Part shown: piece by piece, positions 1 through 64,000 of the stretch
Layout: every line of letters begins with the position of its first letter
How positions within the stretch are numbered: position 1 is the first letter of the stretch
Notes under the pieces: generated by a model
The model's database searches: none
Told to the model about the DNA's origin: nothing
Seen by the model: only the letters and a program-made list of their open reading frames with translations
Origin: Acidimicrobiales bacterium
GTDB lineage: Bacteria > Actinomycetota > Acidimicrobiia > Acidimicrobiales > DATDAH01
NCBI GenBank assembly: GCA_041918615.1
Contig: JAYRVH010000013.1
Location: forward strand, 190 to 64,189
Length of the DNA stretch: 64,000 nt
Direction of reading: 5' to 3'
Made by a program: the position numbers and the translations under genes

Positions 1-15
1 GGCTAGCGTCGCAAC

Positions 16-399
16 ATGGCCGCAACCGACACCACCACGATGAAGAAGGGCACGCGCATCGTCGCCACGACCGCCCTGCCCGGCGTCCCCGAAGGCACCC
101 CCGGCAAGGTCGGCCATGCGATCGGGATGGCCCTGGTGCGTTACCGGGTCGCGTTCGACAACGGCACCGAGAAGACCTCGGTCGCCCACACCAAGCTGGT
201 GCCCGAGGGCGAGTGGGAGACGTTCCGCGAGCAGCGCGCGAAAGCGGCGGCCGAGGCCGCTGAGCGCAAGGCGAACGAAGGCGACGCCCCCAAGGCCGAG
301 GCGAAGCCCGACGCCGGGGCCGGTGCCCCGCCGGTCGACGACCGTCTGGCCGCGCTGCTGGCCAAGTCGAAAGCGGCGAAGGCGAAGAAGCTCGGTTGA
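16..399 (+). CDS. hypothetical small protein (127 aa) with Lys/Ala-rich C-terminal tail
   Basis: ATG-initiated ORF. The N-terminal ~75 aa have globular-like composition; the tail is low complexity (AAEAAERKA..AKSKAAKAKK). Followed by a short hairpin. No family recognised. Confidence 0.5.
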   Translation: MAATDTTTMKKGTRIVATTALPGVPEGTPGKVGHAIGMALVRYRVAFDNGTEKTSVAHTKLVPEGEWETFREQRAKAAAEAAERKANEGDAPKAEAKPDAGAGAPPVDDRLAALLAKSKAAKAKKLG

Positions 400-402
400 C
401 CG

Positions 403-419
403 GCGTCGGTCGCCGACGC
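403..419 (+). terminator. short GC hairpin after the first CDS (GCGTCGG-TCG-CCGACGC)
   Basis: 7-bp perfect inverted repeat with a 3-nt loop, 4 nt after the TGA at 397-399. No U-tract, so weak as an intrinsic terminator. Confidence 0.3.
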
Positions 420-464
420 AGGAACGACACACGAGTGACCCAGGAGTAGGGACTTTCGCCTCTC

Positions 465-1220
465 GTGCCGGTGAGCCGGGGGGCGCACCATGGCGCCATG
501 CCAGACGTCGGGGAAGCGTCGGAGGAGGTTCGGGCGTTGCACGTCCTCGTGGTCGGGACCGAGGGCTGGGCGGTCGACCGGGCCATGCGAGCGCTGCAGC
601 ACGCAGGCCATGTGGTGGTTCGCTGCCCACAGATGGAGCTCTCGCCTTCGGGCTGCGCCGTGCTGGACGGAACCGCCTGCGAGCTCGACGACCGGCTCGA
701 TGTCGTCCTGTCGGTGCGGGCGCACCCGCTGTCCAGGGTCATGGCCTCGGAGTACGGGGTCGTCTGCGCGCTGCGACGCGGGGTCCCCCTGGTCCTCGCC
801 GGCAGCGCGCACCACAGCCCGTTCGCCCCGTGGGCCGTCACGAGCACCGACATCGATGGGGACCTCGTCGACGCGTGTGTCCGGGCCGCGTCGTCAGGTA
901 AGGGGGGTCGCGGGCCGCGCCCGGGCGCTTCGGTTGACGAGCTCGAGCTGACGGTGCGTGGCCGAGCGCAGCCCCGCCAGACGGCGGCGGTCGAGCGTGT
1001 CGCACGCCCAGTCCCAGTGGAGGGCCAGCCAGTCGCCCGGCGCCCACCCTCGCAGCAACGCCGCCCCCTCGAGGGCCAGGCGGACCTCTTCCTCCTGCGG
1101 CGCGCCGAGGACGAGTCGCCCGTCCACCCACTCCACCGGGCGGGCACGGACCGTCGCATGGTCACCGTCGACGCCCAAGAGCCGCCCCCAGCGGATCCGG
1201 CAGCGGTCGAGCACGCGTAG
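465..1220 (+). CDS. hypothetical protein; last ~110 codons overlap the convergent gene
   Basis: The first ~145 aa look protein-like (ALHVLVVGTEGWAVDRAMRALQHAGHVVVRC...). The frame stays open to 1220 only because it runs antisense through the 894-1712 gene. Start is uncertain (GTG 465 or ATG 498). Confidence 0.4.
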   Translation: MPVSRGAHHGAMPDVGEASEEVRALHVLVVGTEGWAVDRAMRALQHAGHVVVRCPQMELSPSGCAVLDGTACELDDRLDVVLSVRAHPLSRVMASEYGVVCALRRGVPLVLAGSAHHSPFAPWAVTSTDIDGDLVDACVRAASSGKGGRGPRPGASVDELELTVRGRAQPRQTAAVERVARPVPVEGQPVARRPPSQQRRPLEGQADLFLLRRAEDESPVHPLHRAGTDRRMVTVDAQEPPPADPAAVEHA

Positions 1221-1712
1221 CGACTCTTCGACGACCCCGGAGCGGAGCAGCCCCACCCACGGGTAGACGCTGAACACCTGGAAGGCATGGGTCGGCGCCC
1301 CGCCGGCCTCGATCTCGGCCGATACGTCCGACCATGCGGTGCCGGCGCGCGCGGCGAACCGGTCACCGAGGCGGGCGTCGAAGTCCGCGGCGGAAACCCG
1401 GCGGCTCGACGCGTTGCCGAGCCAGTAGGCCTCGACCACCCGCCCGTCGAGTGGGTCGTCGAGGCCGAGCGCGTCGGCGATCATCTCGAGGTAGGGCCAC
1501 GCCCCGTCGAACCGCCGAGCGAGATCATCGAGACCGCCGTCCACGCGGTCGCCCGACGCATAGGCGAGCAGGGCCTCGTGGTCGTCCGGGCCGCAGTACC
1601 CGAGCTCGTTCGGCGGATAGGCATACCGGGCGAAGAGCGACGCCCCCGCCGCACTCACGGTCTGTTCATGGCCGTCGTTCGGCCGGTGCTTCCCGGGGGA
1701 CGTCGACGCCAC
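894..1712 (-). CDS. conserved hypothetical protein, last gene of the hydrogenase operon (possibly DUF6390-like)
   Basis: 272-aa ORF with good composition (YAYPPNELGYCGPDDHEALL..., HWDWACDTL). Same strand as hypC, and its 5' end overlaps the hypC 3' end. The family assignment is from memory only. Confidence 0.6.
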   Translation of the reverse strand: MASTSPGKHRPNDGHEQTVSAAGASLFARYAYPPNELGYCGPDDHEALLAYASGDRVDGGLDDLARRFDGAWPYLEMIADALGLDDPLDGRVVEAYWLGNASSRRVSAADFDARLGDRFAARAGTAWSDVSAEIEAGGAPTHAFQVFSVYPWVGLLRSGVVEESLRVLDRCRIRWGRLLGVDGDHATVRARPVEWVDGRLVLGAPQEEEVRLALEGAALLRGWAPGDWLALHWDWACDTLDRRRLAGLRSATHRQLELVNRSARARPATPLT

Positions 1713-1926
1713 CGACGAGGGCCAGGGCGTCGGCGGCTGCGACCTCGTCGATCACGTCGACAGCCAGACCGGTGTGGACCCGCAGCCACTGGCCCTCGAC
1801 CGCCTGGGTGCCCTCCAGGGCCAGCACCGCCAACGAGACCGCCCGGCGCCGCCCGCCCGACTCGATCACCGCCGCACCCCCGTCCTCGCTGACGGACACG
1901 ACCTGCCCCACATCGGTGAGGCACAT
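1666..1926 (-). CDS. hypC: HypC/HybG/HupF-family [NiFe]-hydrogenase assembly chaperone
   Basis: Internal start giving [12 protein letters not shown]... (the hallmark N-terminal Met-Cys), 86 aa. Its ATG (1926-1924) shares one nucleotide with the protease TGA (TGATG). Confidence 0.85.
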   Translation of the reverse strand: MCLTDVGQVVSVSEDGGAAVIESGGRRRAVSLAVLALEGTQAVEGQWLRVHTGLAVDVIDEVAAADALALVGGVDVPREAPAERRP

Positions 1927-2492
1927 CAGACCGGGTCCGGCGCAGGAGAAGGCCCCGCGGTCTGTTCGGGCCGGGAGGACGCGGAATGCGGCGACAGGAG
2001 GCTCGACGACAAGGAATGCGCCTCGGCCACGAGCATGGCGACGGCCTCCGGGACCGCTGAGGCGACGGGCGGGCTCAGGGCATCGCCCTCGGCGAAGTCG
2101 TGGCCCTCGATCCCGAGGACCACCAGGCGCTCGGGCAACCGACCGAGCGCCCGGCCGAGATCGACCGCAGCCCGCACGCCGGCACCATGGGTACTGGTCC
2201 CCGGACACCAGGCGCGCCAGCGCCGGTCGGGCGCGAGTGTTCCGCCGGCCGACACCGCCACGATCCGATGGAGGGTGCCGGCACGGCCGCCGGCACGCGC
2301 CGCGTCCACCACGATCGCCGCGGCGGCCCCGTCCCAGGCATCGAGGAGCCGAGTCGGCTCACCGTCGGTCTCGACGACCGCGGTGCCTCTGGGGAATTGC
2401 GAAGCGGCCTCGCCGACGATCCGGAACGCCACCCCGTCGTCGCCGCGGAAGGAATTGCCCACCGCGATGACCACGAGCGGCGCCGCGCTCAT
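1926..2492 (-). CDS. hydrogenase maturation endopeptidase (HycI/HoxW/FrhD family)
   Basis: [23 protein letters not shown]... (GNxxxxDDGxG) and [10 protein letters not shown]. Its ATG at 2492 overlaps the large-subunit TGA (ATGA). Confidence 0.85.
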
Positions 2493-3793
2493 CGACGATC
2501 CACGGTCAGGTCGAGGAAGTGGGTGGCACACGAGATGCAGGGGTCGTGGTTGCGGATCACCTGCTCGCAGCGGTGGCGGAGGTCGTCGTCCGACAGATCG
2601 AGGTTCTTCTCGACGAAGTGGAACAGGTCGTGCTCGATGCTCGGCTGGTTCTGCGAGGTCGGGGGCACGATGACGGCATCGGTGATCAGCCCGTCCGAGT
2701 CGAGTGAATAGCGGTTGTAGAGCAGCCCCCGGGGCGCCTCGGTGACGCCGTGGCCGACGGCGGCGGTCGGCTCGACGGGCACCGCAGGACGGTCGGGCGG
2801 CTCGTAGGATTCGATGAGCGCGATCGCCTCGTCGCACGCGTGCAACACCTCGACCGCCCGCATCACGATGCTGCGGAACGGGTTGCGGCAGTCGGGCCCG
2901 AGGTCGACCGCCGCAGCGGCCTCGCGTGCGCCTGGCGACAGCTGCTCGAAGTTGAGGGCGAACCGGGCCTGCGGGCCGACGAGGTACCCGCCACGTTCCA
3001 GCAGGTGCGCGTGCAGCGCGTTGGAGCGGGCCACGTGGCTCTCGACGACGTGGTCGGCGAACTCCTCGGGGGCGATGTCGAGCCCGGCGCTGGACCGGAT
3101 GCGCCCGCCGAGCACGGCGTACTCGTCCGGGCGCCAGAGCGCGACGAGCTCGTGGTGGTGCTCGAGATCGGGCACGTCGAAGTCACCGACCCAGCGCACG
3201 GTCGCCACCGCGGTCTCGCGCGCCCGGAGCAACTTGTCGCGCAAGGGCCGGAGCTCGCGCTTGGTGGGCACCCGGTAGAAGCCGCCGACCCGCACGTTGA
3301 CCGGGTGGATCGCACGGCCACCGAGGGTCTCCAGCACCTCGTTGCCCACCCGCTTGAGGTCGAGGCCGTCCTGGACGAGCGAGCGGTGGTCGGCTGCCAT
3401 CTCCACCGCACCCGCGTAGCCGAGGAAGTCGGGAGCGTGGAGCATGTAGACGTGCAGCGTGTGGCTCTCGATCCACTCGCCGCAGTAGAGGATGCGACGG
3501 AGGTCCCGGAGCGGTCCGTCGACCGTCACCCCGCACGCCGCCTCGATGGCCAGGCACGAGCTCATCTGGTACGCGACCGGGCAGATCCCGCAGATCCGGG
3601 CGGTGATGTCGGGGGGCTCGGTGTAGCGCCGGCCCCGGAGGAACGCCTCGAAGAAGCGGGGCGGCTCGTAGATCTGGAGTTGGACGTCGACGAGCGCGCC
3701 GTCGCGGATCTCGACATACATGGCGCCCTCGCCCTCCACCCGGGCCAGGGCGTCGACCTTCAAGGTGCGCGAGGCGGGGGCGCGGTGGGTCAC
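2489..3793 (-). CDS. hyhL: [NiFe]-hydrogenase large (alpha) subunit, group 3b-like
   Basis: N-terminal RVEGEG, proximal Ni-binding motif [11 protein letters not shown]-terminal [12 protein letters not shown] start at 3793 overlaps the small-subunit TGA (GTGA). The upstream part of the 536-aa track ORF is Arg-rich junk. Confidence 0.9.
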
Positions 3794-4602
3794 GGCTCGG
3801 ACCCCCGGCGGACGTCGGGCAGCGGGAGGCGGGCCTCGCTCTCGGACCGGAACGGCTCGGCCCAGGCGTTGAAGGTCCGGAGCAGGCGCCCGATGTCGGC
3901 GTCGCTCGTGCCGAGCGCGCCGAGCGTGGGAGTGAGGGCCGCGGGTGCGGCCGACTCCATCGGCCCGAAGCAGCCGTAGCACCCGCGCTGGTAGCGGGGG
4001 CACAGCGCTCCGCACCCGGCGTGGGTGATCGGCCCCAGGCACGGCACGCCGCCGGCGACCAGCACGCACACGTTGCCCGCGGCCTTGCACTCGACACACA
4101 CGCTCTGAGCGCTCACCGCAGGGCGTCGGCCGTGCAGGAACGCACCGATCACCTCCAACAGCTGCGCCCCGTCGATCGGGCAGCCCCGCAACTCGAAGTC
4201 GACCGGCACGTGGGCCGAGATCGGCGTCGACGTGTCGAGCGTCGAGATGAACGCGGGCGTGGGGTACACGATGGCGAGGAACTCCTCGACATCGCCGAAG
4301 TTCCGCAGGGCCTGGATGCCCCCGGCGGTGGCGCAGGCACCGATGGTCACGAGGCGGCGAGAAGCGGCGCGGACCTGTTGGATCCGCTCGACGTCGACAG
4401 CCGTGGTGACCGACCCCTCGACCAGTGACACGTCGTAGGGGCCGTCCACGGTGGCGCTCGACGCCTCGAGGAAGTAGCCGATCTCGACCTCGCCGGCCAC
4501 GGCCAGCAGCTCGTCCTCACAGTCGAGAAGGGTGAGCTGGCACCCGTCACAGGACGAGAACTTCCAGACGGCGAGTCGCGGGAGCGATCGGGCCCCGGTC
4601 AT
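3790..4602 (-). CDS. hyhS: [NiFe]-hydrogenase small (delta) subunit, group 3b-like
   Basis: [27 protein letters not shown]..., GACATAGG, and C-terminal Cys clusters ([26 protein letters not shown]). ATG at 4602 overlaps the hyhG stop (ATGA). Confidence 0.9.
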
Positions 4603-5453
4603 CGCGCGCTCGTCCGGAGCAGCGGTGCCGCGTTCTCGTGGTCGAACACGGGCCCGTCGAGGCACACGAAGCTGCCGCCCAGCTGGCAGTGCCCGCAATG
4701 GCCGACGGCGCACTTCATGTTGCGTTCGAGCGACACCTGCACGGACCGGGGATGCACGCCGAGGCCGATGAGCGCCTGGGCGGTGAATCGCATCATCACC
4801 TCGGGCCCGCACACGAGGGCGACGGCCTCACCCGGCTCCATGTCCACCCGGTCGAGCACCTCGGTCACCACCCCCACCGCCCCCTGCCATGAGCGGTCGG
4901 CGTGATCGACGGTGGCCACCACCTGCACGTGAGGGCGTCGGCCCCACTCGGCGAGCTCGTCCTGGAAGAGCAGGTCGCCCGGGGTCCGCGCACCGACGAC
5001 GATGGCCACCCGCCGGAAGCGGTCGGGGTCGGCGAGCGCCTCGAGCACAGCCGGCCGGAGGGGCACGAGGCCCACGCCCCCGGCGACGAACAGCAGGTCG
5101 CCACCCCCGGCGCCCGCCAGGTCCCAGGCGGTGCCGAACGGGCCGCGGACACCGACCACGCCGTCGACCGGCGTGGCGACGAGTGCCTCGGTGACGGCGC
5201 CGACCGCGCGGATGGTCTCTTCGATCGTCCCGTCGGCGGCATGCATGCCGAGCGAGATCGGCACCTCGCCGACCCCGAACGCCCAGAGCATGAAGAACTG
5301 GCCCGGCCTGGCCTCCGGCAGGGCCGCGTCGACCGGCGCGAGGGTCAACGTGACCGTGTCGGCGCCGTCCTGGCGACGACCCACGACACGGTAGCGGTGC
5401 GGGAGCATGGGTTCTGGGGCCGTGCCGACCGGGAGCAGCGGGGCGTCAAGCAT
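4599..5453 (-). CDS. hyhG: hydrogenase gamma subunit: FAD/NAD(P)-binding oxidoreductase with 2Fe-2S site
   Basis: PyrK / sulfite-reductase-like fold motifs ([29 protein letters not shown]) and C-terminal [14 protein letters not shown]. Start ATG 5453; ATG 5408 is also possible. Confidence 0.85.
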
Positions 5454-5904
5454 GCCCGTAGACGTCCAGGAGTCGCAGGCGGGTGGCTTGGAGTCGGCGC
5501 ACCAGCAGGCCCGCGAAGCGCTGCACGAGCCGGTACCCGAGGGCGGGATCGTCGTCGCACTTCGCGCGCAGGCACGCTGCGTCGAGTGCCACCGCGGCGG
5601 TGTCTTCCAGGGCGATCGCCTCGAACTGCCACCGGTGCGGCGGGAACAGCCAGGACGCCCCCAGCACCTCGCCCGCTCCCAGCATGGTGACCACGAACGG
5701 CGGCTTGCCGACGACCTCCATCTCGAGGGCCACCCTCCCCTGGCGGAGCACGTAGAAGTGATCGGCCGGCTCACCCTCACGGAAGATCGTCTCGCCCGCC
5801 GAGAACCGCATGTTCACCCCGCAACCGGCGAGAAGGTCGAGGTCGGGATCGGGCAGGTCTCCGAAGAACGGGTGCTCCTGCAACAGGTCGCGGATGCCCT
5901 TCAA
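5446..5904 (-). CDS. stand-alone cyclic-nucleotide-binding-domain protein (152 aa, no HTH)
   Basis: TTG start at 5904 overlaps the hyhB TGA (TTGA). Sequence [17 protein letters not shown]...[20 protein letters not shown]...[10 protein letters not shown] is a typical cNMP/CRP-type beta-barrel. It ends 8 nt inside hyhG. Confidence 0.75.
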
Positions 5905-7085
5905 GACGACTCCTCTCCTGAGCCCACTGGGCTCCCGTGTCGGGCCGGCCCGCGTCGGCGCACCGAACCGTCGGTCGCGGCGATGGCCGCCACCTCCTCG
6001 GTGAGGTCGATGCCGACCGGGCACCAGGTGATGCAGCGGCCGCACCCGACGCAACCGAGCTCGCCGAACTGATCGGCCCAGGTGGAAAGCTTGTGGGTGA
6101 GCCATTGGCGGTAGCGGGACCGGACGGTCGACCGAACGGGCCCTCCGTGCAGATAGCTGAAGTCGAGCGTGAAGCAGGAGTCCCACCGCTGCCACCGCTC
6201 GGCCACGGCTCCCGTGACGTCGGTGGTGTCCTCGACGGTCCCGCAGAAGCAGGTGGGGCAGACCATCGTGCAGTTGGTGCAGGCGAGGCACCGCGTGGCG
6301 AGGTCGTCCCACCGGGGGTGCTCGAGGTTGCGGGCCAGCAGCGCCGCCACCTCGGCGGCAGGGACATGCCGTCGCTGACCCGCGACCGCCATGGCCGTCG
6401 CATCGGCTGCGGCGTCCTGGTCGGCCCGGGTGGCGGGCTGATGCGGGACCGCGGCGAGGACGGCCGCTCCCTGCTCGCTGCCCACCCGAACACCGAAACG
6501 ATGCTCGCCGCCGTCGAGCAGTTCGACGAGCGCGAGGTCGAACCCGTCGGCCGCGGCGGGGCCGGCGCCCATCGAGTCGCAGAAGCACGTCGGTCCTGCC
6601 TCACCACAGTCCACGGCGACGATGAAGGCGTCGGCCCGCCGGGTTGCGTAGCCCGGGTCGGCGACGGCCCCGTCACGCAGCACCCGGTCCTGGACCGCGA
6701 TGCCACGCAGGTCGCAGGACCGGACGCCGATGAACGCGTTTCGGACCGGGGCCTCGACCGCGTCGTCGATCTCGAAGCCTCCGCCGCCTCGCCTCGCCCG
6801 GAAGACGAGTGATCTGGCGGGGTGCAGAAAGGGCTTCCACGAGGTCGCCGGCGTCGTGAACCCGAACAGCGCGGCGTCTTCCCGGCGCCGCAACCGGTAG
6901 CGCCCCGGGGCCTGCTCGTCACCCCAGCCCGCGGGGAGGTCGGCCACGCCGTCGATCTCGTCGAGCACGACGGCACCGTCGCGTACCGTCGGCCCGATCA
7001 GGGTGCGGCCGTCGCCACGGAGGGCGTCGAGCAGCGCCGCCAGCCCCGCCACGGTGAGTATGCCGTCCATCACGGACGCCAGCAT
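5901..7085 (-). CDS. hyhB: hydrogenase beta subunit: 4Fe-4S dicluster protein
   Basis: [16 protein letters not shown] and [15 protein letters not shown] ferredoxin-type motifs. 394 aa, first gene of the operon. Confidence 0.85.
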
Positions 7086-7183
7086 GGCGCATCCGGCGGC
7101 CCGGGGCGAGTGCCGAAAGTCCCTGGTGCAGCCGGGCCGGTTGGGACACGATCACCGAAGACGATCTGCCGGTAGGAGCGCGA

Positions 7184-7894
7184 GTGCCCGTCATCGAGTT
7201 GGAAGCCGTTGGTCGCCACTACCAGGTCGGTGACAGCCGGGTGACCGCCCTCCGCGACGTGAGCCTGCGGGTCGACCAGGGCGAATTCCTGGTGGTGCTC
7301 GGCCCCTCGGGCTGCGGCAAGACCACGTTGTTGAACCTCATCGGGGCCCTCGACACCCCGAGCGAGGGCGACGTCCGAGTGGCCGGCGCCCGGCTCGCGG
7401 GAGCCAGCCGGAGGGACCTCTTCCGGTTCAGGCGGGAGACGGTGAGCTTCGTCTTCCAGACCTTCAACCTCTTCCCGGCGCTCACGGCCCGCGAGAACGT
7501 CCAGTTCGCCATCGACGTCGCCCGCGGGGCCCGGCCCGGCCCATCGGCTGCCGATGTGCTCGGTCGGGTGGGCCTGGGCGACCGTCTCGACCACTTCAGC
7601 CACCAGCTCTCGGGCGGCGAGCAGCAGCGGGTGGCCATCGCCCGGGCGCTGGCCACGGGGAACCCGGTGCTGTTGGCCGACGAGCCCACCGGCGAGCTCG
7701 ACTTCCGCACCGGCGTCGCCATCCTCGAGTTGCTCCACGAGCAGGCCCACGCCGGCGTGACCGTGGTCATCGTCACCCACAACCGCGAGATCAGCCGCGT
7801 GGCCGACCGGGTCATCGAGCTCTCCAGCGGTTCCGTCGTGGGCGATGGGCCCCCACCGGGGGGCACCGCCGAGATCGCGACCCTCCACTGGTGA
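7184..7894 (+). CDS. ABC transporter ATP-binding protein (MacB/LolD/FtsE-like)
   Basis: Walker A GPSGCGKTT, signature LSGGEQQRV, Walker B LLADEPTGELD. GTG start preceded by AGGAG. Confidence 0.9.
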   Translation: MPVIELEAVGRHYQVGDSRVTALRDVSLRVDQGEFLVVLGPSGCGKTTLLNLIGALDTPSEGDVRVAGARLAGASRRDLFRFRRETVSFVFQTFNLFPALTARENVQFAIDVARGARPGPSAADVLGRVGLGDRLDHFSHQLSGGEQQRVAIARALATGNPVLLADEPTGELDFRTGVAILELLHEQAHAGVTVVIVTHNREISRVADRVIELSSGSVVGDGPPPGGTAEIATLHW

Positions 7895-7919
7895 CCGCCG
7901 ACCTGGCGACGGTGAGACG

Positions 7920-10358
7920 GTGAGCACGGCCCTGCTCTGGCTGCGTTGGTCGTGGCGCGACCTGCGGGCGCGTTGGCTCCAGGTCGCGGCCATCGCCCTG
8001 ATCATCGCCATCGGGTCGGGCACGTACTCGGGGCTCACGAGCGTGTCGGCCTGGCGGCGGACGTCCTACGACGCGAGTTACGACGCCCTCGACATGTACG
8101 ACCTGCGGGTCGACCTGACCACCGGCAGCTACGCCGACACCGCGGCCCTCGTCGACGCCGCCCGTTCGATCCCCCGGGCGCGCGACATCGACCACGTCGA
8201 GGCGCGGCTGCAGGAACCGACCCAGGTGGACGCGTCGACGCCGGACGACCTGGTCCTCGTGCCGGGCCGCCTGGTGGGCGTGGACCTCACCGACGAGGGG
8301 CCACACGTGAGCGGGATCGACACCGTGACCGGGCGCGGCCTGCGGCCCGCGGATGCCGGCCGGAACGTGGTGGTGCTCGACGAGCACGTCGCCAAGCGCC
8401 ACGACCTGGCCGATCGCGGCACGATCCGACTCAGTGGCGACCGCAGGCTCCGCTACGTGGGACGGGGGCTCTCGCCCGAGAGCTTCTTCCCGGTGGACAA
8501 CCGCGGGAGCGTCTTCGCCGACTTCGCCGTCGTCTACACGTCGATCGAGACGGTCCAGCGGCTGACCGGCCACCCGGGGCAGGCCAACGGGCTGGTGCTC
8601 ACCGTCCGCTCCGGCGCCGACGTCGATCGAGTCGAGCGCCAGCTGACCGAGGCGCTCACGGCCGCCCTGGGCGACACCGGGGTGACCATCACCCGCCAGG
8701 AGGACGACCTGGTGCTCCGTCTGCTCTACGACGACATCGAGGGCGACCAGCGCTTCTACAACATCTTCGCCCTCCTCATCCTCGCCGGCGCCACCTTCGC
8801 CGCGTTCAACCTCACCGTCCGCATCGTGGAGGCCCAACGACGCGAGATCGGCATCGGCATGGCCCTCGGCGTCCCGCCGGGCAAGATAGCCGTCCGCCCC
8901 CTGCTGGTCGGGGGCCAGGTGGCCCTCCTCGGTGTCGTGTTCGGCGTGGGCGTGGGGCTGGTGATCGACGCGTTCATGGCCGATCTCCTCAGGGGCTTCT
9001 TCCCGCTGCCCATCTGGGAGTTCGCCTTCCAGCCACGCATCTTCGCCCGGGGTGCGGCACTCGGCCTGCTGCTCCCGCTGGTGGCCACCGCCGTTCCCGT
9101 CTGGCGGGCGGTCCGGGTCGCCCCGGTCGAGGCGATCAGCACCACCCATCGGGCCGCCGGGGGCGGTCTGGCCCCCTTGCTCCGGCGTGTGCCGCTCCCC
9201 GGTTCCAGCATCGGCCAGATGCCGTTCCGCAACGTGTTGCGCGAGCCTCGTCGGACCCTGCTGACCGCGCTGGGGATCGCGGCGGCCATCTGCACGCTCG
9301 TCGGCGTGATCGGCATGATCGACTCGTTCCTCGCCACCGTCGACGCCGGTGACAGCGAGATCGTCGGGGCCACGCCCGACCGGCTGACCCTCGACCTCGA
9401 GGGATTCGCCCTGAGCTCCTCCGAGGAGACGCAGTCGATCATCACCTCGCCCCTCCTCCGAGCGGCGGAGCCCGGGCTCACGCTGGGCGGGACGCTCGAG
9501 CCCGGCACCGAGGACGAGATCGACGTCCTGCTCTCGGCCGTCGACCTGCACAGCGACCTGTGGACACCCACGGCCACCGATGGACGGCTCCGCACCGACG
9601 AGCCTGGCCTCGTGGTGTCCCGAAAGGCGGCTGACGACCTCGGCGTGGGGGTCGGCGACACGGTGGTGCTGCGCCATCCACTGCGGGACGGGATCAGCTA
9701 CCGCCTCGTCGAGACCGAGCTGCCGGTCATCGCAATCCACCCCAACCCGTACCGGTTCATCACCTACATCGACATCCGCTGGGCCTCGCTGTTCGACCTG
9801 GAGGGCATCGCGAACACCATCAGGGTCGCACCGGCCGAGGGCACCAGCGTCGAGGACGTCCAGCGCGCCTTCTTCGGCCGGCCCGGGGTCGCGTCCGTCC
9901 AGCCCGTTTCCGAACTGGCCGACGGGGTCCGCGACCAGATCGACGAGGTGCTCGGCATCTTCGACGTGATCCAGGGTGCGGTCCTGCTCATGGCCCTGCT
10001 CATCGCCTTCAACTCGACCTCGATCAACATGGACGAGCGGGCGCGGGAGAATGCCACCCTGTTCGCGTTCGGGCTTCCCGTGCACCGGGCGGTGATCGTG
10101 GCGGTGACCGAGAGCGTGGTGATCGGCCTCATCGGCACGTTGGGGGGCGTGCTCGCCGGTCGGCTGCTCCTCGAATGGCTGATCCGCGTGATCGTGCCCG
10201 ACTCGCTGCCCGACATCGGGGTCGAGGTGTTCCTCTCGGGGCGGACGGTCGCCACCGCGGTCGTCCTCGGGGTGTTCGCCGTGGCCGTCGCCCCCCTTCT
10301 CACGGTGCGACGCCTGCGCCGGATGGACATCCCCTCGACGCTCCGGGTCATGGAATGA
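7920..10358 (+). CDS. ABC transporter permease with two FtsX-type modules (MacB-like)
   Basis: GTG at 7920 gives VSTALLWLRWSWRDLRARWLQVAAIALIIAIGSG... Two 4-TM FtsX-like blocks are separated by large extracytoplasmic regions. Starts 25 nt after the ATPase stop. Confidence 0.85.
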   Translation: MSTALLWLRWSWRDLRARWLQVAAIALIIAIGSGTYSGLTSVSAWRRTSYDASYDALDMYDLRVDLTTGSYADTAALVDAARSIPRARDIDHVEARLQEPTQVDASTPDDLVLVPGRLVGVDLTDEGPHVSGIDTVTGRGLRPADAGRNVVVLDEHVAKRHDLADRGTIRLSGDRRLRYVGRGLSPESFFPVDNRGSVFADFAVVYTSIETVQRLTGHPGQANGLVLTVRSGADVDRVERQLTEALTAALGDTGVTITRQEDDLVLRLLYDDIEGDQRFYNIFALLILAGATFAAFNLTVRIVEAQRREIGIGMALGVPPGKIAVRPLLVGGQVALLGVVFGVGVGLVIDAFMADLLRGFFPLPIWEFAFQPRIFARGAALGLLLPLVATAVPVWRAVRVAPVEAISTTHRAAGGGLAPLLRRVPLPGSSIGQMPFRNVLREPRRTLLTALGIAAAICTLVGVIGMIDSFLATVDAGDSEIVGATPDRLTLDLEGFALSSSEETQSIITSPLLRAAEPGLTLGGTLEPGTEDEIDVLLSAVDLHSDLWTPTATDGRLRTDEPGLVVSRKAADDLGVGVGDTVVLRHPLRDGISYRLVETELPVIAIHPNPYRFITYIDIRWASLFDLEGIANTIRVAPAEGTSVEDVQRAFFGRPGVASVQPVSELADGVRDQIDEVLGIFDVIQGAVLLMALLIAFNSTSINMDERARENATLFAFGLPVHRAVIVAVTESVVIGLIGTLGGVLAGRLLLEWLIRVIVPDSLPDIGVEVFLSGRTVATAVVLGVFAVAVAPLLTVRRLRRMDIPSTLRVME

Positions 10359-10420
10359 GCCCCGCGAGATAGGGTCGAAGGACCCGTGTCAGCCGCGCCC
10401 CAGAGTGTCACACTCGCCCC

Positions 10421-11830
10421 ATGACCGCTCCGATGCCGCCAGGCCCGCCATCGGGCCCACCGTCGTTCCCCCCGCCAGGGGGACCACCAGGAGGGCCGCC
10501 AGGACCCCCGCCGGGACCGCCTTCCGGGCCGAGTGGCCCACCAACGGGTGGCTACGGCTACGGCTACAGCGCCGCCGGTCCGCCTCCCCCGCCTGCTGGA
10601 GGCTCTCGGACCGGCCTGATCGTGGGAATCGCCATCGGGGTCGTGGTCCTGCTCATCGCCGTCACGGTCGGCGTGGTGCTGTTGACGAGCGACGAGGCCG
10701 AGGCGGGCGAGGTCTTCCTCGACCCCACCACCGAGGTCGGCCGTGACCCGTTCAGCGACAGCGTGGCCAACCCGAACGTGCGACCGATCTCGGGACAGAG
10801 CAACACCGGCACCTCGGCCGGCGGCCGGCTCGACATCACCAGTGCGCCAGGCTCCCAGCCCGGGCTGTATGGCGGCACCCAGAACCAGGCCCAGTGCGAC
10901 CGCCGACAGCTCATCGACTTCCTCCAGGCGAATCCGGCGAAGGGCCGCGCCTGGGCCGGCGTGCAGGGCATCAACCCCTCCCAGATCGAGGACTACATCC
11001 TCGGGCTCACGTCGATGCAGCTCCGGTCCGACACCCGGGTCACCAACCACGGCTTCCGCAACGGCCGGGCCACCGAGTACCAGACGGTGCTCCAGGCAGG
11101 CACCGCCGTCCTGGTCGACCGACAGGGCATCCCGCGCGCCCGGTGCGCGTGCGGCAACCCGCTCACCCCACCACGCGCCGTCCGCACCGCCCCCAGGTTC
11201 CGGGGCACGCGGTGGACCGGATTCACCCCGAGCAACCTCCAGGTCATCGTCGTCCAGACGACGATCAACATCTTCGTGATCATCGACATCGACACCGGCG
11301 ACCTGTTCACTCGACCGCCGGGGACCAACGGCAACGACGACGAGCCCTACGACGGCGGCGGACCGCCGACCACCACCCCGCCGATCACCACTCCCCCCGA
11401 CAGCTTCCCGCCCGACACCTTCCCGCCCGAGACGATCGCGCCGCCCGACGACCTCGGCGGCGCCAACGACGTGGACATCACGCTGAGCTGGTCCGGCAAC
11501 GACGACCTCGACCTCCACGTGATCGAGCCGAGCGGCGAGGAGCTCTCGTTCTCGTCCACCACCACCTCGACCGGTGGGACCCTGGTGGGCGGAGACGACA
11601 TCCCCTCCTGCGAGGACTCGGGCGGCCACTCCGAGAACGCCTACTGGGGCCCCGGCGCCGCGACGCCGGGCGAGTATCAGGTCTACGTCCGCAACTTCGG
11701 CGCCTGCGACGACGACGGCGCCTCCTTCTCGCTCGACATCTCGGTGAACGGTGAGTCGGTGGGCGGCGACAGCGGCACCCTGACGCCGGGGACCGACTCG
11801 GGGACCGTGACCGTCACGGTCCCCGACTGA
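10421..11830 (+). CDS. single-pass membrane protein: Pro/Gly-rich cytoplasmic tail, Cys-motif ectodomain (DUF6777-like), C-terminal YfaP/DUF2135-like domain
   Basis: N-terminal (GPP)-rich ~60 aa and TM segment LIVGIAIGVVVLLIAVTVGVVLL. Conserved block LYGGTQNQAQCD...RARCACGNPL. C-terminal block DLDLHVIEPSGEELSF...GEYQVYVRNFG. Domain names are from memory. Confidence 0.8.
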   Translation: MTAPMPPGPPSGPPSFPPPGGPPGGPPGPPPGPPSGPSGPPTGGYGYGYSAAGPPPPPAGGSRTGLIVGIAIGVVVLLIAVTVGVVLLTSDEAEAGEVFLDPTTEVGRDPFSDSVANPNVRPISGQSNTGTSAGGRLDITSAPGSQPGLYGGTQNQAQCDRRQLIDFLQANPAKGRAWAGVQGINPSQIEDYILGLTSMQLRSDTRVTNHGFRNGRATEYQTVLQAGTAVLVDRQGIPRARCACGNPLTPPRAVRTAPRFRGTRWTGFTPSNLQVIVVQTTINIFVIIDIDTGDLFTRPPGTNGNDDEPYDGGGPPTTTPPITTPPDSFPPDTFPPETIAPPDDLGGANDVDITLSWSGNDDLDLHVIEPSGEELSFSSTTTSTGGTLVGGDDIPSCEDSGGHSENAYWGPGAATPGEYQVYVRNFGACDDDGASFSLDISVNGESVGGDSGTLTPGTDSGTVTVTVPD

Positions 11831-11842
11831 GGCGGGGCGAAC

Positions 11843-13015
11843 ATGGCCGAGAAGACCGACACCCCCGCCGAATCGGTCGACTTGGCGCTGCCGGGGCTCG
11901 TCGGGGCCACACGCATCGCCGAGGGCCCGTTCACCGTCGTCTACCGGGCGACCCAACCGGCGTTCGGACGCCCGGTGGCGGTGACGGTGATCACCGCCGA
12001 CCTCGACGACGAGGCCCGCGCCCGCTTCGAGGAGGAGTGCCGGTCCGCGGGCACCCTGTCAGAGCATCCCGGCATCGTGTCGCTGCACGATGCCGGGATC
12101 GGCGACGACGGTCGGCCGTACCTGGTCATGTCCTTCCTCCCCGACGGCTCGCTGGCCGACCTCCTCGAGCGACGCGGCGCGTTCGGTTGGGAGGAAGCCG
12201 TGCGGATCGGCCTGCACCTCACCAACGCCCTCGCGGCCGCCCACCGATCGGGCGTCATCCACGGCGACCTGCGGCCGGGAACGGTGATGATGGCGGCCGA
12301 CGGCACGCCACTCCTCGCCGAGTTCGGGGTCGCCCGGGTGGTGGGCCACCAGGCCGTGCGAGCGGCTCGCACCTCGCGATCGGTCGTGGGCACCGCCCCC
12401 GAGGTCATCGACGGCGCCGCGCCCTCGGTGGCCGCCGACATCTACTCGATAGGCGCCATCGCCCATGAGCTGATCACGGGTCAGCCGCCGTACACGGTCG
12501 ACCAGTCGGATTCCCTCGAGAACGTCATCCGTCGCGTCACGAGTGAGCCACCGATCGACCTCCGCGCCACCGACACCCCCGACGACGTCGCCGCGCTCGT
12601 GGCCCGCACGATGTCGCGGAACCCGGCCGATCGCCCCGTCTCGGCGGCGACGCTCGGTCGCGACCTCCACGACCTGTGTCGAGCCCATCTCCTGGACCTG
12701 ACCGACGGCCGCCGATGGCCCGAGGCAGCGCCCACCCGCGTGGACGAGCCGCCGACCGCACCTGCGCCGGTCCTGGTGGCCGAGACCGCAGCACCGGCCG
12801 CACCCGCAGCGCCCTACGTCCCGACCCACCGTGTGCCGTGGACCGGCATGCCGGCGTGGTCGTCGTCGGATCCCGGCCCCCAACCGGTCGCCAACCTCGA
12901 CCCCGACCTCGACGTGGCGGTCCTCGAGTGGTCGGGCGACTGGGCACGGGTCCGGTGCTCCAACGACTGGGAGGCATGGGTCGACGGGCGCCAACTCGTT
13001 CCCGTGTGGCAGTGA
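11843..13015 (+). CDS. Ser/Thr-protein-kinase-fold protein with degenerate catalytic motifs (predicted pseudokinase) and C-terminal SH3-like domain
   Basis: The Hanks fold is recognisable (APE: GTAPEV; DIYSIGAI; NPADRP). However VAxK is VAVTV, HRDLKPxN is HGDLRPGT and DFG is EFG. The tail GDWARVRCSNDWEAWVDGRQLV resembles bacterial SH3. Confidence 0.85.
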   Translation: MAEKTDTPAESVDLALPGLVGATRIAEGPFTVVYRATQPAFGRPVAVTVITADLDDEARARFEEECRSAGTLSEHPGIVSLHDAGIGDDGRPYLVMSFLPDGSLADLLERRGAFGWEEAVRIGLHLTNALAAAHRSGVIHGDLRPGTVMMAADGTPLLAEFGVARVVGHQAVRAARTSRSVVGTAPEVIDGAAPSVAADIYSIGAIAHELITGQPPYTVDQSDSLENVIRRVTSEPPIDLRATDTPDDVAALVARTMSRNPADRPVSAATLGRDLHDLCRAHLLDLTDGRRWPEAAPTRVDEPPTAPAPVLVAETAAPAAPAAPYVPTHRVPWTGMPAWSSSDPGPQPVANLDPDLDVAVLEWSGDWARVRCSNDWEAWVDGRQLVPVWQ

Positions 13016-13059
13016 CCGCCGGGTGGCCATGACGGTTGCGTCCTCGTTCCGATGCGCCT

Positions 13060-13851
13060 ATGATTTCCGACGTGCCTTCGGAAATCGTCGCTCCATCGCC
13101 ATCGCCGTCGACTGACCGACGAACACGCAAGCGCGACGCACGACGCGACCACCTCCTCGACTTGGCGCTCGAGCTGAGCGACCGGGCCGGCGTCGGCGGC
13201 GTGACGATGGCCGCCCTGGCCGAGGCCGCCGACTACGCGCCCGCATCGCTCTACACGTACTTCGCGTCACGCAGCGCCCTGCTGGCCGCCCTCCAACAGC
13301 GGGCGCTCACGACTCTCGGCGAAGTCACCGACGACGCGCTCGCGGCCTGGGAAGCCGCCCTCGAAGCCCGCACCGGACGAGAGGCACCTCCGGTTGCGGC
13401 ACTGGCCCGGCTCTGGGTGTTCTCCGACCTCTTCCTCGCCGCCCCACACCACCACCCACGTGAGTTCCGCCTCCAACAGCAACTGCTGGTCACCGCCAAC
13501 ACCCAGGAGGCCGCCGACGCGGCCACGGTCGTCCCGGCGGCCATGGGCGTGCTCGACCTGCCGAGACGGCTGCTCGCCGACGCCACCGCGCAGGGCGCGC
13601 TCGAGCCGCACCGACCCGCCGCCGACCCCATCGACCATCCCCTCGACGGCGACCTGCTCCGCACACTCGCCTGGGTGTCGGCACTCAATGGCGGGCTCCT
13701 CCTCGATGCACTCGGCACGGGCGTGCCCACCACGGGTGCCGACCTCGGTGCCGAGCTCACCGAATCGCTCCTCCTCGGTTGGGGTGCGGCACCGGACCAC
13801 CTCATCATGGCCCGCGGGCGCTCGCTCGGCTGGGTCGCCGAACACACCTGA
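13060..13851 (+). CDS. TetR/AcrR-family transcriptional regulator
   Basis: HTH region GVGGVTMAALAEAADYAPASLYTYFASRSALL. ATG 13060; a TTG at 13036 is also possible. Confidence 0.8.
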   Translation: MISDVPSEIVAPSPSPSTDRRTRKRDARRDHLLDLALELSDRAGVGGVTMAALAEAADYAPASLYTYFASRSALLAALQQRALTTLGEVTDDALAAWEAALEARTGREAPPVAALARLWVFSDLFLAAPHHHPREFRLQQQLLVTANTQEAADAATVVPAAMGVLDLPRRLLADATAQGALEPHRPAADPIDHPLDGDLLRTLAWVSALNGGLLLDALGTGVPTTGADLGAELTESLLLGWGAAPDHLIMARGRSLGWVAEHT

Positions 13852-13865
13852 CCCCGAAAGGACCC

Positions 13866-14498
13866 ATGCCCCTCTTCATCACGCTCCCGCTCGCCTTCGC
13901 CACCGGCTGGCTGCTGTGGACGCTCGGCGAGTACCTGCTGCACCGCTTCGCCATGCACCACCTGCACGGCAAGGGCATCATGAGCCGCGAGCACCTCGAG
14001 CACCACGTGCACTCGACGTGGAGCTTCTCGTACACCCACCTGTTGAGCTGGGCCGGCATGCTGCTCGTCGGTGCCGTGGTGTGGATGCCCCTGTTCTGGT
14101 GGCTGGCCACCCCGCTCGTCGGGGTCGCCGTGGCGACAGGCTGGGCCCTCGGCTACTTCTTCTACGAGTACCAGCACGCCATGGCGCACCTGCGCCCGCC
14201 GTCAGCCACCTACTCGCGGTGGGTCCGCACCCACCACTTCCACCACCACTTCGGCCACCCGATGGCCAACCACGGCGTCAGCGTGCCCTGGTGGGACCAC
14301 GCCTTCGGCACCTTCGAACAACCCGACCGGGTCCGGGTGCCCCGGCGCCTCGCCCTGCCCTGGATGGTGGACGGCCGAAACGAGCTCCGGGCCGAGTTCA
14401 CCGACGACTACGTCCTGGTGGGTCGAGCCACGACCGACGACCGCACGGCCGCACTCGATCGCGCCCGGGCGTTCGCCTCCACCGCCCCCGCCGACTGA
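13866..14498 (+). CDS. fatty acid hydroxylase / sterol desaturase-family membrane protein
   Basis: His boxes HRFAMHH, HLEHHVH and HHFHHHFGH, with TM segments. ATG 13866 (MPLFITLPLAF) lies 14 nt after the TetR stop. Confidence 0.8.
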   Translation: MPLFITLPLAFATGWLLWTLGEYLLHRFAMHHLHGKGIMSREHLEHHVHSTWSFSYTHLLSWAGMLLVGAVVWMPLFWWLATPLVGVAVATGWALGYFFYEYQHAMAHLRPPSATYSRWVRTHHFHHHFGHPMANHGVSVPWWDHAFGTFEQPDRVRVPRRLALPWMVDGRNELRAEFTDDYVLVGRATTDDRTAALDRARAFASTAPAD

Positions 14499-14500
14499 GC

Positions 14501-14548
14501 GCCGACCCTCAGGGGCGCATCTCGGTCGACCCTCAGGGGCGCATCTCG
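14501..14548. repeat. 24-bp tandem duplication (2 copies) containing the 3' end of the acyl-CoA dehydrogenase gene
   Basis: ccgaccctcaggggcgcatctcgg / tcgaccctcaggggcgcatctcgt. 22 of 24 positions are identical (the first and last bases of the unit differ). Copy 2 carries the real stop and last codons (..YEMRP*). Confidence 0.85.
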
Positions 14549-16230
14549 TAGGCGTCGGCGAGCGCGAGCACGTGCTCCCGCCACACCTGCTCGTAGCGCT
14601 CGGCGTCCACGACGGGCTTGGCGATCATCGCCAGGCAGAGGTCCTGCTGGGCCTGGGTGCTGCTCGGCTTGCCGTGGAGCTGCACCGCGAACCGTGAGAC
14701 GTCGCGCACGAAGACGTCGAAGATCTGGTCGACGAGGGAATCCTCGATGCCGTAGATCGCCGCGTTCTCGAGGACCAACTGCGCGTAGACCACCAGGGTG
14801 AAGATCTCGCCCACCGCCAGCAGGAAGTCGACGTCGCGGGACTGCTCGTCGCCGGGCGGCGCCTCGGCGAGCAGGTGTGCGAACACCTCGGCCTGCTCAC
14901 GGAACACCACCACGTTGGGCAGGTCGACACCCGAGAAGGCCGCCTGCCAGTCGCCGAACCGGACCTTGCCCAGGCCTCCGGTGGGGCCCTGGTCGAACAG
15001 GAAGTCGTCGTTGGCGGCATCGTCGCGTCGGGGAACCGCCGGCACCTCCACCGGATCGAAGAAGTAGTTGACCATGAACTTCACGATCAGCGAGATGTTC
15101 ACGTGCACGGTGCCCTCGAGCTTCGGGAGCGCCCTGATGTCGCGGGCGGCCATCTCGAAGTACATGTCCTTCTCGAAGCCCTTGGCCGCGATCACGTCCC
15201 AGAGGTGGTTGATCACGTCCTCGCCCTGGGTGGTGACCTTCATCTTCACGACGGGGTTGAAGAGGAGGTAGCGGCGGTCCTCGGCCGAGGCCGAACGGAA
15301 GTAGTCAGCGGCCCGAAGGGCCACGAGCTTCATGGCCACCAGCCGCGAGTAGGCGTCGGTGAAGAGCTGGCGGACGTGGGCGAAGTCGGTGACCGCGTGC
15401 CCGTACAGGATGCGGTTCGCGGCATGGGTGATCGCCTCGTAGAACGCGTGCGTGCAGATGCCGATCGAGGCCCAGCCCAGGTTGTACTTGCCGATGTTGA
15501 CCGTGTTGAGCCCGGCGTTCCACGCGTCGCCGCCCACCGCGATGATGTCGGCATCGGTGACCGGGTAGTCGTGCAGGGCGAACTCGGAGACGTAGTTCTG
15601 GCTGTGCACCACGTTCTTCACGAGCTCGTAGGCCTCGTGCTGGGAGCTGACCGCGAAGGCCACCGGGTTGCCGTCGGGCAGCTTGCCGAACACCGAGACC
15701 AGCGCGGCCTTGTTGCCGTTGCCGATGTAGTACTTCGATCCGCTCGCACGGTACGTGCCGTCGTCCTGGGGCGTGAGCACCATGTCGGTGGAGTAGAGGT
15801 CGGCGCCGTGAGCCTTCTCGGAGAGGCCGAAGGCGAAGATGCCGCCCTCGGCGAGCAGGGCGGCGGCCCGTTGCCGCAACGGCTCGTTCCCGCTCATCCA
15901 GAGCGGGCCCAGACCGAGCACCGTCACCTGCCACGTGTACCAGTACTGCAGTCCGTAGAACCCCAGGATCTCGGCGAACTCGCAGATGCGCCAGGTGTCC
16001 CACCGGCTTTCCTCGGCGCCGAGGCCCGCGGGCGTGCACATGGTGGCGAAGATGCCCTCGTCAGCCACGAAGTCGAGGAACTCTGCGTACCAGACAGCCG
16101 CGTGGTCGTCGTCCTTCAGCTTGGCTTTGCCTCGTTGCTCGAAGAACTCGACCGTCCGTTGCATCACCTCGCGCGATCGCTCGTCGGGGTACGCGCGGTC
16201 GAGCTTGTTCGGGTGCAGCAGGATCGTCAT
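14533..16230 (-). CDS. acyl-CoA dehydrogenase-family protein (long form, ~565 aa)
   Basis: Internal ATG at 16230 (MTILLHPNKLDRAYPDE...). ACAD-like blocks FAFGLSEKAHGADLYS, KYYIGNGN, GWASIGICTHAF. The upstream extension in the track ORF is junk. Confidence 0.75.
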   Translation of the reverse strand: MTILLHPNKLDRAYPDERSREVMQRTVEFFEQRGKAKLKDDDHAAVWYAEFLDFVADEGIFATMCTPAGLGAEESRWDTWRICEFAEILGFYGLQYWYTWQVTVLGLGPLWMSGNEPLRQRAAALLAEGGIFAFGLSEKAHGADLYSTDMVLTPQDDGTYRASGSKYYIGNGNKAALVSVFGKLPDGNPVAFAVSSQHEAYELVKNVVHSQNYVSEFALHDYPVTDADIIAVGGDAWNAGLNTVNIGKYNLGWASIGICTHAFYEAITHAANRILYGHAVTDFAHVRQLFTDAYSRLVAMKLVALRAADYFRSASAEDRRYLLFNPVVKMKVTTQGEDVINHLWDVIAAKGFEKDMYFEMAARDIRALPKLEGTVHVNISLIVKFMVNYFFDPVEVPAVPRRDDAANDDFLFDQGPTGGLGKVRFGDWQAAFSGVDLPNVVVFREQAEVFAHLLAEAPPGDEQSRDVDFLLAVGEIFTLVVYAQLVLENAAIYGIEDSLVDQIFDVFVRDVSRFAVQLHGKPSSTQAQQDLCLAMIAKPVVDAERYEQVWREHVLALADAYEMRP

Positions 16231-16354
16231 GGTCTTCCCCTCGGACGGCGTGGCGGGAGTGGCAGGCCCAGCCACACTTGGCATGGTCGGTGATCGGGGA
16301 CAAGAGTAGGCAGGTGGACGGACAGGGGCGCCGGACACAGGGAGCGAGAACCAC

Positions 16355-17794
16355 ATGGCCATGACCCGCGTCGAACAGCGGTCGCCGTACCTCGGCGGCA
16401 ACTACGCCCCGGTCTCGGACGAGCGGTCGTACGACCTGACCGTGCTCGCCGGCGAGGTCCCGGCTGATCTGCGCGGCGTCTTCGTGCGCAATGGCAGCAA
16501 CCCCCGCTTCGAGCCCGTCGGCCGGTACCACTGGTTCGACGGCGACGGCATGATCCACGCCGTCCACTTCGACGCCGACGGCGCCCACTACCGGAACCGG
16601 TGGGTCCGCACGTCCGCGCTCGCCGCCGAGGAAGCGGCCGGTCGGCCACTCTGGACCGGCATCCTCGAACCGCCCGACCTCTCGAAGTTCCCCGAGGTCT
16701 TCAAGGACACGTCGAACACCGACCTGGTGTGGTTCAACGGCGAGCTGCTCTCGCTCTGGTGGCTCGGTGGCGAGGCGTACCGGGTCTCACTCCCCGACCT
16801 CGAGACCCTCGGGCGCCAGGACTTCGACGGCACCCTCGACACCCATGTCGCGGCCCATCCCAAGGTCGATCCCGCGACGGGCGAGCTGCTGTTCATCGAC
16901 TTCGACCCGATCCCCCCGTATCTCACCTTCGGCGTGGTGTCGCCCGAGGGCCGAGTGACCCGTAGCCAGAGCGTCGAGGTCGGTGGGCCGCGACTCCAAC
17001 ACGACCTCGCCTTCACCGAGGACTACGCCATCGTCTTCGACTTCCCCTTCATGTGGGAAACCGGCGAGGGCCGCACACGCCTGGCGTTCCACCGTGAACG
17101 CCCGGCCCGTTTCGGCCTGCTGCCCCGACACGGCGCCGACGGCGCCGCGCCTCCCGACACCCGGTGGTTCGAAACCGACCCGTGCTTCATGTACCACGTG
17201 GCGAACGCCTGGCAGGAGGACGGCACCGTCCACCTGGTCGGCTGTGAGATCGCCAACCCGCTGGCCTCCGACCGCGACAACCCGCCCGGCCTCCCCGAGG
17301 CTCCGGCCATCGCCATGTTGCGCCTGGAGCCCTACCTCACCGAGTGGACGTTCCACCTCGACAGCGGCGCCATCACCAAACGGCGCATCGACGACCACAT
17401 CGCCGAGTTCCCCAAGATCGACGTGCGCCGCTTCGGCCGACCGTTCCGCTACACGTACCTCATGCGCTTCGGCGCCCAGCCCACGCTCGTCTTCGATGCG
17501 GTGATCCGCCACGACCTGACCACCGGCGACACCACCACCCACGCCTGGCCCGACGGCTGGTTCGGCGGAGAGACGGTGTTCTGCCCCCGGCAGGGAGCGA
17601 CCGACGAGGCCGAGGGCTACCTGGTCACCTTCGTCGTCCACGAAGAGACCGGCGAGTCCGAGGTGCACGTGCTCGATGCGCAGCACCTCGAGGACGATCC
17701 GGTCTGTCGCCTCGGCGTCCCCGACCGGGTGCCCACCGGCTACCACACCTGGTGGGTCTCCGAGGAGGACCTGGCAGGCCAGTCCCAGCCGTGA
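16355..17794 (+). CDS. carotenoid oxygenase-family (carotenoid/apocarotenoid cleavage dioxygenase)
   Basis: YLGGNYAPV, HWFDGDGMIHAV, AAHPKVDP, HDLAFTEDY, MYHVANAW: typical CCD/RPE65 His-containing blocks. SD GGAGCGAG lies 6 nt upstream. Confidence 0.9.
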   Translation: MAMTRVEQRSPYLGGNYAPVSDERSYDLTVLAGEVPADLRGVFVRNGSNPRFEPVGRYHWFDGDGMIHAVHFDADGAHYRNRWVRTSALAAEEAAGRPLWTGILEPPDLSKFPEVFKDTSNTDLVWFNGELLSLWWLGGEAYRVSLPDLETLGRQDFDGTLDTHVAAHPKVDPATGELLFIDFDPIPPYLTFGVVSPEGRVTRSQSVEVGGPRLQHDLAFTEDYAIVFDFPFMWETGEGRTRLAFHRERPARFGLLPRHGADGAAPPDTRWFETDPCFMYHVANAWQEDGTVHLVGCEIANPLASDRDNPPGLPEAPAIAMLRLEPYLTEWTFHLDSGAITKRRIDDHIAEFPKIDVRRFGRPFRYTYLMRFGAQPTLVFDAVIRHDLTTGDTTTHAWPDGWFGGETVFCPRQGATDEAEGYLVTFVVHEETGESEVHVLDAQHLEDDPVCRLGVPDRVPTGYHTWWVSEEDLAGQSQP

Positions 17795-19032
17795 GCACCG
17801 AGCCGACTCCCTTCGTCCTGGGAGGGTTCCAGAGCGACTTCGCCCGCAACGCCACCAGGGAGGGCCTGGGTCTCACCGACCTCCTCGGCGAGGCGGCCCG
17901 CGGCGCCCTCGATTCGGCCGGGGTCGATCCGGCCGACGTTGACGTCGCCCACGTGGGCAACTTCGCGGCCGAGATCTACTCGGGACAGGGGCACCTCGGC
18001 GGCCTGCTGGTCGACGCCGTCCCCGAGCTCGACGGCATCGGCATCAGCCGGCACGAGGCGGCGTGTGCCTCGGGCAGCATGGCCGTGCTCGCCGCCACCG
18101 CCGACCTCGCCGCCGGGCGGGCCGACGTCGCCCTCGTGGTCGGCATCGAGCTCATGCGGGCCCACGGCGCCTTTGCCGCGCAGGCCGCCCTCGGCGCCGC
18201 TGGCCGTGCGCACGACGAGATGGTCGGCATCGACTACCCGTGGCCACAGCTCTTCAGCGAGGTCGCCGACGAGTACGGCCGCCGCTACGGCCTCGACCAG
18301 GTGCACCTGGCCGCCATCGCCAGGAAGGCCTTCGCCAACGCCAAGCGCAACCCCCTCGCCCAGGCCCGCGCCTGGTCGGTGGGCGAGGCCGCGTTCGAGC
18401 CGGACGACGAGACCAACCCGGTGATCGCCGGCCGGCTGCGGCGCTCCGACTGCTCCCAGGTCACCGACGGTGCCGCCGCCGTCGTCCTGGCGAGCCCCAC
18501 CTTCGCTGCTCGATGGGCCGCCGTCCACGGTCGCCGGCTCGAGACGCTCGCCCGCATCGACGGGTGGGGCCATCGCACCTCACGCATGACGATGGCCGAC
18601 AAGCTCGTCGCCAGCCGCGACGAGGGCTACGTGTTCCCGCACGTGCGGGGCGCGGTGCTCGATGCGTTCGGTCGTGCGGGCATCGGTTCCGTCGCCGAGC
18701 TCGATGCGCTCGAGACCCACGACTGCTTCACGATCAGCGAGTACGCCGCGATCGACCACCTCGGCCTCACCGCTCCCGGCGAGAGCTGGAAGGCCATCGA
18801 GGAGGGCCGCACCGAACGGGGCGGCGACCTGCCCGTCAACCCGTCGGGCGGGTTGTTGGCCTGCGGCCATCCCGTGGGCGCCACGGGCGTGCGGATGCTG
18901 TGGGACGCGTCGCGCCAGGTCGCCGGAACGGTCGGCGACTGCCAGGTCGAGGGTGCCCGCCGGGTCGCCACGCTGAACATCGGCGGCAGCCTCACCACCG
19001 TCGCCAGCTTCGTCGTTTCCTCCGCCGCCTGA
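17791..19032 (+). CDS. thiolase-fold protein (SCP-x / lipid-transfer-type acetyl-CoA acetyltransferase-like)
   Basis: GTG at 17791 overlaps the CCD stop (GTGA). Active-site-like HEAACASGS and C-terminal NPSGGLLACGHPVGATG. Confidence 0.85.
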   Translation: MSTEPTPFVLGGFQSDFARNATREGLGLTDLLGEAARGALDSAGVDPADVDVAHVGNFAAEIYSGQGHLGGLLVDAVPELDGIGISRHEAACASGSMAVLAATADLAAGRADVALVVGIELMRAHGAFAAQAALGAAGRAHDEMVGIDYPWPQLFSEVADEYGRRYGLDQVHLAAIARKAFANAKRNPLAQARAWSVGEAAFEPDDETNPVIAGRLRRSDCSQVTDGAAAVVLASPTFAARWAAVHGRRLETLARIDGWGHRTSRMTMADKLVASRDEGYVFPHVRGAVLDAFGRAGIGSVAELDALETHDCFTISEYAAIDHLGLTAPGESWKAIEEGRTERGGDLPVNPSGGLLACGHPVGATGVRMLWDASRQVAGTVGDCQVEGARRVATLNIGGSLTTVASFVVSSAA

Positions 19033-19968
19033 GTGTCGTACCACTGGGAGCTCGGCGAGGGGATACCGGACGGCTTCCGGCGCATCGCCGGAGACGAGCT
19101 CGACCATGCCATCGCCTCGCTCTCCGCACCCGAGGAGCAGGGAATCGAGGCTGCTGTCCACGACGTGCGGAAGCGGTGCAAGAAGCTTCGCGGCCTGGCC
19201 CGCCTGGTTCGTCCGGGCCTCGGCGGCACCTACCGCCGCATCAACGACGCGGCCCGAGACGCCGGCCGGGACCTGTCGCCGATCCGGGACGCGCACGCCA
19301 TCCTGGGCTGCTTCGACAACCTGCTGGCACGCACCGGGAACGACCTCGACGCCGATACGGCCTCGGCGGTGCGCGCCGAGTTGTCACGCCGGGCGCGGGA
19401 GGCGAGCGTCGCTGTGGCCGACACCGACACCGAGGTGCGTTCGGCGCTGGACCGCCTCGTGACGCTCCGGAGCGGGGTGGCGGACTGGTCCTTCGACGAC
19501 GACTTCCGCATCGTGGCCTCGGCCGTGTCGACCACCTATCGCCGAGGGCGGGACGCCATGCGCCAGGCCCGGAGGCAAGGCGACGACGAGACCCTGCACG
19601 AGTGGCGGAAGCGGGAGAAGGACCTCTGGTACGCCGTCCGGCTCCTCACGCCTTCGGCTCCCGCGGTCCTCGGCCCGACAGCCTCCGCCCTCCACGCCCT
19701 GTCCGAGGATCTGGGCAACGACCACGACCTGGTCGTGCTCGCTTCCCTGCTCGACCACGAGCCCGGGGCCTTCGGGGGGTCGGCAGCGGTCGAGGCGACG
19801 CTCACGCTGACCACACGCACCCGAGCCTCGCTCCAGGAACACGCCTTCGGCTTGGGCGTCCAGCTGTACGCGGAGCGGCCCGACGCCTTCGCCCGGCGCC
19901 TCAGGGCGTACTGGAAGGGGTGGGCCCGCCTCGGCCTGTCACTGCCGGGCGTCGTCGGCGAGCCATGA
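19033..19968 (+). CDS. CHAD domain-containing protein
   Basis: GTG start immediately after the thiolase TGA. HDVRKRCKKLRGLARLV and EWRKREKDLWYAVRLL helical repeats are typical of CHAD. Confidence 0.8.
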   Translation: MSYHWELGEGIPDGFRRIAGDELDHAIASLSAPEEQGIEAAVHDVRKRCKKLRGLARLVRPGLGGTYRRINDAARDAGRDLSPIRDAHAILGCFDNLLARTGNDLDADTASAVRAELSRRAREASVAVADTDTEVRSALDRLVTLRSGVADWSFDDDFRIVASAVSTTYRRGRDAMRQARRQGDDETLHEWRKREKDLWYAVRLLTPSAPAVLGPTASALHALSEDLGNDHDLVVLASLLDHEPGAFGGSAAVEATLTLTTRTRASLQEHAFGLGVQLYAERPDAFARRLRAYWKGWARLGLSLPGVVGEP

Positions 19969-20015
19969 CACGTAGCCTCGCGTCACATCCATCCTCGAAC
20001 AGGGAGTCGACGGCA

Positions 20016-20309
20016 ATGGCAGAGACGAGTTGGGACGACGTCGGGAACCGCTTCACCGAGCTGGGCCAGAAGCTCCAGGATGCCTGGGAGCAGGGGCGAG
20101 CCGACGACCAGGCTCGCGCCGACCTTCAGAGCGCCGGCGAGAAGGTGAAGGCGGCGCTCGACGACGTGGCCGAGACCATCAACCGCGCTGCGGGATCTCC
20201 CGAGATCCGTGACGCCGCACGCGAGGCGACGGCGAGCATCGCCGACGCCCTCTCGACGTCGCTCCACCAGGTCGCCGAGCGGATCGAGCGACCCCGGCCG
20301 AAGGACTGA
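20016..20309 (+). CDS. hypothetical small helical protein (97 aa)
   Basis: ATG preceded by AGGGAG. Only the last 97 codons of the 748-aa track ORF have protein-like composition. Confidence 0.55.
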   Translation: MAETSWDDVGNRFTELGQKLQDAWEQGRADDQARADLQSAGEKVKAALDDVAETINRAAGSPEIRDAAREATASIADALSTSLHQVAERIERPRPKD

Positions 20310-20324
20310 CGGGCACTCACGCGC

Positions 20325-23024
20325 TCACGGCGGGCTGAGGGCACGCAGGTCGTCGTGGTCGGGTGACGCCGGCTCGACACGCACCTTCAGGTCGAGCGCC
20401 ACCACACCCGTCGCGGACACGACGACCGGGTTGGCGTCGAGCTCCACGACCTCGGGGAGGGCGTCGGCAAGCCGGCCCACCCGCATGAGCAGGTCCTCGA
20501 GCGCGTCGATGTCGGCGCGCTCCGAGCCCCGGTATCCGAACAGGAGTGGTGACGTCCGCAGCGCTCGGACCAGGTCGTGGGCATCGGCATCGGTGACCGG
20601 CACGAGCTGCATCGCCGTGTCGCGGAGGAGCTCCGCGGTGGTCCCTCCCATCCCGAAGAGGACCGCGGGGCCGAACGAACGGTCGTGCAGGATGCCGACG
20701 ATGGTCTCGACCCCCGAGGCGACCATGGGCTGTAGGACCGCGCCGCCCATCTCGGCGCCGAGACTGGTCGACATGGCCTCGAACGCGGACCGCACCTCGT
20801 CGGCCGACCGCAGGCCTAGGCGCACGGCCCCGACGTCGCTCTTGTGCACGATGGCCCCGCTGCCGGCTTTGAGTGCCACGGGGTAGCCGAGCGCGTCGGA
20901 CACGGCAACGGCCTCGTCGGCCGTCGCAGCCGGGCACGTGCGCACGCACGACACACCGAAGGCGCCCACGACCCGGGCGGCGTCGTCGGGGTCGAGCCAA
21001 CCCCCGTCAGGGTGCTCGCCGAGGAAACGGTCGACCAACGCCCTGCCGACGCCGGCATCGATCCCGGGCAGATCGGGGACCACGCCCGGCGGTCGGCGAA
21101 GCCAGTCGGCGTGCGCCGCCACCCGACCGAGCGCGCGCACCGCGGACTCGGGGAAGGCGAACGAGGGGATGGCTCGTCCACCCGCGGAGCGGAGCGCATC
21201 GGGCACGCCCTCATGGCCCAGAAAGCAGGCGATCACGGGCTTCGGACCATCGGCGACATCGACGATGGCCCGGGCGACATCGTCGGCCTGGGTGACGAGC
21301 GGAGGCACGAAGATGGCGAGGACGGCATCGACCTCGTCGGACGCCAACACGATGCGCAATGCGTGCTCGTAGTCCGTCGCGGTCGCCGAGGCGACCAGGT
21401 CGATCGGGTTCCGCACCGTGGCGGCGGGTGAGGTGACGGCTCGCAGGCGCTCCTGGACCGCCGCGCCGAGCTCGGGCACCGAGAGGTCGGAGGCGTCACA
21501 CGCATCGGCCGCCAGAATGGCCGGTCCCCCACCGTTGCTGACGATGGCCACCCGTCGACCGGCCGGTAGCGGTTGATGGGTCAGCAGTTGGGCGGTGTCG
21601 AGAAGCTGCTCGAGGGTGTCGACGCGGATCACGCCGGCCTGCCGGAACAACGCCGCCACCGTCTCGTCGGGGCTGCTCAAGGCGGCTGTGTGCGAGGAAG
21701 CGGCGCGGACACCCGTCGGCGTGCGCCCGCTCTTGACCGCCACGATCGGCTTGGTGCGTGCGATCTCCCTGGCCAGCCGGGCGAACTTCCGAGGGCTGCC
21801 GAACGACTCGAGGTAAAGAAGGATCACGTCGGTCTCGGCGTCGTCCTGCCAGTACGGGAGCAGGTCGTTGCTGCTCACGTCGCCCTTGTTGCCGAGCGAC
21901 ACGAAGCTCGACACCCCGAGGCCGAGTGCGCCGGCCCGGCTGAGGAGCTCGATCCCCAGCGCACCTGACTGTGAGGCGAACGCGACCCGCCCCGGAACCG
22001 GGACGAACGGGGCGAAGGTCGCGTTCAACCGCACCGCCGGGTTGGTGTTGACGATGCCCATGCAGTTCGGCCCGACCAGCCGCATGCCGCTGCGCCGGCT
22101 GAGCTCCACGATCTCGCGCTGACGCTCGCCCCCGTCGCCCGACTCCGCGAAGCCCGCCGTGATGACCACGAGGCCGTGAACCCCCCGACGGGCGCAGTCA
22201 TGGACCACCTCGAGGACCGCGTCGGCGGGGACGGCGATCACCGCCAGGTCGACATCACCGGGGATGTCGACGATCGACGGGTACGCGCAGACGCCGCCCA
22301 CCGACGGAGCGGTCGCGTTCACCGGGTAGACGGGGCCGGTGAAGCCGCCGGCCAGGAGATTCCGGAAGATCTCGTGGCCGATGGTGCCAGGGCGCCGACC
22401 GGCCCCCACCACCGCCACCGAGCCAGGTGCGAGGAGACGATCCATGGAGCGCGCCCCCGCCCGTTGTTCTCGATCAGCCTGCGCGAGCGCTGCCGCATCA
22501 GTGGCCCGGATGGGGAACTCGACCTGGATGACGCCGCCCTCGAACCGCTGCCGCACCTCGAAGGCCGTGTCCCGGAACACGTCGAGCATGCGTCGGTTCC
22601 CCGGGAGGATCGATGCCCGAAAGGTGTCGATGCCCCGTTCGCGGGCCACCGCCGCCAAGTGCTCGAGCAAGATGGTGCCCAGGCCCCGACCCTGCTGGCT
22701 GTCCTCCACCGTGAACGCCACCTCGGCCTCGTCGCGGGCATCCTCCCGGTCGTAGCGGCCGACGGCAACGAGCTCATCGCCCAGTTCGGCGACCAGCGCC
22801 ATGCGATCGTCGTAGTCGACGTGGGTGAGCCGGTCGAGCCACGCATCGCTCAGCTGCCTCAGCGGGGCGAAGAACCGGAACTGGACGGTCTCGTCGGAAA
22901 GGCGATCGAAGAGGGACCGGAGCACCTCGCCATCCTCGGCGCGGATCGGCCTGAGGTGCGCCGTGGCACCGTCGGCGAGCACCACGTCGGCCTCCCACTC
23001 TCGCGGGTAGGCGCCGGATGTCAC
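20325..23024 (-). CDS. bifunctional GNAT acetyltransferase / NDP-forming acyl-CoA synthetase-family protein (Pat-like protein acetyltransferase architecture)
   Basis: N-terminal GNAT (QQGRGLGTILLEHL), then CoA-binding VAVVGAGRRPGTIGHEIF and succinyl-CoA-synthetase-like and ATP-grasp regions. 899 aa, GTG start. Confidence 0.9.
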   Translation of the reverse strand: MTSGAYPREWEADVVLADGATAHLRPIRAEDGEVLRSLFDRLSDETVQFRFFAPLRQLSDAWLDRLTHVDYDDRMALVAELGDELVAVGRYDREDARDEAEVAFTVEDSQQGRGLGTILLEHLAAVARERGIDTFRASILPGNRRMLDVFRDTAFEVRQRFEGGVIQVEFPIRATDAAALAQADREQRAGARSMDRLLAPGSVAVVGAGRRPGTIGHEIFRNLLAGGFTGPVYPVNATAPSVGGVCAYPSIVDIPGDVDLAVIAVPADAVLEVVHDCARRGVHGLVVITAGFAESGDGGERQREIVELSRRSGMRLVGPNCMGIVNTNPAVRLNATFAPFVPVPGRVAFASQSGALGIELLSRAGALGLGVSSFVSLGNKGDVSSNDLLPYWQDDAETDVILLYLESFGSPRKFARLAREIARTKPIVAVKSGRTPTGVRAASSHTAALSSPDETVAALFRQAGVIRVDTLEQLLDTAQLLTHQPLPAGRRVAIVSNGGGPAILAADACDASDLSVPELGAAVQERLRAVTSPAATVRNPIDLVASATATDYEHALRIVLASDEVDAVLAIFVPPLVTQADDVARAIVDVADGPKPVIACFLGHEGVPDALRSAGGRAIPSFAFPESAVRALGRVAAHADWLRRPPGVVPDLPGIDAGVGRALVDRFLGEHPDGGWLDPDDAARVVGAFGVSCVRTCPAATADEAVAVSDALGYPVALKAGSGAIVHKSDVGAVRLGLRSADEVRSAFEAMSTSLGAEMGGAVLQPMVASGVETIVGILHDRSFGPAVLFGMGGTTAELLRDTAMQLVPVTDADAHDLVRALRTSPLLFGYRGSERADIDALEDLLMRVGRLADALPEVVELDANPVVVSATGVVALDLKVRVEPASPDHDDLRALSPP

Positions 23025-23045
23025 TCCGGGCAGGTTAACGAGTGC

Positions 23046-24278
23046 TCAGCCGAGTGCCATCGGGACCGACTCGGTCGCGCCGTCGGGGCCGGTGTGCTCG
23101 ATCTGAAGGGGCATCCCCGACCCGCCGCCGATGCCCATGGCCGCCACGACCACCCCGGCCAGATCGAGCAGGGGGTCCACCGGCACGATGGCCTCGGGGG
23201 CGAACACGCCGGGCCCCCCCGTCAGCGCGCCCCGGCGGTGGAGGACCGCTCCCAGAGCGGCAGGGATGCCCGTCCCCTCGCCGGCACCTTCGTCGACCGA
23301 TGCCAGCGTGCAGACGTAGCGGTGGTCCCCTCCGTCCTTGTGGCCGTCCACGACCACTCGCAACGCGCCGGCCGGGCCCGTGACGCCGGCTTCGGCGAGC
23401 AGGCGGGGACGCTCGTGGCGGAGCACCGAAACCATCATGTCGATCGGCGCGACGAGGTGACCGTCGACCTCGACGGGCTCCTCGCCCCCCATGCCTGCGG
23501 CCACCAGGTCCTGGGTCATGCGGAAGTAGGGCAGCGGGAAGACGACACCCATGTTGGTCGCTCGACGAAGGGTGGGGAACGCCAAGGGAAGGGTGATGGT
23601 CTCAGGATGGGGATAGGGGTAGACGGGGAAGACGCCCAGACCGGGGAAGTCCTCGTCGTGGACGAAGGCGGCACCGCTGTCCTCGAGCTGACGCACGTTC
23701 ACGAAGTCGCCCTCGACGAAGAGCGGTACGTCGTTGACCATGGCGTGCACCCGGTGCTTGAGCACCGCGGGGCCCTCGTCGGGCTCCCCGCCGTGGATGT
23801 GCATGATCTCGACGCCGACAACCTCGTCGAGCAACTGCTCGGCGCACATCTTGACGAAGATGTTGGCCAGGCCAGGCGAGTTGCCCATGCCGATGAGCGC
23901 CGTCACGCCTGCGGCGCGGGCGGCCCCGTCCTGCTCGAGCATGGCCCGGGTGGCAGAGAGATCGTCGCAGATGTCCACGTAGCCGACCCCGGCTGCGATC
24001 ACCGCGGCGAGGGTGGGTGGGCCGAAGCGGTAGAAGGGCCCGACGCAGTTGAGGACCACATCGGCCCCGGCCACCAGTCGGCCCAGCGCCTCGGCGTCGG
24101 TGACGTCGACGACCGCCGGTCGGAACCGGTCGTCAGCGAGGTCGGCCACCACCGCCGAGACCGTGTCGTGACGCACGTCGGCCACCACCACCTCCTCGAG
24201 CTCGCCCACGTGCGTGAGGGCCTCGGTGGCGACCCGCCCCACTCCCCCGGCACCGCCCAGCACGACTATCGCACCCAT
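23046..24278 (-). CDS. saccharopine dehydrogenase-family NAD(P)-binding oxidoreductase
   Basis: Internal ATG 24278 (MGAIVVLGGAGGVGR...) preceded by GAGGGGAAG. NCVGPFYRFG block. Confidence 0.85.
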   Translation of the reverse strand: MGAIVVLGGAGGVGRVATEALTHVGELEEVVVADVRHDTVSAVVADLADDRFRPAVVDVTDAEALGRLVAGADVVLNCVGPFYRFGPPTLAAVIAAGVGYVDICDDLSATRAMLEQDGAARAAGVTALIGMGNSPGLANIFVKMCAEQLLDEVVGVEIMHIHGGEPDEGPAVLKHRVHAMVNDVPLFVEGDFVNVRQLEDSGAAFVHDEDFPGLGVFPVYPYPHPETITLPLAFPTLRRATNMGVVFPLPYFRMTQDLVAAGMGGEEPVEVDGHLVAPIDMMVSVLRHERPRLLAEAGVTGPAGALRVVVDGHKDGGDHRYVCTLASVDEGAGEGTGIPAALGAVLHRRGALTGGPGVFAPEAIVPVDPLLDLAGVVVAAMGIGGGSGMPLQIEHTGPDGATESVPMALG

Positions 24279-24747
24279 TGACTTCCCCTCTCGGACCCGT
24301 CGGCCCTCGTCGGCCGCTCGACCGCACGTTACGGGATCGCTCATCGAGCCCGCCCGCCCGCGTTGGACCGGCACACCATGTGGATGCACACCGGTCGAGG
24401 GCCCGCCAGCGTCGGCGCCCGTCGGTACCACGTCCTGTTCGACTCGACCGCTCGCCACGGGCTGACCAACCCGACCCCGCCAGAGGACCAGTTCGACCGG
24501 AACAAGCCGCCGGGCATCTCCGACGGCGGTGGCCTCGACCTGTCGCAGAGCGGCTGGATGCTGGGGTGGCGCTGGGGACCGACCTGGCCCGCGCCGACCC
24601 GGGGTGACGGCCTACGCCAACGACAGAGCACCCGATGCCAGCACCGGCTGGATCAACGAACGCTGATTCCCGGGACCGCCGAGACCCGTTGGTGGGGTCG
24701 TCGATCGCCGCGCGCTCAAGTGCGGAACGTCGCCCGCCGATCCAGAA

Positions 24748-24767
24748 CCGTCGACATTCTTCGACGG
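24748..24767 (+). promoter_or_regulatory. hairpin CCGTCGA-cattct-TCGACGG abutting the SD of the GGDEF-EAL gene
   Basis: 7-bp perfect inverted repeat ending 1 nt before tGAGGGAAGG, 16 nt before the GTG at 24784. Confidence 0.3.
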
Positions 24768-24783
24768 TGAGGGAAGGCGACCG

Positions 24784-27081
24784 GTGGGACAGATACGGAG
24801 GGGCAGGGACGCCATCGCAGCGCTGCTCGTGCTGTCGGTCGCGGCGTTTGGCGCCACCGTGTTCCTCCGTCCGAACCCCGGCTGCTACAACGCCTGGTTC
24901 GACGTGGGCCTGTACAACGTGCCCTTCGGGCTCGCGGCCGTCGCCTGCTGGTGGCGCTCGTCAGGGGGCGGAACAGACCGGGGCGCCTGGCGGCTCCTCG
25001 CATTCGGCTTCCTGGTCTTCGTCGCCGGCAACGTGTACGGCAGTGTGATCGTGGGCAACAAGCCGATCTATCCGTCACCCGCCGATGCCATGTGGCTCGG
25101 CTTCTACCTGATCGTCTACATCGCGATCGTCCGCATGGCGATGGCGCGCCTCACGCGCTTCCTCCCGAGCACCTGGCTCGACGGTGCGGTGGCCGGTTTC
25201 GGCGCCGCCGCCCTGGTCGTCACGTTCGCACTCGCCCCGGTCCTGACCCAGACGGACGGCACGTTCTCCGTCGTCGCCACGAACCTCGCCTACCCAACCG
25301 TCGAGATCCTCCTCGTCATCGTGTTGATGACCGTCGGATTCGCCGTCCGTGCCCGCGACGCGTCGTGGTGGCTGCTGGCCCTCGGCCTGAGCCTGTTGGC
25401 GGCCGGCGACATCGTCTATCTCTTCGAGGAGGCCTCGGGCACCTACCGCGAGGGGGGCCTCCTCGACATCTCCTGGCCGCTGGCGGTGTCGATCGTGGGG
25501 CTCGCGGCCTGCGCGAGGAGCCCGGTCACTCGATCGCAGTCCAGCGTCACCGGTCAGCTCGTCATTCCGGCCCTCTTCGCGTCGACCTCGCTCGGCCTCC
25601 TCGTGTACGGGCAGACCAATCCGGTCGCACCGGTGGGGGTCGCCCTTGCCGCCGGCTCCCTCGCTGTCGCGTTCGTGCGCACCGGGCTCACCGTGCGGGA
25701 CGTGACCGCATTGGCGAACAGCCGGCGCGAGGCCCGCACCGATCAGTTGACAGGCCTCGCCAACCGGCGAGGCCTGTTGGAGCACCTCCAGGCCGCCATG
25801 GGGCCCGACGGCAGGGCTGCCTCGCTCCTGATCATCGACCTCGATCAGTTCAAAGAGGTCAACGACTCCCTCGGCCACACCATCGGTGACACGATCCTCC
25901 GTGCCGTAGGAGAACGGCTGTCGCCGCTCATCGGCGAGCCGGCGCTCCTCGGACGGCTGGGCGGTGACGAGTTCGCCGTCGTCGCGCCGGGCCTCTCGCG
26001 ACGAGCGAGCGAGGAACTGGCCCGCACCCTGCGTGAGGCACTCGCCGAGGACTTCGACGCCGGCGAGGTCCAGATCCGCGTGGACGCGAGTGCCGGCGTC
26101 GCCTCCTGCCCCGACGACGGGACCACGCCGGACGCCCTCATGTCGAACGCCGACGTCGCGATGTACCGGGCCAAGCGGCTGCGCACCGGGGTCGAGGCCT
26201 TCGACGCAACGCTCGACCGGGTCGGTCCGGGCCGCCTCGAGCTGCTCCGAGACCTCCGTGCGGCATTGGACGAGCCGCAGCTCCAGATGCACTACCAACC
26301 ACAGCTCGACCTGCGAACCGGCACCGTCACCGCCGTCGAGGCGCTCGTTCGATGGAAGCACCCCCGACGGGGGACCATCGCCCCCGATGACTTCCTGCCG
26401 CTGGCCGAAAGAGCGAACCTGATGACCCGCCTCACCGACTTCGTGCTGCGGCAGGCGCTCACCGACTGCGCCCGACTGCGCCGCGCCGGCTTCCCGCTCG
26501 CGGTATCGATCAACGTCTCGCCCGCCGACCTGATCGACGGCATGCTGCCGGTCCTCGTCGACGAACGACTCGCACAGCTCGATGTCCCTCCCGAGATGCT
26601 CGTCATCGAGGTGACGGAGGGGACGATCATGGCCGACCGGGTGCGCAGCCTCGCCGTGCTCCGCCGCTTGCGCGATTCAGGGGTGTGCATCTCGGTCGAC
26701 GACTACGGCACCGGCCAGGCGTCGCTCGCCTACCTCCGAGAGCTTCCGCTGGGCGAGTTGAAGCTCGACCGCTCGTTCCTCCAGGGTGTGCCGGACGACG
26801 CCCGGAACTGCGCGATCGTCCGCTCGACCATCGACCTGGCGCACGCCTTCGACCTCCCGATCGTCGCCGAAGGGGTCGAGGACGCCCGCGCCCTCGAGTG
26901 GCTCCGACAGCTCGGCTGCGACATGGGCCAGGGCTTCCACATCGCTCGACCACTGCCGCTGCCCGAGCTCCTCGCCTGGCTCCAGGCCCACGACGCCGCC
27001 GGGCCCGGCGAGTCACCGCTGGGCAACCGGCTCGCGTCGGCCGAGCTCCTCCTTGAACCGGCCGCCCATACGGGCGAGTAG
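24784..27081 (+). CDS. membrane-anchored GGDEF-EAL protein (diguanylate cyclase/phosphodiesterase)
   Basis: About 9 predicted TM segments, then RLGGDEFAVV (GGDEF) and VEALVRW...DDYGTGQASL (EAL). Confidence 0.85.
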   Translation: MGQIRRGRDAIAALLVLSVAAFGATVFLRPNPGCYNAWFDVGLYNVPFGLAAVACWWRSSGGGTDRGAWRLLAFGFLVFVAGNVYGSVIVGNKPIYPSPADAMWLGFYLIVYIAIVRMAMARLTRFLPSTWLDGAVAGFGAAALVVTFALAPVLTQTDGTFSVVATNLAYPTVEILLVIVLMTVGFAVRARDASWWLLALGLSLLAAGDIVYLFEEASGTYREGGLLDISWPLAVSIVGLAACARSPVTRSQSSVTGQLVIPALFASTSLGLLVYGQTNPVAPVGVALAAGSLAVAFVRTGLTVRDVTALANSRREARTDQLTGLANRRGLLEHLQAAMGPDGRAASLLIIDLDQFKEVNDSLGHTIGDTILRAVGERLSPLIGEPALLGRLGGDEFAVVAPGLSRRASEELARTLREALAEDFDAGEVQIRVDASAGVASCPDDGTTPDALMSNADVAMYRAKRLRTGVEAFDATLDRVGPGRLELLRDLRAALDEPQLQMHYQPQLDLRTGTVTAVEALVRWKHPRRGTIAPDDFLPLAERANLMTRLTDFVLRQALTDCARLRRAGFPLAVSINVSPADLIDGMLPVLVDERLAQLDVPPEMLVIEVTEGTIMADRVRSLAVLRRLRDSGVCISVDDYGTGQASLAYLRELPLGELKLDRSFLQGVPDDARNCAIVRSTIDLAHAFDLPIVAEGVEDARALEWLRQLGCDMGQGFHIARPLPLPELLAWLQAHDAAGPGESPLGNRLASAELLLEPAAHTGE

Positions 27082-28518
27082 GACAGCCACCGCGAGGATC
27101 AGCGCTCCAGAGACCAGGATCAGCAAGGGTGCCCGGCTCTCTCCCGGGAAGTACCAGCCGATCGCCCACGGCACGTTCACCAGGAGCCCGAGCGAGCCGA
27201 AGGCCGAGAGCATGACCTGTCCGGGCCGCATGCCCGCAATGATGAGCCCGACCGCCGTGGCGCAGCCGAAGAGGACCGCGAATCCCGTGAACTGCGCCCC
27301 GGTGAGGGCGGCACCGCCCAGCAGCGCGACCGCGCCCGCGCCTTCGAGCACCATCGGCACCCGGGTGCGGCGGGTCGCGCCCACGAGCATCAGGCCGATG
27401 CCGGCCAGCCAGACCACAAGGCCCGTGGCGAGCCCCGCCTGCTGCGCGAAGTAGGCGAGCGTGGGCGGCAACCCTTGCAGGAGCGCGATCCCACCGACGA
27501 TCGCCGCGATCAACCGACTCACCCCCGTGGGGGCGAGCACCGGCATGACCGCGATCGCCAGCAGCAGGGCCGCGCTGGCGACCACGAGGAGCAGTCCGAA
27601 CCCCATCCAGCCCGAGGCAACCCCGTCCACGTCCGAGCTGGCGATCCCGCCGCCGGCAATCAACGCCACCGCTCCTACGACTTCGGTCACCCAGGGCAGC
27701 GGCGTGACCTCGCGCAGCGCCATCACCAGGAGGATCGCTCCCATGGCCCAGACCGAGAGCCCGACCGGGCCCGGTGCTGCGACATGGGCTACCAACGCAC
27801 CGATGCAGACCACCCCGCCGGCCAGAGCCGCCAGTTGCTGCAGCGGCCGATCCCGCCATCCCCACATCACACCGCTCACCGCGGCAGTTGCCCCCGCGCA
27901 GGCCGCGACGATCGTCTCCGGGCTGTCGGCACCGAGCCCGCCGGCCACCAGCACCCCGGCGAACAGGGCCGCTGCCGCGGTCGATGCCAACCAGAGCACC
28001 GAGCGCAGCCGGGCCAGCGCGGGATCGGCGTCCTCGTGCACCAGGACGCCGGCGACACCGAGCAGTGCCGCGGCCGCCCCGCTCAGTGCGAGCCGACCTG
28101 CGGTCGACATGTCGGGCCAGTAGCGACTGACGACCAGGACGAGGCCGACGGTGGCGAGCGCTCCGCCGAGGTACCCGAGCGCCTCGGCAACCACCGGAAC
28201 CCTCGTCGACCGCAACCGGCCGACGACACTCGTGGACGGCGTCGGGCCTGTCGACGGCGGCGGCCGCGACACGGCGGCCGACTCGTACGCCTCGATCGCC
28301 GTCGACTGGTCCTCGGTGAGCAATCCCGCCTCGACCCATCGCTCGAGCGCGGGAGCCAACCCCGAGACGACGGCGGGTGCCGGTGCCGCGTCCTGCCGTG
28401 CATCGGTGTGCGCGCCAGACGACCCGATCTTCCGAGTGGTCGGGCCGGCCCCGCGCGACCTCGCCACGAAGACCACGACGCCGATCACGATCACGATCAA
28501 CAGCGTCAAGCTGATCAT
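27013..28518 (-). CDS. polytopic membrane protein (DUF2157-like)
   Basis: ATG 28518 (MISLTLLIVIVIG) preceded by GAGGAGG with 5-nt spacing. Many Ala/Gly/Leu-rich TM segments. Its 3' end overlaps the convergent GGDEF-EAL gene by 69 nt. Confidence 0.7.
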   Translation of the reverse strand: MISLTLLIVIVIGVVVFVARSRGAGPTTRKIGSSGAHTDARQDAAPAPAVVSGLAPALERWVEAGLLTEDQSTAIEAYESAAVSRPPPSTGPTPSTSVVGRLRSTRVPVVAEALGYLGGALATVGLVLVVSRYWPDMSTAGRLALSGAAAALLGVAGVLVHEDADPALARLRSVLWLASTAAAALFAGVLVAGGLGADSPETIVAACAGATAAVSGVMWGWRDRPLQQLAALAGGVVCIGALVAHVAAPGPVGLSVWAMGAILLVMALREVTPLPWVTEVVGAVALIAGGGIASSDVDGVASGWMGFGLLLVVASAALLLAIAVMPVLAPTGVSRLIAAIVGGIALLQGLPPTLAYFAQQAGLATGLVVWLAGIGLMLVGATRRTRVPMVLEGAGAVALLGGAALTGAQFTGFAVLFGCATAVGLIIAGMRPGQVMLSAFGSLGLLVNVPWAIGWYFPGESRAPLLILVSGALILAVAVLLARMGGRFKEELGRREPVAQR

Positions 28519-28605
28519 CACGACCTCCTCGGCAACGCAGTGATCATGCGCCGGGCCGGATCGTCGCAACAGGGCCGAAAGACCGTTCGCCCGGCCGGGT
28601 AGAGA

Positions 28606-29658
28606 TCAGTCGAGATTGGGTAGGACCAACCTGCCGACCAGGGCGCATTCCTCGAGGTGGGGATAGCCCGAGAGGATGAAGCTCTCGATGCCCAGGGCCT
28701 GATAGCGGCGGAGCTTGGCGACCACCTGATCGGGGTCGCCGACGACGGCCGCCCCCGCCCCCGATCGGGCGCGTCCGATCCCGGTCCAGAGGTTGTCCTC
28801 CACGTAGCCCTCGTCGTCGGCGTCGTCCCGCAACGCCGTCTGGCGCTGGACCCCGGCCGAGGCGCTGTCGAGCGACCGGCGGCGGATCGCGTCGCCGACA
28901 GCAGGGTCGAGGCGGCTGATCAGGGCACGCGCCGCCGCACGGGCCTCGGCCTCGGTCTCGCGCACGATCACGTGCGTGCGGAGCCCGAATCGCAGGTTGC
29001 GCCCCACCGCTGCGGCACGCCGCCGCATGTCGCCGAGCACCGCGGCCGCGCCCGCCTCGGTGTCGGGCCACAACAGGAACACGTCGGCCGCCTCGGCGGC
29101 AGCGTCGCGGGCGGCGTCGGACAGCCCCCCGAAGTAGAACGGCGGGCACGCCCCCGAGACCGTCCGGGCGCGCGGCGGGTCGATGACGAGGTCGTAGAAC
29201 TCGCCGTGGTGGTCCACCGCCCGCCCCGACAGAAGGGCGCGGAGGACGTGCATCACCTCGATGGTCCGGCGATACCTCGAGGCCGATTCGATCGGCGCAC
29301 CGGGCAGGTCGCTCGAGATGATGTTGATCGTGAGCCGCCCGCCCAGCACCTGGTCGAGGGTGGCGAGCTGGCGGGCGAGCTGAGGCGGCCACAGCTCTCC
29401 GGCACGCACCGCCAGGAGCAGGCGCATCGAGGTCACCTCGGGTGCCACCGCGGCAGCGAACGCGACACCGTCGATGCCGAGGTCGTACCCCGAGGGCAAC
29501 AGGACGTTGTCGAACCCGCTCGCCTGGGCCGACAGCACGATGTGCCGGCAGTGGGCGTACGAGCTCCGGAGCGACGGGTCGTCCACACCCAGGTACCGGT
29601 AGTCGTCGTCGCACAGGGCGGAGAACCAGGCGACCTCGGGCCGGCTCTCCCCGGTCAC
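28606..29658 (-). CDS. LLM-class flavin-dependent oxidoreductase (luciferase-like / SsuD-like monooxygenase)
   Basis: FDNVLLPSGYD, GGRLTINIISS, FYFGGLSDAA blocks. GTG start overlaps the upstream AKR stop (GTGA). Confidence 0.85.
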   Translation of the reverse strand: MTGESRPEVAWFSALCDDDYRYLGVDDPSLRSSYAHCRHIVLSAQASGFDNVLLPSGYDLGIDGVAFAAAVAPEVTSMRLLLAVRAGELWPPQLARQLATLDQVLGGRLTINIISSDLPGAPIESASRYRRTIEVMHVLRALLSGRAVDHHGEFYDLVIDPPRARTVSGACPPFYFGGLSDAARDAAAEAADVFLLWPDTEAGAAAVLGDMRRRAAAVGRNLRFGLRTHVIVRETEAEARAAARALISRLDPAVGDAIRRRSLDSASAGVQRQTALRDDADDEGYVEDNLWTGIGRARSGAGAAVVGDPDQVVAKLRRYQALGIESFILSGYPHLEECALVGRLVLPNLD

Positions 29659-30551
29659 GGCAGCGGCTCGCCGATCGAGGCCTCGACCACCCGGTACCAG
29701 TCGCTGCGGGTGAGCTCGACCGCCAGGGCGGCAGTCGCCGCGGCGATGCGCCCGACCTGCTGGGTCCCGATGATCGGGACGGGACGGCTCGGGTGCACGA
29801 GGAGCAAGGCCAGGGCGACGGCGGTCGGCGTGGTGGCCTGTGCCGCGGCGATCCCGTCGATCACCCGGGTCACCCGATCGCCGGCATCACCCACCCGGCC
29901 ACCGCCGAGCGGGCTCCAGGCGAGGGGTGTGACGTCGTCGCGGAGACAGCGGTCGAGGGTGCCGTCGAACACCGGGTCGAGGTGCCATGCGCTGAGCTCG
30001 GGCTGGGTGGTGACGACGCATTCGCCCAGTGCGGCTTCGAGGGCGTCGAGTTGGGAAACCGACATGTTCGACACGCCGACCGAGCCGACCTTTCCCTCCG
30101 ACCGCAGCGCGCGGAGCACCCCGGCCACCTCGTCCGGATGGGCCAGCAGATCGGGGCGGTGGATCTGGTAGAGGTCGACCCGATCCACCTGCAGCCGGCG
30201 GAGGGAGTCCTCGCAGGCCTCACGCAGCCACGAGGCGCTGGAGTCGTAGGGCACCGGCGGGCGAATGCCACCCTTGGTCGCCAGGACCATCTCGTCGCGG
30301 AGGCCCGGCGCCGCGGCCAGAACCTCACCCAGCAGCGTCTCGGCCGCGCCGAACCCACGCCCCGAGTCGAGCCCGTAGACGTCGGCGGTGTCGATCAAGG
30401 TCAGCCCGGCGTCGAGGGCGGCCTCGATCTTTCGGCGGGCCTCGCGGGCGTCGCCCTCGGCCAGTCGCCAGCAGCCGTAGCCGATCGGGCCGACCTCGAG
30501 GCCGGACGACCCGAGCCGACGTGGTCCGGGGTCGATCGTCAGGGCGGCCAC
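29655..30551 (-). CDS. aldo/keto reductase
   Basis: GTG 30551 (VAALTIDPGPRRLGSSGLEVGPIGYGCWRL), plus IDTADVYG and VGVSN blocks. Confidence 0.85.
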   Translation of the reverse strand: MAALTIDPGPRRLGSSGLEVGPIGYGCWRLAEGDAREARRKIEAALDAGLTLIDTADVYGLDSGRGFGAAETLLGEVLAAAPGLRDEMVLATKGGIRPPVPYDSSASWLREACEDSLRRLQVDRVDLYQIHRPDLLAHPDEVAGVLRALRSEGKVGSVGVSNMSVSQLDALEAALGECVVTTQPELSAWHLDPVFDGTLDRCLRDDVTPLAWSPLGGGRVGDAGDRVTRVIDGIAAAQATTPTAVALALLLVHPSRPVPIIGTQQVGRIAAATAALAVELTRSDWYRVVEASIGEPLP

Positions 30552-30575
30552 GGCTCCGGACCCTACCGTGGGGCC

Positions 30576-31667
30576 ATGGGCACGGACCTCCGTTACGGCT
30601 TCATCGGCACCGGGATGATGGGCCGCGAGCACCTGGCCGACGTTGCAGCCCTTCCCGGCGCCAGACCGATCGCCGCCGCCGACACCGACGAGGGCTCACG
30701 CCGGGCCGCCCGCGACGCCGTCCCAGGCCTTGAGGTCCACGCCGATGCCCGAGACCTGCTCGCACGCGACGACCTCGACGTGGTGGTGGTCTCGACCCCG
30801 AACCACACCCACCGAGCGGTGCTCGACCTGGTCTGGGACACGAGTCTGCACGTGCTCATCGAGAAGCCGCTGTGCACCACCCTCGACGACGCCCGTCACG
30901 TGCGACATGCCGCCCAGGCCCATCCGGGCATCGTGTGGATGGGCCTCGAATACCGCTTCATGCCGCCGGTCCGCCGGTTCGTCGAGGAGTTGCGGTCGGG
31001 ACGGGCCGGGCAATTGCGGATGCTGTCGATCCGGGAGCACCGCTTCCCGTTCCTGGCGAAGGTGGGCGACTGGAACCGGTTCAACCGCAACACCGGCGGC
31101 ACCCTCGTCGAGAAGTGCTGCCACTTCTTCGACCTGATGAACCTGTGCCTCGACGACCACCCGGTGCGCGTCTACGCCAGCGGCGGCCAGGACGTGAACC
31201 ACCTCGACGAGACCTACGCCGGCGAGCGGCCCGACATCCTGGACAACGCGTTCGTGATCGTGGAGTACCCCGGGGGGGTCCGAGCCACGCTCGACCTGTG
31301 CATGTTCGCCGAGGGCTCGCGTTGGGAGCAGGAGCTCGTTGCAGTCGGCGACGCCGGCAAGGTGTCGGTGCATGTGCCCGGGTTCATGGAGCTCGCCAGG
31401 GGAAGCCGGGCCGAGGTCGTGGTCGGCGACCGCGGGCCCGACTGGCCCGTCGAGGTGCTGCCCATCGCCGACGATCCCGAGGTCGCCCGCTCCGGGGCCC
31501 ACCACGGAGCCAGCTACCTGGAGCACGTCGCGCTGCGCGACGCCATCCTCGCCGGCGGGTCGGCGGGGGTCACCGTCGACGACGGCCTCTGGTCGGTGGC
31601 CATGGGCGTGGCCGCACACCAGTCGGTCGTCGAACGACGCCCCGTCGACCTCGCCGACCTCCGGTAG
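30576..31667 (+). CDS. Gfo/Idh/MocA-family oxidoreductase
   Basis: MGTDLRYGFIGTGMMGREH Rossmann N-terminus and EKPLCTT motif. Divergent from the AKR gene. Confidence 0.85.
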   Translation: MGTDLRYGFIGTGMMGREHLADVAALPGARPIAAADTDEGSRRAARDAVPGLEVHADARDLLARDDLDVVVVSTPNHTHRAVLDLVWDTSLHVLIEKPLCTTLDDARHVRHAAQAHPGIVWMGLEYRFMPPVRRFVEELRSGRAGQLRMLSIREHRFPFLAKVGDWNRFNRNTGGTLVEKCCHFFDLMNLCLDDHPVRVYASGGQDVNHLDETYAGERPDILDNAFVIVEYPGGVRATLDLCMFAEGSRWEQELVAVGDAGKVSVHVPGFMELARGSRAEVVVGDRGPDWPVEVLPIADDPEVARSGAHHGASYLEHVALRDAILAGGSAGVTVDDGLWSVAMGVAAHQSVVERRPVDLADLR

Positions 31668-31679
31668 GGTCCGACGCTG

Positions 31680-32171
31680 ATGTTCGACGACCTCCTCGAC
31701 GCCAGCCGGCGCTATCAGGCCGATTTTCACGACCCGGGCGTGGCGGGAAGGGCCGCCAAGGGGTTGGCCGTCCTCACCTGCATCGACTCACGCATAGCCC
31801 CGCTGGCCATACTCGGGCTGCGGGCCGGCGACGCCAAGATCATCCGCAACGCCGGCGCACGCGTGACCGACGACGCGCTGCGCTCACTGGTGCTCGCCGT
31901 CAACCTGCTCGGCGTCACGCGTGTCTGTGTGGTGCAGCACACCGACTGTGCCATGGTCGGCGCGACCGACGACGAGCTCCGCGAGCGCATCGGCACCCTC
32001 CGGGGCGTCGACGCCGCGGGTTGGGACTTCCTCGCCAGCACCGACCAGCTGGCCACCTTGCACGACGACATCGGGCGCATCCGGTCGTGCCCGCTGTTGC
32101 CACCCGACCTCCTGGTGGCCGGGTTCGTGTTCGACGTGCACAGTGGCGAGCTCGTGGCGGTCGACGGCTGA
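31680..32171 (+). CDS. beta-class carbonic anhydrase
   Basis: Zn ligand motifs CIDSR and HTDCAM. 163 aa. Confidence 0.85.
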   Translation: MFDDLLDASRRYQADFHDPGVAGRAAKGLAVLTCIDSRIAPLAILGLRAGDAKIIRNAGARVTDDALRSLVLAVNLLGVTRVCVVQHTDCAMVGATDDELRERIGTLRGVDAAGWDFLASTDQLATLHDDIGRIRSCPLLPPDLLVAGFVFDVHSGELVAVDG

Positions 32172-32191
32172 GGAGCGGCGTCGCCGCAGGG

Positions 32192-32995
32192 CTAGGCCAT
32201 CGGCATCGGGAAGTCGTCGGCCCGGGTGAGCGCATCGGTGCCGCCGTCCACGAAGACGACCGATCCGCAGAAGAAGCGGGCATCGGGACCGAGCAGGAAC
32301 GCCACGAACGCCGCCAACTCGTCGGGCAGGGCCTTGCGCCCCACCGGCACCGGGAAGGCATCGATGAACTGACCGATCGTCGGGTCCTGGCGGGTGGCTT
32401 CGAGCATGGGCGTCTCGACCGCACCGGGGGCGACGGCGTTGAGGGTGATGCCGGCTCCTACCCAGTCGGCCAGCGGTGCGTGCCGCCGCACCCACCAGGC
32501 GATCGCGGTCTTGGTGGCGGGGTACGTGGCCAGCGAGGTGGCCGCGTCGGCGGCGGCGCGGGCCCCGGCCTCGTCGCCGGCGAGGCAGCGCTCCACCACG
32601 TCCATCGGCACGCCGGGCTGCACCGTGGTCGAATTCGAGCTGATCGCCACCGCCGAGGGACGGTCACCGGCGGCCAGCAGCGGGCGCAGTCCCTCGAGCA
32701 GGGCGACACTCCCGAAGTAGTTCACGGACACGAGCAGGCTGCCCGGGAACTTGGTGAGACCGGCGAGACCGGCCCAGGTGACCAACCCGTCGATCGCGCC
32801 GTCCGCCTGCTCCGCCACTGCATCGATGGCTGCCTGTCGACCGTCGACCGTGCCGAGGTCCGCCACCACGTCGGCGTCGTGCTGGTCCACGCCGATCACC
32901 CGTTGGCCGTCGGCCTCGAGGCGGGCCCTGGTGGCCGCCCCCATCCCCGAGGCCGATCCGGTGACGACGACAGTTCGCTGCTTCGACATCGACAT
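32192..32995 (-). CDS. SDR-family oxidoreductase
   Basis: VVVTGSASGMG, YPATKTA (YxxxK). Three in-frame ATGs at 33001, 32995 and 32989; 32995 is best spaced from GAGGAGG. Confidence 0.85.
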   Translation of the reverse strand: MSMSKQRTVVVTGSASGMGAATRARLEADGQRVIGVDQHDADVVADLGTVDGRQAAIDAVAEQADGAIDGLVTWAGLAGLTKFPGSLLVSVNYFGSVALLEGLRPLLAAGDRPSAVAISSNSTTVQPGVPMDVVERCLAGDEAGARAAADAATSLATYPATKTAIAWWVRRHAPLADWVGAGITLNAVAPGAVETPMLEATRQDPTIGQFIDAFPVPVGRKALPDELAAFVAFLLGPDARFFCGSVVFVDGGTDALTRADDFPMPMA

Positions 32996-33136
32996 CGGCA
33001 TGGGCCTCCTCGGCGACGGCCGGACCGACGCGTTCGATCGATCCACCGTCGATCATGGCGTACTTCCGACCGGGCGGATTCATCTAGCGTCCCCTGAGCG
33101 GTCGGTACCCTCCGGTCGCACCGACACGGGGGAACC

Positions 33137-34750
33137 ATGGGGCTGAACATCGCGGACATCTTCGACACGGTGGTCGCCACGGTGCCCGACGATCCGGCGC
33201 TGGTCGTGCGGGCCACCGAGGGCCACGAGGTACGGCTCAGCTTCGCCGCCCTCGACGCCCGGGTGAACCGGCTCGCCCATGGCCTGGCCGCGCTCGGCAT
33301 CGGGGAGGGCGACCACATCGGGTGCCACCTCTACGACGGCAACCAATACGTCGAGGTGACGCTGGCCGCGTTCAAGCTGCGCGCCGTCCCCGTGAACGTG
33401 AACTTCCGCTACGTCGAGGAGGAGCTCGACTACCTGTTCGACAACGCCGACCTGGTGGCGGTCGTCACCGAGCCCGACCTCGAGGGCCGGGCCACCCGTG
33501 CCGCGGCCACGCTCGACCGGCACTGCGACGTGCTCGTCGCCGATCACCGCTACGAGGCGCTCCTGGAGGAGCAGCCCGATACCGCACCGGACGTGGGCCC
33601 TCGCTCCCCCGACGACCACTACGGCATCTGGACCGGCGGCACGACCGGTATGCCCAAAGGGGTGATCTGGCGCCACGAGGACGTCTACCTCTCGGCCATG
33701 GGGGGAAGCGGCAACCCCGTGCTGGGGATCCCTCCCGTGCACGAGCTCTCCGACGTGGCCGATCGGGTGCGGCGGGAGTCGCTCCTGCCGGTCTCCCTGA
33801 TCCTCTGCCCCCTCATGCACGGCGGGGGGCTGTGGCTGGCCTTCAACGCCATCTTGTCGGGCGGCACCTGTGTGGTGATCCGCGACGTGGGTTTCGACCC
33901 GGCCTTCGCCCTCCGCGTCGCCGCAGAGGAGCGGGCCAGCCTGTTGATGACCATCGGGGACGCGTACGCCCGCCCCGTCGTGGACCTCCTCGAGACGGCG
34001 GGGCCCGACGCGTACGACCTGTCGTCGCTCGTCGCCTACGGGTCCGGTGGTGCGATCCTGTCGCCGTCGGTGAAGGACGCGCTCGTGCGATTGCTCCCCC
34101 ACGTCCTGGTCATGGATGTGCTCGGCGCCTCCGAGACCGGCACGCACGGCCGCCAGACCGGCTCGGGTCCCGACGGGGCGCCCCGTTTCGACATGGATGC
34201 CTCCAACGTGGTCATCGCCGAGGACGGCACCCTGTGCCGACCGGGCGACGGCCGCACGGGCATGCTCGCCACGAGCGGCCACATCCCCCTCGGCTACTAC
34301 AAGGACGAGGGGAAGACGGCAGCCACGTTCCCGGTGGTCGACGGGGTCCGCTACGCGGTGCCCGGCGATCTGGCTTCGGTGGATGCCGACGGCGCCATCG
34401 CCGTCTACGGCCGCGGCTCGGTGTCGATCAACTCGGGGGGCGAGAAGATCTTTCCCGAGGAGGTCGAGCGGGTGCTGAAGAGCCACCCCGCCGTCTTCGA
34501 CGCCACCGTGGTCGGCACGCCCCATGAGCGCTTCGGCGCGCAGGTGACAGCGGTGGTGGAGCTGCGCCCGGCCGCCCGGGTCGACCCGCCCCGCCTGGCC
34601 GAGCTCCAGGCCCACTGCCATGAGCACCTGGCCGGCTACAAGGCGCCACGAGCCGTGGTGTTCGTCGACGCGACGATGCGATCGCCCTCGGGCAAGCCCG
34701 ACTACCGCTGGGCCAAGGAGACGGCCCTCGCCGAGCTCGAACGCCTGTGA
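33137..34750 (+). CDS. AMP-dependent synthetase/ligase (acyl-CoA synthetase)
   Basis: WTGGTTGMPKGV AMP-binding signature and C-terminal GKPDYRWAK. Confidence 0.9.
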   Translation: MGLNIADIFDTVVATVPDDPALVVRATEGHEVRLSFAALDARVNRLAHGLAALGIGEGDHIGCHLYDGNQYVEVTLAAFKLRAVPVNVNFRYVEEELDYLFDNADLVAVVTEPDLEGRATRAAATLDRHCDVLVADHRYEALLEEQPDTAPDVGPRSPDDHYGIWTGGTTGMPKGVIWRHEDVYLSAMGGSGNPVLGIPPVHELSDVADRVRRESLLPVSLILCPLMHGGGLWLAFNAILSGGTCVVIRDVGFDPAFALRVAAEERASLLMTIGDAYARPVVDLLETAGPDAYDLSSLVAYGSGGAILSPSVKDALVRLLPHVLVMDVLGASETGTHGRQTGSGPDGAPRFDMDASNVVIAEDGTLCRPGDGRTGMLATSGHIPLGYYKDEGKTAATFPVVDGVRYAVPGDLASVDADGAIAVYGRGSVSINSGGEKIFPEEVERVLKSHPAVFDATVVGTPHERFGAQVTAVVELRPAARVDPPRLAELQAHCHEHLAGYKAPRAVVFVDATMRSPSGKPDYRWAKETALAELERL

Positions 34751-34765
34751 CTGTCCGACACGGGC

Positions 34766-35587
34766 TCAAGAGGTGAGCGACGCCGCGAGGTGGTCGATGA
34801 TCGGGTGCAGGATCATCGTGTAGGTGTCGGCGATGGCAACCTCCCGGTGATCCGCCTGCGCCGCGAGCCGAGCGGGGTCGGCCACGACGGCCATGAACGC
34901 GGCCCGGCTCGGGAAGGCGTTGAAGCGCACCTGGTCCCACGACCGTCGGTCACCGAGGATGGTGCCCTCTGCGGCGAACCACCCCGCGAGTCGCACACCG
35001 TGAGGTACCGCCACCGCGCTCGCCGCATTCTGGTAGCTCACCATGTCGTCGTCCGCGCCGCCTGGGTGGTAGCGCAGCACGTGCAGCACGACGATCGGCG
35101 GGTCGTCGGCGGTGGGCGGATGGGGCACATCGGCCCAGTCCGGGGCATCGGCCGGGAGCTCGGGCGTCGGCATCGGGCGGGTACCGATGACGATGGTCTG
35201 CTCCATGCCGGCGTCCTTGTGGACGTGCTTCTCCGCGAACGCGGCGCTCGCCGACATCTCGACGAACGACCGGCGGGTCGGGTACTTCACCACGGCGACC
35301 CGGTCCCACTGCGGGTCGGCCCCGAGGAGCTGGGTCTCGACGTCGGCGAGGAACACGATCTCGGCCCCGATGGCGGCGAGCTCGTCGAGCGGCGCGTACG
35401 TGTCGTCGGCCTCCCGCCCCGTGAGGGTCGTCTCGCGGCCGTCGGCGTAGTCGGCCAGGTCGCGGTACTTCATCAGGTTCACCATCCACACCGGCCCGTC
35501 CTCGTCGGGGGGCGTGCTCGCCAGCGTCGACTCGTAGTCGGGGTCGATCTCGGCGTACCGGATCGTCAGGTCGGGGTTGGGAGCCAC
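34766..35587 (-). CDS. tandem DUF1330-like (dimeric alpha/beta-barrel) protein
   Basis: GTG 35587 preceded by GAAAGGAA. Two similar halves (PVWMVNLMKYRD... / PIVVLHVLRYHPG...). Family call from memory. Confidence 0.65.
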   Translation of the reverse strand: MAPNPDLTIRYAEIDPDYESTLASTPPDEDGPVWMVNLMKYRDLADYADGRETTLTGREADDTYAPLDELAAIGAEIVFLADVETQLLGADPQWDRVAVVKYPTRRSFVEMSASAAFAEKHVHKDAGMEQTIVIGTRPMPTPELPADAPDWADVPHPPTADDPPIVVLHVLRYHPGGADDDMVSYQNAASAVAVPHGVRLAGWFAAEGTILGDRRSWDQVRFNAFPSRAAFMAVVADPARLAAQADHREVAIADTYTMILHPIIDHLAASLTS

Positions 35588-35674
35588 GGTGGGTTCCTTT
35601 CGGCGTGGATGAACTACTGACACCATAGGTGCCACTTGTTCGCCTCGCTCAGTGAACGCTGTTAACCTCCGGTC

Positions 35675-37390
35675 GTGCCGACACCACGATCGCTGACGAC
35701 CGCCGCCCACGAGGACTTCGACCTGCACGTCACCTCCGGCGTCTGGCCCACCGACCTCCAGGGCGAGGTTCTCTTCTCCAGCCCCCAGATCACGGGCCGC
35801 ACCGACTACGGGATCTTCGACTTCGGGGCGATGCACCGGTTGTCGCTGCGTCCCGGGACGCGCGGCGCCCCACCCGACGCCCTCGCGTGGCAGGCCCGAT
35901 CGATCCAGTCGCCGGCCAAGCGGCTCTTCGACGCCGTCCCGGAGCTGTTCACCGGTGGCCCGATCGGGTACAGCTCGCCGTTCGGCTCACCGAACTGCGC
36001 GAACACCGCACCGCTCCCCTGGGGCGATCGTCTCTACGCCACCTGGGACGCCGGCCGGCCGGTCGAACTGCACCCCGACACGCTCGACTTCGTCGCCGAG
36101 GTGGGCCACATCGACACCTGGGGCGGGCCGTCCATGGGCAGCGACACGGTGCTGCCCATGCTGCTCTCGACCGCGCACCCCGTCGTCGACCCCGAGCGCG
36201 ACTGCCTCTGGACGGCCAAGCTCGAGCCGGTCACCGAGCCCACCTTCGGCATGCGCCCGTCCGTCGTCCGCTACGACGGCGACGGCACCACCGTCCGACA
36301 CTGGCCCCTCGACGGGGTGTCGTTCGCCGGCTCGATCCACACCGTGAGCCAGACGCGCGAATGGGTGATCTTCTCGGACTCGGGCAACTTCAAAGCCGAT
36401 CCCGCCGAGATCTTCGGCGGCGACCGCACGCTCACCATCGACGAGGCCGTGCCCGTGTGGCTCATCCGCAAGGACGTCCTCGAGGCCACCCCCTCCGGAA
36501 CCCCCGTGACGCCGATCGCGCTCACCATGGCCCCACCGTCCGGCCACTACTACGCCCGCTACGACGACGCCGACGGGATCTCGGTGGTGTGGGAGGGCAT
36601 GGACCTGATGGACCTCGCCCTCTACATGAAGCCGGACGACGTCGACGTGAACGGGCAGCCCGTCGATCCCGCCGTGGTCGGCCTCTACAACATGGCGATG
36701 GCGCCCGAGACGCTCACCGAGGTGCTCTTCGACCCCGAGACCGGGCAGGTGAAGGAGCAGGGGGTCTTCAAGGAGGACTGGGCCTTCAACCTCCAGCTCT
36801 CGGGCATGGACTGGACGCTCGAGGGGCTCTCGCACCCCACGCTCCACCACGTGGCCTACCAGGGGTGCCGTTCCGGTCGGATCAGCGAACGGGCCGCCAC
36901 CCTCTACGCCGACCGGATCGACCGGGGAGCGGTGGCCGAGGACACCGCCGGCGCGCTGGCGACGTTCCGGCGCGGGAGCATCGAGCTGGTGTCACGGTGG
37001 GAGTACCCCGACGTCGGCGACCTCATCAGCTCCCCCACCTTCGTGCCACGCCAGAGCACCCCTGCCGGCGCCGAAGGCAGGTACGCCAGCGCAGACCCCG
37101 GCGGCCATGACGGCTACGTGGTGCAACCCGTGTTCAACGACGACGGGTTCCGCGTCGACCTCTTCGATGCCGCCGACGTCGGAGCCGGCCCCCTCGCGAC
37201 GGCACGACCGGCGGCCGGTCGTTGCGTGCCCATGCTGCTGCACTCGGCGTGGATGCCCACCTACAGCGAGCTCGCCGACGCCGAACGCCTCCACTTCTCC
37301 GACGAGCTCACCGACGCTCGGCTCGCCACGGTGCCCGAACCGCACCGTGGCCTGGTGCGCCAGGTGGCCGGCGGGTTGGACACGACCTGA
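35675..37390 (+). CDS. divergent carotenoid-oxygenase-like beta-propeller protein
   Basis: 571 aa with blocks like NTAPLPWGDRLYATWDAG, STAHPVVDP and IHTVSQTREWVIFSD, resembling CCD-family His blocks. More distant than the 16355 gene. Confidence 0.65.
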   Translation: MPTPRSLTTAAHEDFDLHVTSGVWPTDLQGEVLFSSPQITGRTDYGIFDFGAMHRLSLRPGTRGAPPDALAWQARSIQSPAKRLFDAVPELFTGGPIGYSSPFGSPNCANTAPLPWGDRLYATWDAGRPVELHPDTLDFVAEVGHIDTWGGPSMGSDTVLPMLLSTAHPVVDPERDCLWTAKLEPVTEPTFGMRPSVVRYDGDGTTVRHWPLDGVSFAGSIHTVSQTREWVIFSDSGNFKADPAEIFGGDRTLTIDEAVPVWLIRKDVLEATPSGTPVTPIALTMAPPSGHYYARYDDADGISVVWEGMDLMDLALYMKPDDVDVNGQPVDPAVVGLYNMAMAPETLTEVLFDPETGQVKEQGVFKEDWAFNLQLSGMDWTLEGLSHPTLHHVAYQGCRSGRISERAATLYADRIDRGAVAEDTAGALATFRRGSIELVSRWEYPDVGDLISSPTFVPRQSTPAGAEGRYASADPGGHDGYVVQPVFNDDGFRVDLFDAADVGAGPLATARPAAGRCVPMLLHSAWMPTYSELADAERLHFSDELTDARLATVPEPHRGLVRQVAGGLDTT

Positions 37391-37480
37391 CAGCCGTCAG
37401 CCCTCGACCGAGCGAGCCCGACCACAGCCCCTCCACTCCTGAACGGGCGAAACCCTCAAGCGGGACCTGCCATCGGGTCG

Positions 37481-39913
37481 ATGGTGTCAGGGATGAGGGC
37501 GAGAGCGATACAGGCGCGCCGGAGGTGGGTTGCCCGTAGTCGGCGCATTGCGTCGATCGGGTCGGTCGTTCCGCTCGGGCTCGCGTTCGCGTTCGTCGTC
37601 GCGACGTTCTTCGCCGTGTCGGCACGCAACGACGCCGCGAGCAGGGCCCAGGTCGACGGACGCGCCGCCCGACTTGATGCAGCCATGGCGCCGCTGGGGA
37701 ACGCCTATCTGCGCGAGTTCACGTTGCTCGGCCAGGCTGCCCTGGGCTTCCCCGCCGACGAAGCGCTCGCCGTCGCCACCCAGCAGCGGGAGGAGCAGCG
37801 GAACAGGGCCCTGCGCCGCCTTGATGCCCTCGCACGAGGCGACGACAGCGTCGCCGACGTCGCTCGACAGCTGACCGCGAAGCTCCGCGAGCAGCAGGGC
37901 GACGACAGCGACGGTCAACTGCTCGCCCTCTGGGACGACTGGGCGATCCTCGACGGCCTCGCGTCCGACCAGGGCAACTACCACACACCCACGCGGGACG
38001 CGCTCGGTGCACTCGCCCAGGTCGGCCAGACGCCGTGGCTGGTGACCAGCGACATGGTCGACGCCGAGTATGTGCGATTGGAGCCGGACGTGCCGGCATC
38101 CACCGAGGACTACTTCGCCCGATCAGGGCCCTATGTGCTGGGAGGAGAGGCCGGGTGGCTGTCGGATGACCGCGACGACCCGTTCTCCGGCGAGTGGGTT
38201 CCGCGTGATCTCGTTCGCCGCCACCTGCCCCACACCGAGTCCGCCCTGGTGGATGTCCTCGGGTCACCGGAGGTGGACGACCTCGTGCGGCTCGACCGCT
38301 GGGTCAAGGCATGGGCCGAACGCGCTCAAGGCCCGCCCCCGTTGTCCTTCACCCAGGCGACGGCGGTCGCCGACCGGCTCGATCGCCAGCTCTCGCGGGT
38401 GGTGAACACGGGCCTTCGGGACCGCGTCGCCCGTTCCGAACGGGCCGCGACCGATGCCGAACGCGATCGATGGCTCGCTGCCGGAGCCGGCGCGATCGCC
38501 GTTCTGGTCTGCCTTCTCACCCAGGTCGCGATCGCCCGTCGCCATCAGCGGCGCTGGATCGCGCTCACCGAGGCGTCGGAGACCGACGACCTGACCGGGT
38601 TGACGAACCGTCGCGGGTTGGAGCGGCGGGTGCCTCCTCGTCTCGCAGACCCGGATCGGGCGAGTCACGTCCTCGTCCAGGTCGACCTCGATCGGTTCAA
38701 GGCCGTGAACGACACGTACGGGCACAAGGCGGGTGACACCGTGCTGCGAGCATTCGCCGCGTGCGCCCGGACCGTCGTAGCGGACCTGGCCCCGAACCGC
38801 TACAGCCACGAGCTCGCCCGCATCGGGGGCGACGAGTTTCTGATCGTGCTGCACGACTGCGTTGAACCGAGGGCAGCGGCCGAGCAACTGCTCGAGGCCC
38901 TCGAGGCCTCCCTGAAGGCTCCGGTGAACGTCGGTGACGCCACGGTCGACCTGGCCGTCAGCGGGGGGGTGGCGATCACCACCGGCCCGGCCGCGCTCGC
39001 CGACCTGTTGGCCGAGGCGGACGTCGCGCTCTACCAGGCCAAGAGCGAGGGCCAGCGCGGCTTTCGATTCTTCGACGAACCGCTCCTCCGTGAGATCCTG
39101 CGCGACTTCCCTACCCACGCCCGTCTCGGCGCGGTCGAGGCCCATCTCCAGCCCCAGGTCGATCTCGAGACAGGTCACGTGGTCGCCTACGAGGCCCTGG
39201 CCCGATGGACGCGTGGGGATCGCCTGGCGGTCGCGGCCGGACAATGGGTCAGCATCGTCGAGCAGATGGGCGCCAGCGGGATTCTGTTCGACGCCATGGC
39301 CCGATCCAGCGCGCTCGCCCTGGAGCAACTCGGGAACCGCTTCCACGGCCGGGTGTGGTTGAACCTCGCTCCACCCGCCCTCGCCGAGCACACGGCCGCC
39401 GACTCGCTCCTCGCGTCGCTCGACGCGGTCGGCCTTCCTCCCACCCGCGTCGGGGTCGAGATCGTCGAGACCGCAGGCATCGTCGATCTCGAGGTTGCCG
39501 CGCGGAACCTCGACCGGCTCCGCAGCGCCGGGATCGCGGTGGCCCTCGACGACTTCGGCAGCGGATTCACACCGATCGGCCACCTCACCGCCCTGCCGAT
39601 CGACCTCATCAAGCTCGATCGATCGATGATCGCCGCCGTCGATGAGCGCCCCCGGCAGGCCGCTCTCGTGGCCGCCATGGTCACGGTGGCGGCTTCGCTG
39701 GGCATCGCGCTGATCGCGGAGGGCATCGAAACCGTCCAGGAGATGGCCGCGCTCCGGTCACTGGGCGTGACCCTCGGTCAGGGCTATCTGCTCGGGCGGC
39801 CCGCCCCTGCGACGGACTTCCTCCTCCCGTCGGCGCGACCGTCCCGGCGCGCCGCACCCGAGCCGGCGGGCATCACCGGGGCCGTCACGCCACCAGTCGC
39901 CGCTCCCGCCTGA
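37481..39913 (+). CDS. GGDEF-EAL protein with N-terminal TM and sensor region
   Basis: IGGDEFLIV (GGDEF), YEALARW...DDFGSGFTPI (EAL). Two TM segments bracket a ~270-aa region. Confidence 0.85.
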   Translation: MVSGMRARAIQARRRWVARSRRIASIGSVVPLGLAFAFVVATFFAVSARNDAASRAQVDGRAARLDAAMAPLGNAYLREFTLLGQAALGFPADEALAVATQQREEQRNRALRRLDALARGDDSVADVARQLTAKLREQQGDDSDGQLLALWDDWAILDGLASDQGNYHTPTRDALGALAQVGQTPWLVTSDMVDAEYVRLEPDVPASTEDYFARSGPYVLGGEAGWLSDDRDDPFSGEWVPRDLVRRHLPHTESALVDVLGSPEVDDLVRLDRWVKAWAERAQGPPPLSFTQATAVADRLDRQLSRVVNTGLRDRVARSERAATDAERDRWLAAGAGAIAVLVCLLTQVAIARRHQRRWIALTEASETDDLTGLTNRRGLERRVPPRLADPDRASHVLVQVDLDRFKAVNDTYGHKAGDTVLRAFAACARTVVADLAPNRYSHELARIGGDEFLIVLHDCVEPRAAAEQLLEALEASLKAPVNVGDATVDLAVSGGVAITTGPAALADLLAEADVALYQAKSEGQRGFRFFDEPLLREILRDFPTHARLGAVEAHLQPQVDLETGHVVAYEALARWTRGDRLAVAAGQWVSIVEQMGASGILFDAMARSSALALEQLGNRFHGRVWLNLAPPALAEHTAADSLLASLDAVGLPPTRVGVEIVETAGIVDLEVAARNLDRLRSAGIAVALDDFGSGFTPIGHLTALPIDLIKLDRSMIAAVDERPRQAALVAAMVTVAASLGIALIAEGIETVQEMAALRSLGVTLGQGYLLGRPAPATDFLLPSARPSRRAAPEPAGITGAVTPPVAAPA

Positions 39914-39955
39914 ACCACCTGCCGACAGGACCGGCCAGGGGAGACGACCTGACCG

Positions 39956-41170
39956 TCAGGCGTGCTCGACCAAGTGGTCGAGCACGTCGGAGACGGCGCA
40001 CCCCGCCGGGATGTCGTCAGGGCCGATGGCCAGGTCGATGGCGCGGTGGAAGTGATGGATGAGCCGTTCGTTCCAGCCGATCTGGAACGGGCGGGCCCCG
40101 GGCGACTCGATCGACGCCTGGATGCCACCGAGGTTGGCGGTGTCCTGGGCCATGACGGTCTCGAACAGGTCCATGAGGGCCAGGTTCTCGGCGACCGGCT
40201 CGCCGTCGCCCCAGTCGGGGGCGAACCATTGCAGCTCGAGCTCGGTGGTGCGGTCGTCGACGGGCCACATGCACAGGAACGTGAACGCGCCGGCGTCCAT
40301 GGGGGCGACCAGGTTGGGGAAGATGCCGAACGAGGTGCTGGTCTCGCGCCACAGCTCGCCTACCGACGGGTTGTTCGCCTCGGCACAGGGCTTGACGATC
40401 TCGGCCATGCCGTCCTGTTTGGCCACACTGAGCCGGCTGTGCCCGTTGGGCAACATGGCGACGGTCAGTGACCGGTCGTCGTAGAGCAGCGCGGCGTTGT
40501 CGGGGTGCACCGTACGGATGTGGTACACCTCGAGGAACGCGTCGACCATCAGCTTCCAGTTGGCGGGTACCCGGTGGGTCCTGGTGCCCAGCTTGCGTAG
40601 GCTCGGCCCGTTGATCTCGGCCATCTGGTCGACCAGCGGGCCGAGGTGATCGGCCAGCGGCGTCGCCTCGGGGTCCTCGTTCACGTAGACCCAGCCGTCC
40701 GACGTCTCACAGCGCACGGGGACGAGGCCCAGCTGGCCGGTGTCGAGATCGACGAAATTGCGGTCGTCGGGCACGGCTCGCAGCACCCCCTCGGTGTCGT
40801 ACGACCAGGAGTGGTACTGACAGGTGAGTCGCTTGGCGGTGCCGCACGCTCCCTTCACCACCGGCGCCCCGCGATGCCGACAGCTGTTGTAGAACGCGCG
40901 GAGCACCCGGTCCTGGCCGCGGACGATGACGATAGGCGCCCCGGTACGGGTGAAGAGCTTGTAGGACCCCGGCTCGGCGACCTCGGACTCATGGCCGGCG
41001 AACAACCAGGAGCGCCGCCACACCCGCTCGTGCTCGAGTGCAGTGAAGGTGGGATCGAGGTAGCGCTCCACCGGGATGAGCGGTACCGCACGGGCGTCAG
41101 GCGGTGGGCCGGTGCGAGCCTTGTCGGCGGCGAGGCGCTCCCGGATGCTTGCTTCGAGCGTGGCTTCCAT
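39956..41170 (-). CDS. Rieske (2Fe-2S) aromatic-ring-hydroxylating oxygenase alpha subunit (no beta subunit nearby)
   Basis: CRHRG...CQYHSWSY Rieske motif. 404 aa. Confidence 0.9.
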   Translation of the reverse strand: MEATLEASIRERLAADKARTGPPPDARAVPLIPVERYLDPTFTALEHERVWRRSWLFAGHESEVAEPGSYKLFTRTGAPIVIVRGQDRVLRAFYNSCRHRGAPVVKGACGTAKRLTCQYHSWSYDTEGVLRAVPDDRNFVDLDTGQLGLVPVRCETSDGWVYVNEDPEATPLADHLGPLVDQMAEINGPSLRKLGTRTHRVPANWKLMVDAFLEVYHIRTVHPDNAALLYDDRSLTVAMLPNGHSRLSVAKQDGMAEIVKPCAEANNPSVGELWRETSTSFGIFPNLVAPMDAGAFTFLCMWPVDDRTTELELQWFAPDWGDGEPVAENLALMDLFETVMAQDTANLGGIQASIESPGARPFQIGWNERLIHHFHRAIDLAIGPDDIPAGCAVSDVLDHLVEHA

Positions 41171-41222
41171 GCTTCCTCGGTATCGGTTGGCGTTGACCCC
41201 ATACGCTCAGCGGCAGGGCGGA

Positions 41223-41241
41223 GGGTGAACGGCGTTCACCC
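41223..41241. promoter_or_regulatory. perfect palindrome GGGTGAAC-GGC-GTTCACCC between the amidohydrolase_2 stop and the Rieske gene start
   Basis: 8-bp arms with a 3-bp spacer, read directly from the sequence. Either an operator or a U-tract-less terminator hairpin. Confidence 0.4.
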
Positions 41242-41266
41242 GGCACAGTAGCGGCCCGACCGAGCC

Positions 41267-42259
41267 TCAGGCATCGAGGCGCAGGAGGCGGCGGGCGTTG
41301 CGGTCCATGGTGGCGGCCAGGGCCCGGTCGCCACCGCTCGGCTCCGCGCCCTCGTCCCAGCCGGCCAGGTTGGTGCCGGCGACCAGCCGATCGGGCCCGA
41401 ACGAGGCCAGGAGCGCGGCGAGGGCCGTGGGCCCGCCCACGTGCGCGTCCCACCAGAGTCGCCCGAGGAGCGACTCCACCGCACCGTCGCGGCGCAGGTC
41501 GTCACCGGCCCACGCACGCGTGCGGGCGGCGTGGGCCATGCGCTCGGCCAGCCAACTCGTGGCACCACCGCCGTGCGAGAGGCAGATGTCGAGGTTCGGG
41601 TGGCGCGTCAGCACGCCGCCGAGCACCAGGGTGGCGACGGCCAACGCCTCCTCGTAGGCGAAGCCGAGCCACAGGTCGGCGTCGAAGCGGGCGAGGCGGT
41701 CGTCACGACGGGGGCGGTCGATCCCGCCGGGCGCCGGGTGCACGAAGACCGGCACGTCGAGCGCGCAGCACGCCTCGTAGACCGCGTCGAGGGCCGGGTC
41801 GTCGAGGGGCCGGCCCACGTCCGTGCCGATGTAGGCGCCGATCAGGCCCAGCTCGGCGACGGCCCGACGGAGCTCGTCCGTGGCGCGCCGGGGGTCTTGC
41901 AGCGGGAGTTGGGCAAGTCCCCGCAGTCGGGTCGGGTGCCCGCCGACCAGCTCGGCCATGCCGTCGTTGTGGGCCCGGCAGAACGCGACGGCGTCGTCGG
42001 CCTCGATGTGATGGAAGAAGGTGAGCGGGTTGGGCGACAGCACCTGCAGGTCGATCCCGAGGGCGTCCATCCGCTCGATCCGGCGATCGACGTCCATGAA
42101 CGCGGTCCCGCGATAGCGCACGCCCTCGAGTACGTAGCCGCCTACCCGGAAGCACGGCGGCCGACCGGTGCCGAGGTCGCCCTCGTCCAGCTCGGGGCCG
42201 TGCACGCCCGCGGCACCGAGTGCCTGCTCGAGCACGACATGCGCGTGGAGGTCGATCAT
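41267..42259 (-). CDS. amidohydrolase_2-family protein (ACMSD/LigW-like decarboxylase/hydrolase)
   Basis: Internal ATG 42259 (MIDLHAHVV...), plus VFVHP and LSHGGG blocks. Confidence 0.85.
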   Translation of the reverse strand: MIDLHAHVVLEQALGAAGVHGPELDEGDLGTGRPPCFRVGGYVLEGVRYRGTAFMDVDRRIERMDALGIDLQVLSPNPLTFFHHIEADDAVAFCRAHNDGMAELVGGHPTRLRGLAQLPLQDPRRATDELRRAVAELGLIGAYIGTDVGRPLDDPALDAVYEACCALDVPVFVHPAPGGIDRPRRDDRLARFDADLWLGFAYEEALAVATLVLGGVLTRHPNLDICLSHGGGATSWLAERMAHAARTRAWAGDDLRRDGAVESLLGRLWWDAHVGGPTALAALLASFGPDRLVAGTNLAGWDEGAEPSGGDRALAATMDRNARRLLRLDA

Positions 42260-42281
42260 CCGACTCTGGCCCGTGGTCGCC

Positions 42282-43493
42282 TTACGACGGGAACACCACG
42301 GGGTACCGGCCCCAATAGCCGCGGGTGTTCTCGGGGTCGACGAACGGGGGGTCGCCAGGATCGGGGCGCACGCCCCGGTCGAGCGCGGCGCGGACGGCCA
42401 CCGGCACCAGGCCGTACAGATGGTCGTCGCTGACGCCGGCGCCCATCGGGTCGACGCCGGCGGCGAGGTCCTGGCCGATGCAGGCGTGCATGCCCAGGCC
42501 GAAGCTGAGCCCCCACGGGGCGACCCCGCCCGGCAACGCACGGTGCGGGTCGAACCGGTCGGCATCGGGTCCGAACACCGACGGGTCACGGTTCACCGCC
42601 ATGAGGTCGATGACAAGGCGCGCGCCCTCCGGAACGTGGACGGGGCCCGGGAGGTCGACGTCGGCGAGGGCCCACCGCATCGCGATCGGGCTCGAAGGCT
42701 GCAGGCGAACCGTCTCGTGGACGCATCGCTGGAGGAAGGCGAGGTCGGTGCAGGCCCGGTCGTGGTCCTCGGGCCGCTCCTCGATCATCGAGAACACGTT
42801 GTGGATCGTCCGGACGAACGCCGTGGCGCTGGTGTGCGCCCCGGCGAGCAGGAAGAAGCAGGTCTCCCGCAGGACCACGTCGGGCGGGAGGTGCAGGTCG
42901 TCCTGGTTGCGCAGCAGGGTGGTCAGCACGTCCGTCGGCAGCTCGCGCTCGTCGACGTCGCCGCCGGCGACCGATTCGAGAAGCGACCGGCGACGCGCGA
43001 TCGACGGGACCAGGAACTCGGCGTCGAACGCCGCCAACGCGTTGGCCACCTCGGCGCGCTTGGCGTCGCGGTCACCGGTGTAGTGCGCCAGGGTGGCCCC
43101 CTCGATGAACAGCATCAGGTACGAGTAGAGCTCGAGCGTCTCCTCGGGGGTGCCCGCCGGCCGATCGACCCCCGCGGTGAAGGCGGCCAGGTTCATCATC
43201 ATCTCGTGGCTGAGGCTCACCAGCTCGGCGCGGCCCCGTTCGACGTGGGGGGCGAGCGTGCGCTCGACCACCGGCGGGAAGAACTCGCGCTCGTACCGGG
43301 CGTGCGTGTCCTTGCGGAACAGGCGGTTCTCGAGCCGCCGGCGGGCACGGTGCTCGTCGCCGTGCAGGTTCACCAGCACGTCGGCCATCACGACCTCACC
43401 CTCGTCGTAGAGGGCCTGGCGCAGATCCTTCCGGCGGTAGGCCTCGCGCGCCTGCTCGTAGGTCGAGACGGTGACGACGACGGGCTCGGTCAT
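42282..43493 (-). CDS. cytochrome P450
   Basis: I-helix LLAGAHTS, ExxR (HETVRL), heme loop FGLGMHACIG. ATG overlaps the ThuA stop (ATGA). Confidence 0.9.
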   Translation of the reverse strand: MTEPVVVTVSTYEQAREAYRRKDLRQALYDEGEVVMADVLVNLHGDEHRARRRLENRLFRKDTHARYEREFFPPVVERTLAPHVERGRAELVSLSHEMMMNLAAFTAGVDRPAGTPEETLELYSYLMLFIEGATLAHYTGDRDAKRAEVANALAAFDAEFLVPSIARRRSLLESVAGGDVDERELPTDVLTTLLRNQDDLHLPPDVVLRETCFFLLAGAHTSATAFVRTIHNVFSMIEERPEDHDRACTDLAFLQRCVHETVRLQPSSPIAMRWALADVDLPGPVHVPEGARLVIDLMAVNRDPSVFGPDADRFDPHRALPGGVAPWGLSFGLGMHACIGQDLAAGVDPMGAGVSDDHLYGLVPVAVRAALDRGVRPDPGDPPFVDPENTRGYWGRYPVVFPS

Positions 43494-44191
43494 CGGCGCC
43501 CCTCCTCACCCAGGGCCCACCGGGCGCCCCTGCGCAGGATGCAGGCATTGGCCGGATGAGCGCATGCCTCCACCGAATGTCCGAGCAGGCTCGTCACGAC
43601 CCGCCCCTCCCCCACCTGTCGGGCCCAGAGCAGCGGATGGGCCCGCCCACCGTGGTCCCCGGTGAGCAACGCCACCAGGTCGGGCTCCTCGTCGAGGAAG
43701 CCGTAGACCTCGTCCACCACGCTGAACGACTCGAGACCCTCCGTCATCGGGTGCCGGCGCCCGGCCTCGGTGACCGTGACGGTGACCTCGGCCACCGGTG
43801 GGTGCGACGAGCGGTCCCAGTCCCACGACGCGCCGACGATCGAGTGCCAGGCCGGGTGGGCATCGAAGCACACGACCGCGGTGTGCAGGGCCAGCAGGCC
43901 GCCGCCGCGTCGCACGTGGCCGGCCAGGGCCTCGGCCTCGTCGTCACGCAGCGTGAAGGACCATTCGTCGCGGAGGTCGCCGTAGCGCTCGGCGCCCATC
44001 TGCCAACGGAGCGCATTGACGGTGACGAGGTCCCAGGTGGCCCTCGGGTCGACCAGCCGCTCGAACGCCTCGTGCAGGTCGTCGACCACGAACGACTCGA
44101 CGCCGTCGGGCGCCAGCGTCTCGGCCAGCCTCGCCGAGGTCGCGGCGAGATCGTGGGTGGGGCCGCCCGAGAGCACCAGGTTGGTGGTCAC
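43490..44191 (-). CDS. ThuA-domain protein (class-I glutamine-amidotransferase-like fold)
   Basis: GTG 44191 (VTTNLVLSGGPTHD...) overlaps the SDR stop (GTGA). GGGLLALHTAV block. The rest of the 542-aa track ORF is a shadow. Confidence 0.75.
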   Translation of the reverse strand: MTTNLVLSGGPTHDLAATSARLAETLAPDGVESFVVDDLHEAFERLVDPRATWDLVTVNALRWQMGAERYGDLRDEWSFTLRDDEAEALAGHVRRGGGLLALHTAVVCFDAHPAWHSIVGASWDWDRSSHPPVAEVTVTVTEAGRRHPMTEGLESFSVVDEVYGFLDEEPDLVALLTGDHGGRAHPLLWARQVGEGRVVTSLLGHSVEACAHPANACILRRGARWALGEEGRR

Positions 44192-45009
44192 GGTCGCCCC
44201 TGCTCGGCGCCCGGATCGTCGGTAGGACCGATCGAGTCGACCGCCCGGGGCCGTGGGAGCGTCGCGATCACGCTGGCGGTCACTCCCCCGTCGACGAGCA
44301 ACTCCGTGCCGTTGACGTAGGCGGCGGTATCGGACAGCAGGAAGACCACGACCCCGGCCACGTCGGCGGCGGTGCCCAGTCGACCGAGCGGCACGCGCCC
44401 GGCCCGCCGTTCGCGGATGTCGGCGTCCGCGTAGATCGGTTCGGACATCCCGGCGTCGATGAGGCCGGGCGCCACTGCGTTGCATCGGATCTGCTGTGGT
44501 CCCCACTCGATCGCCATCTGCCGGGTGAGCAGGGCCACGCCGGCCTTGGTGGCCCCGTAGGCGCCGGCGTTCGGGCCGGCGGCGACGCCGTTCATGGAGG
44601 TGACCGTGACGATGGCACCCGCCGACCCGGAGCCGATCATCCGACGGGCGACGGCCCGAGCCGTGAGGAAGGTACCGGTGAGGTTGACCTCGACGACCGC
44701 GCGCCAGTCGGCCGCGTCGAGGGTGGCCAATGGCCCGAAGCGCACGATGCCGGCGTTGCACACCAGGCCGTCGGGAGCGTCGCGACCGGTCGCCGTCGTG
44801 AAGTCGTCGAGGGCCGCTTCGACGGTCGCCTCGTCGGTCGTGTCGGCGGTGAGGGCGACCGCCCCGGCGCCGAGCTCCCGGCAGACCCGCTCGGCCGCCT
44901 CGCCGTCGCGATCGAGCACGCCGACCGTCCACCCCTCGGCGACGGCCGCACCCGCGATCGCCCTGCCCAGACCGTTGCCGGCGCCGGTGACCACGACGGT
45001 CCGGGTCAC
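44188..45009 (-). CDS. SDR-family oxidoreductase (FabG-like)
   Basis: VVVTGAGNGLGRA, NAG, YGATKAG. GTG start overlaps the upstream stop (GTGA). Confidence 0.9.
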   Translation of the reverse strand: MTRTVVVTGAGNGLGRAIAGAAVAEGWTVGVLDRDGEAAERVCRELGAGAVALTADTTDEATVEAALDDFTTATGRDAPDGLVCNAGIVRFGPLATLDAADWRAVVEVNLTGTFLTARAVARRMIGSGSAGAIVTVTSMNGVAAGPNAGAYGATKAGVALLTRQMAIEWGPQQIRCNAVAPGLIDAGMSEPIYADADIRERRAGRVPLGRLGTAADVAGVVVFLLSDTAAYVNGTELLVDGGVTASVIATLPRPRAVDSIGPTDDPGAEQGRP

Positions 45010-46352
45010 GGGTTGGCGATGTCCCAGGTGAGCGGCTGGGCCGACCAGAGACCGACCTTCTCACCGGGAAGAGCCCGGCGCTCGGGCCACGGCCGGTCGA
45101 GGTCGACCGGGCGCCCACGCGAGATCACGTGGCGCAGGTTGGCACGGTCGGCGAGCACGCCGATGTCGGACGCCGGGTCGCCGTCGACCACGATCAGGTC
45201 CGCCGCGGCACCCTCGGCAACGATGCCGACGGTGCCCTCGTCCATGCGAAGCGCCCTGGCGCCGTTGGCGGTGGCGCAGGTGATGGCCTCGATCGGGGTC
45301 AGGCCCATCTCGGCGACGAAGACCTCCATCTCACGGGCGTGCCAGTGCCCGTAGGGCGTGAGCGAGAATCCGCTCTCCGAACCACACAGCAGCGGGACCC
45401 CGGCGTCATGGGCCTTCCGCAGCATCGAGGCGGTCGCCGCGATCTCGCCCCGGAAGAGGTCGACCTGGGTGCTCAGGGCGCCCACCTTGTCGCCGTGGTC
45501 GGCGAGGTTGGCGAGGAAGGTGAAGGTGGGGGCGATGGCGCTGCCGGCCGCGACGACGGCTTCGAGCGCGGCCTCGTCGAGGTAGCTGGCATGCAGGATC
45601 AGGTCGACGCCGGCCTCGGCGGCCAGGCGGGTGGACTCGGCGTTGCGGCAGTGCGCCAGGGTCGGTGTGTCGAGGGCATGAGCGGTGTCGGTGACGGCAC
45701 GCAACTCGTCGAGCGTCCACGCCGTCAACTCGCCGACATGGTTCGGCAGCGAGCCGGTGACGTGGATCTTGATCCAGTCGGCGCCGTACTTGATCTGCTG
45801 TCGTGTGACCCGAACCATCTCATCGCGGTCGCGCACGACCTGCGCATAGGCCGCGGTGCCCTCGTCGGGGATGAGGCGGCCGGCGGTCCCGCCCGCGGCG
45901 GTGAGGAGCGCGTTCATTCCCGCCGTCATCCGGGGGCCTTCGACGATGCCGGCGGCGATGGCGTCACGGAGTGCCGGGCCCACGTTCCACAGGCAGTCGG
46001 CGTCGAGGAAGCCGGTGACCCCGGCGAGGAGCAGCTTCGAGACGTTGAAGGCGGCGACGAGCGCGGCAGTGGACTGCTCTCGATGGAAGAACAGCTCGTC
46101 GTTGCTCGACGGCTCGCCGAAGGTGATGTGGCAGTGCGCGTCGATGAGCCCTGGCATGACCGTCAGCCCGGTGGCGTCGAGTCGCCCGGTGGCGTCGACC
46201 CGACCCGGTTCGGCCGCCAGGCGGGTCGCCTCGACGCCGACCGCCTCGATGCGGTCGCCGCTCACGAGCACGTCGGTTCCCGGCATCGGTTCGTCGCCGC
46301 GACCCGTGATCACAGAGCCACCGGCGATCAACAGGCTGGTCGACGAGGTCAC
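45006..46352 (-). CDS. amidohydrolase-family metallo-hydrolase
   Basis: GTG 46352 (VTSSTSLLIAGGSVITG...), with GLIDAHCHITFGE (HxH) and later His/Asp blocks. Starts 10 nt after the lipoprotein stop. Confidence 0.85.
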   Translation of the reverse strand: MTSSTSLLIAGGSVITGRGDEPMPGTDVLVSGDRIEAVGVEATRLAAEPGRVDATGRLDATGLTVMPGLIDAHCHITFGEPSSNDELFFHREQSTAALVAAFNVSKLLLAGVTGFLDADCLWNVGPALRDAIAAGIVEGPRMTAGMNALLTAAGGTAGRLIPDEGTAAYAQVVRDRDEMVRVTRQQIKYGADWIKIHVTGSLPNHVGELTAWTLDELRAVTDTAHALDTPTLAHCRNAESTRLAAEAGVDLILHASYLDEAALEAVVAAGSAIAPTFTFLANLADHGDKVGALSTQVDLFRGEIAATASMLRKAHDAGVPLLCGSESGFSLTPYGHWHAREMEVFVAEMGLTPIEAITCATANGARALRMDEGTVGIVAEGAAADLIVVDGDPASDIGVLADRANLRHVISRGRPVDLDRPWPERRALPGEKVGLWSAQPLTWDIANP

Positions 46353-46362
46353 GGTCCTCCCA

Positions 46363-47196
46363 CTACCAGTCGACCTCGGGGGTGGGCGGGAAGAGGTCGT
46401 CGCGCTCGGCCATGAGGCGCTCGCAGTCCCAGTCGTCATCGACGGGGATCAAGATGATGGGGCTCTTGGTGAGATCGGGGTGTTGGGTCCACTCGGCCTG
46501 CGTGAGGAACGCGTCGTTCGTCGCGCCGATGATCAACTGCTCCGAGTCGTCGGTGACGACGCCGGTGAGCGACCCGTCGCCCTGCTCGTCCACCTCGTAG
46601 GCGAAGATCTCCCGCCGGGCGATGAACAGGTCGCCCTCGAGGTCCTCGGTCACGGTGACGTGCGCGGTCACCCCCGGGTTGCCGTCGTTGTCGTCATCGG
46701 CGATGCGAGGGTCGTCCGGATCGGTGGGGAGGGGGTCGTTGGCGGGATCCTCCAGGTCGACCCCGATGCCCGTGGGGGTTGCCGGCCGGGAGACGCGCGC
46801 GACGCCGTCCTCGGTGGTGAGGGTCACCGGTGTGGCGATCGGCGTGATCGCCGTGGTGGCGGCATCGGGCATCTCGACGGTGATCGGCTGGTCGCTGCGA
46901 TGGTCGGCATGACAGAAGGACTCCTGGGCCTGGAGCACACCGTCGACCACCGCCAGGTCGGTGAATCCGAAGCTGACGATCAGGGTCTTCATGTCGCTGC
47001 TCTCGTAGGCCACCACGTCGTAGTGCGCGTACCGCCCGGCCAGCCGCTCGGCGACAGGATCGGGCTCGGAGCGCCCCACCGAGGTGCCGGGGGCGGCCTG
47101 CTCGGCCTCGCCGCTGGTGCAGCCGAGCAGCGGTACCAGGACGGCGCCCGACACGACCAGGGACACGATCGCTCTTGTTCGCCTCGTGCATGCCAT
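46363..47196 (-). CDS. lipoprotein of unknown function
   Basis: ATG 47196 preceded by GGAGGA. Signal peptide with lipobox LLGC (MACTRRTRAIVSLVVSGAVLVPLLGCTSG). Acidic DPxxDP-rich middle region. Confidence 0.7.
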   Translation of the reverse strand: MACTRRTRAIVSLVVSGAVLVPLLGCTSGEAEQAAPGTSVGRSEPDPVAERLAGRYAHYDVVAYESSDMKTLIVSFGFTDLAVVDGVLQAQESFCHADHRSDQPITVEMPDAATTAITPIATPVTLTTEDGVARVSRPATPTGIGVDLEDPANDPLPTDPDDPRIADDDNDGNPGVTAHVTVTEDLEGDLFIARREIFAYEVDEQGDGSLTGVVTDDSEQLIIGATNDAFLTQAEWTQHPDLTKSPIILIPVDDDWDCERLMAERDDLFPPTPEVDW

Positions 47197-47247
47197 GGGA
47201 TTCCTCCAGTCGACCGCAGGCAAGTTAACACCGTTCATCATCGTCGG

Positions 47248-47643
47248 TCATTCAGGCGGGATACAGCACCACCCTCGATTGGCCAGCTCGGTGGCCATCA
47301 CCCCGGCATCGAGGCGCACCGCCAGCTCTTCGTCGCGCTTCGTCCGACGGCGCTCAGCGCGGGCGTCGGAGGCTTCGACGGGCTTGCCGGAGGCCGTCGT
47401 GGCGCGTGCAGAACGATCGGCCTGAGCGCCCAGATGTCCCTCGACCGCCCCCTCGGCCTCGAGTCGCTCGATCAGCTCGTCGACCTCGGCCGTGGTGAAC
47501 TTGCCGCCGGCCTGGCGCTGGGTGAGCCCGAACGGGTGGCGGGCCTCGCGGAACGAGTCGAAGCCGCGTTCCTCGAGCAGCGCGGCCAGCTCGGCCACCC
47601 GCCTCGCCGCCGCGGGCGGACCCGATACCTGTCCGAAGGCCAT
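47248..47643 (-). CDS. hypothetical protein (131 aa)
   Basis: ORF with acceptable composition (VAELAALLEERGFDSFREARHPFGLTQRQAGGKFT...). No family recognised. Confidence 0.45.
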   Translation of the reverse strand: MAFGQVSGPPAAARRVAELAALLEERGFDSFREARHPFGLTQRQAGGKFTTAEVDELIERLEAEGAVEGHLGAQADRSARATTASGKPVEASDARAERRRTKRDEELAVRLDAGVMATELANRGWCCIPPE

Positions 47644-47749
47644 CGCGACAACCTACGCAGCCCCGGTGACAATCAGGTCGATGGCCTTCGGCGAGCAACA
47701 GCGGGGGCGAGGACGGTGGTCTCCCCCGCCCCCGCCTTCGGCGAGCCCG

Positions 47750-49012
47750 TCAGAAGTCGCCGGAGGTGTCCGGCGGGGCCTCGGTGGCTGGTGGGACGGT
47801 GTCACCCGGGATCGTGTCACCCGGGATCGTGTCACCAGGGATCGTGTCGCCCGGGATCGTGGTGTCGCCGCCGGGGATGGTGGTGCTGGTACTGCAGGCC
47901 GGGGCGCCCGTCAGGTCGGTGCCGTCGGTCACGCACGCGGTGGTCGTGGTGGTCGACGGGTCATCGGTGACGCCCATGCCGCCGCTCCCGGCTTCGACGG
48001 GTGCGAGGACGCCGGTCACGATGTCCACTGCGTCGAAGGTCTCGACGGGCTGGGCGGCCGGCTCGACCACCTGGAACGGGAAGATGCTTCCGACGAGGTC
48101 GTCGATGACCTGCCAGGGCGGCCTGGTGACGATGGGGTCGACCAGCACCGCACAGAAGATCGGCGGCAGGAATGGTGGGCAGTTGGGCGCGACCACCGGC
48201 GGGGGGGCCGTCGGCGGGACCGCCGTGGTGGAGGTCGTCGAGGTCGATGTCGTCGAGGTCGACGTGGACGTCGAAGAAGTCGAGGTGGACGTGGAGGTGG
48301 ACGTCGAGGTGGACGTCGAGGTGGACGTCGAGGTCGACGTCGAGGTCGACGTCGTCGTCGGCACCTGCACGCCCGGCGGCGGCCGGTAGGAGCTCGGCGG
48401 CAGGAGCGGGTTCCCGCAGGCGCACCGGGCGCGGGGCACGCCCTGGGCGTCGATCAGCACGGCCGTGCCCCGCTGGAGGAGCGCCAGGAAGGGGACGGCC
48501 TGGCCGTCCTGGTAACCGTGGTTGGTCACCAGGGTGTCCTGGGTCAGGAGCAGGGGCGTGAGGCCGTTGATGTAGTCGGGGATCTGGGCCGGGTCGATGC
48601 CCTGCACCTCGGCCCACGCGGCCCCCTTGTCGGTGTCCGAGGTGAGGAAGTCGATCAGCTGCTGCTTGTCGCACTGGGTCTGGTTCTCGGTGCCCCCGTA
48701 CAGGCCGACCGTGTCGCCGGCGACGGCCACGGGCTGGGCAACCGTTGCGGGCGCTGTGGTGGCGGGCTGGCCCCGCTTGTTGCCCGTCGTCGTGGCGGGC
48801 ACGCCGTTCTCCGCGAAGGACTCCACGGCATCACTGGGAAGGGTCGCCACCGAGTCGGTGAAGGGGGACGGCCCGTTGTCGCTGATGGACTGGGCCTCGA
48901 AGAAGGGGATCTCGGCGTTCTCGTCCCCGCCGCTGCTGCAGGCAGCCAGCGTGGCGACCAGCGTGAAGGCGAGGAAGACGATGGCAGATGTGCGGGCGAT
49001 GCTTGTGCGCAT
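47750..49012 (-). CDS. lipoprotein paralogue of the 10421 Cys-motif (DUF6777-like) protein, with (ST)n and TIPGD repeats
   Basis: Lipobox LAAC. LYGGTENQTQCDKQQLIDFL...RARCACGNPL is about two-thirds identical by eye to residues of the 10421 protein. Confidence 0.8.
   Translation of the reverse strand: MRTSIARTSAIVFLAFTLVATLAACSSGGDENAEIPFFEAQSISDNGPSPFTDSVATLPSDAVESFAENGVPATTTGNKRGQPATTAPATVAQPVAVAGDTVGLYGGTENQTQCDKQQLIDFLTSDTDKGAAWAEVQGIDPAQIPDYINGLTPLLLTQDTLVTNHGYQDGQAVPFLALLQRGTAVLIDAQGVPRARCACGNPLLPPSSYRPPPGVQVPTTTSTSTSTSTSTSTSTSTSTSTSTSTSSTSTSTSTTSTSTTSTTAVPPTAPPPVVAPNCPPFLPPIFCAVLVDPIVTRPPWQVIDDLVGSIFPFQVVEPAAQPVETFDAVDIVTGVLAPVEAGSGGMGVTDDPSTTTTTACVTDGTDLTGAPACSTSTTIPGGDTTIPGDTIPGDTIPGDTIPGDTVPPATEAPPDTSGDF
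47799..47880. repeat. 15-bp in-frame tandem repeat (gtgtcacccgggatc x4 plus a degenerate copy) encoding (TIPGD)n
   Basis: Units at 47799, 47814, 47829 and 47844 with single-base variants. Read directly. Confidence 0.85.
48226..48360. repeat. 6/12-bp microsatellite-like repeat (gtcgaggtggac-type) encoding a ~45-residue (Ser-Thr)n tract
   Basis: Read directly. The protein shows TTTSTSTSTSTSTS...STTSTSTTSTT. Confidence 0.85.
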
Positions 49013-49361
49013 GACGACTCCAGGGTTGTGGCCGTCGGGCTGGAGCTTCCCCCGAGCGACCAGTCTCGGTCACTCCCATCGGGCTGTCGCTCGGACTCGC
49101 CTATCCGTGCCCTCGGTTGACATCGCCCGGTTGGACCCTGGCGATTCCGAGACCTGAGTGGTTGAGCAGGTTCTACCAGGTAACGGCCCACGGCGCTTCG
49201 GATAGTGGGAACGCTCCCGGCAGGGCGCCCGTTCCGGCGCAACCGGCGGGACGGTACCCTGAGCGCCGCAAGCCCAACTTAGCGGGGACCTCTCGTTGAC
49301 TGTGGCCGAATTCGGCCAGCACCACTCGGTCGCCTCCTCTGAGCCCTACTCGAGGAGTGAC

Positions 49362-50498
49362 ATGTCCACCGATACCCTTTTCTCGTCATCGAGCGCGCCC
49401 GTCGCACCCGACCGAACGCCAACAGCCGTGGTGTACTGCGAGGCGAACTTCGGCGACCTGGACGGCAAGACCGCCAACGGGCTCGTCCGCCACTCTGAAC
49501 GGTACGAGATCCTCTCGGTCATCGACAGTGAGAAGTCAGGTCTCGACGCGGGCGTCGTCCTCGACGAGAAGCCGAACGGCATCGCCGTGTGCCGCGACCT
49601 CGCTGACGCACTCGCCCACGCCGGCGGCATCCCTGACTACTTCATCTTCGGCGTGGCCCCATCGAGCGGCATGCTGTCGGAACAGGAGCGCGGCGTCGTG
49701 CTCGAGGCCATCGCCCACGGGATGAACGTCGTGAACGGGCTCCACGAGTTCTTGAACGACGACCCCGAGTTCGTAGCGGCCGCCATGGCCGGCAACGTGG
49801 AGATACTCGACGTCCGCAGGCCCCGCCCGAAGAAGGACCTGCGGATGTTCACCGGCCGCATCGCGGTAGTCACCTGCCCACGCATCGCCGTGCTGGGCAC
49901 CGACGGCGCCATCGGCAAGCGCACCACCGCCACCGTTCTCACGAGCGCCCTCAATGCCTGCGGCGTGAAGGCGGTCCTGGTCGGCACCGGCCAGACCGGC
50001 CTGATCCAGGGGGCCCGTCACGGCATCGCCCTCGACGCCATCCCTTCACAGTTCTGTTCGGGCGAGATGGAGGCCGCGGTCATCGAGGCGTTCGAGCACG
50101 AGAGGCCCGACGTGATCATCATCGAAGGCCAGGGCGCCCTGAGCCACCCCGCCTATCTGACCTCGACCTTCATCCTTCGGGGAAGCCGACCGGACGGCGT
50201 CGTGTTGCAGCACGCTCCCGCACGCACCCATCTCGGCGACTTCGGCGCGTTCCCGATGCCGACCCCGGAGGCCGAGATCGACCTCATCGAGACCTTCGCC
50301 GACACGAAGGTCATCGGCCTCACCATCAACCACGAGAACATGACCGACGCCGAGGTCACCACCGCCATCGAGCGCTACGAGTCCGAGCTCGGCATCCCCG
50401 CGACCGATGCGCTGACGCGCCCGACCGAGCGCCTGGTGGAGATGGTGCTGATGGCGTTCCCCGAGCTCCAGGAGCACCTCGCCGCCGCGGCCCGATGA
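49362..50498 (+). CDS. DUF1611-family P-loop protein (DgcN-like)
   Basis: ATG 49362 after GAGGAG. VLGTDGAIGKRTT P-loop-like motif and IIIEGQGALSHP. Family call from memory. Confidence 0.8.
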   Translation: MSTDTLFSSSSAPVAPDRTPTAVVYCEANFGDLDGKTANGLVRHSERYEILSVIDSEKSGLDAGVVLDEKPNGIAVCRDLADALAHAGGIPDYFIFGVAPSSGMLSEQERGVVLEAIAHGMNVVNGLHEFLNDDPEFVAAAMAGNVEILDVRRPRPKKDLRMFTGRIAVVTCPRIAVLGTDGAIGKRTTATVLTSALNACGVKAVLVGTGQTGLIQGARHGIALDAIPSQFCSGEMEAAVIEAFEHERPDVIIIEGQGALSHPAYLTSTFILRGSRPDGVVLQHAPARTHLGDFGAFPMPTPEAEIDLIETFADTKVIGLTINHENMTDAEVTTAIERYESELGIPATDALTRPTERLVEMVLMAFPELQEHLAAAAR

Positions 50499-51583
50499 CC
50501 GCCCCGCGTCTGGAGATCGACCTGGACAAGATCCACCAGAACGCCCGGATGCTGGTCGAGCGACTGGGCGCTCAGGGCATCTCCGTCACCGGTGTCACGA
50601 AGGCGACACTCGGCTCGCCCGAGGTCGCGGGTGCGCTGCTCCGGGCGGGCGTGGCCAGGCTCGGTGACTCCCGAATCGAGAGCATCGAGGCGATGCGTCG
50701 CGCGGGCGTCACGGCGCCCATGGTGCTGATCCGCTCCCCCATGCTCAGCCAGGCGGCCGACGCCGTGAGGCACGCCGACGTCAGCTGCAACACCGAGGTC
50801 GACGTGCTCACGGCACTCTCGTCCGCCGCCCGAGCGCAGAAGCGAAGCCACGGCGTCGTTCTCATGGTCGAGCTCGGCGACCTCCGCGAAGGCATCATGG
50901 CCGGGGACCTCGCGGCCGTTGCGCGGGAGACGCTTGCGCTGCCCAACCTCGTGCTGGTGGGCATCGGGACCAACCTCGCCTGCCAGAGCGGGGTGGCGCC
51001 CGACACCGAGAACATGGCCGAGCTGTCCGCCCTGGTCGACTCGATCGAAGCGGGCCTGGGTGTGACCCTCGACATCGTGTCCGGGGGCAACTCCGCCAAC
51101 CTCGACTGGGCGCTCGGAGGCGGGGACGCCGGACGGGTCAACGACCTCCGCCTGGGTGAGTCGATCCTGCTCGGACGAGAGCCGCTGCACCGGCAACCGA
51201 TCGACGGCCTGCACACCGACGCCTTCACGCTCGTCGCCGAGGTGATCGAATCGAAGACGAAGCCGTCGCGGGCCTGGGGCGAGCTCGCACAGACCGCGTT
51301 CGGTGGGCGGGAACCGGGCCCGGACCGGGGCGACAGGTCGCGGGCCATCCTCGCCATCGGGCACCAGGACGTCGACCCTTCCGGCCTCGGGCCGCCGGCC
51401 GGCCTCATGGTCCTCGGGGCCAGCAGCGACCACGTGATCGTGGACCCGGGCGACCGGCCGCTCCCCGTCGGCGCCGAGGTCCGGTTCCAGATCGGCTACA
51501 GCGCGCTACTCCGGGCCATGACCGCACCGTTCGTCGCCAAGACCTTCATCGGCCAAGGCGCCGGCGCCTTGGCCGACGCGTAG
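50495..51583 (+). CDS. alanine/ornithine-racemase-family PLP-dependent enzyme
   Basis: ATG overlaps the upstream stop (ATGA). VTGVTKATLG (PLP-Lys context), SGGNSANL. 362 aa. Confidence 0.85.
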   Translation: MTAPRLEIDLDKIHQNARMLVERLGAQGISVTGVTKATLGSPEVAGALLRAGVARLGDSRIESIEAMRRAGVTAPMVLIRSPMLSQAADAVRHADVSCNTEVDVLTALSSAARAQKRSHGVVLMVELGDLREGIMAGDLAAVARETLALPNLVLVGIGTNLACQSGVAPDTENMAELSALVDSIEAGLGVTLDIVSGGNSANLDWALGGGDAGRVNDLRLGESILLGREPLHRQPIDGLHTDAFTLVAEVIESKTKPSRAWGELAQTAFGGREPGPDRGDRSRAILAIGHQDVDPSGLGPPAGLMVLGASSDHVIVDPGDRPLPVGAEVRFQIGYSALLRAMTAPFVAKTFIGQGAGALADA

Positions 51584-51806
51584 CGCGAGCACCCGTCACG
51601 AGGTGGTCGGGTGCGAGCGCGCTTCCTGCCCGCCATCTGAGTCGCCTCACCCCCGGACCTGAAGGTACGATCCGGGGCCGGTCGAGGGTCCGACCAGCCC
51701 CCGTTCGACTGGATTCGCCACCGATCGGGTACGCCGCTCGCATCGAACAGGGAGGCCGCCGGATGGACCAACGGGCACGCCCCCTGGTCAGCAATCGGCT
51801 CCGGCC

Positions 51807-52865
51807 ATGAGCGCACGGTCACCCGCTGACACCCGAGCCACAGGCGCGCGGGGCACCCAGCGTCGCGACACGGTCCTCGACCTCGCACGCTTCGTCAGCG
51901 CTCTCGCGGTGCTCTCGTTCCACCACTTCTTCTGGGGTCCGTTGTGGGAGCCCGGCTCGCAGCGCTACGGATGGGCCCCCGCCGTCACGCGCTACGGCTT
52001 CCTCGGCGTCGAGGTCTTCTTCCTCATCAGCGGCTTCGTGATCCTCACGAGCTGGGAACGGCGACCACCGCTCGTCTTCCTCCGGGCGAGGTTCGCCCGG
52101 CTATTCCCGGCGTGGGTCGTGACCGTGGGCCTCCTGGGCGCGGTGCTCCTGGTCCGCGAGGGCGTCAGCCGAGGACTGCTGGCGAGGGTGGCGGCCAACC
52201 TCACCATGTTCCACTGGGTGGCCGGGGTCCCCGACTTGGACGCGGTGTATTGGAGCCTCGCCGTCGAGATCCGCTTCTACCTCTTCATGGTCGTCATCGG
52301 TGTGCTGGTCGCTCGCCGACGACTGATGGCGGTTCTGGCGGTGTGGCTCGGGGTGTCGCTCGTCTCGTTCTGGGTGCGGCTGCCGTCCGGCGTCGTCACC
52401 ATGTTGAACCTGCGTTGGGCACCGCTCTTCGTCGGGGGCATGGCCTTCGCGGACCTACGCGAGCGCGGTTCGAAGCCGTGGCACGCCCCGCTGCTGGCCG
52501 TCGCCTTCCTCGGCTCGTTCGCCGCGTCACGCCACCACGCCGGCGAGGTGAGCAAGACGACCGGCCTGGTGCACATGAACCCATGGGTGGTGCTCGCCGT
52601 GGTGTTCGGCGCGTACGCCCTGTTCGCCCTGGTGACCGTCGGCACCTTCGACCGCGTCCAGGTGCGGGCCTTCACCGTCCTGGGCGCCATGAGCTACCCC
52701 CTGTATCTCGTTCACCAGGAGATCGGATTCATCGGCCAGGCCCGCCTGTTCACGGTCCCGGCGCCCGTCGCCGAGGTCCTCGTCGTCGCCGCGGTTCTCG
52801 CCTTCGCGTGGGTGGTCCAGGCCTGGGTCGAGCCGCCCTTGCGGCGTCGGCTGGCACCGAGCTAG
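51807..52865 (+). CDS. acyltransferase family 3 membrane protein
   Basis: LDLARFVSALAVLSFHH, GVEVFFLISGFVI, about 10 TM segments. Ends at TAG 52863-52865. Confidence 0.8.
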   Translation: MSARSPADTRATGARGTQRRDTVLDLARFVSALAVLSFHHFFWGPLWEPGSQRYGWAPAVTRYGFLGVEVFFLISGFVILTSWERRPPLVFLRARFARLFPAWVVTVGLLGAVLLVREGVSRGLLARVAANLTMFHWVAGVPDLDAVYWSLAVEIRFYLFMVVIGVLVARRRLMAVLAVWLGVSLVSFWVRLPSGVVTMLNLRWAPLFVGGMAFADLRERGSKPWHAPLLAVAFLGSFAASRHHAGEVSKTTGLVHMNPWVVLAVVFGAYALFALVTVGTFDRVQVRAFTVLGAMSYPLYLVHQEIGFIGQARLFTVPAPVAEVLVVAAVLAFAWVVQAWVEPPLRRRLAPS

Positions 52866-53072
52866 GAAGACCCCCTGCCCACCAGCCGCGCGCCCGGTCG
52901 CCAACATCACCTCCGGCTACCGCATCACTGGCCACCGTCGGTCACGCCCACCCGCTTCTTCATCGTTGTCGCCGGCGCGGTCGGCCTGGCCCTCGCCACA
53001 CTGCTCCCTGCCTTCAGCGGCATCGACGAGTCGGGGCACTTCTACCGCACCTACCAGATCACCGACGGCCAG

Positions 53073-54323
53073 GTGGTGCCCGTCGAGAGCGGGACTGGCG
53101 CGGGGAGCGGCGGCGGGGCCTGCCTGCCGCGACCGGTGGTCGACGAGGTGGAGCGGCACAAGGCAGCTGCCTATCGGCGCTACCTCGTCGAGGCGGGCCG
53201 AATCCGGGAGGCCGAATCCGGGGCGAGTCGGCCCCGACCGGAAGGCCCCGCCTGCAGGAGCGATCCCGACACCGAGTTCGCGCAGTTCGCCACCTACGCG
53301 TGGTACTCCCCCTTGGGCTACGTGCCCCAGGTCCTCGGGGTCGGTCTCGGCCGCCTGGCGGGGCTCGGGCCAGCGGGCATGCTCCTCCTCGCCCGGCTGG
53401 CGACGCTGGCGGCGTCCATCGCCATCAGCGCCATCGCCATCCGGCGCACGCCGTGGGCGCCCTGGGCGTTCGTTGCCATCGGCCTCCTGCCGTCCACCCT
53501 GTTCCAGGCCGCCACGTCGATCTCGCCGGACGCCCTCACCACCGCCATGGCGATGCTGGTGCTCGCCTCGGCCCTTCGGATCACCGCTCGTCCAGAACGC
53601 CCCTGGGCCCCGCAACTCGCCGAGGCCGTCGGGCTGACGCTGGTGCTGGCCCTGTGCAAGCCGACCTACGTGCTCGTTACGGCGGCCTACCTGATGCCGT
53701 TGTTGCGTCGTCCGGTCGAACGGGGCCGCCGGCTCCTGCTCGCGGCCGTGCCGGTGCTCGGTCTCGGCGTGTCCGCGCTCTGGCAGCGCAGCCAACGGCA
53801 CCTCTTCATCTGTGACACCCGTCTCTTCGGTATCGGAGCGGACCCGGCGGCGCAGGCCACCCAGATCCTGCATCGCCCTCACCTCCTCGTTGCCGGGATG
53901 GCCGAGGCGACCGCCCGGTTCGGCGGGGAGTGGCTCGACGACCTGATCCGCATCGGGGACAAGGACCTCACCTGGTCGAGGCCTGCCGTTCTCGTGGGCG
54001 TCGCCCTGTTCATCGGCGTCGCCACCCGGTCGGCCGACCGCAGCGGCTTCGCGCTCGCCCCTCGGCACCGGGCCCTGCTCGGTGTCCTCTTCCTCGGCGG
54101 AATCGGAGCCGTGCTGGGAGGCTGGTTCCTGTACTGCAACAGCCCCACCTTCCGTATCGACATCGCCCCGAGCGCTCGCCTGTTCGGGCCGTTCCTGCCC
54201 GTTCTGGCCGTGGCCGTCGCACCGTCCCGAAGGGGCAGCGGCGGCTTCGGGCAGTGGTGCACCGCGCTGCTGGTCCCCTTCTATCTCGTGTGGACGACCC
54301 AACTCCTGGCGCACCAGCTCTGA
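53073..54323 (+). CDS. DUF2142-like polytopic membrane protein; the true N-terminus probably lies upstream of the first canonical start
   Basis: 53073 (GTG) is the first ATG/GTG/TTG after the TAG at 52863. The same frame upstream encodes a TM helix plus ..PAFSGIDESGHFYRTYQITDGQ, which looks like the conserved family N-terminus. See findings. Confidence 0.65.
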   Translation: MVPVESGTGAGSGGGACLPRPVVDEVERHKAAAYRRYLVEAGRIREAESGASRPRPEGPACRSDPDTEFAQFATYAWYSPLGYVPQVLGVGLGRLAGLGPAGMLLLARLATLAASIAISAIAIRRTPWAPWAFVAIGLLPSTLFQAATSISPDALTTAMAMLVLASALRITARPERPWAPQLAEAVGLTLVLALCKPTYVLVTAAYLMPLLRRPVERGRRLLLAAVPVLGLGVSALWQRSQRHLFICDTRLFGIGADPAAQATQILHRPHLLVAGMAEATARFGGEWLDDLIRIGDKDLTWSRPAVLVGVALFIGVATRSADRSGFALAPRHRALLGVLFLGGIGAVLGGWFLYCNSPTFRIDIAPSARLFGPFLPVLAVAVAPSRRGSGGFGQWCTALLVPFYLVWTTQLLAHQL

Positions 54324-54431
54324 GCCACCGAATGCGGCGAATCCGGTACGGGTGCGGCCGACGCGCCGGACCGCCGCCGCGTTCGTGAGAGGCTTCCGCA
54401 TCGCCCGGGAGGACACAGCGAGGAGCGAGCG

Positions 54432-55442
54432 ATGAAGGCAGACCTGGTGCTCGAGGGTGGCGGCGTGAAGGGCATCGGCCTCGTGGGGGCGATCGCCCGC
54501 CTCGAGGAGGACTTCGAGATCGCACGCGTCGCGGGGACCTCGGTGGGCTCGATCGTCGGGTCGCTGGTGGCCGCCGGCTATTCCGGCACAGAGCTCGTCG
54601 ACGAGGTGTTCGCGTTCCCGTTCCAGAAGGTGCAGGACCCCGACCCGATCGACCGGCTGCCCGTGCTCGGACCGCTGCTGTCGATCGCCGCCGATCGCGG
54701 CGTCTGGAACACGACCTTCGTACGCGATTACCTCGCCGACCTGCTGGCCGCCAAGGGCGTCCACACGTTCTCCGACCTCCGCCTCCCCGACGCCGGCTCG
54801 TCGCTGACCAGGGAGCGGCGTTACCGCCTCGTCGTCACCGCCACCGATGTCACCGCTGGCGAGCTGCTCTACCTGCCCTGGGACTACCAGAGCCACTTCG
54901 GGCTCGACCCCGACGAGCAGAGCGTGGCCGACGCCGTCGCCGCGTCGATCGCCATCCCGTTCTTCTTCGAGCCCGTCACGCTCACCGATGCGCGCAACGG
55001 TGACGAGCACGTGCTGGTCGACGGCGGGGCCCTGTCCAACTTCCCGATCTCGGTCTTCGACCGCACCGACGGCGAGCCGCCCCGCTGGCCCACTTTCGGC
55101 CTGAAGATCATGCCGCGTCTCCCCGAGGGCGCAGCCGGGCTCGTGCCCTTCGCCGGCCGGATCCCCATCCCCGGCGTCCGCCACCTCGAGGCGCTCATCG
55201 CCACGGTCATCGTCGGGCGTGATCAGACGTTCCTCTCCCAACCCTGCGTGGCGGCCCGGACGATGCAACTGGACACCGCCGGCGTCGGCGTCGTCGACTT
55301 CCACCTGCCCGACGAGGACAAGCGCCTCCTCCGCGACCGTGGCCGGCAGGCGGCTGACACGTTCCTCGAAGGTTGGGACTGGGACGCCTACCTCGCCCGC
55401 TGCCGCGGCGGGCCGAGCCCGACGGCCTCCGTCGACCGATAG
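54432..55442 (+). CDS. patatin-like phospholipase
   Basis: GGGVKG oxyanion motif, GTSVGS nucleophile elbow, DGG. SD AGGAG 6 nt upstream. Confidence 0.9.
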   Translation: MKADLVLEGGGVKGIGLVGAIARLEEDFEIARVAGTSVGSIVGSLVAAGYSGTELVDEVFAFPFQKVQDPDPIDRLPVLGPLLSIAADRGVWNTTFVRDYLADLLAAKGVHTFSDLRLPDAGSSLTRERRYRLVVTATDVTAGELLYLPWDYQSHFGLDPDEQSVADAVAASIAIPFFFEPVTLTDARNGDEHVLVDGGALSNFPISVFDRTDGEPPRWPTFGLKIMPRLPEGAAGLVPFAGRIPIPGVRHLEALIATVIVGRDQTFLSQPCVAARTMQLDTAGVGVVDFHLPDEDKRLLRDRGRQAADTFLEGWDWDAYLARCRGGPSPTASVDR

Positions 55443-55594
55443 GGCGACTAGCCAGAACCATCGACGACCGGGCGCATGCACCTCGAGTACCCGGGACCGG
55501 GCAGGACAGAAGCCCTCAAACGCCATGCTGCGGGCAGGACCCCCCTGCGCCTGACAGACCGGGTTCCGCTATGGTGCGAGTCGAGGAGGCTCCA

Positions 55595-56656
55595 ATGCGA
55601 ACGCATCGACGGACCGCGCTTCTGGTTGCCGCGGCGATCCTGGCACCTGTGCTGGGCATGCCCCACTCTGCTGCCGAACTGCCGGTCACCATTCCCAGCG
55701 CACTGTCCGGTGCCGACAGCGTGCCCGCCCTCACCGACGTCACCGTGTCGAACACCGGTGCAAGCGACGAGGTGGTCTTCACCTTTGCCGGTGACATCCC
55801 TCCCGGCGTCGAGGCCACGGTCGCAAACCCGCCGTTCCGCGACACGGCGGGCAACGTCGTCACCCCGGCCGGCGCGGCGTTCGTCAATCTGCACCTGGCC
55901 CCCGCCCGAACGGTGAGCCTCGGCGAGAGCTGCGAACAGGCGGTCGACGCGCCCCCGAGCCCGGGGCCCGGCGAGACGGGCACCACGGTCTTCTTCAGTT
56001 GCTTCGACGGCCTCAACGGCCCAGCGCCGGTCGTTCCGTCCGGACGGGCCGTGACCGCCGGTTCTGCCAGCCAGCTCCTCACCGCCACCCTCGAACAGCT
56101 CCTGGCCGGCCCCAGCGCCGGTGACCGCGCCGCAGGGCTCACGTCGCTGTTCTCGGGCGCCACCACGGGCGAACTCGCGTCAGCGACCGTCGCGGCAGAC
56201 GGCACCGCCACGGTCGACTTCGATCCCAGCCTGGCCACCACGATCCCGAATGCGAGCTCGAGCGCCGGGAGCGACGAGCTCGTGCGCGAGCTCGATGCGA
56301 CGGTGTTCCAGTTCCCCGGTGTGACCTCGGCGACCTACGAGCTCGGCGGTAGCTGCGACGACTTCTACGCGTGGCTCCAGAGCGACTGCACGACCCGTAC
56401 TCGCGACGACGCGGAGGCGGCCAGGGTGGCCACCACCTACTTCGGGCCCGACTCGGTGACGGGCCCGTCGGAGAACGTCACCGAGGTCGTGCTCATCGAG
56501 GACTTCGAGGCACAGCTCACCTGGGTCATCGGCCAAGACGTCGCGGCAGACGTCACCGTCACGACGGCAACCGATCCTGCCAGGGTGATCGTCGACGTCC
56601 CGCACGCGGCGCCGACGCCTCAGCCGATTCCGGTCCAGCCCAGCTTCACCGGCTGA
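55595..56656 (+). CDS. secreted GerMN-domain protein
   Basis: ATG 55595 after GAGGAGG. Signal peptide MRTHRRTALLVAAAILAPVLGMPHSAA. Central block LEQLLAGPSAGDRAAGLTS...VDFD resembles GerMN. Confidence 0.7.
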   Translation: MRTHRRTALLVAAAILAPVLGMPHSAAELPVTIPSALSGADSVPALTDVTVSNTGASDEVVFTFAGDIPPGVEATVANPPFRDTAGNVVTPAGAAFVNLHLAPARTVSLGESCEQAVDAPPSPGPGETGTTVFFSCFDGLNGPAPVVPSGRAVTAGSASQLLTATLEQLLAGPSAGDRAAGLTSLFSGATTGELASATVAADGTATVDFDPSLATTIPNASSSAGSDELVRELDATVFQFPGVTSATYELGGSCDDFYAWLQSDCTTRTRDDAEAARVATTYFGPDSVTGPSENVTEVVLIEDFEAQLTWVIGQDVAADVTVTTATDPARVIVDVPHAAPTPQPIPVQPSFTG

Positions 56657-57045
56657 CCCGAGGGTCCGCCCGCGTCGGGTGGTCATGACCCCTGCCCCGA
56701 GGTGGACCCTCCGCTGGTCGGCCCGACCAAGAGGCGGTGGATCGCAGGGTGACCTGGGCGGCACCGTCATTACCGCGGGTCATTTGGTCACCGGAGACAC
56801 CGGCCGCACAGCCGGCCGACCCGACCGTCACGGCAACCAAGACCGGACGACCACGACACGAGGGCTGGGGGGAGCCACTCCCTTGCCCCGGGCAGCTCCG
56901 CTCCCCCTCTTCGGCACACGGCGCTGCACAGACGGTGCGTTGCCGTCAGGTACATCACCCGCGGGCCCGGCGCCGCCCGCTGCCCCCAGGACCGAGCGCG
57001 CCATGAATAGGGTTCCCGTCAGGGCGCGCTACGCTCCCTGGCTCC

Positions 57046-57117
57046 GGGCGATTAGCTCAGCGGTAGAGCGCTGCCTTCACACGGCAGAGGTCACTGGTTC
57101 GAAACCAGTATCGCCCA
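57046..57117 (+). tRNA. tRNA-Val: tRNA-Val (anticodon CAC), CCA not encoded
   Basis: Hand-folded cloverleaf: acceptor GGGCGAT/ATCGCCC, D arm GCTC-AGCGGTA-GAGC, anticodon arm CTGCC-TTCACAC-GGCAG, T arm ACTGG-TTCGAAA-CCAGT, discriminator A. 72 nt. Confidence 0.9.
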
Positions 57118-57274
57118 CTCGGAGAACTCCCTTGTCAGGGGCCGGAAAGGCCCGACCGTGCAGTTCCCGCCACCGCCCCCGAAGCCCCGTTTGTCCGCGA
57201 AATGTCCGCGGCGGAGGCCCGCCGGCCCGCTGAGCCGGACCATTTTGTCGCGGCCGTTGGCATGTTGTGTCGAT

Positions 57275-57538
57275 GTGAGCGATGGTGCCGCCGGGCTGTC
57301 CGGGGAGTTGTGGGACGTGGACCGCCTTGCCGCGTACCTGGGGGTGGGCCGCCGGTTCGTGTACCGGCTGACCCACGAGCGCCGCATCCGCCACGTCAAG
57401 GTCGCCAACCAGTTGCGGTTCCGTCCTGAGGACGTGGCCGCGTTCCTGGCTGACCAGACCGTCGAGCCCGACGCCGGCGAGGTGCCGCCGTCGCCGGTGC
57501 GGCGGGGTGGGCGGCCCCGCAACGAGGTGGTGTGGTGA
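57275..57538 (+). CDS. excisionase-family helix-turn-helix DNA-binding protein
   Basis: LWDVDRLAAYLGVGRRFVYRLTHERRIRHVKVANQLRFRPEDVAAFL matches the Xis/AlpA/MerR-like HTH_17 pattern. Start (GTG 57275) is uncertain. Confidence 0.65.
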   Translation: MSDGAAGLSGELWDVDRLAAYLGVGRRFVYRLTHERRIRHVKVANQLRFRPEDVAAFLADQTVEPDAGEVPPSPVRRGGRPRNEVVW

Positions 57539-57670
57539 GCGGCCGGCGGCAGGTGGCGGGCGTGAAGCGCCGGGGTGCGGGCTGGCAGGTCCGGCTGCGG
57601 GGCCCCGACGGCCGCGAGGTCAGCGCCACCTTCGACACCCAGGACGAGGCCGCCGCCTGGCGGGCCGGTC
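57532..57670 (+). pseudogene. tyrosine-integrase N-terminal stump (~45 codons)
   Basis: GTG overlaps the HTH gene stop. ..KRRGAGWQVRLRGPDGREVSATFDTQDEAAAWRAG resembles the N-terminal arm-binding region of actinobacterial integrases. After ~57670 the frame turns to Arg/Pro junk. No catalytic domain is present anywhere nearby. Confidence 0.55.
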
Positions 57671-57673
57671 GGG

Positions 57674-58945
57674 GCCCTCGTCGCGGCACGCGACGGCATC
57701 CCCGCGGTCACGGTGGCCAACACCGGCCCCGGTGCTGCCACCTCGCCCCGCCTGCGTGTCGAGCTCCCCGCCGAGCTCGCCTTCGTCGCCGCCACCGGGG
57801 GGCCGTGGCGGTGCACCCCGACGGTGGCGGGGGCCACCTGCGAGCGTGACCGGCTCGCCGCCGGCGCCGACCACGTCGTGTGCCTCCGGGTCCGGGCCGC
57901 GCCGACGGCCGCCACCGGGCTGGCCGCCACCGCCGCGGTCACCTCCGCCACCGTCGACCCGACCCCCGCCTCGAACAGCGCGACCCAACCGCTGTCCGTC
58001 GACGAGATCGGGCTGCCCGCGACCTACGCCGGGCAACGCCGCGGTGACATCGCCCTGATCGGGAACACCCTCGCCAGCTGCCCCGACACCGCCGGCGCCG
58101 CCTGCACCGACGCCCGCAACCGCATCGGCGACGACCTCGACGACAACGACTGGGCGACCAGGCCACTCGACGCCGACACCGACCCCACCACCACCTCGTC
58201 GAGCGCACCGACCCTCACCCGGCCCGCCGGCGCCACGGTGACCTGGGCCCGCCTCTACTGGGGAGCCGACACCGCGTCCGGCAGTGGAGGCGTCCCCGCC
58301 GCCCAGCCCTCCGCGCGAGGCACCATCCGCTTCGCGACCCCCACCGGCGGCTATCAGACCATCACCGCCGACCGGGTCGACGACCGCGCCGGCCGCTACC
58401 AGGCCGCCGCCGACGTCACCGCCGTCGTGGCCGCCGCCGGCGACGGCACCTACTGGGCCGCCGGCATCCAAGCCGGCACCGGCCGCGACCGCTACGCCGC
58501 CTGGAGCCTCGCCGTCGTCTACGACACCCCCACCGGGCCGATTCGCCGCCTCGTCGTGTTCGACGGGCTCGCCGTGGTCGACGCCGACCACCCCGCCCGG
58601 TTCGACGTCAGCGGCTTCCGCACCCCCGACACCGGGCCCGCCGACGCCACCTTGGGCATCGTCGCCTACGAAGGCGACGCCACCCTCACCGGCGACACCG
58701 CCACCATCGACGGCCGACCCCTCACCGACCCCGCCAACCCCGCTGACAACCTCCTCAACAGCACCGTCTCCCACCTCGGCGGCCCGGCCCCGGGCCGCAT
58801 CCCCGACCACCCGAACACCTTCGGTGCCGACATCGACACCCTCGCCATCGGCCCCTACCTCGCGCCCGGCGCCCGCAACGCGGCCATCGACCTCGCCTCC
58901 ACCGGCGAGACCTACCTCCCCGGCGTCCTCACCCTCTCCGTCGCC
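57674..58945 (+). pseudogene. internal fragment of a DUF11-type surface protein (no start, no signal peptide)
   Basis: A different frame from the integrase stump. IPAVTVANTGPGAATSPRLRVELPAELAFVAA... (DUF11-like), then ..ATVTWARLYWGADT..AWSLAVVYD.. Protein-like composition ends near ..PGVLTLSVA. Confidence 0.5.
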
Positions 58946-59251
58946 TGCAGACCAGCACCTCGCCGCCATCGGCTCTGGCCACCCCGGACACGGTGTCCGC
59001 GAGATGTCCGCGAATGGCGCGGGAACCGGGGTCGCGGGTGGTAGACCGGGGACAACCCGAGACAGAGGCCCCGATCACATAGTCCCTGGTCAGCAAGGGA
59101 TTTCGGGTTTCTCGCCGGGGGCCTCCTTGGCGTTCTGGCGGAAGTTGCTCGTGGCTTCGGCCGGACGATCGGCGCGGCCGATCGTCGCTGTGTCGTTTCC
59201 GCGAGGGTTGTTGCCGCTCGTGTGGCTCTCCCGCGGTCCAGCGGCTCGCGT

Positions 59252-60511
59252 TCAGCCGGTCGGGGCCGTCAACTGGTCGAGCGAAGGGGCCTGCGGGCGC
59301 AGGGACCCTGGCTCCCACCGCCCGTCCGGACGTCCCGGCCGGTTGGGTTGGTCACCGGGTTCGGTGACCTGCCGGTAGTCGACACTGCCGGGTGGCTGGG
59401 TGAAGGCCAGCTCGGCCGGTGGCACGGTCGAGGTGCTCGGCTCCCCGCAGGGCAGGAGGATCTCGAGGTCGGGGGGGGCGGAGGTGTCGGATCGGTTGTC
59501 GGAGAAGCAGTTGCCCGTGCCCGTTGGCTCACCGCCACTTTCGGCCACGAAGGCGAGGTCGATCCGGTTGGCGCTCAGCGTGTTGTTGGTGACGTGGTTG
59601 TCCTGGGGTTGGTATCCCGCCTGGTCGATGAGCAGGATTCCTCCGCCGTCGTGATCAGTGATCACGTTGCGGTCGATGCGATTGTCGGTTCCGCCGGCGA
59701 CCACGATCCCGAAGCCGAAGCCACCCTCGGTCACGGGGGCGTCGGGGTCGTCGTTGTCGGTCACCAGGTTCGCCACGATGTCGCCGCCGACCTGGGGTGC
59801 GAGGTACTCAGAGTCGGCGGACGCGATGGTCACACCGACCCGGTTGTGGCGGATGATGTTGCGGGCGACGGTGACGCCGCTGGCGTTGGTGTTCTCGTAG
59901 CCGATCGCGTTGAGCTCCATCACGTTGTCGATGACGACGGCACCACAGTCCTCGCATTGGCCGACGTAGATACCCGAGTCGGGGTGGCCGCTGGCGTAGT
60001 TGTGGTCGAACTGGCCAGGACCGGTGCCGAACGCGTAGAGGCCGTAGAGCCCGTTGTTCAGCACCGTGACGTAGCTGGCCCGCCAGCCGATCGGTCCGTT
60101 CTGTGGCCGCTGTTCGTCATAGCTGCCGGTGAAGATCACGCCGTTGACCGTGTAGTGGCGCACGGTGAGGTTCTCGATGACCACCTGGTCCGATCGGATC
60201 TCGAAGCCGTTGCTCAGTCGATCTTGGCCATCGAGGACCACGTCGTTGCGGTCCTCTCCCCGGATCACGATCTGGTCGGTGTCGACCACGACCGCCTCGT
60301 GGTAGGTGCCGGGCGCGATCAGCACCAGGTCGCCAGGACGCGCCGCGTCGACGGCGTCCTGAATGCTCGGGTCATCGGCGGCGACCCGGATGATCCGGGG
60401 GCCGTCCGGGGAGCCCTTCCCGCATCCGGCCGCCAGGAGAGCGGGAAGGACCAGGGCCACGGCCACGACACGACGTAGGCCGGTCGAACGTTCCGGACGC
60501 GTATTGGGCAT
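59252..60511 (-). CDS. right-handed parallel beta-helix repeat lipoprotein (NosD/pectate-lyase-like fold)
   Basis: Lipobox LLAAGC. Repeated ..N.I..N..G.. beta-helix rungs (VIENLTVRHYTVNGV, VARNIIRHNRVGV, IDRNVITDHDGGG). Confidence 0.85.
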   Translation of the reverse strand: MPNTRPERSTGLRRVVAVALVLPALLAAGCGKGSPDGPRIIRVAADDPSIQDAVDAARPGDLVLIAPGTYHEAVVVDTDQIVIRGEDRNDVVLDGQDRLSNGFEIRSDQVVIENLTVRHYTVNGVIFTGSYDEQRPQNGPIGWRASYVTVLNNGLYGLYAFGTGPGQFDHNYASGHPDSGIYVGQCEDCGAVVIDNVMELNAIGYENTNASGVTVARNIIRHNRVGVTIASADSEYLAPQVGGDIVANLVTDNDDPDAPVTEGGFGFGIVVAGGTDNRIDRNVITDHDGGGILLIDQAGYQPQDNHVTNNTLSANRIDLAFVAESGGEPTGTGNCFSDNRSDTSAPPDLEILLPCGEPSTSTVPPAELAFTQPPGSVDYRQVTEPGDQPNRPGRPDGRWEPGSLRPQAPSLDQLTAPTG

Positions 60512-60582
60512 GTGCCTTTATATCGCTCGGTCCAGCGGATGATGACCCATGTGCGGGGGCGCGGGGCCTTAGAGTCCGACAG

Positions 60583-61365
60583 GTGTTTCGTCCCTGTCTC
60601 CTGGGTCGCGCCGCGGCCGCCGGGTTGGCCTTGTTCACGGTCATCGTCGCGTTCTCGGCCTGTGGCGGGTCCGGAGGCAACGAATCCTCGACGACCACTT
60701 CTCGACCTGCCGGGGTGGCGCTGACCGAGCGCGAGTCCGTGCTGGTGGCTCAGATGCTGTTCCGCAATTACCAGTCGGGGGGTGCGACGGTGGCGGCCGC
60801 GGTCGATTACACACCCCAACTCCGGGTGGCGGTGGCCGGCCAGGTCGACTGGCAGCCACATGCGGGGGACCTCACGGTCACGTCGACGTTCGCCGACGGC
60901 CGCCCGCAGCAGGTGCAGCGAGTGGTGTTCACCGAAGACGCGGTGTACACCGAACTCTCGCCGGAGCGGGCGGCGGCCTTGGCGGACCAGGGCCAGCCCG
61001 GGGTCCGGTGGACGGTGCGGGCGCCGGATGTCGAGGGGCGGCCGCTGGATCAAGTGATCGAACTACTCGTTGGTCTGGCCGCCACCCGACCCGACAACCC
61101 GCAACTCGTCCTGCAAGGGGGAATCCGCTTCGATCGGCGGGAGCGGGTCGACGGTCAGACGGCCATCGTGTTCTCGAACACGGCGCAGGGATCGTCGTAC
61201 TGGGTGATACCCGGTAGCGGTGACCTGGTCCGGTTCCAGGGCACCTTGGCGGGCTTCTCCGGGCCGATCTCGATCGACCTCGGCGCTCGTGGCCCCCGTG
61301 AGGTAGAGATCCCCGCCGAGGGTGAAGTGGTGGACGAGGCCCAGGCGGGTACCCAACCGGGTTGA
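60583..61365 (+). CDS. lipoprotein of unknown function
   Basis: GTG start. Signal peptide with lipobox FSAC (MFRPCLLGRAAAAGLALFTVIVAFSACGG). Confidence 0.6.
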   Translation: MFRPCLLGRAAAAGLALFTVIVAFSACGGSGGNESSTTTSRPAGVALTERESVLVAQMLFRNYQSGGATVAAAVDYTPQLRVAVAGQVDWQPHAGDLTVTSTFADGRPQQVQRVVFTEDAVYTELSPERAAALADQGQPGVRWTVRAPDVEGRPLDQVIELLVGLAATRPDNPQLVLQGGIRFDRRERVDGQTAIVFSNTAQGSSYWVIPGSGDLVRFQGTLAGFSGPISIDLGARGPREVEIPAEGEVVDEAQAGTQPG

Positions 61366-61632
61366 CCGTCGCGCGTGCGGCGCCGCCCCGGGATTCGTTC
61401 GCGCGTTGGTGATCTCGAAGATGTCGGGCGGGTCGGCGTGGTCGGTGCCACGTGTCACCGCGAAGGGGCCGCCCGGCGCTTCGAGGCTCACCTGCTGGAC
61501 CCTGCAACCCCGGTCTGGGGGAGCAGGCGTGCCGTTCCCGCTCTGAAGCCTCAAGCCCGTGTGGTGTGTGCCGACGGTTACACGTCCAGAGCCAACTGGC
61601 CTTCAGCCGCCGAGACGGAAGATCACGATCCA

Positions 61633-64000
61633 ATGCGTGCACGACAGGACTTTCGGGTGCCGAGCAAGCTCGCCTGCCGCCGCAACGTCTTTGCGGCTCT
61701 TGGCGCGGTTGCGCTGTTGGCCACTTCCCTTGCGCTGGTGGTCACGGGGTCGACGCCGGCGAGCGCGGCCAGCGGCACCGTCACCGGAACGGTGTTCCGT
61801 GACTTCAACTCTGACGGCTTCATGAACACCACGGCGTCGGCCACCCTTCCGGCCGTCGACGTCGGGGTCAGTGGGGTGACGGTCCGCGCCTACGACGCCA
61901 GCAACGCCGAGGTGGCCTCGGCGACGACCGGCGCGGACGGGACCTACACGCTCGACTACACGACGGGTGATGCGACGACCGACGTGCGTGTGCAGTTCGA
62001 TACCCCGGCCGGCTACGAGTCGGGCCCGGCGGGCTCGGGCAGCGGAATCCGCTCGGGCACTTCGGTCCAGTTCCTCGCCGATGGCGGCACGGCGAACTAC
62101 GGCATCCACCACCCCGGGGACTACTCCACCCCCGACCCGGTCCTCGTCATCCCCCTCCACAAGGGCTTCTTGAACGCTACTGGCACCCCGGGAGACCTGG
62201 TCGCGGGGGACGCCCCGACGCTCGTGGCGGTCGACTACTCGACGACTGGTGTTCCCACGTTGGGTGGGGGGGCGTCCAACCAGCGGCCGCAGGCCACGTT
62301 GGCCCAGACCGGGACGGTCTGGGGGGTTGCATCGTTGGGCACCGACTGGGTGTTCAGCGCCGCTCTCTTCAAGCGTCATGCCCCGGTGGGCCCAGGGGGA
62401 CTGGGTCAGATCTACCTGACCGAGATCGACTCGGGCGCCCCCAACGCGGACGCGTTCGTCACGATCCCCAACGCGGGGACGAACCCTCGCGGCGCGGGCG
62501 ACACCACGCCCGGCTACGACTGGTTCCACGACGTCCCGGCATGGACGCAGGTCCACAAGGTCGGCCTGGGCGACATCGACCTCAGCGCGGACCGGTCCAC
62601 GCTGTACGCGGTCAATCTGAACGATCGCCGGATGTACGCCGTCCCGGTGACACCGGGCGCCACGGCCGCTGATCCCCCGACGGCGGGTTCTCCTTCGGCC
62701 ATCGCCATGCCGCTGGATCTGCCGGGTGCCTCCGCGGGCTGCGCGCAGGACCAGGTGCGACCCTTCGGGCTGGAAGCCGACGCCTCCGGGGTCTGGGCCA
62801 CCCTCACCTGCACGGGCCCCGCACGGGCGGACCTGCGGGGCTATCTCTACCGCTACGACGAGAACGCCGGCACGTGGGGTAGCGCACCGGAGTTGGAGTT
62901 CGGCCTCGGGTTCGATCGTGGCCGCACGGTGTCCGGGGCGCCGGCCAACAACGCCAACTGGGATCCCTGGGATGACCTCTTCGACGGGATCATTGGCAAC
63001 CGCCAGCGCGTGTACAGCGATCCGCAACCCCTGCTCGCGGACCTGGTGTTCGACTCGAACGGCGACATGGTCATCGGCATCAAGGACCACACCGGCGACC
63101 GCGTGGGCTACGAGATCGGGAGCATCACCGTCTCCGACTCCACCCTCTACACCGGCATGAACGCTGGCGACACGTTGCGTGCCTGCCAGTCGGGCGGCGC
63201 TTGGGTGCTCGAGAACGGCGGCGCGTGCGGTTCCCGCTCCGGATTCTCCACCACCAACGACCAAGGGCCGGGCGGCGGGGAGTTCTACGAAGACGACTTC
63301 ACGACGATCCACCAGCAGACGGCACTCGGCGCGTTGGAGCAGGTGCCCGGCTTCGCCGATGTCGTCGGCACGCACTTCGACCCGGTGAGCGATGTATACA
63401 GCCAGGGCTACCAGCGGCACTCGAACCTCCAAGGCACCGAATCGTCGGCCACCCAGCTGATCGGCGCGCCGGACCGCAGCAGGCCCAACTCGCCGGGCTC
63501 GTTCGGCAAGGCCGATGGCGTGGGTGACATCGAAGCGCTCCTGGCCGACGCCCCGATCGAGATCGGCAACCGGGTCTGGTACGACAATGACGGCGACGGG
63601 ATCCAGGACCCCAGTGAGGCCCCGATCGAGGGCGTCACGGTTCACCTGTACTCGGGGACCACCCTCGTGGGCACCGCGACCACTGACGCAGCGGGCGAGT
63701 ACTACTTCAACGCCGGCAACGTCGACGGCGGGCTGCTCCCCGGCACCGAGTACCGGATCGAGCTCGACGAGCAAACGGACTACATCGCCGGGGGGCCGCT
63801 CGACGGACTGGTGCTCACGACGAACGATGCCGGCAGCGACGACGCGGTCGATTCCGACGGGACCCTGGGCGCCGGCTCCGACCCGAGGATCGCCCTGACC
63901 ACGGGTGGACCAGGCGTCAACGACCACACCTTCGACTTCGGATTCAAAGACCCGGTGTTCGATCTGGCGTTGCGTAAGACGTTGGCGTCGGGTCAGTCGA
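61633..64000 (+). CDS. large secreted SdrD-B-like / DUF11-type surface protein, 5' partial (runs off the window)
   Basis: Not in the ORF track because it has no stop in the window. I translated ATG 61633: MRARQDFRVPSKLACRRNVFAALGAVALLATSLALVVTGSTPASAASGTVTGTVFRDFNSDG... Later WYDNDGDGIQDPSEAPIEGVTVHLYS...HTFDFGF (SdrD B-like), and the window ends in DLALRKT. The 774-aa minus ORF is its shadow. Confidence 0.8.
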   Translation, partial: MRARQDFRVPSKLACRRNVFAALGAVALLATSLALVVTGSTPASAASGTVTGTVFRDFNSDGFMNTTASATLPAVDVGVSGVTVRAYDASNAEVASATTGADGTYTLDYTTGDATTDVRVQFDTPAGYESGPAGSGSGIRSGTSVQFLADGGTANYGIHHPGDYSTPDPVLVIPLHKGFLNATGTPGDLVAGDAPTLVAVDYSTTGVPTLGGGASNQRPQATLAQTGTVWGVASLGTDWVFSAALFKRHAPVGPGGLGQIYLTEIDSGAPNADAFVTIPNAGTNPRGAGDTTPGYDWFHDVPAWTQVHKVGLGDIDLSADRSTLYAVNLNDRRMYAVPVTPGATAADPPTAGSPSAIAMPLDLPGASAGCAQDQVRPFGLEADASGVWATLTCTGPARADLRGYLYRYDENAGTWGSAPELEFGLGFDRGRTVSGAPANNANWDPWDDLFDGIIGNRQRVYSDPQPLLADLVFDSNGDMVIGIKDHTGDRVGYEIGSITVSDSTLYTGMNAGDTLRACQSGGAWVLENGGACGSRSGFSTTNDQGPGGGEFYEDDFTTIHQQTALGALEQVPGFADVVGTHFDPVSDVYSQGYQRHSNLQGTESSATQLIGAPDRSRPNSPGSFGKADGVGDIEALLADAPIEIGNRVWYDNDGDGIQDPSEAPIEGVTVHLYSGTTLVGTATTDAAGEYYFNAGNVDGGLLPGTEYRIELDEQTDYIAGGPLDGLVLTTNDAGSDDAVDSDGTLGAGSDPRIALTTGGPGVNDHTFDFGFKDPVFDLALRKTLASGQS

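Follow-up and report, generated by a model that had tools for sequence, protein, structure and literature searches.

What a small protein of the cyclic-nucleotide-binding (cNMP) type does in the middle of a [NiFe]-hydrogenase operon is the question raised by a locus of an Acidimicrobiales bacterium (contig JAYRVH010000013.1), lying in a 64,000-nucleotide stretch of DNA that is referred to here as the window. Few hydrogenases are as widespread in bacteria of soil and sediment as those of group 3b, the type encoded by this operon, and their presumed role under hypoxia is to dispose of NAD(P)H or to supply it. An earlier reading made from the DNA letters alone (the sequence-only reading) suggested that the protein could be a fifth, ligand-sensing subunit or an allosteric gate on the NAD(P)-side module, and not a transcription factor. 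That proposal is partly upheld: its core idea, a fifth, non-DNA-binding component of this module, is the best-supported reading, on genomic evidence (position, codon overlaps, and gene fusions), while binding to the enzyme, the dimeric state, the ligand, and the regulatory effect are inferred.

The cNMP gene and its operon

The candidate fifth subunit is encoded on the minus strand (window positions 5446-5904) by a stop-free ORF of 152 codons, flanked by the genes for the HyhB-like beta and the HyhG-like gamma subunit in a group-3b-type operon. All coordinates of the sequence-only reading hold, although it did not state the strand, and both of the gene overlaps that it described were found. 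The TTG start codon (5904-5902) overlaps the TGA stop codon (5903-5901) of the upstream 394-aa Fer4_22 protein, the beta subunit, to form TTGA, and the TGA stop codon of the cNMP gene (5448-5446) lies 8 nt within the gamma gene, the ATG of which is at 5453 (junction ATGCTTGA). A Shine-Dalgarno-like run, GGAGAGGAG, is present at 5918-5910, i.e., 5-13 nt ahead of the TTG. This start is further supported by homologues from other phyla, which align from residue 1, and by the nearest strain, whose cNMP gene also begins with TTG. The dN/dS ratio of 0.07-0.16 (against two relatives) reflects purifying selection, and more than 2,000 homologues share the same length; the ORF is a real gene.

The neighboring genes, all on the minus strand, provide the complete group-3b make-up (alpha, delta, an AsrA-like Fe-S beta, and an AsrB-like FAD/NAD(P) gamma subunit), nearest to the sulfhydrogenases; the best NCBIfam matches of all four structural subunits are Shy/Hyd sulfhydrogenase subunits, with scores below the equivalog cut-offs. 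The beta subunit (5901-7085; HyhB/HydB-like, 4Fe-4S, PF17179 Fer4_22) matches sulfhyd_HydB/ShyB best and has a single PDB match, the beta subunit of Pyrococcus furiosus sulfhydrogenase I (SHI; 9NEZ_B). The gamma subunit (4599-5453; 284 aa, HyhG/HydG-like, FAD/NAD(P) and 2Fe-2S, PF00175 and PF10418) matches AsrB, cytochrome-c3 hydrogenase gamma, and HydG in NCBIfam. They are followed by the small delta subunit (3790-4602; 270 aa, PF01058, ShyD/HydD) and the large alpha [NiFe] subunit (2489-3793; 434 aa, PF00374, ShyA/HydA), the best PDB matches of which are 5YXY and 9NEZ_D (cytosolic/sulfhydrogenase alpha, E about 1e-64). Further downstream lie a hydrogenase maturation protease (1926-2492; PF01750 HycI), a HypC/HupF chaperone (1666-1926; PF01455), and, as the last gene of the operon, a DUF6390 protein (894-1712; PF19927, E=1.2e-92). 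The true start of the latter is probably downstream of 1712, as the near-identical locus L169 encodes a 254-aa protein starting after hypC.

Gene order, coupling, and fusions across phyla

Relatives of the cNMP protein were detected in at least 585 species in a search of genome contigs. The order beta-cNMP-gamma-delta-alpha is found in 76 of the best 80 loci retrieved via the cNMP protein, distributed over more than 15 phyla (among others Actinomycetota, Acidobacteriota, Chloroflexota, Pseudomonadota, Verrucomicrobiota, Planctomycetota, Bacteroidota/Ignavibacteriota, Myxococcota, Nitrospinota, Binatota, Omnitrophota, Cyanobacteriota, Zixibacteria, and Dormibacterota). The suspicion of the sequence-only reading that the gene order may be conserved is borne out, and the co-occurrence clearly reaches beyond close relatives. 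Laboratory strains in which this order can be studied include Paraburkholderia phytofirmans OLGA172 (plasmid pOLGA1), Burkholderia thailandensis, Frankia casuarinae, and members of Rhodococcus and Streptomyces. Sampled via the beta subunit, about two thirds of the loci (62 of 94) contain the cNMP gene: it is present in 17 and absent from 20 loci of Actinomycetota, with corresponding numbers of 12 and 0 in Acidobacteriota, 27 and 3 in Chloroflexota, and 6 and 9 in Pseudomonadota. The reference group-3b enzymes, P. furiosus SHI (HydBGDA; PDB ID: 9NEZ/9NF0) and Mycobacterium smegmatis Hyh/Hyd3 (MSMEG_3931-3927), have homologous beta, gamma, delta, and alpha subunits but are four-gene systems without a cNMP gene; the mycobacterial enzyme is the only bacterial 3b enzyme studied (PMC2799521). 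As about one third of the bacterial 3b loci, including that of M. smegmatis Hyh, work without the gene, it is dispensable for catalysis.

Among 89 loci, the median gap is -4 nt between the beta and cNMP genes and -11 nt between the cNMP and gamma genes, with gaps of at most 30 nt in 86 and 87 of them, respectively. In 13 loci of one Chloroflexota clade, beta and gamma form a single in-frame polypeptide, and a cNMP homologue bearing the same motifs (WSxLxPP and LLDLY) is located directly upstream. Fusions of the cNMP protein itself come from a representative library, with one lineage per fusion type: a cNMP-gamma fusion (P0176) in three assemblies from three samples, with beta ahead of each, and a beta-cNMP fusion (P0178) on one contig. 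Neither type occurs among about 160 loci, where the only fusions are those of beta with gamma. In a tree of 146 beta sequences, presence and absence of the cNMP gene require 7 changes versus 22.5 with shuffled labels, and the loci without the gene form a few clades nested among those with it. Only 3 of 358 beta columns track the presence of the gene. The sole suggestive case is Trp83, which is kept in 91% of the loci with cNMP between beta and gamma, in 77% of the upstream type, and in 25% of those without the gene; from these column frequencies, it is a possible contact residue. In the gamma subunit, no difference in the NAD(P) motif, G[AST]R[ST]P, was seen between the architectures, whether the cNMP gene is present or not.

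The conserved position between beta and gamma, the overlapping or closely spaced codons, a gene that follows the fused module, and the rare fusions with gamma or beta all argue for a fifth subunit.

Fold and remodelled phosphate-binding cassette

PF00027 (cNMP_binding) is the sole Pfam domain of the protein (residues 33-118, 59.7 bits against a cut-off of 27.5, E=2.8e-16). No helix-turn-helix (HTH) was detected by Pfam, and the chain stops at residue 152, directly past the C-helix, leaving no room for one, in agreement with the earlier description of the protein as a barrel only. The AlphaFold2 (AF2) model is confident (mean pLDDT 92.9), with strands within residues 29-108 and helices within 109-149; in Foldseek, its top matches are GlxR/CRP (TM 0.75-0.81), with a probability of 1.00 to cNMP domains. 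The long C-terminal helix of the AF2 model (residues 120-149; 5458-5547, minus strand) is the counterpart of the CRP dimerisation C-helix. It terminates in a conserved tail, RLxxTRLxLLDVYG, in which R142, D147, and Y149 are invariant and L145, L146, and G150 near-invariant; the tail is also retained in the upstream-type copies of Chloroflexota. A PDB search with the protein retrieved no close homologue among solved structures. Nor was a solved hydrogenase containing such a subunit found; the enzymes in the PDB are only archaeal SHI and that of T. kodakarensis, both without a cNMP subunit. Stand-alone proteins of equal length with a single cNMP domain, Gmet_1532 (PDB ID: 3MDP; TM 0.81/0.93) and Mfla_1926 (PDB ID: 3GYD), are 20-28% identical to the protein; they are structural-genomics targets with no assigned function and no known link to hydrogenases.

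The best sequence and fold matches are the effector domains of CRP/FNR regulators (Corynebacterium glutamicum GlxR and M. tuberculosis CRP, phmmer E about 5e-12, Foldseek TM 0.75-0.79), whose N-terminal helix, barrel of eight strands, and long C-helix all have counterparts in the protein. They differ in possessing an HTH and in the phosphate-binding cassette, which is remodelled in the cNMP family (residues 78-98; 5611-5673, minus strand), as revealed by column counts, ungapped alignment to GlxR, and DSSP. The family signature reads G-[ED]-V-L-G-x-S-W-L-F-P-P-[YH]-R-W-x-F-D-A, so a Trp/Pro-rich loop, GxSWLFPP[YH]RW, stands where the nucleotide-contacting residues normally are. Its residues are highly conserved (S84 and W85 in 120/121, P89 in 121/121, and W92 in 117/121 sequences). 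The sequence-only reading placed the Gly-Glu of the cassette at G78-E79; ungapped alignments to cAMP-binding GlxR and to HoxI, a hydrogenase subunit discussed below, instead put the canonical pair at G82-A83 and the canonical Arg at W92. Thus, the Glu column is occupied by Ala83 here and by Trp in 65 of 121 relatives, while Arg-Thr, which holds cAMP in GlxR/CRP together with the Glu, corresponds to W92-Q93. DSSP assigns no helix in the AF2 model between strands 67-76 and 95-98 (residues 77-94), i.e., the phosphate-binding helix is not predicted.

The canonical cassette of cAMP/cGMP receptors (Gly-Glu and Arg-[Ser/Thr] on a short helix) was not found in this region, with some doubt left by the adjacent R91. 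The ligand is probably not canonical cAMP or cGMP, because the Glu and Arg-Ser/Thr that contact the nucleotide are replaced by the conserved Trp/Pro-rich loop. A cyclic nucleotide may still be the ligand, given that 76% of the members retain R91, which adjoins the canonical Arg position, that residue 79 is acidic in 93%, and that the genome encodes eight class III cyclase domains. With these domains in the genome, a lack of cyclases could not be invoked against a cNMP ligand either.

The same residues and cyclase domains, together with the kinship to cAMP-binding GlxR and M. tuberculosis CRP, could suit a free soluble signal protein, namely a CRP/FNR effector domain minus its HTH that would bind cAMP, cGMP, or another messenger and control hydrogenase expression or other targets by transient contacts, the operon providing co-expression only. 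The protein has relatives in such settings. Close paralogues lie away from hydrogenase loci (L049, L076, L100, and L101; several copies per Streptomyces genome), which shows that the cNMP fold can act without a hydrogenase; stand-alone ones occur in replicons of Streptomyces and Rhodococcus beside genes linked to stress (USP, G6PDH), and others are fused to further domains (USP-cNMP and HAD-cNMP). Tandem two-domain relatives (P0122) were examined as putative single-chain dimers in hydrogenase operons and rejected, their context being an RND efflux system. Genome papers have already mentioned the cNMP gene for Frankia, for Rhodococcus equi, and for a methanotroph (PMC11879354, PMC13332983, PMC12319191), and in the Frankia paper it is labelled a small transcriptional regulator (PMC11879354). 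The lack of a DNA-binding domain in Pfam and the Ala/Trp and invariant Trp at the canonical Glu and Arg positions speak against this explanation, and a diffusible regulator would not usually be encoded strictly between two structural genes, with codons overlapping theirs, across more than 15 phyla, shift upstream of the fused beta-gamma gene, or be fused to gamma or beta. This explanation is regarded as rather unlikely.

A proposed accessory subunit on the NAD(P) module

A precedent is provided by HoxI (PHG093) of the soluble NAD+-reducing [NiFe]-hydrogenase from Cupriavidus necator H16 (group 3d, HoxFUYHI2), a cNMP-fold homodimer on the diaphorase module that is dispensable for core catalysis (PMC3702609, PMC3189943). 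NADPH-dependent activation is a further property of the HoxI family, and HoxI comes off at high salt and alkaline pH. Similarly to the window protein, HoxI (167 aa) consists of a cNMP-type domain only and is encoded inside an operon of a soluble NAD(P)-linked [NiFe]-hydrogenase, and its canonical Arg is replaced by His. Nevertheless, the two proteins are not orthologous, as they share 23% identity over 107 residues (32.7 bits, below the 49 bits of GlxR) and tblastn of the window protein against pHG1 did not find HoxI at E<=1e-3; the 92% probability from hhalign is what any pair of cNMP domains would be expected to reach. Neither the SWLFPP..W loop nor the LLDVYG tail occurs in HoxI, its gene follows the protease gene hoxW instead of lying between beta and gamma, and its partner HoxFU is Complex-I-like and unrelated to the AsrAB-like HyhBG. 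The sequence-only reading did not mention HoxI.

On balance, we lean slightly towards a non-catalytic subunit with an accessory or regulatory role, present as a dimer on the NAD(P) module that beta and gamma form. From its genomic setting and fold, the protein is probably a fifth, regulatory subunit of an NAD(P)-linked [NiFe]-hydrogenase that is absent from the studied model enzymes. It would be produced in step with HyhB and HyhG via the overlapping start and stop codons. Built of a cyclic-nucleotide-binding-type beta-barrel and one long helix, it would probably dimerise through the helix, like CRP and HoxI, and the dimer would dock on the Fe-S and FAD/NAD(P) module. There, prompted by a small ligand or a redox signal, it would tune or gate the exchange of electrons that the hydrogenase dimer maintains with NAD(P)(H), a role similar to that of HoxI but presumably recruited independently.

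Co-translation with beta and gamma would also suit an assembly or maturation factor for this module (Fe-S or flavin insertion, or a holdase) that is not part of the mature enzyme. The operon contains other maturation genes (the protease, HypC, and DUF6390), and a third of the lineages do without the cNMP gene, as is often true of accessory maturation factors. However, we know of no chaperone role for the cNMP fold, the stable fusions to gamma or beta point to permanent association, and HoxI, the sole studied analogue, belongs to the mature enzyme (PMC3702609), which together make such a factor quite improbable.

Much the same low probability is given to a redox- or metal-sensing subunit, in which Cys28, Cys111, and Cys116 would serve as a thiol switch or make up a metal/Fe-S site, reporting the O2 or redox state to the enzyme. 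These residues are near-invariant in the main clade (117/121, 117/121, and 109/121, respectively). C28 precedes strand 1 and C111 and C116 follow strand 8, two strands that adjoin in the cNMP fold, so the cysteines may be close in space, and the enzyme class has been tied to hypoxia (PMC2799521). They are, however, missing from other operon-linked clades, namely the upstream-type copies of Chloroflexota, L102, and two operon copies of Streptomyces (L104 and L105), and cannot be essential to the core role of the family. Presumably, they do not correspond to the cluster cysteines of FNR either, in which an N-terminal group of Cys and one internal Cys bind a [4Fe-4S] cluster. Finally, long spurious ORFs are common in high-G+C genomes such as this one and the TTG start is rare, but a chance ORF or a decaying regulator remnant is refuted by the purifying selection, the same-length homologues, the confident AF2 model, the position conserved across phyla, and the Shine-Dalgarno-like run, and its probability is negligible.

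The accessory-subunit reading could be extended, quite tentatively, to the whole family. The typical bacterial 3b enzyme would then comprise five components, probably with two copies of the extra subunit, a cNMP sensor on the NAD(P) module. This subunit would date back to the origin of the main bacterial 3b radiation and would have disappeared at least five times since, mycobacteria being one such case. Its Trp/Pro-rich pocket might accommodate a non-canonical ligand (e.g., NAD(P)H, flavin, or another aromatic metabolite), in response to which the enzyme would change between evolving and taking up H2 or become active under hypoxia. One genome paper points out that NADP dependence has not been tested for any bacterial 3b enzyme (PMC6688271). 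As the subunit is small and soluble and its carriers include cultivable Paraburkholderia, Burkholderia, Frankia, Rhodococcus, and Streptomyces, these proposals are directly testable. If true, they would represent a second, independent recruitment of the cNMP fold as a hydrogenase subunit, with bearing on how sensor domains become parts of enzymes. The archaeal and mycobacterial model enzymes would be atypical, and if most 3b enzymes carry a sensor-fold subunit, their regulation, and perhaps also their cofactor use and direction, could not be inferred from those of P. furiosus and M. smegmatis.

The cNMP gene and its operon

The cNMP gene (5446-5904, minus strand) is a stop-free reading frame of 152 aa. 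The sequence-only reading had placed this frame between the beta and gamma subunit genes of a hydrogenase operon; its coordinates, its quoted motifs and both overlaps are confirmed, on the minus strand. The TTG start (5904-5902) overlaps the stop of the upstream beta gene (5901-7085, minus strand; Fer4_22, HydB/ShyB-like, 394 aa) as TTGA, and the stop codon (5448-5446) lies inside the gamma gene (4599-5453, minus strand; NAD_binding_1 and DHODB Fe-S domains, HydG/AsrB-like), whose ATG is at 5453 (ATGCTTGA). A GGAGAGGAG run precedes the TTG by 5-13 nt; the closest strain also has TTG, a 78%-identical relative has ATG at the same place, and alignments with homologues of other phyla start at residue 1.

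The minus strand continues with the genes for delta, the small subunit (3790-4602; Oxidored_q6), alpha, the large subunit (2489-3793; NiFeSe_Hases, ShyA/HydA-like), a HycI protease (1926-2492) and HypC (1666-1926; HupF/HypC). Among solved structures, alpha and beta match best the cytosolic/sulfhydrogenase enzymes from Thermococcus and Pyrococcus, and the operon is assigned to group 3b by best matches to sulfhydrogenase subunits and by the literature on homologous operons. Its last gene (894-1712, minus strand) encodes a DUF6390 protein with no function assigned by domain. The gene recurs downstream of hydrogenase genes in several Acidimicrobiia/Actinomycetota loci (L008-L011, L024, L025, L027, L028, L090, L169, L170), and its product may be an uncharacterised hydrogenase-linked factor. 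Its 47-nt overlap with hypC is probably an artefact of longest-ORF choice, since in L169 the called gene (254 aa) begins downstream of hypC.

Gene order and association with the beta/gamma module

A scan of 185,579 species, one genome each, confirmed at least 585 cNMP relatives. The best 80 of these loci span more than 15 phyla, and 76 have the order beta-cNMP-gamma (by tblastn with the eight proteins of the window's operon), in most cases followed by delta, alpha and the protease. Annotated plasmids from Paraburkholderia, Burkholderia and Pandoraea share the five genes, arranged identically. Among the exceptions are two stand-alone paralogues (L049, L076) and one locus with no beta match (L065). 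The fourth, L061 from Calothrix sp. MO_167.B12, has beta-cNMP-gamma without delta or alpha within 8 kb; the only alpha match of that genome (G406:C101), not seen in the tblastn of the locus, is probably on another contig, and the operon would then be split.

A second survey, starting from beta and sampled by phylum without bias toward the cNMP gene, covered 1,304 genomes and found the gene in 62 of 94 loci (66%), leaving 32 without it. Loci with and without the gene number 17 and 20 in Actinomycetota (401 genomes), 12 and 0 in Acidobacteriota (251 genomes; one further incomplete locus left out), 27 and 3 in Chloroflexota (251 genomes), and 6 and 9 in Pseudomonadota (401 genomes). At the DNA level, the beta-gamma gap in 12 Actinomycetota loci without the gene is 14-170 nt, too short to hold it. 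Consecutive locus tags for beta (MSMEG_3931) and gamma (MSMEG_3930) indicate that the Hyh enzyme of M. smegmatis (PMC2799521) belongs to this class. A divergent actinobacterial operon (L102, G089:C6:64977-79168; alpha 38% identical) has the order beta-gamma-delta-alpha-cNMP, with the cNMP match (6001-6441, minus strand) at the operon end, as hoxI in C. necator.

With start positions inferred heuristically in 89 loci, the median distance is -4 nt from beta stop to cNMP start (30 nt or less in 86 loci) and -11 nt from cNMP stop to gamma start (30 nt or less in 87). Beta matches in 36 Chloroflexota genomes yielded 30 loci that were read, of which 14 are beta-cNMP-gamma, 3 lack the gene, and 13 (L136-L148; genomes G746, G863, G809, G827, G903, G895, G836, G667, G845, G680, G737, G692, G818) have beta and gamma joined in frame, stop-free, over ~612-635 aligned residues. 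These fusion loci, which are group-3b-type operons, are monophyletic in the beta tree (100% support). Because a diverged cNMP homologue lies directly upstream of each fusion, on the same strand, the gene stays with the beta/gamma module when its usual slot disappears. The upstream-type homologues keep WSxLxPP and RLxATRxQLLDLY, and do not keep the cysteines.

In rare cases the cNMP protein is itself fused to one of its neighbours. P0176 (468 aa; L166-L168) is a cNMP-gamma fusion found in three metagenome assemblies from three samples, always preceded by beta, with an Arg-rich 30-residue linker replacing the LLDVYG tail; P0178 (542 aa; L165) joins beta to cNMP and was seen on one contig. As each represents one lineage, they are modest evidence for association. 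On a FastTree phylogeny of 146 beta sequences, presence and absence of the gene require 7 changes; shuffled labels require 22.5, and none of 200 shuffles was as low. The loci that lack the gene fall into a few clades nested within the diversity of those that have it. On this unrooted tree, the pattern would fit an old association with repeated loss. Trp83 of beta (6837-6839), a possible contact residue, is conserved in 91% of the beta-cNMP-gamma loci and in 77% of those of the upstream type, against 25% where the gene is absent.

Fold, family signature and remodelled cassette

PF00027 (59.7 bits, residues 33-118) is the sole Pfam match; no domain for DNA binding was identified. The protein has 2,134 relatives in a word-indexed search, the best 120 all of 152-169 aa with PF00027 as sole domain; among 1.84 billion cluster representatives, searched exhaustively, 132 passed E<=1e-30 and 2,265 passed E<=1e-10. 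In the AF2 model, which is confident (mean pLDDT 92.9, pTM 0.86), a pair of N-terminal helices leads into a barrel of eight strands, followed by a short helix at 109-118 and a single long one at 120-149. Within the PDB, Foldseek matches it best to GlxR and the CRP of M. tuberculosis (TM 0.75-0.79) and to 3MDP, a stand-alone cNMP protein (TM 0.81/0.93).

Among the 120 relatives, R54, G56, P89, D108, R113, G123, R142, D147 and Y149 are invariant, and C28, S84, W85, L86, P88, W92, C111, K115, C116 and the C-terminal tail L145-L146-D147-x-Y149-G150 nearly so. When the protein is aligned without gaps to cAMP-binding GlxR and to HoxI, the canonical Gly-Glu corresponds to G82-A83 (position 83 is Trp in 65/121 relatives) and Arg-Thr to W92-Q93 (position 92 is Trp in 117/121). 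Since these positions are replaced and the AF2 model predicts no phosphate-binding helix in the stretch from strand 67-76 to strand 95-98, the phosphate-binding cassette has turned into a Trp/Pro-rich loop, GxSWLFPP[YH]RW. The cassette had been called non-canonical from the sequence, which agrees with these alignments; the 'GE' had been placed three residues too early. A nucleotide may still be the ligand because R91 (76% of relatives) lies close to the canonical positions, as does residue 79, acidic in 93%; the source genome encodes eight class III cyclase domains.

Probable role and relation to HoxI

The proposal of a fifth, ligand-sensing or allosteric subunit is reasonable in light of the cross-phylum order and coupling, and we lean towards a dimeric accessory or regulatory subunit that sits on the beta/gamma module and responds to a non-canonical ligand. 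A free signal protein lacking an HTH is unlikely, although stand-alone paralogues adjoin stress genes and USP-cNMP fusions (e.g., P0251) exist. Streptomyces genomes (L002, plasmid NZ_CP108260.1; G024/G054/G282/G306) have two to four cNMP-only paralogues outside hydrogenase loci, one of them adjoining universal stress protein, carbonic anhydrase and G6PDH genes, which suggests a wider link of the cNMP-only family to hypoxia or dormancy regulons. An assembly factor for beta/gamma is quite improbable, and equally so a Cys-based redox or metal sensor, the cysteines being clade-specific. A chance ORF, with next to no probability, is excluded as an explanation of a gene whose dN/dS is 0.07 against a 98%-identical and 0.16 against a 78%-identical relative.

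HoxI, the homodimer on the diaphorase module of the C. necator soluble hydrogenase (from pHG1), likewise has a cNMP domain only (167 aa). Membership of the window's protein in the HoxI family is rejected: identity is low (23% over 107 residues, 32.7 bits), GlxR scores higher (49 bits), and the partner modules are unrelated, HoxFU being Complex-I-like and HyhBG AsrAB-like. As far as context tells, the protein would nevertheless work like HoxI. Three papers mention the gene: one on Frankia that calls it a small transcriptional regulator (PMC11879354), a gene list for R. equi (PMC13332983) and a methanotroph study that simply names it HoxI (PMC12319191); no functional study or survey of it was found in the literature searched. 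The cNMP gene, noticed before, recurs in the NAD(P)-linked hydrogenase operons of bacteria.

Follow-up and report, generated by a model that had tools for sequence, protein, structure and literature searches.

In the window, meaning the whole stretch of 64,000 nucleotides from an Acidimicrobiales bacterium that was analysed (contig JAYRVH010000013.1), two consecutive genes, at 10421-11830 and 11843-13015, probably encode a split signalling pair of the receptor-kinase type, and the ABC transporter encoded before them is probably only a neighbour of this pair. An earlier note on the same DNA had presented the four genes as a single candidate envelope module; on comparison with other loci this module splits in two, a conserved DUF6777/kinase pair and a neighbouring ABC transporter. 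According to the mechanism proposed here, the first protein of the pair would expose DUF6777 and a PPC-like β-sandwich to the outside, cross the membrane once and keep a disordered, Pro-rich tail in the cytoplasm; its ectodomain would sense an envelope cue, and its cytoplasmic partner would have as its ancestor an active Ser/Thr kinase of the Hanks type to which an SH3b domain was fused. The two proteins would bind each other, plausibly by means of the SH3b domain and the GPPSGP-type tail and, since the catalytic residues have been lost in the window lineage, any output would be non-catalytic, consisting in scaffolding or in the allosteric control of a partner.

The four-gene stretch and its ABC transporter

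ORF and domain analysis found in 7184-13015 the four + strand ORFs that had been announced, each with the features claimed for it. The gaps of 62 nt (between the permease and the DUF6777 gene) and of 12 nt (between the DUF6777 and the kinase gene) are correct; the gap of 25 nt between the ATPase and permease genes is obtained with the GTG start at 7920, but not with the in-frame ATG at 7845, which gives a 50-nt overlap with the ATPase gene. The first gene (7184-7894, + strand) encodes an ABC ATPase with a MacB/FtsE/LolD/DevA-like NBD (Pfam ABC_tran, E 1.5e-33), whose best NCBIfam matches are DevA (2e-63), MacB (6e-60) and FtsE (2e-57), together with LolD, all of them below the equivalog cut-offs. 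The second (7920-10358, + strand) encodes a duplicated FtsX/MacB-type permease of 812 aa, in which Pfam recognises two FtsX (E 6e-21) and two MacB_PCD (E 1e-17) stretches within one protein, and for which about 8 TM helices and two extracytoplasmic domains of ~210-240 aa are predicted from hydropathy; Pfam matches and TM prediction thus agree with the ATPase and the double-FtsX permease with large extracytoplasmic loops of the original description. Both the NBD group and the combination of FtsX with a MacB-like periplasmic core domain are those of the MacB/FtsX-type (type VII) transporters, and neither FHA nor ABC2_membrane is matched in this transporter; indeed, no FHA domain was found by Pfam anywhere in the window. 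Transporters of this type act by mechanotransmission to an extracytoplasmic partner, and the DUF6777 protein, as a putative partner, is encoded beside the transporter in one clade only.

According to an alternative explanation, all four genes would encode one envelope machine, in which a mechanical or regulatory coupling joins the transporter to the DUF6777 protein and the SH3b-pseudokinase docks on the tail of the latter as a scaffold or as a regulator of the ABC ATPase. The four genes lie on the same strand at short distances (25, 62 and 12 nt) and have no terminator-like site between them, the scan for promoters and terminators being uninformative in this DNA of 71% G+C; the clade in which the MacB-type genes adjoin the pair is exactly the one with degenerate kinases; elsewhere the module shares its operon with another kind of ABC exporter, the Rv1747 type; finally, PknF regulates Rv1747 in M. 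tuberculosis (PMC3138270), and in Bce modules kinases receive signals from FtsX-type transporters (PMC4513084, PMC10314905). The comparison of loci nevertheless makes this explanation unlikely. FtsX genes adjoin DUF6777 only in the window and in the loci L001 and L082/L083, and no FtsX gene was found within 8-10 kb of DUF6777 in ~85 other loci; moreover, the window, L001 and L082/L083 share their gene order over all of the block that begins with the hydrogenase genes and ends with the acyl-CoA dehydrogenase, so the adjacency represents one evolutionary event, inherited once. The window transporter also carries no FHA domain to receive a kinase-type input. The synteny of L001 and L082/L083, considered as possible evidence for ABC coupling, was rejected because the entire block is syntenic. 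The neighbourhood analysis proposed in the earlier note therefore had two outcomes: a kinase gene beside DUF6777 is found in several lineages, an FtsX permease in one clade only, and the latter gives no support to the suggested coupling to the MacB-type transporter. The transporter most likely stands beside the pair by inheritance, without forming part of it, and a functional link of its ATPase and permease to the core pair is not supported.

The Bce modules (BceAB-BceRS; PMC4513084, PMC10314905) resemble the window in having an FtsX-family permease beside a signalling pair, but in BceB 10 TM helices are combined with one large extracellular domain, whereas the window permease is duplicated, has 8 TM helices and is of the MacB_PCD type; the Bce transporter works with a histidine kinase and a response regulator, whereas the neighbour in the window is a Hanks pseudokinase whose adjacency is not conserved. 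Neither a histidine kinase nor a response regulator was found among the ORFs and domain matches of positions 5000-16000, and the set of BceB-type permease, BceS and BceR that defines a Bce-type module is not found there.

The DUF6777 protein and the conservation of the pair

The third gene (10421-11830, + strand) encodes a DUF6777 single-pass membrane protein of 469 aa (Pfam PF20568, E 5.6e-62, scoring 208.7 bits where the cut-off is 27 and covering positions 3-163 of the 163 in the profile; AF2 model), for which 2147 homologues were detected and whose orientation, N-in/C-out, is deduced from the kinase-TM-DUF6777 fusions described below. The polyproline N-terminus, the conserved Cys motif and the C-terminal DLDLHV domain that had been noticed in it are all present. 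The predicted cytoplasmic tail (aa 1-63; 10421-10609, + strand), which starts with MPPGPPSGPPS, is rich in Pro (43%) and Gly and is modelled with pLDDT <50; it is followed by a TM helix (aa 64-89 in the AF2 model; 10610-10687, + strand; hydropathy peak of 3.17 at aa 70-88) and by the DUF6777 core delimited by Pfam (aa 142-301; 10844-11323, + strand; pLDDT ~90 for aa 150-260), which contains the motifs PRxxCxCGNPL and DTRVTNHG. C159, C242 and C244 are invariant in 30 homologues, and the C-terminal domain is conserved too; the latter (11459-11827, + strand; DLDLHV...GEYQVYVRNFG) is modelled by AF2 as an all-β sandwich with pLDDT ~95 and is PPC/DUF2135-like, the family matches being weak: DUF2135 only, at E 0.22, for the window sequence, and PPC in 13/30 (best E 0.0033) and DUF2135 in 1/30 of the homologues. 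When the protein model was compared with the PDB by Foldseek, no fold match at E<1e-3 was obtained and the C-terminal domain gave weak, generic β-sandwich matches (DUF4425, MmpS5, PLAT), so that the fold of the DUF6777 protein provides no functional lead; no mention of DUF6777 was found in the searched literature.

More informative is the genomic context. The pair recurs in several Acidimicrobiales lineages, with flanks unrelated to those of the window. DUF6777 is followed, after gaps of 15-45 nt, by a kinase with SH3b in L081/L084/L087, in L085 and in L086, and the flanks of L085 and L086 differ both from those of the window and from each other; the pair is divergent in L002, in L089 and probably in the P0138 contig. 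In five loci (L011, L012, L016, L018 and L028) kinase, TM helix and DUF6777 are encoded by one ORF. The SH3b domain accompanies the module in varying positions: in Acidimicrobiales it forms one protein with the kinase, in ~40 loci of Streptomyces it is the product of a separate gene overlapping the kinase start, and in L011/L012 a free-standing SH3b follows the FHA-ABC gene. The same parts of the module lie beside an Rv1747-like FHA-ABC exporter in ~40 Streptomyces loci, and a FHA-FHA-ABC-ABC2 protein of Rv1747 architecture belongs to the same gene string as the module in L011, L012, L016 and Streptomyces. No kinase or SH3b gene is present within 10 kb in about half of the sampled DUF6777 clusters, and the family is thus not obligatorily linked to kinases. 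The cell-wall context of L081/L084/L087 (Transglycosylas, Polysacc_deac_1, YkuD) was evaluated as a general clue and discarded, being absent from L085, L086 and the window.

The functional link between the membrane protein and the kinase/SH3 protein, already suspected in the earlier note, finds support in the conservation of the pair amid unrelated flanks and in the fusion of its modules in five loci. Pair recurrence, fusions and the Streptomyces loci therefore argue that DUF6777 is the extracytoplasmic domain of a split receptor-kinase system; for this domain, with >2000 detected members in Actinomycetota, a place outside the membrane in a receptor Ser/Thr kinase system would be the first context to be proposed.

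Among known systems, the actinobacterial receptor Hanks kinases such as PknB-PASTA, composed of a cytoplasmic kinase, a Pro-rich juxtamembrane linker, one TM helix and an outside sensor, have the same arrangement as the fused relatives of the module, and PknB and PknA are also the closest in structure to the window kinase domain (Foldseek); the window system differs from them in its sensor (DUF6777 and the PPC-like β-sandwich where those have PASTA), in its division into two polypeptides, in the added SH3b domain and in the loss of catalysis. In the PknF-Rv1747 system of Mycobacterium tuberculosis a Hanks kinase is encoded with an FHA-containing ABC exporter (PMC3138270, PMC8339232), and a kinase likewise neighbours an ABC exporter in the module, whose relatives in L011, L012, L016 and ~40 Streptomyces loci include the Rv1747 architecture itself. 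By contrast, the window transporter is of the MacB/FtsX type, with a separate ATPase and no FHA, and the window kinase is degenerate; the association of an FHA and ABC-2 exporter with an active kinase, by which a PknF-Rv1747-type system is recognised, is not found in the window, and DUF6777 and SH3b are not reported in PMC3138270 and PMC8339232, the systems being compared here by description. Since the module is connected to Rv1747-type exporters in Streptomyces, it bears on the regulation of PknF/Rv1747-class transporters. Literature searches gave nothing specific for the Streptomyces FHA-ABC/kinase cluster or for a pseudokinase combined with SH3b, in agreement with the earlier statement that no system of such composition has been described; the pair is a variant of receptor Ser/Thr kinase signalling, conserved in actinobacteria, for which no prior description was found.

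A kinase fold with degenerate motifs

The fourth gene (11843-13015, + strand) encodes a protein of 390 aa which, according to Pfam, the AF2 model, Foldseek and alignments, is a putative cytoplasmic Hanks-type pseudokinase with a C-terminal SH3b domain; hydropathy predicts no TM helix in it. Its kinase-fold domain (aa 20-283; 11900-12691, + strand) matches Pkinase at E 5.7e-31 and PknB/PknA at E 1e-18 in Foldseek (target TM-score 0.8-0.86), and the fold is retained in the AF2 model (pLDDT 86). The motifs, as aligned with those of active relatives, are degenerate: the G-loop reads AEGPFT, the β3 strand VAVT (Lys to Thr), the catalytic loop HGDLRPGT (Arg to Gly, Lys to Arg, Asn to Thr), and EFG is found for DFG, where the active relatives have GxGGF, VAVK, HRDxKPxN and DFG. 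The set of motifs expected in an active Hanks-type kinase (Gly-rich loop, β3 Lys, HRD Asp with Asn, DFG Asp) is therefore not complete in the window, and the kinase fold without key catalytic residues of the earlier description is confirmed.

This loss can be traced along the relatives, from canonical motifs (L002, L085, L086 and P0138), through an HCD motif (L081, L084 and L087), to the window clade, the only one with decayed motifs, in which the G-loop is lost, the catalytic Asn is replaced by Thr, and HGD or HGE is accompanied by EFG or EFR. By its sequence, the window kinase would then be catalytically degenerate in the sense in which pseudokinases are defined and, as far as alignments can tell, it degenerated recently within a family that is otherwise active and does not represent an old pseudokinase family. 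A pseudokinase of this kind has known parallels: bacterial pseudokinases include the domain of MviN/MurJ (Rv3910) and the families ActPs1-3, GLW, CP1, DYD and DLHK (PMC12599244), and with these the window protein shares a degenerate Hanks fold of actinobacteria tied to an envelope membrane protein; unlike in the window protein, no SH3 domain is reported for any of these seven families in the review, where the term SH3 does not occur (PMC12599244), a distinction drawn by description.

That the protein is still an enzyme, i.e., an atypical kinase or nucleotide-binding switch which employs non-canonical residues and phosphorylates the DUF6777 tail or some other substrate, would agree with its retention of the catalytic-loop Asp (HGD), the αC Glu and APE, and there are precedents for atypical kinases in which ATP is bound by compensatory means (PMC12599244, PMC4718504); the simultaneous loss of Gly-loop, β3 Lys, catalytic Asn and DFG Asp, and the sister sequence L082, in which HGE indicates that the catalytic Asp too is gone, render this highly improbable. 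The opposite possibility is that the pair is a decaying remnant, non-functional after the loss of catalysis and drifting, whose SH3b domain and tail have no current role. The kinase-like gene is indeed the fastest-evolving of the block, with 64% identity to L001 and L082 where the ATPase reaches 85-88% and the acyl-CoA dehydrogenase 83%, and the loss of motifs is progressive, the window having one extra loss, the β3 Lys to Thr change, that is found there alone. Such a decay is, however, hard to reconcile with intact, full-length ORFs in at least 11 clustered orthologues (62-71% identity), with a confidently predicted kinase fold, with an SH3b end ~82-87% identical across the clade and with a DUF6777 partner that keeps all its invariant residues, and it appears just as improbable as a persisting enzyme. 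The split receptor-kinase pair remains the preferred explanation; the relatives, which comprise active kinases, both fused and split, as well as a split pseudokinase, would offer a natural series for studying how receptor kinases are assembled and how signalling proceeds after the loss of catalysis.

The SH3b domain and the polyproline tail

The SH3b-like domain (aa 327-388; 12821-13006, + strand) is modelled by AF2 as a small five-stranded β-barrel at pLDDT ~90 (strands 336-340, 350-352, 357-364, 367-371 and 377-381; pLDDT ~86-93). No Pfam SH3 model was matched by the window sequence up to E 10, and the assignment comes from its homologues, which match SH3_4 in 8/15 and SH3_3 in 4/15 of the domains from the loci, and in 85/148 and 68/148, respectively, of the library representatives. 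The domain is conserved in 42/80 loci and includes a conserved tryptophan in a GDW motif. A word-indexed search with the 67-aa SH3b segment returned one candidate, and an exhaustive phmmer search, used in its stead, detected 1074 representatives in a library of 1.84e9 proteins. The alignment profile gave only non-significant matches in the PDB (the SH3 domain of Abl2 at E 0.26, the SH3b of NlpC/P60 at E 4), and Foldseek with the whole pseudokinase model only kinase matches.

Precedents for the recognition of a peptide by an SH3 fold are the eukaryotic SH3-PxxP adaptors and the intramolecular contact between the SH3-like domain and a Pro-peptide in proteins of the DtxR type. As in the eukaryotic adaptors, an SH3-fold domain is present here, encoded beside a polyproline-tailed protein; it belongs, however, judging from the homologue matches, to the bacterial SH3_3/SH3_4 group, the known ligands of which are mainly cell-wall peptides, and SH3b domains are not in general known as PxxP binders. 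The motif GPP[SQTA]GP occurs in 15/20 tails of DUF6777 proteins linked to SH3b, where 0.44 would be expected from shuffles, versus 4/28 unlinked tails (0.5 expected), a count in which the motif was defined after inspection of the sequences and the lineages are related. Binding of the SH3b domain to a GPPSGP-type tail would be plausible, the evidence for it being circumstantial. If it occurs, transmembrane signalling wired by an SH3-peptide adaptor would have a clear example in bacteria.

An extension of this idea, in which the module would correspond, in bacteria, to the SH3-polyproline adaptor signalling of eukaryotes, with GPPSGP recruiting the SH3b-(pseudo)kinase to the membrane and the DUF6777 sensor controlling an ABC exporter (Rv1747-like in Streptomyces and some Acidimicrobiia, MacB-type and phosphorylation-independent here), is regarded as very doubtful.

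Pro-rich tails are found family-wide in DUF6777 proteins, with or without a linked SH3b gene, and the Pro content of the tail, tried as a marker of SH3b linkage, was rejected (mean of 0.25 in linked and 0.21 in unlinked tails). The peptide MPPGPPSGPPSFPP would be a candidate ligand of the SH3b domain.

The four genes and their products

The earlier description of four same-strand genes and their features was confirmed by ORF, Pfam and hydropathy analysis and by AlphaFold2 (AF2) models. In the window, whose G+C content is about 71%, the ABC ATPase gene (7184-7894, + strand; ABC_tran, E 1.5e-33; nearest NCBIfam models DevA, MacB, FtsE and LolD) is followed by a permease gene (7920-10358, +) with two FtsX and two MacB_PCD stretches, for whose product hydropathy indicates about eight TM helices and two extracytoplasmic domains of 210-240 aa; its start is ambiguous, a GTG at 7920 leaving a 25-nt gap and an ATG at 7845 giving a 50-nt overlap with the ATPase gene. 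The third gene (10421-11830, +; PF20568, E 5.6e-62) encodes a 469-aa DUF6777 membrane protein, composed of a 63-aa N-terminal tail (43% Pro), a single TM helix (aa 64-89) and an ectodomain; C159, C242 and C244 are invariant among 30 homologues, and the C-terminal domain, carrying a DLDLHV motif, is conserved. The fourth (11843-13015, +; Pkinase, E 5.7e-31) encodes a 390-aa protein with no predicted TM helix, a kinase fold (AF2 pLDDT 86; Foldseek matches to PknB/PknA, E 1e-18) and, in its C-terminal ~62 aa, a five-stranded β module in the AF2 model.

DUF6777 is not mentioned in the literature searched. For the core of the ectodomain (aa 150-260, pLDDT ~90), Foldseek retrieves no PDB structure at E<1e-3; the C-terminal domain, modelled at pLDDT ~95 as a β-sandwich, is weakly similar to DUF4425, MmpS5 and PLAT folds, and its homologues give weak PPC matches. 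Among homologues of the window protein (P0100, P0120, P0043/P0053/P0067) the cytoplasmic N-termini are modular, a TIR, SHOCT, Zn-ribbon, Hanks kinase or Pro-rich segment preceding the same TM-DUF6777 ectodomain. A second DUF6777 paralogue in the window (47750-49012, - strand; Pfam E 1.4e-47, profile positions 2-116 of 163) has a short, Pro-poor tail and no kinase or SH3b (bacterial SH3 domain) gene nearby, its neighbours being an unknown 292-aa ORF, an amidohydrolase and an SDR.

The DUF6777 and kinase-SH3b pair in other genomes

The emphasis moves from the four-gene envelope module proposed in the earlier note to the pair formed by the DUF6777 gene and the kinase-SH3b gene, which is conserved in tandem, divergent and fused forms. 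The comparison covered 80 DUF6777 loci from one genome-collection scan, whose stop-to-stop ORFs were screened with proteins of the window and of informative loci; loci L081-L090, with Pfam-annotated genes, were added by seven exact-protein look-ups, and the contig of homologue P0138 is known from its gene table. As the earlier note had suggested checking, a kinase-fold gene recurs beside DUF6777 across lineages. Within 10 kb, roughly half of the 49 clusters of DUF6777 proteins (70% identity) lack both a kinase and an SH3b gene.

The tandem order, DUF6777 then kinase-SH3b, is found in L081/L084/L087, L085 and L086, and the two genes diverge in L002 and L089 and probably on the P0138 contig. The flanks of these loci are unrelated to those in the window: a transposase lies upstream in L085, an SLH protein and a restriction-modification system flank the pair in L086, and Transglycosylas (Rpf-like), Polysacc_deac_1 (polysaccharide deacetylase) and YkuD (L,D-transpeptidase) genes flank it in L081 (6989-8479, 11167-11943), L084 and L087, a possible cell-wall context without counterpart in other lineages. 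In L089 the kinase-SH3b gene (4821-6232, -) is split over two reading frames, reflecting either a frameshift in a pseudogene or an error in the long-read assembly, and the public gene call retains only a 148-aa SH3_4 fragment.

In five loci (L011, L012, L016, L018, L028) kinase, TM helix and DUF6777 are fused in one ORF; the L012 product has 780 aa, with kinase motifs in canonical form and a juxtamembrane linker rich in Pro. These fusions place the kinase side in the cytoplasm and DUF6777 on the outside. The DUF6777 and kinase-SH3b proteins rather probably constitute a split receptor (pseudo)kinase, as a pair that is conserved but undescribed.

Kinase degeneration, SH3b domain and Pro-rich tail

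Alignment of full-length orthologues with active references reveals a graded loss of kinase motifs, which at the sequence level supports the pseudokinase assignment. Canonical GxGGF, VAVK, HRDxKPxN and DFG motifs are present in L002, L085, L086 and P0138; HRD becomes HCD in L081, L084, L087 and P0132-P0137; in the window clade (P0122-P0131, L001, L082) the Gly-loop is lost, HGD or HGE is found, DFG is replaced by EFG, EFR or VFR, the catalytic-loop Lys by Arg/His and the Asn by Thr/Ala, and in the window protein only, the β3 Lys by Thr. The ORF and the predicted kinase fold are kept; the SH3b end is ~82-87% identical within the clade, and the whole protein, only 64% identical to those of L001 and L082, is the product of the fastest-evolving gene in the block. 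Judged by its motifs, the window kinase is a pseudokinase that degenerated recently. The bacterial pseudokinase families covered in a review from 2025 are ActPs1-3, GLW, CP1, DYD and DLHK, and the term 'SH3' is absent from that review (PMC12599244).

The SH3-like end noted earlier has no match of its own among Pfam models, and was substantiated through its homologues: 1.84 billion representatives, searched exhaustively, yielded 1074 proteins at E<0.001, and among the best 148 representatives SH3_4 is matched by 85 and SH3_3 by 68. It is a real, conserved domain, present by iterative search in 42/80 DUF6777 loci, and, judged from these relatives, in all likelihood a bacterial SH3 domain. The relatives are mostly standalone or tandem SH3b proteins, Pkinase being absent from their 25 commonest Pfam families.

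DUF6777 proteins can have Pro-rich tails whether or not an SH3b gene is linked, and Pro content (mean 0.25 linked vs 0.21 unlinked) was rejected as a marker of linkage. The motif GPP[SQTA]GP, chosen after seeing the data and counted in related lineages, is found in 15/20 representative SH3b-linked tails (0.44 expected from composition-preserving shuffles) and in 4/28 unlinked tails (0.5 expected); in Acidimicrobiales as in Streptomyces it is placed close to the N-terminus, amid otherwise divergent low-complexity sequence. These observations suggest a conserved short linear motif, with the same reservation as to its post hoc choice and the related lineages. Docking of SH3b specifically on the Pro-rich tail is put forward tentatively, as somewhat less than an even prospect. 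Gene callers omitted the tail in L081 (8431-8775), L084 (7746-8000), L085 (7737-8000) and L086 (7812-8000), leaving out ~65-85 in-frame codons with GPPSGP; the extended ORFs start M..PPxGPPSGP.. like the window protein. Since public calls start at an internal codon, DUF6777 database entries are often N-terminally truncated.

ABC transporters near the pair

Coupling of the MacB-type transporter to the pair, also raised in the earlier note, appears unlikely. Among the loci compared, an FtsX permease adjoining DUF6777 is confined to the window, L001 and L082/L083, which are syntenic from the Fer4_22/hydrogenase genes to an acyl-CoA dehydrogenase, so that the adjacency represents one inherited event and not repeated evidence; moreover, the window transporter has no FHA domain. 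The clade with this adjacency is also the pseudokinase clade; from a single event, however, cause and coincidence are inseparable. In Bce modules an FtsX-family transporter is known to communicate with a kinase (PMC4513084, PMC10314905); their defining parts are absent around the pair (5000-16000).

Coupling is nevertheless retained as a minority explanation because relatives of the pair are repeatedly linked to a different class of ABC exporter, recalling PknF-Rv1747. The gene next to the fusion in L011, L012 and L016 encodes FHA-FHA-ABC-ABC2, an architecture shared with M. tuberculosis Rv1747, a transporter positively regulated by PknF (PMC3138270), and in L011 and L012 it is followed by a standalone SH3b gene of ~110 aa. 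The same architecture opens a string in about 40 Streptomyces loci, composed of FHA-FHA-ABC-ABC2, an SH3b protein and a soluble active kinase, then, on the other strand, a conserved multi-TM gene without Pfam family, and lastly a gene for a DUF6777 protein whose tail is Pro-rich; no literature on this string was found. In the string, exemplified by L050 (3880-10930), the SH3b protein has 181 aa and its stop is overlapped by the Ser/Thr kinase start.

A NiFe-hydrogenase/sulfhydrogenase-like cluster (window 4599-7085, -; L082 1-5280) is encoded divergently from the ABC genes and comprises a Fer4_22 protein, a cNMP-binding protein, an NAD-binding subunit, Oxidored_q6 and NiFeSe_Hases. On the other side, a TetR-family regulator (13036/13060-13851, +) starts 20-44 nt past the pseudokinase stop and is followed by a fatty-acid hydroxylase gene (13779-14498, +); this block, shared by the members of that syntenic clade and probably a separate unit, extends in L082 into an RPE65 oxygenase and a thiolase.

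Follow-up and report, generated by a model that had tools for sequence, protein, structure and literature searches.

The closest solved relatives of the protein described here are the actinobacterial Hanks-type kinases PknB, PknA and PknE, which share its fold, and PknB is the nearest of them in both sequence and structure. PknB is an active RD kinase that carries its transmembrane (TM) helix and extracellular PASTA domains on the same polypeptide chain. The protein encoded in the window (the whole 64-kb stretch of DNA that was analyzed) differs from it in having dead motifs, in being soluble and in ending with a C-terminal bacterial SH3 (SH3b) domain, and the putative sensor and TM part belongs to a separate DUF6777 protein.

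Bacterial pseudokinases have been catalogued only recently, from RefSeq and UniProt, and almost none of the seven families has a known function. Replacement of the VAIK Lys is seen in each of the seven (PMC12599244). Members of ActPs1 have lost all three residues, frequently have a deletion of the G-helix and carry a PQQ domain, and ActPs2 has Arg at the beta3 position, Asn in HRD, a DFG deletion, large insertions and a TM region; the two lie as non-canonical subfamilies within the active families Act1 and Act2, respectively (PMC12599244). The GLW motif replaces HRD in another family, CP1 is a COG3899 fusion, DYD has a DYD motif, beta3 Arg and no alphaC Glu, and DLHK is a helicase fusion of proteobacteria (PMC12599244). 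ActPs3, to which MviN (Rv3910) belongs, shows full degradation of the three motifs, a deletion in the activation loop and a TM region, fused to a flippase in MviN (PMC12599244). Similar to the window protein, MviN is an actinobacterial pseudokinase derived from a Hanks-type kinase and a predicted membrane-proximal scaffold beside an active Ser/Thr kinase; both proteins show constraint on the residues of the dimer interface. Unlike ActPs3, the window protein has a full-length activation loop, has kept the HxD Asp, lacks a TM segment and has the SH3b tail and the DUF6777 partner; compared with ActPs1-3, it has no beta3 Arg, helices follow the F-helix in its model, and there is no PQQ domain. The clade to which it belongs, here called clade A, resembles ActPs1 and ActPs2 in that all are conserved non-canonical subfamilies that arose within active families of bacterial Ser/Thr kinases. 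In contrast to the seven families, however, clade A generally keeps the VAIK Lys, reads HG[DE] in the catalytic loop and [EV]F[GR] at DFG, and has no PQQ, COG3899, helicase or TM region; the window protein shows neither a GLW nor a DYD motif. Judged by the published descriptions, it fits none of them, and the term 'SH3' is absent from the main text of the pseudokinase Atlas preprint.

MviN and EssB/YukC are precedents for bacterial pseudokinase scaffolds (PMC12599244). EssB/YukC of type VIIb secretion likewise puts a bacterial kinase fold to purely structural use in a membrane complex. EssB is itself a membrane protein, is highly divergent and is encoded in Firmicutes secretion loci, whereas no type VII secretion genes lie near the window gene. 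The module may also recall the Src-family kinases, with an SH3 domain beside the kinase domain and a Pro-rich ligand; the window SH3 belongs to the bacterial SH3_3/SH3_4 type and follows the kinase on its C-terminal side, and there is no evidence of common descent with the Src arrangement. Retention of a dead paralogue as an allosteric or scaffolding partner is familiar from HER3-EGFR, KSR-RAF, STRAD-LKB1 and JAK JH2-JH1.

The SH3-tailed kinase-like protein and its motifs

The gene product consists, from the N- to the C-terminus, of a kinase-like domain, a conserved linear motif, a Pro/Ala linker and an SH3b domain (positions refer to the window):

11843..13015, + strand: pseudokinase gene, 390 aa plus stop, ATG start (ORF list)
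11882..12688, + strand: kinase-like (pseudokinase) domain, residues 14-282 (Pfam spans 24-267; PknB alignment 28-275; bilobal secondary structure in the AF2 model)
11918..11941, + strand: degenerate Gly-rich loop AEGPFTVV, residues 26-33 (aligned under PknB GFGGMSEV)
11984..11986, + strand: ACG codon, Thr48 at the beta3 (VAIK) Lys position (PknB alignment)
12260..12283, + strand: catalytic loop HGDLRPGT, residues 140-147 (Asp142 kept; Arg to Gly, Lys to Arg, Asn to Thr)
12320..12328, + strand: EFG replacing DFG, residues 160-162 (PknB and family alignments)
12686..12727, + strand: clade-A-specific linear motif HLLDLTDGRRWPEA at the kinase-domain exit, residues 282-295 (clade alignment)
12728..12814, + strand: Pro/Ala-rich disordered linker, residues 296-324 (pLDDT below 50 at residues 288-319)
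12815..13012, + strand: C-terminal SH3b domain, residues 325-390 (AF2, Foldseek, sequence relatives)

The ORF has a coding-type composition (GC3 = 0.89). Its product matches the Pfam families Pkinase (PF00069; E=5.7e-31, 108 bits vs a cut-off of 31.7) and PK_Tyr_Ser-Thr (E=3.9e-25), and the best match in the PDB is M. tuberculosis PknB (E=4.5e-31), on which the AF2 model (pLDDT 85.4) is superposed by Foldseek with a TM of ~0.84. The profile match and the bilobal fold thus place the protein in the Hanks-type kinase superfamily, as an earlier note made by reading the sequence had proposed. NCBIfam returned generic kinase models only, all far below their cut-offs.

The same note had described three ruined catalytic motifs and a degenerate Gly-rich loop, and all of its motif assignments were upheld by the HMMER alignment to PknB and a separate MAFFT alignment. 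Thr48 falls under PknB K40 (VAVTV vs VAVKV), HGDLRPGT under HRDVKPAN, EFG under DFG and the Gly-rich loop IAEGPFTVV under LGFGGMSEV. The structural motifs are kept, namely alphaC E65, APE (186-187), D199..G204 and R264, and they are invariant in the family alignment. The absence of a TM segment was confirmed by a top 19-residue Kyte-Doolittle mean of 1.2, compared with 3.2 for the TM helix of the partner. The note had also considered a Lys supplied from another strand, as in WNK; this is ruled out, as the sole Lys is K4 in the disordered N-terminus, and Thr occupies the WNK position, which directly follows F30. The protein therefore lacks the beta3 Lys, the full catalytic loop, the DFG Asp and the GxGxxG loop of a competent kinase. 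Operationally, a pseudokinase is missing at least one of VAIK-Lys, HRD-Asp and DFG-Asp; two of these three are lost here, along with the Lys and Asn of the catalytic loop and the Gly-rich loop, so the designation as a predicted pseudokinase stands. On its sequence, the window protein is predicted to be catalytically inactive.

PADLOC models were matched as well. PD-T4-6, a kinase-based anti-phage defence, is matched at E=1.4e-52, but the matches span the generic kinase domain only, dozens of PD-T4-6 sub-models match equally and the PknB/Stk1 NCBIfam model scores similarly, and these matches, like those to mad6, were rejected as generic kinase-domain homology. A defensive role is also hard to reconcile with the missing catalytic residues and with the conserved, syntenic, chromosomal housekeeping context, which shows no mobile-element signs, and we give it next to no credence.

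The C-terminal bacterial SH3 domain suggested in the earlier note was borne out and covers the last 66 residues. In the AF2 model of residues 322-390 (pLDDT 94.9) the domain has five strands, and the best 50 Foldseek matches in the PDB are all SH3 domains, including an NlpC-associated SH3b (TMq 0.72) and, among the top matches, those of Lck, Hck and Abl, with E-values of only 0.015-0.1, as expected with a 69-residue query. Alone, the window domain has zero Pfam matches at E<=10, and its assignment as SH3 thus comes from structure and relatives. Among 70 sampled phmmer relatives (E<=1e-14), SH3_4 (PF06347) is matched by 50 and SH3_3 (PF08239) by 49 (E<=1e-3), and a tandem relative (L040) exceeds the SH3_4/SH3_3 gathering score (33.4 vs 24.1 bits), so the domain belongs with the Pfam SH3 families by transitive homology. 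It is Trp-rich (W333, W339, W363, W367, W376 and W379) and has 1084 representative sequence relatives. No further SH3-like domain was found within the 64-kb window.

Between the two domains, the linker is of low identity and variable length among orthologues, and the segment preceding it is strictly constrained: LDLTDGRRWP is invariant throughout clade A, and the same columns are variable in the related clades B and C. The pLDDT drops from 72 to 35 across this motif (residues 282-295), and the modeled region is probably disordered. The motif may serve as a docking or phospho-site.

Relatives in the Microthrixaceae and selection on clade A

Clade A was found in at least seven Microthrixaceae/Acidimicrobiales species, as 11 clusters with 62-100% identity. 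Clade B is a motif-intact non-RD kinase (HCD, DFG), and clade C is a canonical RD kinase that serves as outgroup. Identities between the SH3 domains (A-B 0.69, A-C 0.54, B-C 0.58) make A and B sister clades to the exclusion of C. Clade B is present in five of the six clade-A genomes; it was not found in JAYRFK, and tblastn revealed no second kinase paralogue within the 64-kb window. The set is unusually readable, with one architecture common to a canonical RD kinase, a non-RD kinase and a pseudokinase, here in uncultured Microthrixaceae, and it offers a natural series in which to see which residues go first as a kinase becomes a scaffold.

The earlier note had posed the choice between a conserved pseudokinase and recent decay, to be read from whether orthologues share the substitutions. 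Most are shared: the dead Gly-rich loop, catalytic loop and DFG are common to all clade-A members. The consensus of the Gly-rich loop is xxDPFAxV, with G29P fixed in clade A vs Gly in clades B and C; the catalytic loop reads HG[DE]L[RH]P[GE][TA] in clade A, HCDLKPxN in clade B and HRDVKPAN in clade C; and elsewhere in clade A the DFG position is EFR or VFR. The beta3 Lys is the exception, being kept in all 10 other clusters, and its loss is confined to the species-level lineage of the window, where AAG has become ACG by a single transversion. Thr48 is invariant in six variants of 97-99% identity, and L050 and L051 carry the ACG codon too. In the four orthologues with an unambiguous start codon, the beta3 Lys is the only Lys of the protein. 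Orthologues that keep it may bind nucleotide or need the Lys-Glu bridge, and 'dead' is thus possibly too strong a word for clade A overall.

Could the window protein itself be an atypical enzyme that uses non-canonical residues to bind nucleotide and to carry out phosphotransfer or some other ATP-dependent reaction? WNK, CASK and POMK are known to catalyze with such residues, and the same has been suggested for the DYD and DLHK families; in this case Glu160 would stand in for the DFG Asp, with Asp142 acting as base and Arg residues taking the place of Lys. The protein does keep Asp142, Glu65 and an acidic residue in the DFG position, the beta3 Lys persists in the orthologues, and ActPs2 and DLHK are families for which ATP binding through Arg has been suggested. 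Against this, the window protein has no Lys in or near the fold, the Gly-rich loop contains Pro (Asp-Pro in orthologues), the Mg-binding Asn is Thr/Ala, and the catalytic-loop Lys is Arg/His. The HxD Asp is Glu in three orthologues (L007, L008 and L009) and the DFG position is Val in a fourth (L006), leaving no clade-wide catalytic residue save the Lys that the window lineage has lost. Clade A has also lost the activation-loop Thr positions that clades B and C conserve. Taken together, an atypical active enzyme appears improbable.

The pseudokinase and SH3 domains are under purifying selection, also after the loss of the Lys. Kinase-domain dN/dS was 0.10-0.19 over all unsaturated pairs and 0.11-0.19 in close clade-A pairs, compared with 0.07 in the close clade-B pair, and that of the SH3 domain was 0.04-0.2 in close pairs; within the Thr48 lineage, dS was 0.16-0.17 and dN 0.017-0.018 (omega 0.10-0.12). 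These values come from close pairs only, and those of ~0.3 from deep pairs were set aside, since with GC3 near 0.9 the dS is saturated or compressed. Decay, in the sense of a recently inactivated kinase whose frame is still open without function, could be argued from the single transversion and from the faster A lineage, since the identity of the kinase domain to the outgroup is 0.44 for A-C vs 0.53 for B-C. The frame is nevertheless intact in at least 11 clade-A clusters from many metagenomes, within-clade divergence of clade A now equals that of the active paralogue (0.72 for A vs 0.73 for B), and constraints new to clade A have arisen (the DPFA loop, EFR and LDLTDGRRWP). The operon position and the partner are conserved too. 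A decaying gene is therefore highly improbable, and the choice posed in the note falls to conservation, with the degenerate motifs in 11 clusters down to 62% identity.

The DUF6777 partner and the proposed mode of action

The partner gene lies immediately upstream and encodes a single-pass membrane protein:

10421..11830, + strand: partner gene, single-pass DUF6777 membrane protein, 469 aa, 12 nt upstream of the pseudokinase
10421..10603, + strand: Pro-rich N-terminal tail with three GPPxGP and GYGYGY, 44% Pro (from the sequence; predicted cytoplasmic, proposed SH3 docking site)
10604..10690, + strand: TM helix, residues ~62-90 (Kyte-Doolittle 19-residue maximum of 3.17 at residue 70)
10844..11323, + strand: DUF6777 domain, residues 142-301 (Pfam; conserved Cys in QCD... 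and RCACGNP; predicted extracytoplasmic)
11453..11827, + strand: C-terminal 'DLDLHVxxPxGEE' domain (alignment)

The match to DUF6777 (PF20568) is strong (E=5.6e-62, 208.7 bits, cut-off 27), and the predicted topology is based on the presence of one TM segment and on how the Cys residues are arranged. The C-terminal domain has a sub-threshold match to DUF2135 only (E=0.19); it occurs in the partners of clades A, B and C. Among membrane proteins of high-GC actinobacteria, tails rich in Pro are common. DUF6777 had no mention in the literature searched, and a search for bacterial SH3, proline-rich and kinase literature gave nothing relevant.

A DUF6777 gene adjoins the kinase or pseudokinase gene at every clade A, B and C locus, and the partner tree mirrors the kinase tree, with the same three clades. 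Clade A arose by duplication of a two-gene module, DUF6777 membrane protein plus SH3-tailed kinase, and the parallel sequence trees indicate that partner and kinase were duplicated together. The non-RD kinase and the pseudokinase co-occur in genomes, each with a DUF6777 copy of its own. GPPxGP is present in 21/21 DUF6777 proteins linked to an SH3 domain and kinase, which represent only about six independent lineages, vs 7/393 other ORFs. The tails of the linked proteins contain 30-47% Pro, or 18-20% in cases of an overextended first-start ORF. Neither the tail nor the C-terminal domain is present in the two unlinked DUF6777 paralogues that were found (window 47750-49012; L014 3459-4556). In Streptomycetaceae, a separate SH3-like gene is grouped with a kinase gene and a DUF6777 gene, its end and the kinase start lying 3-7 nt apart (L021) or overlapping (L048). 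No fusion of Pkinase and DUF6777 came up in a word-indexed search for DUF6777, which returned only proteins of <=317 aa with PF20568 alone and in which the family is probably under-sampled.

The loss of catalytic residues, the selection and the constant membrane-protein neighbor together make a non-catalytic signaling adaptor the most likely role. We consider it fairly probable that the window protein is a selectively maintained, catalytically dead SH3-tailed kinase paralogue, acting as an adaptor docked through its SH3b domain to the DUF6777 partner. The pseudokinase would then be the cytoplasmic half of a split receptor that works without phosphotransfer: the Cys-containing DUF6777 ectodomain may sense something in the envelope, the C-terminal SH3b would dock on the Pro-rich GPPxGP tail of the single-pass protein, and the dead kinase domain could act as scaffold or allosteric modulator. 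Back-to-back pairing through the N-lobe, as in PknB, might join the pseudokinase to itself or to the active clade-B paralogue; residues equivalent to the PknB dimer interface are conserved (F41 = PknB L33, D83 = PknB D76). The LDLTDGRRWP motif could make the pseudokinase a substrate or docking platform.

The link between SH3b and tail is a correlation between sequences, and the adaptor could have another ligand. SH3b domains usually bind cell-wall peptides, and the domain might recognize a cell-wall precursor peptide, some other protein or, in a Src-like autoinhibition, the protein's own linker, with the DUF6777 adjacency reflecting co-regulation only. The linker (residues 296-324) is Pro/Ala-rich, so the SH3 domain could bind in cis; many architectures with no DUF6777 in the vicinity contain the same module, for instance at the N-terminus of 4-TM proteins (L024-L044); and clade-B modules lie amid peptidoglycan genes, namely an Rpf-like transglycosylase, a polysaccharide deacetylase and a YkuD L,D-transpeptidase. 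Yet the DUF6777 protein and its GPPxGP tail are strictly kept wherever SH3 and kinase are coupled, in lineages from Microthrixaceae to Streptomyces, and the co-duplication with parallel trees and the tailless unlinked paralogues also speak for the partner. A different ligand is on balance unlikely.

An adaptor docked to DUF6777 could be part of something wider, and we put this forward tentatively as a possibility. DUF6777 proteins and SH3b-tailed kinases may constitute an unrecognized actinobacterial 'split receptor kinase', in which the sensor recruits a cytosolic kinase by SH3-polyproline (GPPxGP) contact; in the Microthrixaceae the duplicated module would have yielded a pseudokinase copy that tunes or insulates the pathway of the active paralogue, possibly a cell-wall-related one. 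If true, the split receptor would be a prokaryotic counterpart of eukaryotic SH3/PxxP signaling, and the SH3b-GPPxGP pair bears on whether bacteria couple sensors to kinases by cytoplasmic SH3-polyproline docking. DUF6777, a family found widely in actinobacteria including Streptomyces, also gains a first lead to its function.

Genomic surroundings

Rfam and tRNA scans gave nothing near the pseudokinase locus. A promoter scan of 6900-14600 found no promoter-like sites, the genome's 71% GC making the scan uninformative, and a terminator scan of the same region gave three weak terminator-like sites, not clearly above shuffles at this GC content. The flanking genes are given as context only:

7184..10358, + strand: MacB-type ABC exporter genes directly upstream, ATPase 7184-7894 and double FtsX/MacB_PCD permease 7845-10358 (Pfam, NCBIfam)
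13036..13851, + strand: TetR-family regulator gene directly downstream (Pfam TetR_N, 3.2e-10)

The exporter arrangement is absent in L005 and the same in four other loci (L001-L003 and L050); in L006 and L009, ORFs that match by size and position alone precede the kinase-partner pair. The TetR gene is also downstream in L001-L003, with a faint match in L050.

The kinase fold and its motifs

The gene under study lies 12 nt downstream of the gene for its putative partner, in the following arrangement:

10421-11830 (+), partner, a single-pass DUF6777 membrane protein
11843-13015 (+), predicted pseudokinase

The pseudokinase frame starts with ATG and encodes 390 residues. Its GC3 of 0.89 is a coding-type composition for a window of 71% GC, and a GAGG about 10 nt 5' of the ATG overlaps the stop codon of the upstream gene. 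The product matches Pfam Pkinase (E=5.7e-31) and PK_Tyr_Ser-Thr, and its closest solved relatives are the kinase domains of M. tuberculosis PknB (E=4.5e-31), PknA and PknE. An AlphaFold2 model made with 18 family members as input (mean pLDDT 85.4) gave target-normalised TM-scores of 0.84-0.86 to the PknB/PknA structures, in agreement with the assignment to Hanks-type kinases in an earlier note on this DNA.

The motifs were placed by a HMMER alignment to PknB and by a separate MAFFT alignment. The two agree, and they put the degenerate beta3, catalytic-loop, DFG and Gly-loop positions where the earlier note had read them.

Catalytic motifs in PknB and in the window protein
Beta3 strand: PknB VAVKV (K40); window protein VAVTV (T48, codon ACG)
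Catalytic loop: PknB HRDVKPAN; window protein HGDLRPGT
Mg-binding motif: PknB DFG; window protein EFG
Gly-rich loop: PknB GFGGMSEV; window protein AEGPFTVV

The structural motifs said to be retained are indeed present, and in the alignment the alphaC Glu (E65), APE, D199-x4-G204 and the subdomain XI Arg (R264) are invariant across the family. A WNK-like substitute lysine, which the earlier note had raised against its own reading, was ruled out: the sole lysine is K4, in an N-terminus with pLDDT <50, and the WNK position, after F30, is Thr. No TM segment was found in the pseudokinase, as had been proposed, the maximum 19-residue hydropathy mean being 1.2 vs 3.2 for the TM helix of the partner. 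PADLOC matches could be read as pointing to an anti-phage kinase, but they reflect generic kinase-domain homology, and we give that role next to no credence.

Paralogy, selection and loss of the beta3 lysine

A homologue search over 5.8 billion proteins returned a tight full-length group, which alignment splits into the pseudokinases (clade A), a motif-intact non-RD paralogue (clade B) and a canonical RD outgroup (clade C). In length and in their C-terminal domain, clades B and C match clade A.

Clades of the family (P, homologous proteins; L, other loci; identity is to the window protein)
Clade A: window, P0002-P0011, L005-L009, L019; 62-100%; Gly loop xxDPFAxV; beta3 VAVKV (VAVTV only in the window lineage); catalytic loop HG[DE]L[RH]P[GE][TA]; DFG position [EV]F[GR]
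Clade B: P0012-P0017, L004, L010-L014, L049; 45-52%; GxGGFAVV; VAVKV; HCDLKPxN (non-RD); DFG
Clade C: P0018, L015-L018; 42-45%; GRGGFGTV; VAVKV; HRDVKPAN; DFG

Fixed in clade A are G29P, K144R/H, N147T/A and D160E/V, and the clade has lost the activation-loop Thr positions and three alphaC-helix arginines (R57, R60 and R64 in clades B and C). Since the degenerate motifs are common to the clade, the state is ancestral to clade A, and at least seven species have maintained it. The orthologues thus share the substitutions of the Gly loop, catalytic loop and DFG, whereas the beta3 lysine is kept in all 10 other clade-A clusters.

The host genomes are uncultured Microthrixaceae/Acidimicrobiales. 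Clade B is present on another contig in five of the six clade-A genomes, so that most genomes with the pseudokinase also have a motif-intact paralogue. The clade-C genomes showed no second copy, and the 64-kb window holds no second kinase. The resulting evolutionary series of RD kinase, non-RD kinase and pseudokinase is part of what the present analysis adds to the earlier note.

Genomes with both clades (clade A locus, clade B locus)
CAZWMT: L005, L011
CAYYDZ: L006, L012
CAZYPY: L008, L013
JACJWK: L009, L014
JBGAOY: L019, L010

Nei-Gojobori dN/dS of the kinase domain was 0.11-0.19 for unsaturated clade-A pairs and 0.07 for a close clade-B pair, and that of the SH3 domain was 0.04-0.2. Kinase-domain identity to outgroup C is 0.44 for clade A vs 0.53 for clade B, and present-day within-clade identity in the same genomes shows equal divergence (0.72 vs 0.73), the pattern of a phase of rapid change after which constraint returned.

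In four clade-A loci (L005, L006, L007 and L008; 370-396 aa, 27-32 Arg, kinase ORFs near 6000-7130) the beta3 lysine is the only lysine; two were counted in L009, but its first-start ORF is overextended (482 aa). A lone lysine amid Arg-using orthologues suggests that its bridge to the Glu, or a contact with some ligand, still matters there. In the window lineage, Lys48 became Thr by a single transversion (AAG->ACG). All six variants at 97-99% identity carry Thr48, and the ACG codon is also found in the two of them for which DNA was recovered, L050 and L051. EFG instead of EFR/VFR is likewise confined to this lineage; only here do Thr48 and EFG occur together, and Lys48 and Arg162 were therefore lost together. 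Between L050/L051 and the window, dS is 0.16-0.17 and dN 0.017-0.018 (omega 0.10-0.12). Purifying selection therefore persisted after the loss of the lysine, which argues that ATP-dependent chemistry is probably dispensable for function, at least in the window lineage. Atypical residual activity, with which a lysine still contacting a ligand in the orthologues would be compatible, we consider quite improbable. That the gene is simply decaying deserves very little belief, because the degenerate state is shared clade-wide and under purifying selection, including after the lysine loss; of the two outcomes left by the earlier note, conserved pseudokinase or recent decay, the data settle on the former, and both its observation and its interpretation are supported.

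The SH3b domain and the DUF6777 partner

The most conserved part of the pseudokinase is residues 325-390 (PTHRVPWTGxPAW...LDPDLDVxVLEWSGDWARVRCSNGWEAWVDGRQLVP), previously proposed to form a bacterial SH3 domain (SH3b). The window's own domain has no Pfam match. Modelled with AF2, the C-terminal 69 residues (pLDDT 94.9) form five strands. In a Foldseek search of the PDB the top 50 structures are SH3 domains without exception, among them Lck, Abl, Hck, clostridial SH3b and NlpC-associated SH3b (TMq 0.72); the E-values are weak, at 0.015-0.1, in keeping with the small size of the query. Filter-free phmmer against 1.84 billion representatives returned 1084 relatives (E<=1e-3), in many cases carrying the module in 2-7 tandem copies. 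Of 70 relatives sampled, 50 matched Pfam SH3_4 and 49 matched SH3_3. Predicted structure, breadth of relatives and transitive homology together identify the domain as SH3.

The module is mobile: it can end these kinases, begin 4-TM proteins, stand in tandem or, in Streptomycetaceae, form a separate small protein; in locus L033 it is located after another region. In loci L024-L045, the ~65-aa module is seen at the 4-TM protein N-terminus, behind a linker rich in Pro, and also in tandem pairs (examples: L037 4960-5862; L040 5986-6828; L043 1540-2355).

A DUF6777 gene adjoins the kinase or pseudokinase at every locus of the three clades. In A and B it immediately precedes it on the same strand, and in C the two genes diverge. 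The partners sort into clades A, B and C just as the kinases do (A-A 0.79, A-B 0.54, A-C 0.51, B-C 0.52), which means that the two genes were duplicated jointly, as one module. Each partner begins with a tail of 50-90 residues, 30-47% of them Pro, followed by one TM helix, the DUF6777 domain (with conserved Cys residues), a Pro/Thr linker and a C-terminal 'DLDLHVxxPxGEE' domain. GPPxGP is found in the tail of all 21 SH3/kinase-linked DUF6777 proteins, Streptomyces included, vs 7/393 other ORFs of the same loci. Two unlinked DUF6777 paralogues lack both the Pro-rich tail and the C-terminal domain.

The other GPPxGP ORFs are one multi-TM family with a C-terminal Pro-rich tail ending …TGPPPGPRR (L025 1001-1975 (-), with homologues in L027, L028, L029, L030, L032 and L034). 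Their genes lie a few kb from SH3-4TM genes, in closely related loci that amount to about one independent observation. In an Acidimicrobiales locus (L026 2736-11426), three DUF6777 and two SH3-TM genes are interleaved, the GPPxGP tail being confirmed only for the DUF6777 gene that immediately precedes an SH3 gene. One of the two unlinked paralogues is the window's own second copy:

47750-49012 (-), second DUF6777 gene (Pfam 1.4e-47)

It encodes a lipoprotein-type signal (…LVATLAACSS) and, following the domain, a long (ST)n repeat. It lacks the Pro-rich tail, the 'DLDLHV' domain and an SH3/kinase neighbour, which makes it a useful natural negative control when the tail is correlated with SH3.

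We propose that the pseudokinase may be the cytoplasmic half of a split receptor, in which the SH3b domain would dock on the Pro-rich tail of the partner and the dead kinase domain would act as a scaffold or allosteric modulator of signalling. The co-duplicated partner and this SH3/polyproline hypothesis go beyond the earlier note. The SH3 ligand could be something else, such as the protein's own Pro/Ala linker or a cell-wall peptide, which we regard as unlikely. Within the split-receptor model, modulation might use the PknB-type back-to-back N-lobe interface. F41 and D83, conserved across all clades, align with PknB L33 and D76, which have a role in dimerisation, and PDB entries named 'L33D' and 'D76A' mutants are among the PknB matches. 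Another possible route is the clade-A-specific, apparently disordered LDLTDGRRWP motif. The segment HLLDLTDGRRWPEA (window 12686-12727, residues 282-295) is near-invariant in clade A and variable in B/C, and model confidence collapses there. It resembles a short linear motif, for docking or phosphorylation, that the pseudokinase lineage has acquired.

Known pseudokinases and genomic setting

A classification of ~300,000 bacterial Ser/Thr kinases yielded 35 canonical and seven pseudokinase families, the latter being ActPs1-3, GLW, CP1, DYD and DLHK (O'Boyle et al., PMC12599244). By their published descriptions, clade A is set apart from these seven: it generally keeps the beta3 lysine, a position at which all seven show substitutions, and lacks their signature motifs, indels and domains. 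'SH3' is absent from the main text of that Atlas preprint (PMC12599244), and the literature searched holds no mention of DUF6777. As functional precedents, MviN, whose pseudokinase serves as a PknB-regulated scaffold, and EssB/YukC come closest; eukaryotic pairs of dead paralogue and active kinase are comparable by analogy only. The window gene is thus best classed as a predicted bacterial pseudokinase of Hanks descent, new in its motif pattern, in its architecture (soluble, with C-terminal SH3b) and in its conserved partner. It is a clean, testable case of a kind that is not surprising, in uncultured hosts, and its mechanism past 'non-catalytic' is what we infer.

Neighbours beyond DUF6777 differ between loci. 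In the window, L001-L003 and L050, the clade-A pair follows a MacB-type ABC exporter and precedes a TetR gene:

7184-10358 (+), MacB-type exporter (ATPase and duplicated FtsX/MacB_PCD permease)
13036-13851 (+), TetR regulator

These genes share the strand of the pair and are separated from it by short gaps, TetR in L050 being a faint match. The L005 clade-A locus is flanked by beta-helix and glycosyltransferase genes, without this arrangement. Clade-B loci lie consistently among peptidoglycan genes, with a polysaccharide deacetylase upstream in L004, L010, L012 and L014, an Rpf-like transglycosylase also upstream in L004 and L014, and a YkuD L,D-transpeptidase downstream in L004, L010, L012, L014 and L049; these surroundings hint at a cell-wall-related signal for the family.

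In Streptomyces and on a Kitasatospora-like contig, an FHA-ABC transporter, a small SH3-like protein and a kinase are encoded in that order, with DUF6777 following within 2-3 kb (L021 3625-11356; L048 289-6867). The last three, fused or adjacent in the window, are here separate genes. The kinase gene starts 3-7 nt after the SH3-like gene or overlaps it. Support for the SH3-kinase link thus comes from fusion as well as from adjacency, across two actinobacterial classes. The sole RNA gene found in the window by Rfam and ARAGORN is:

57046-57118 (+), tRNA-Val (CAC)
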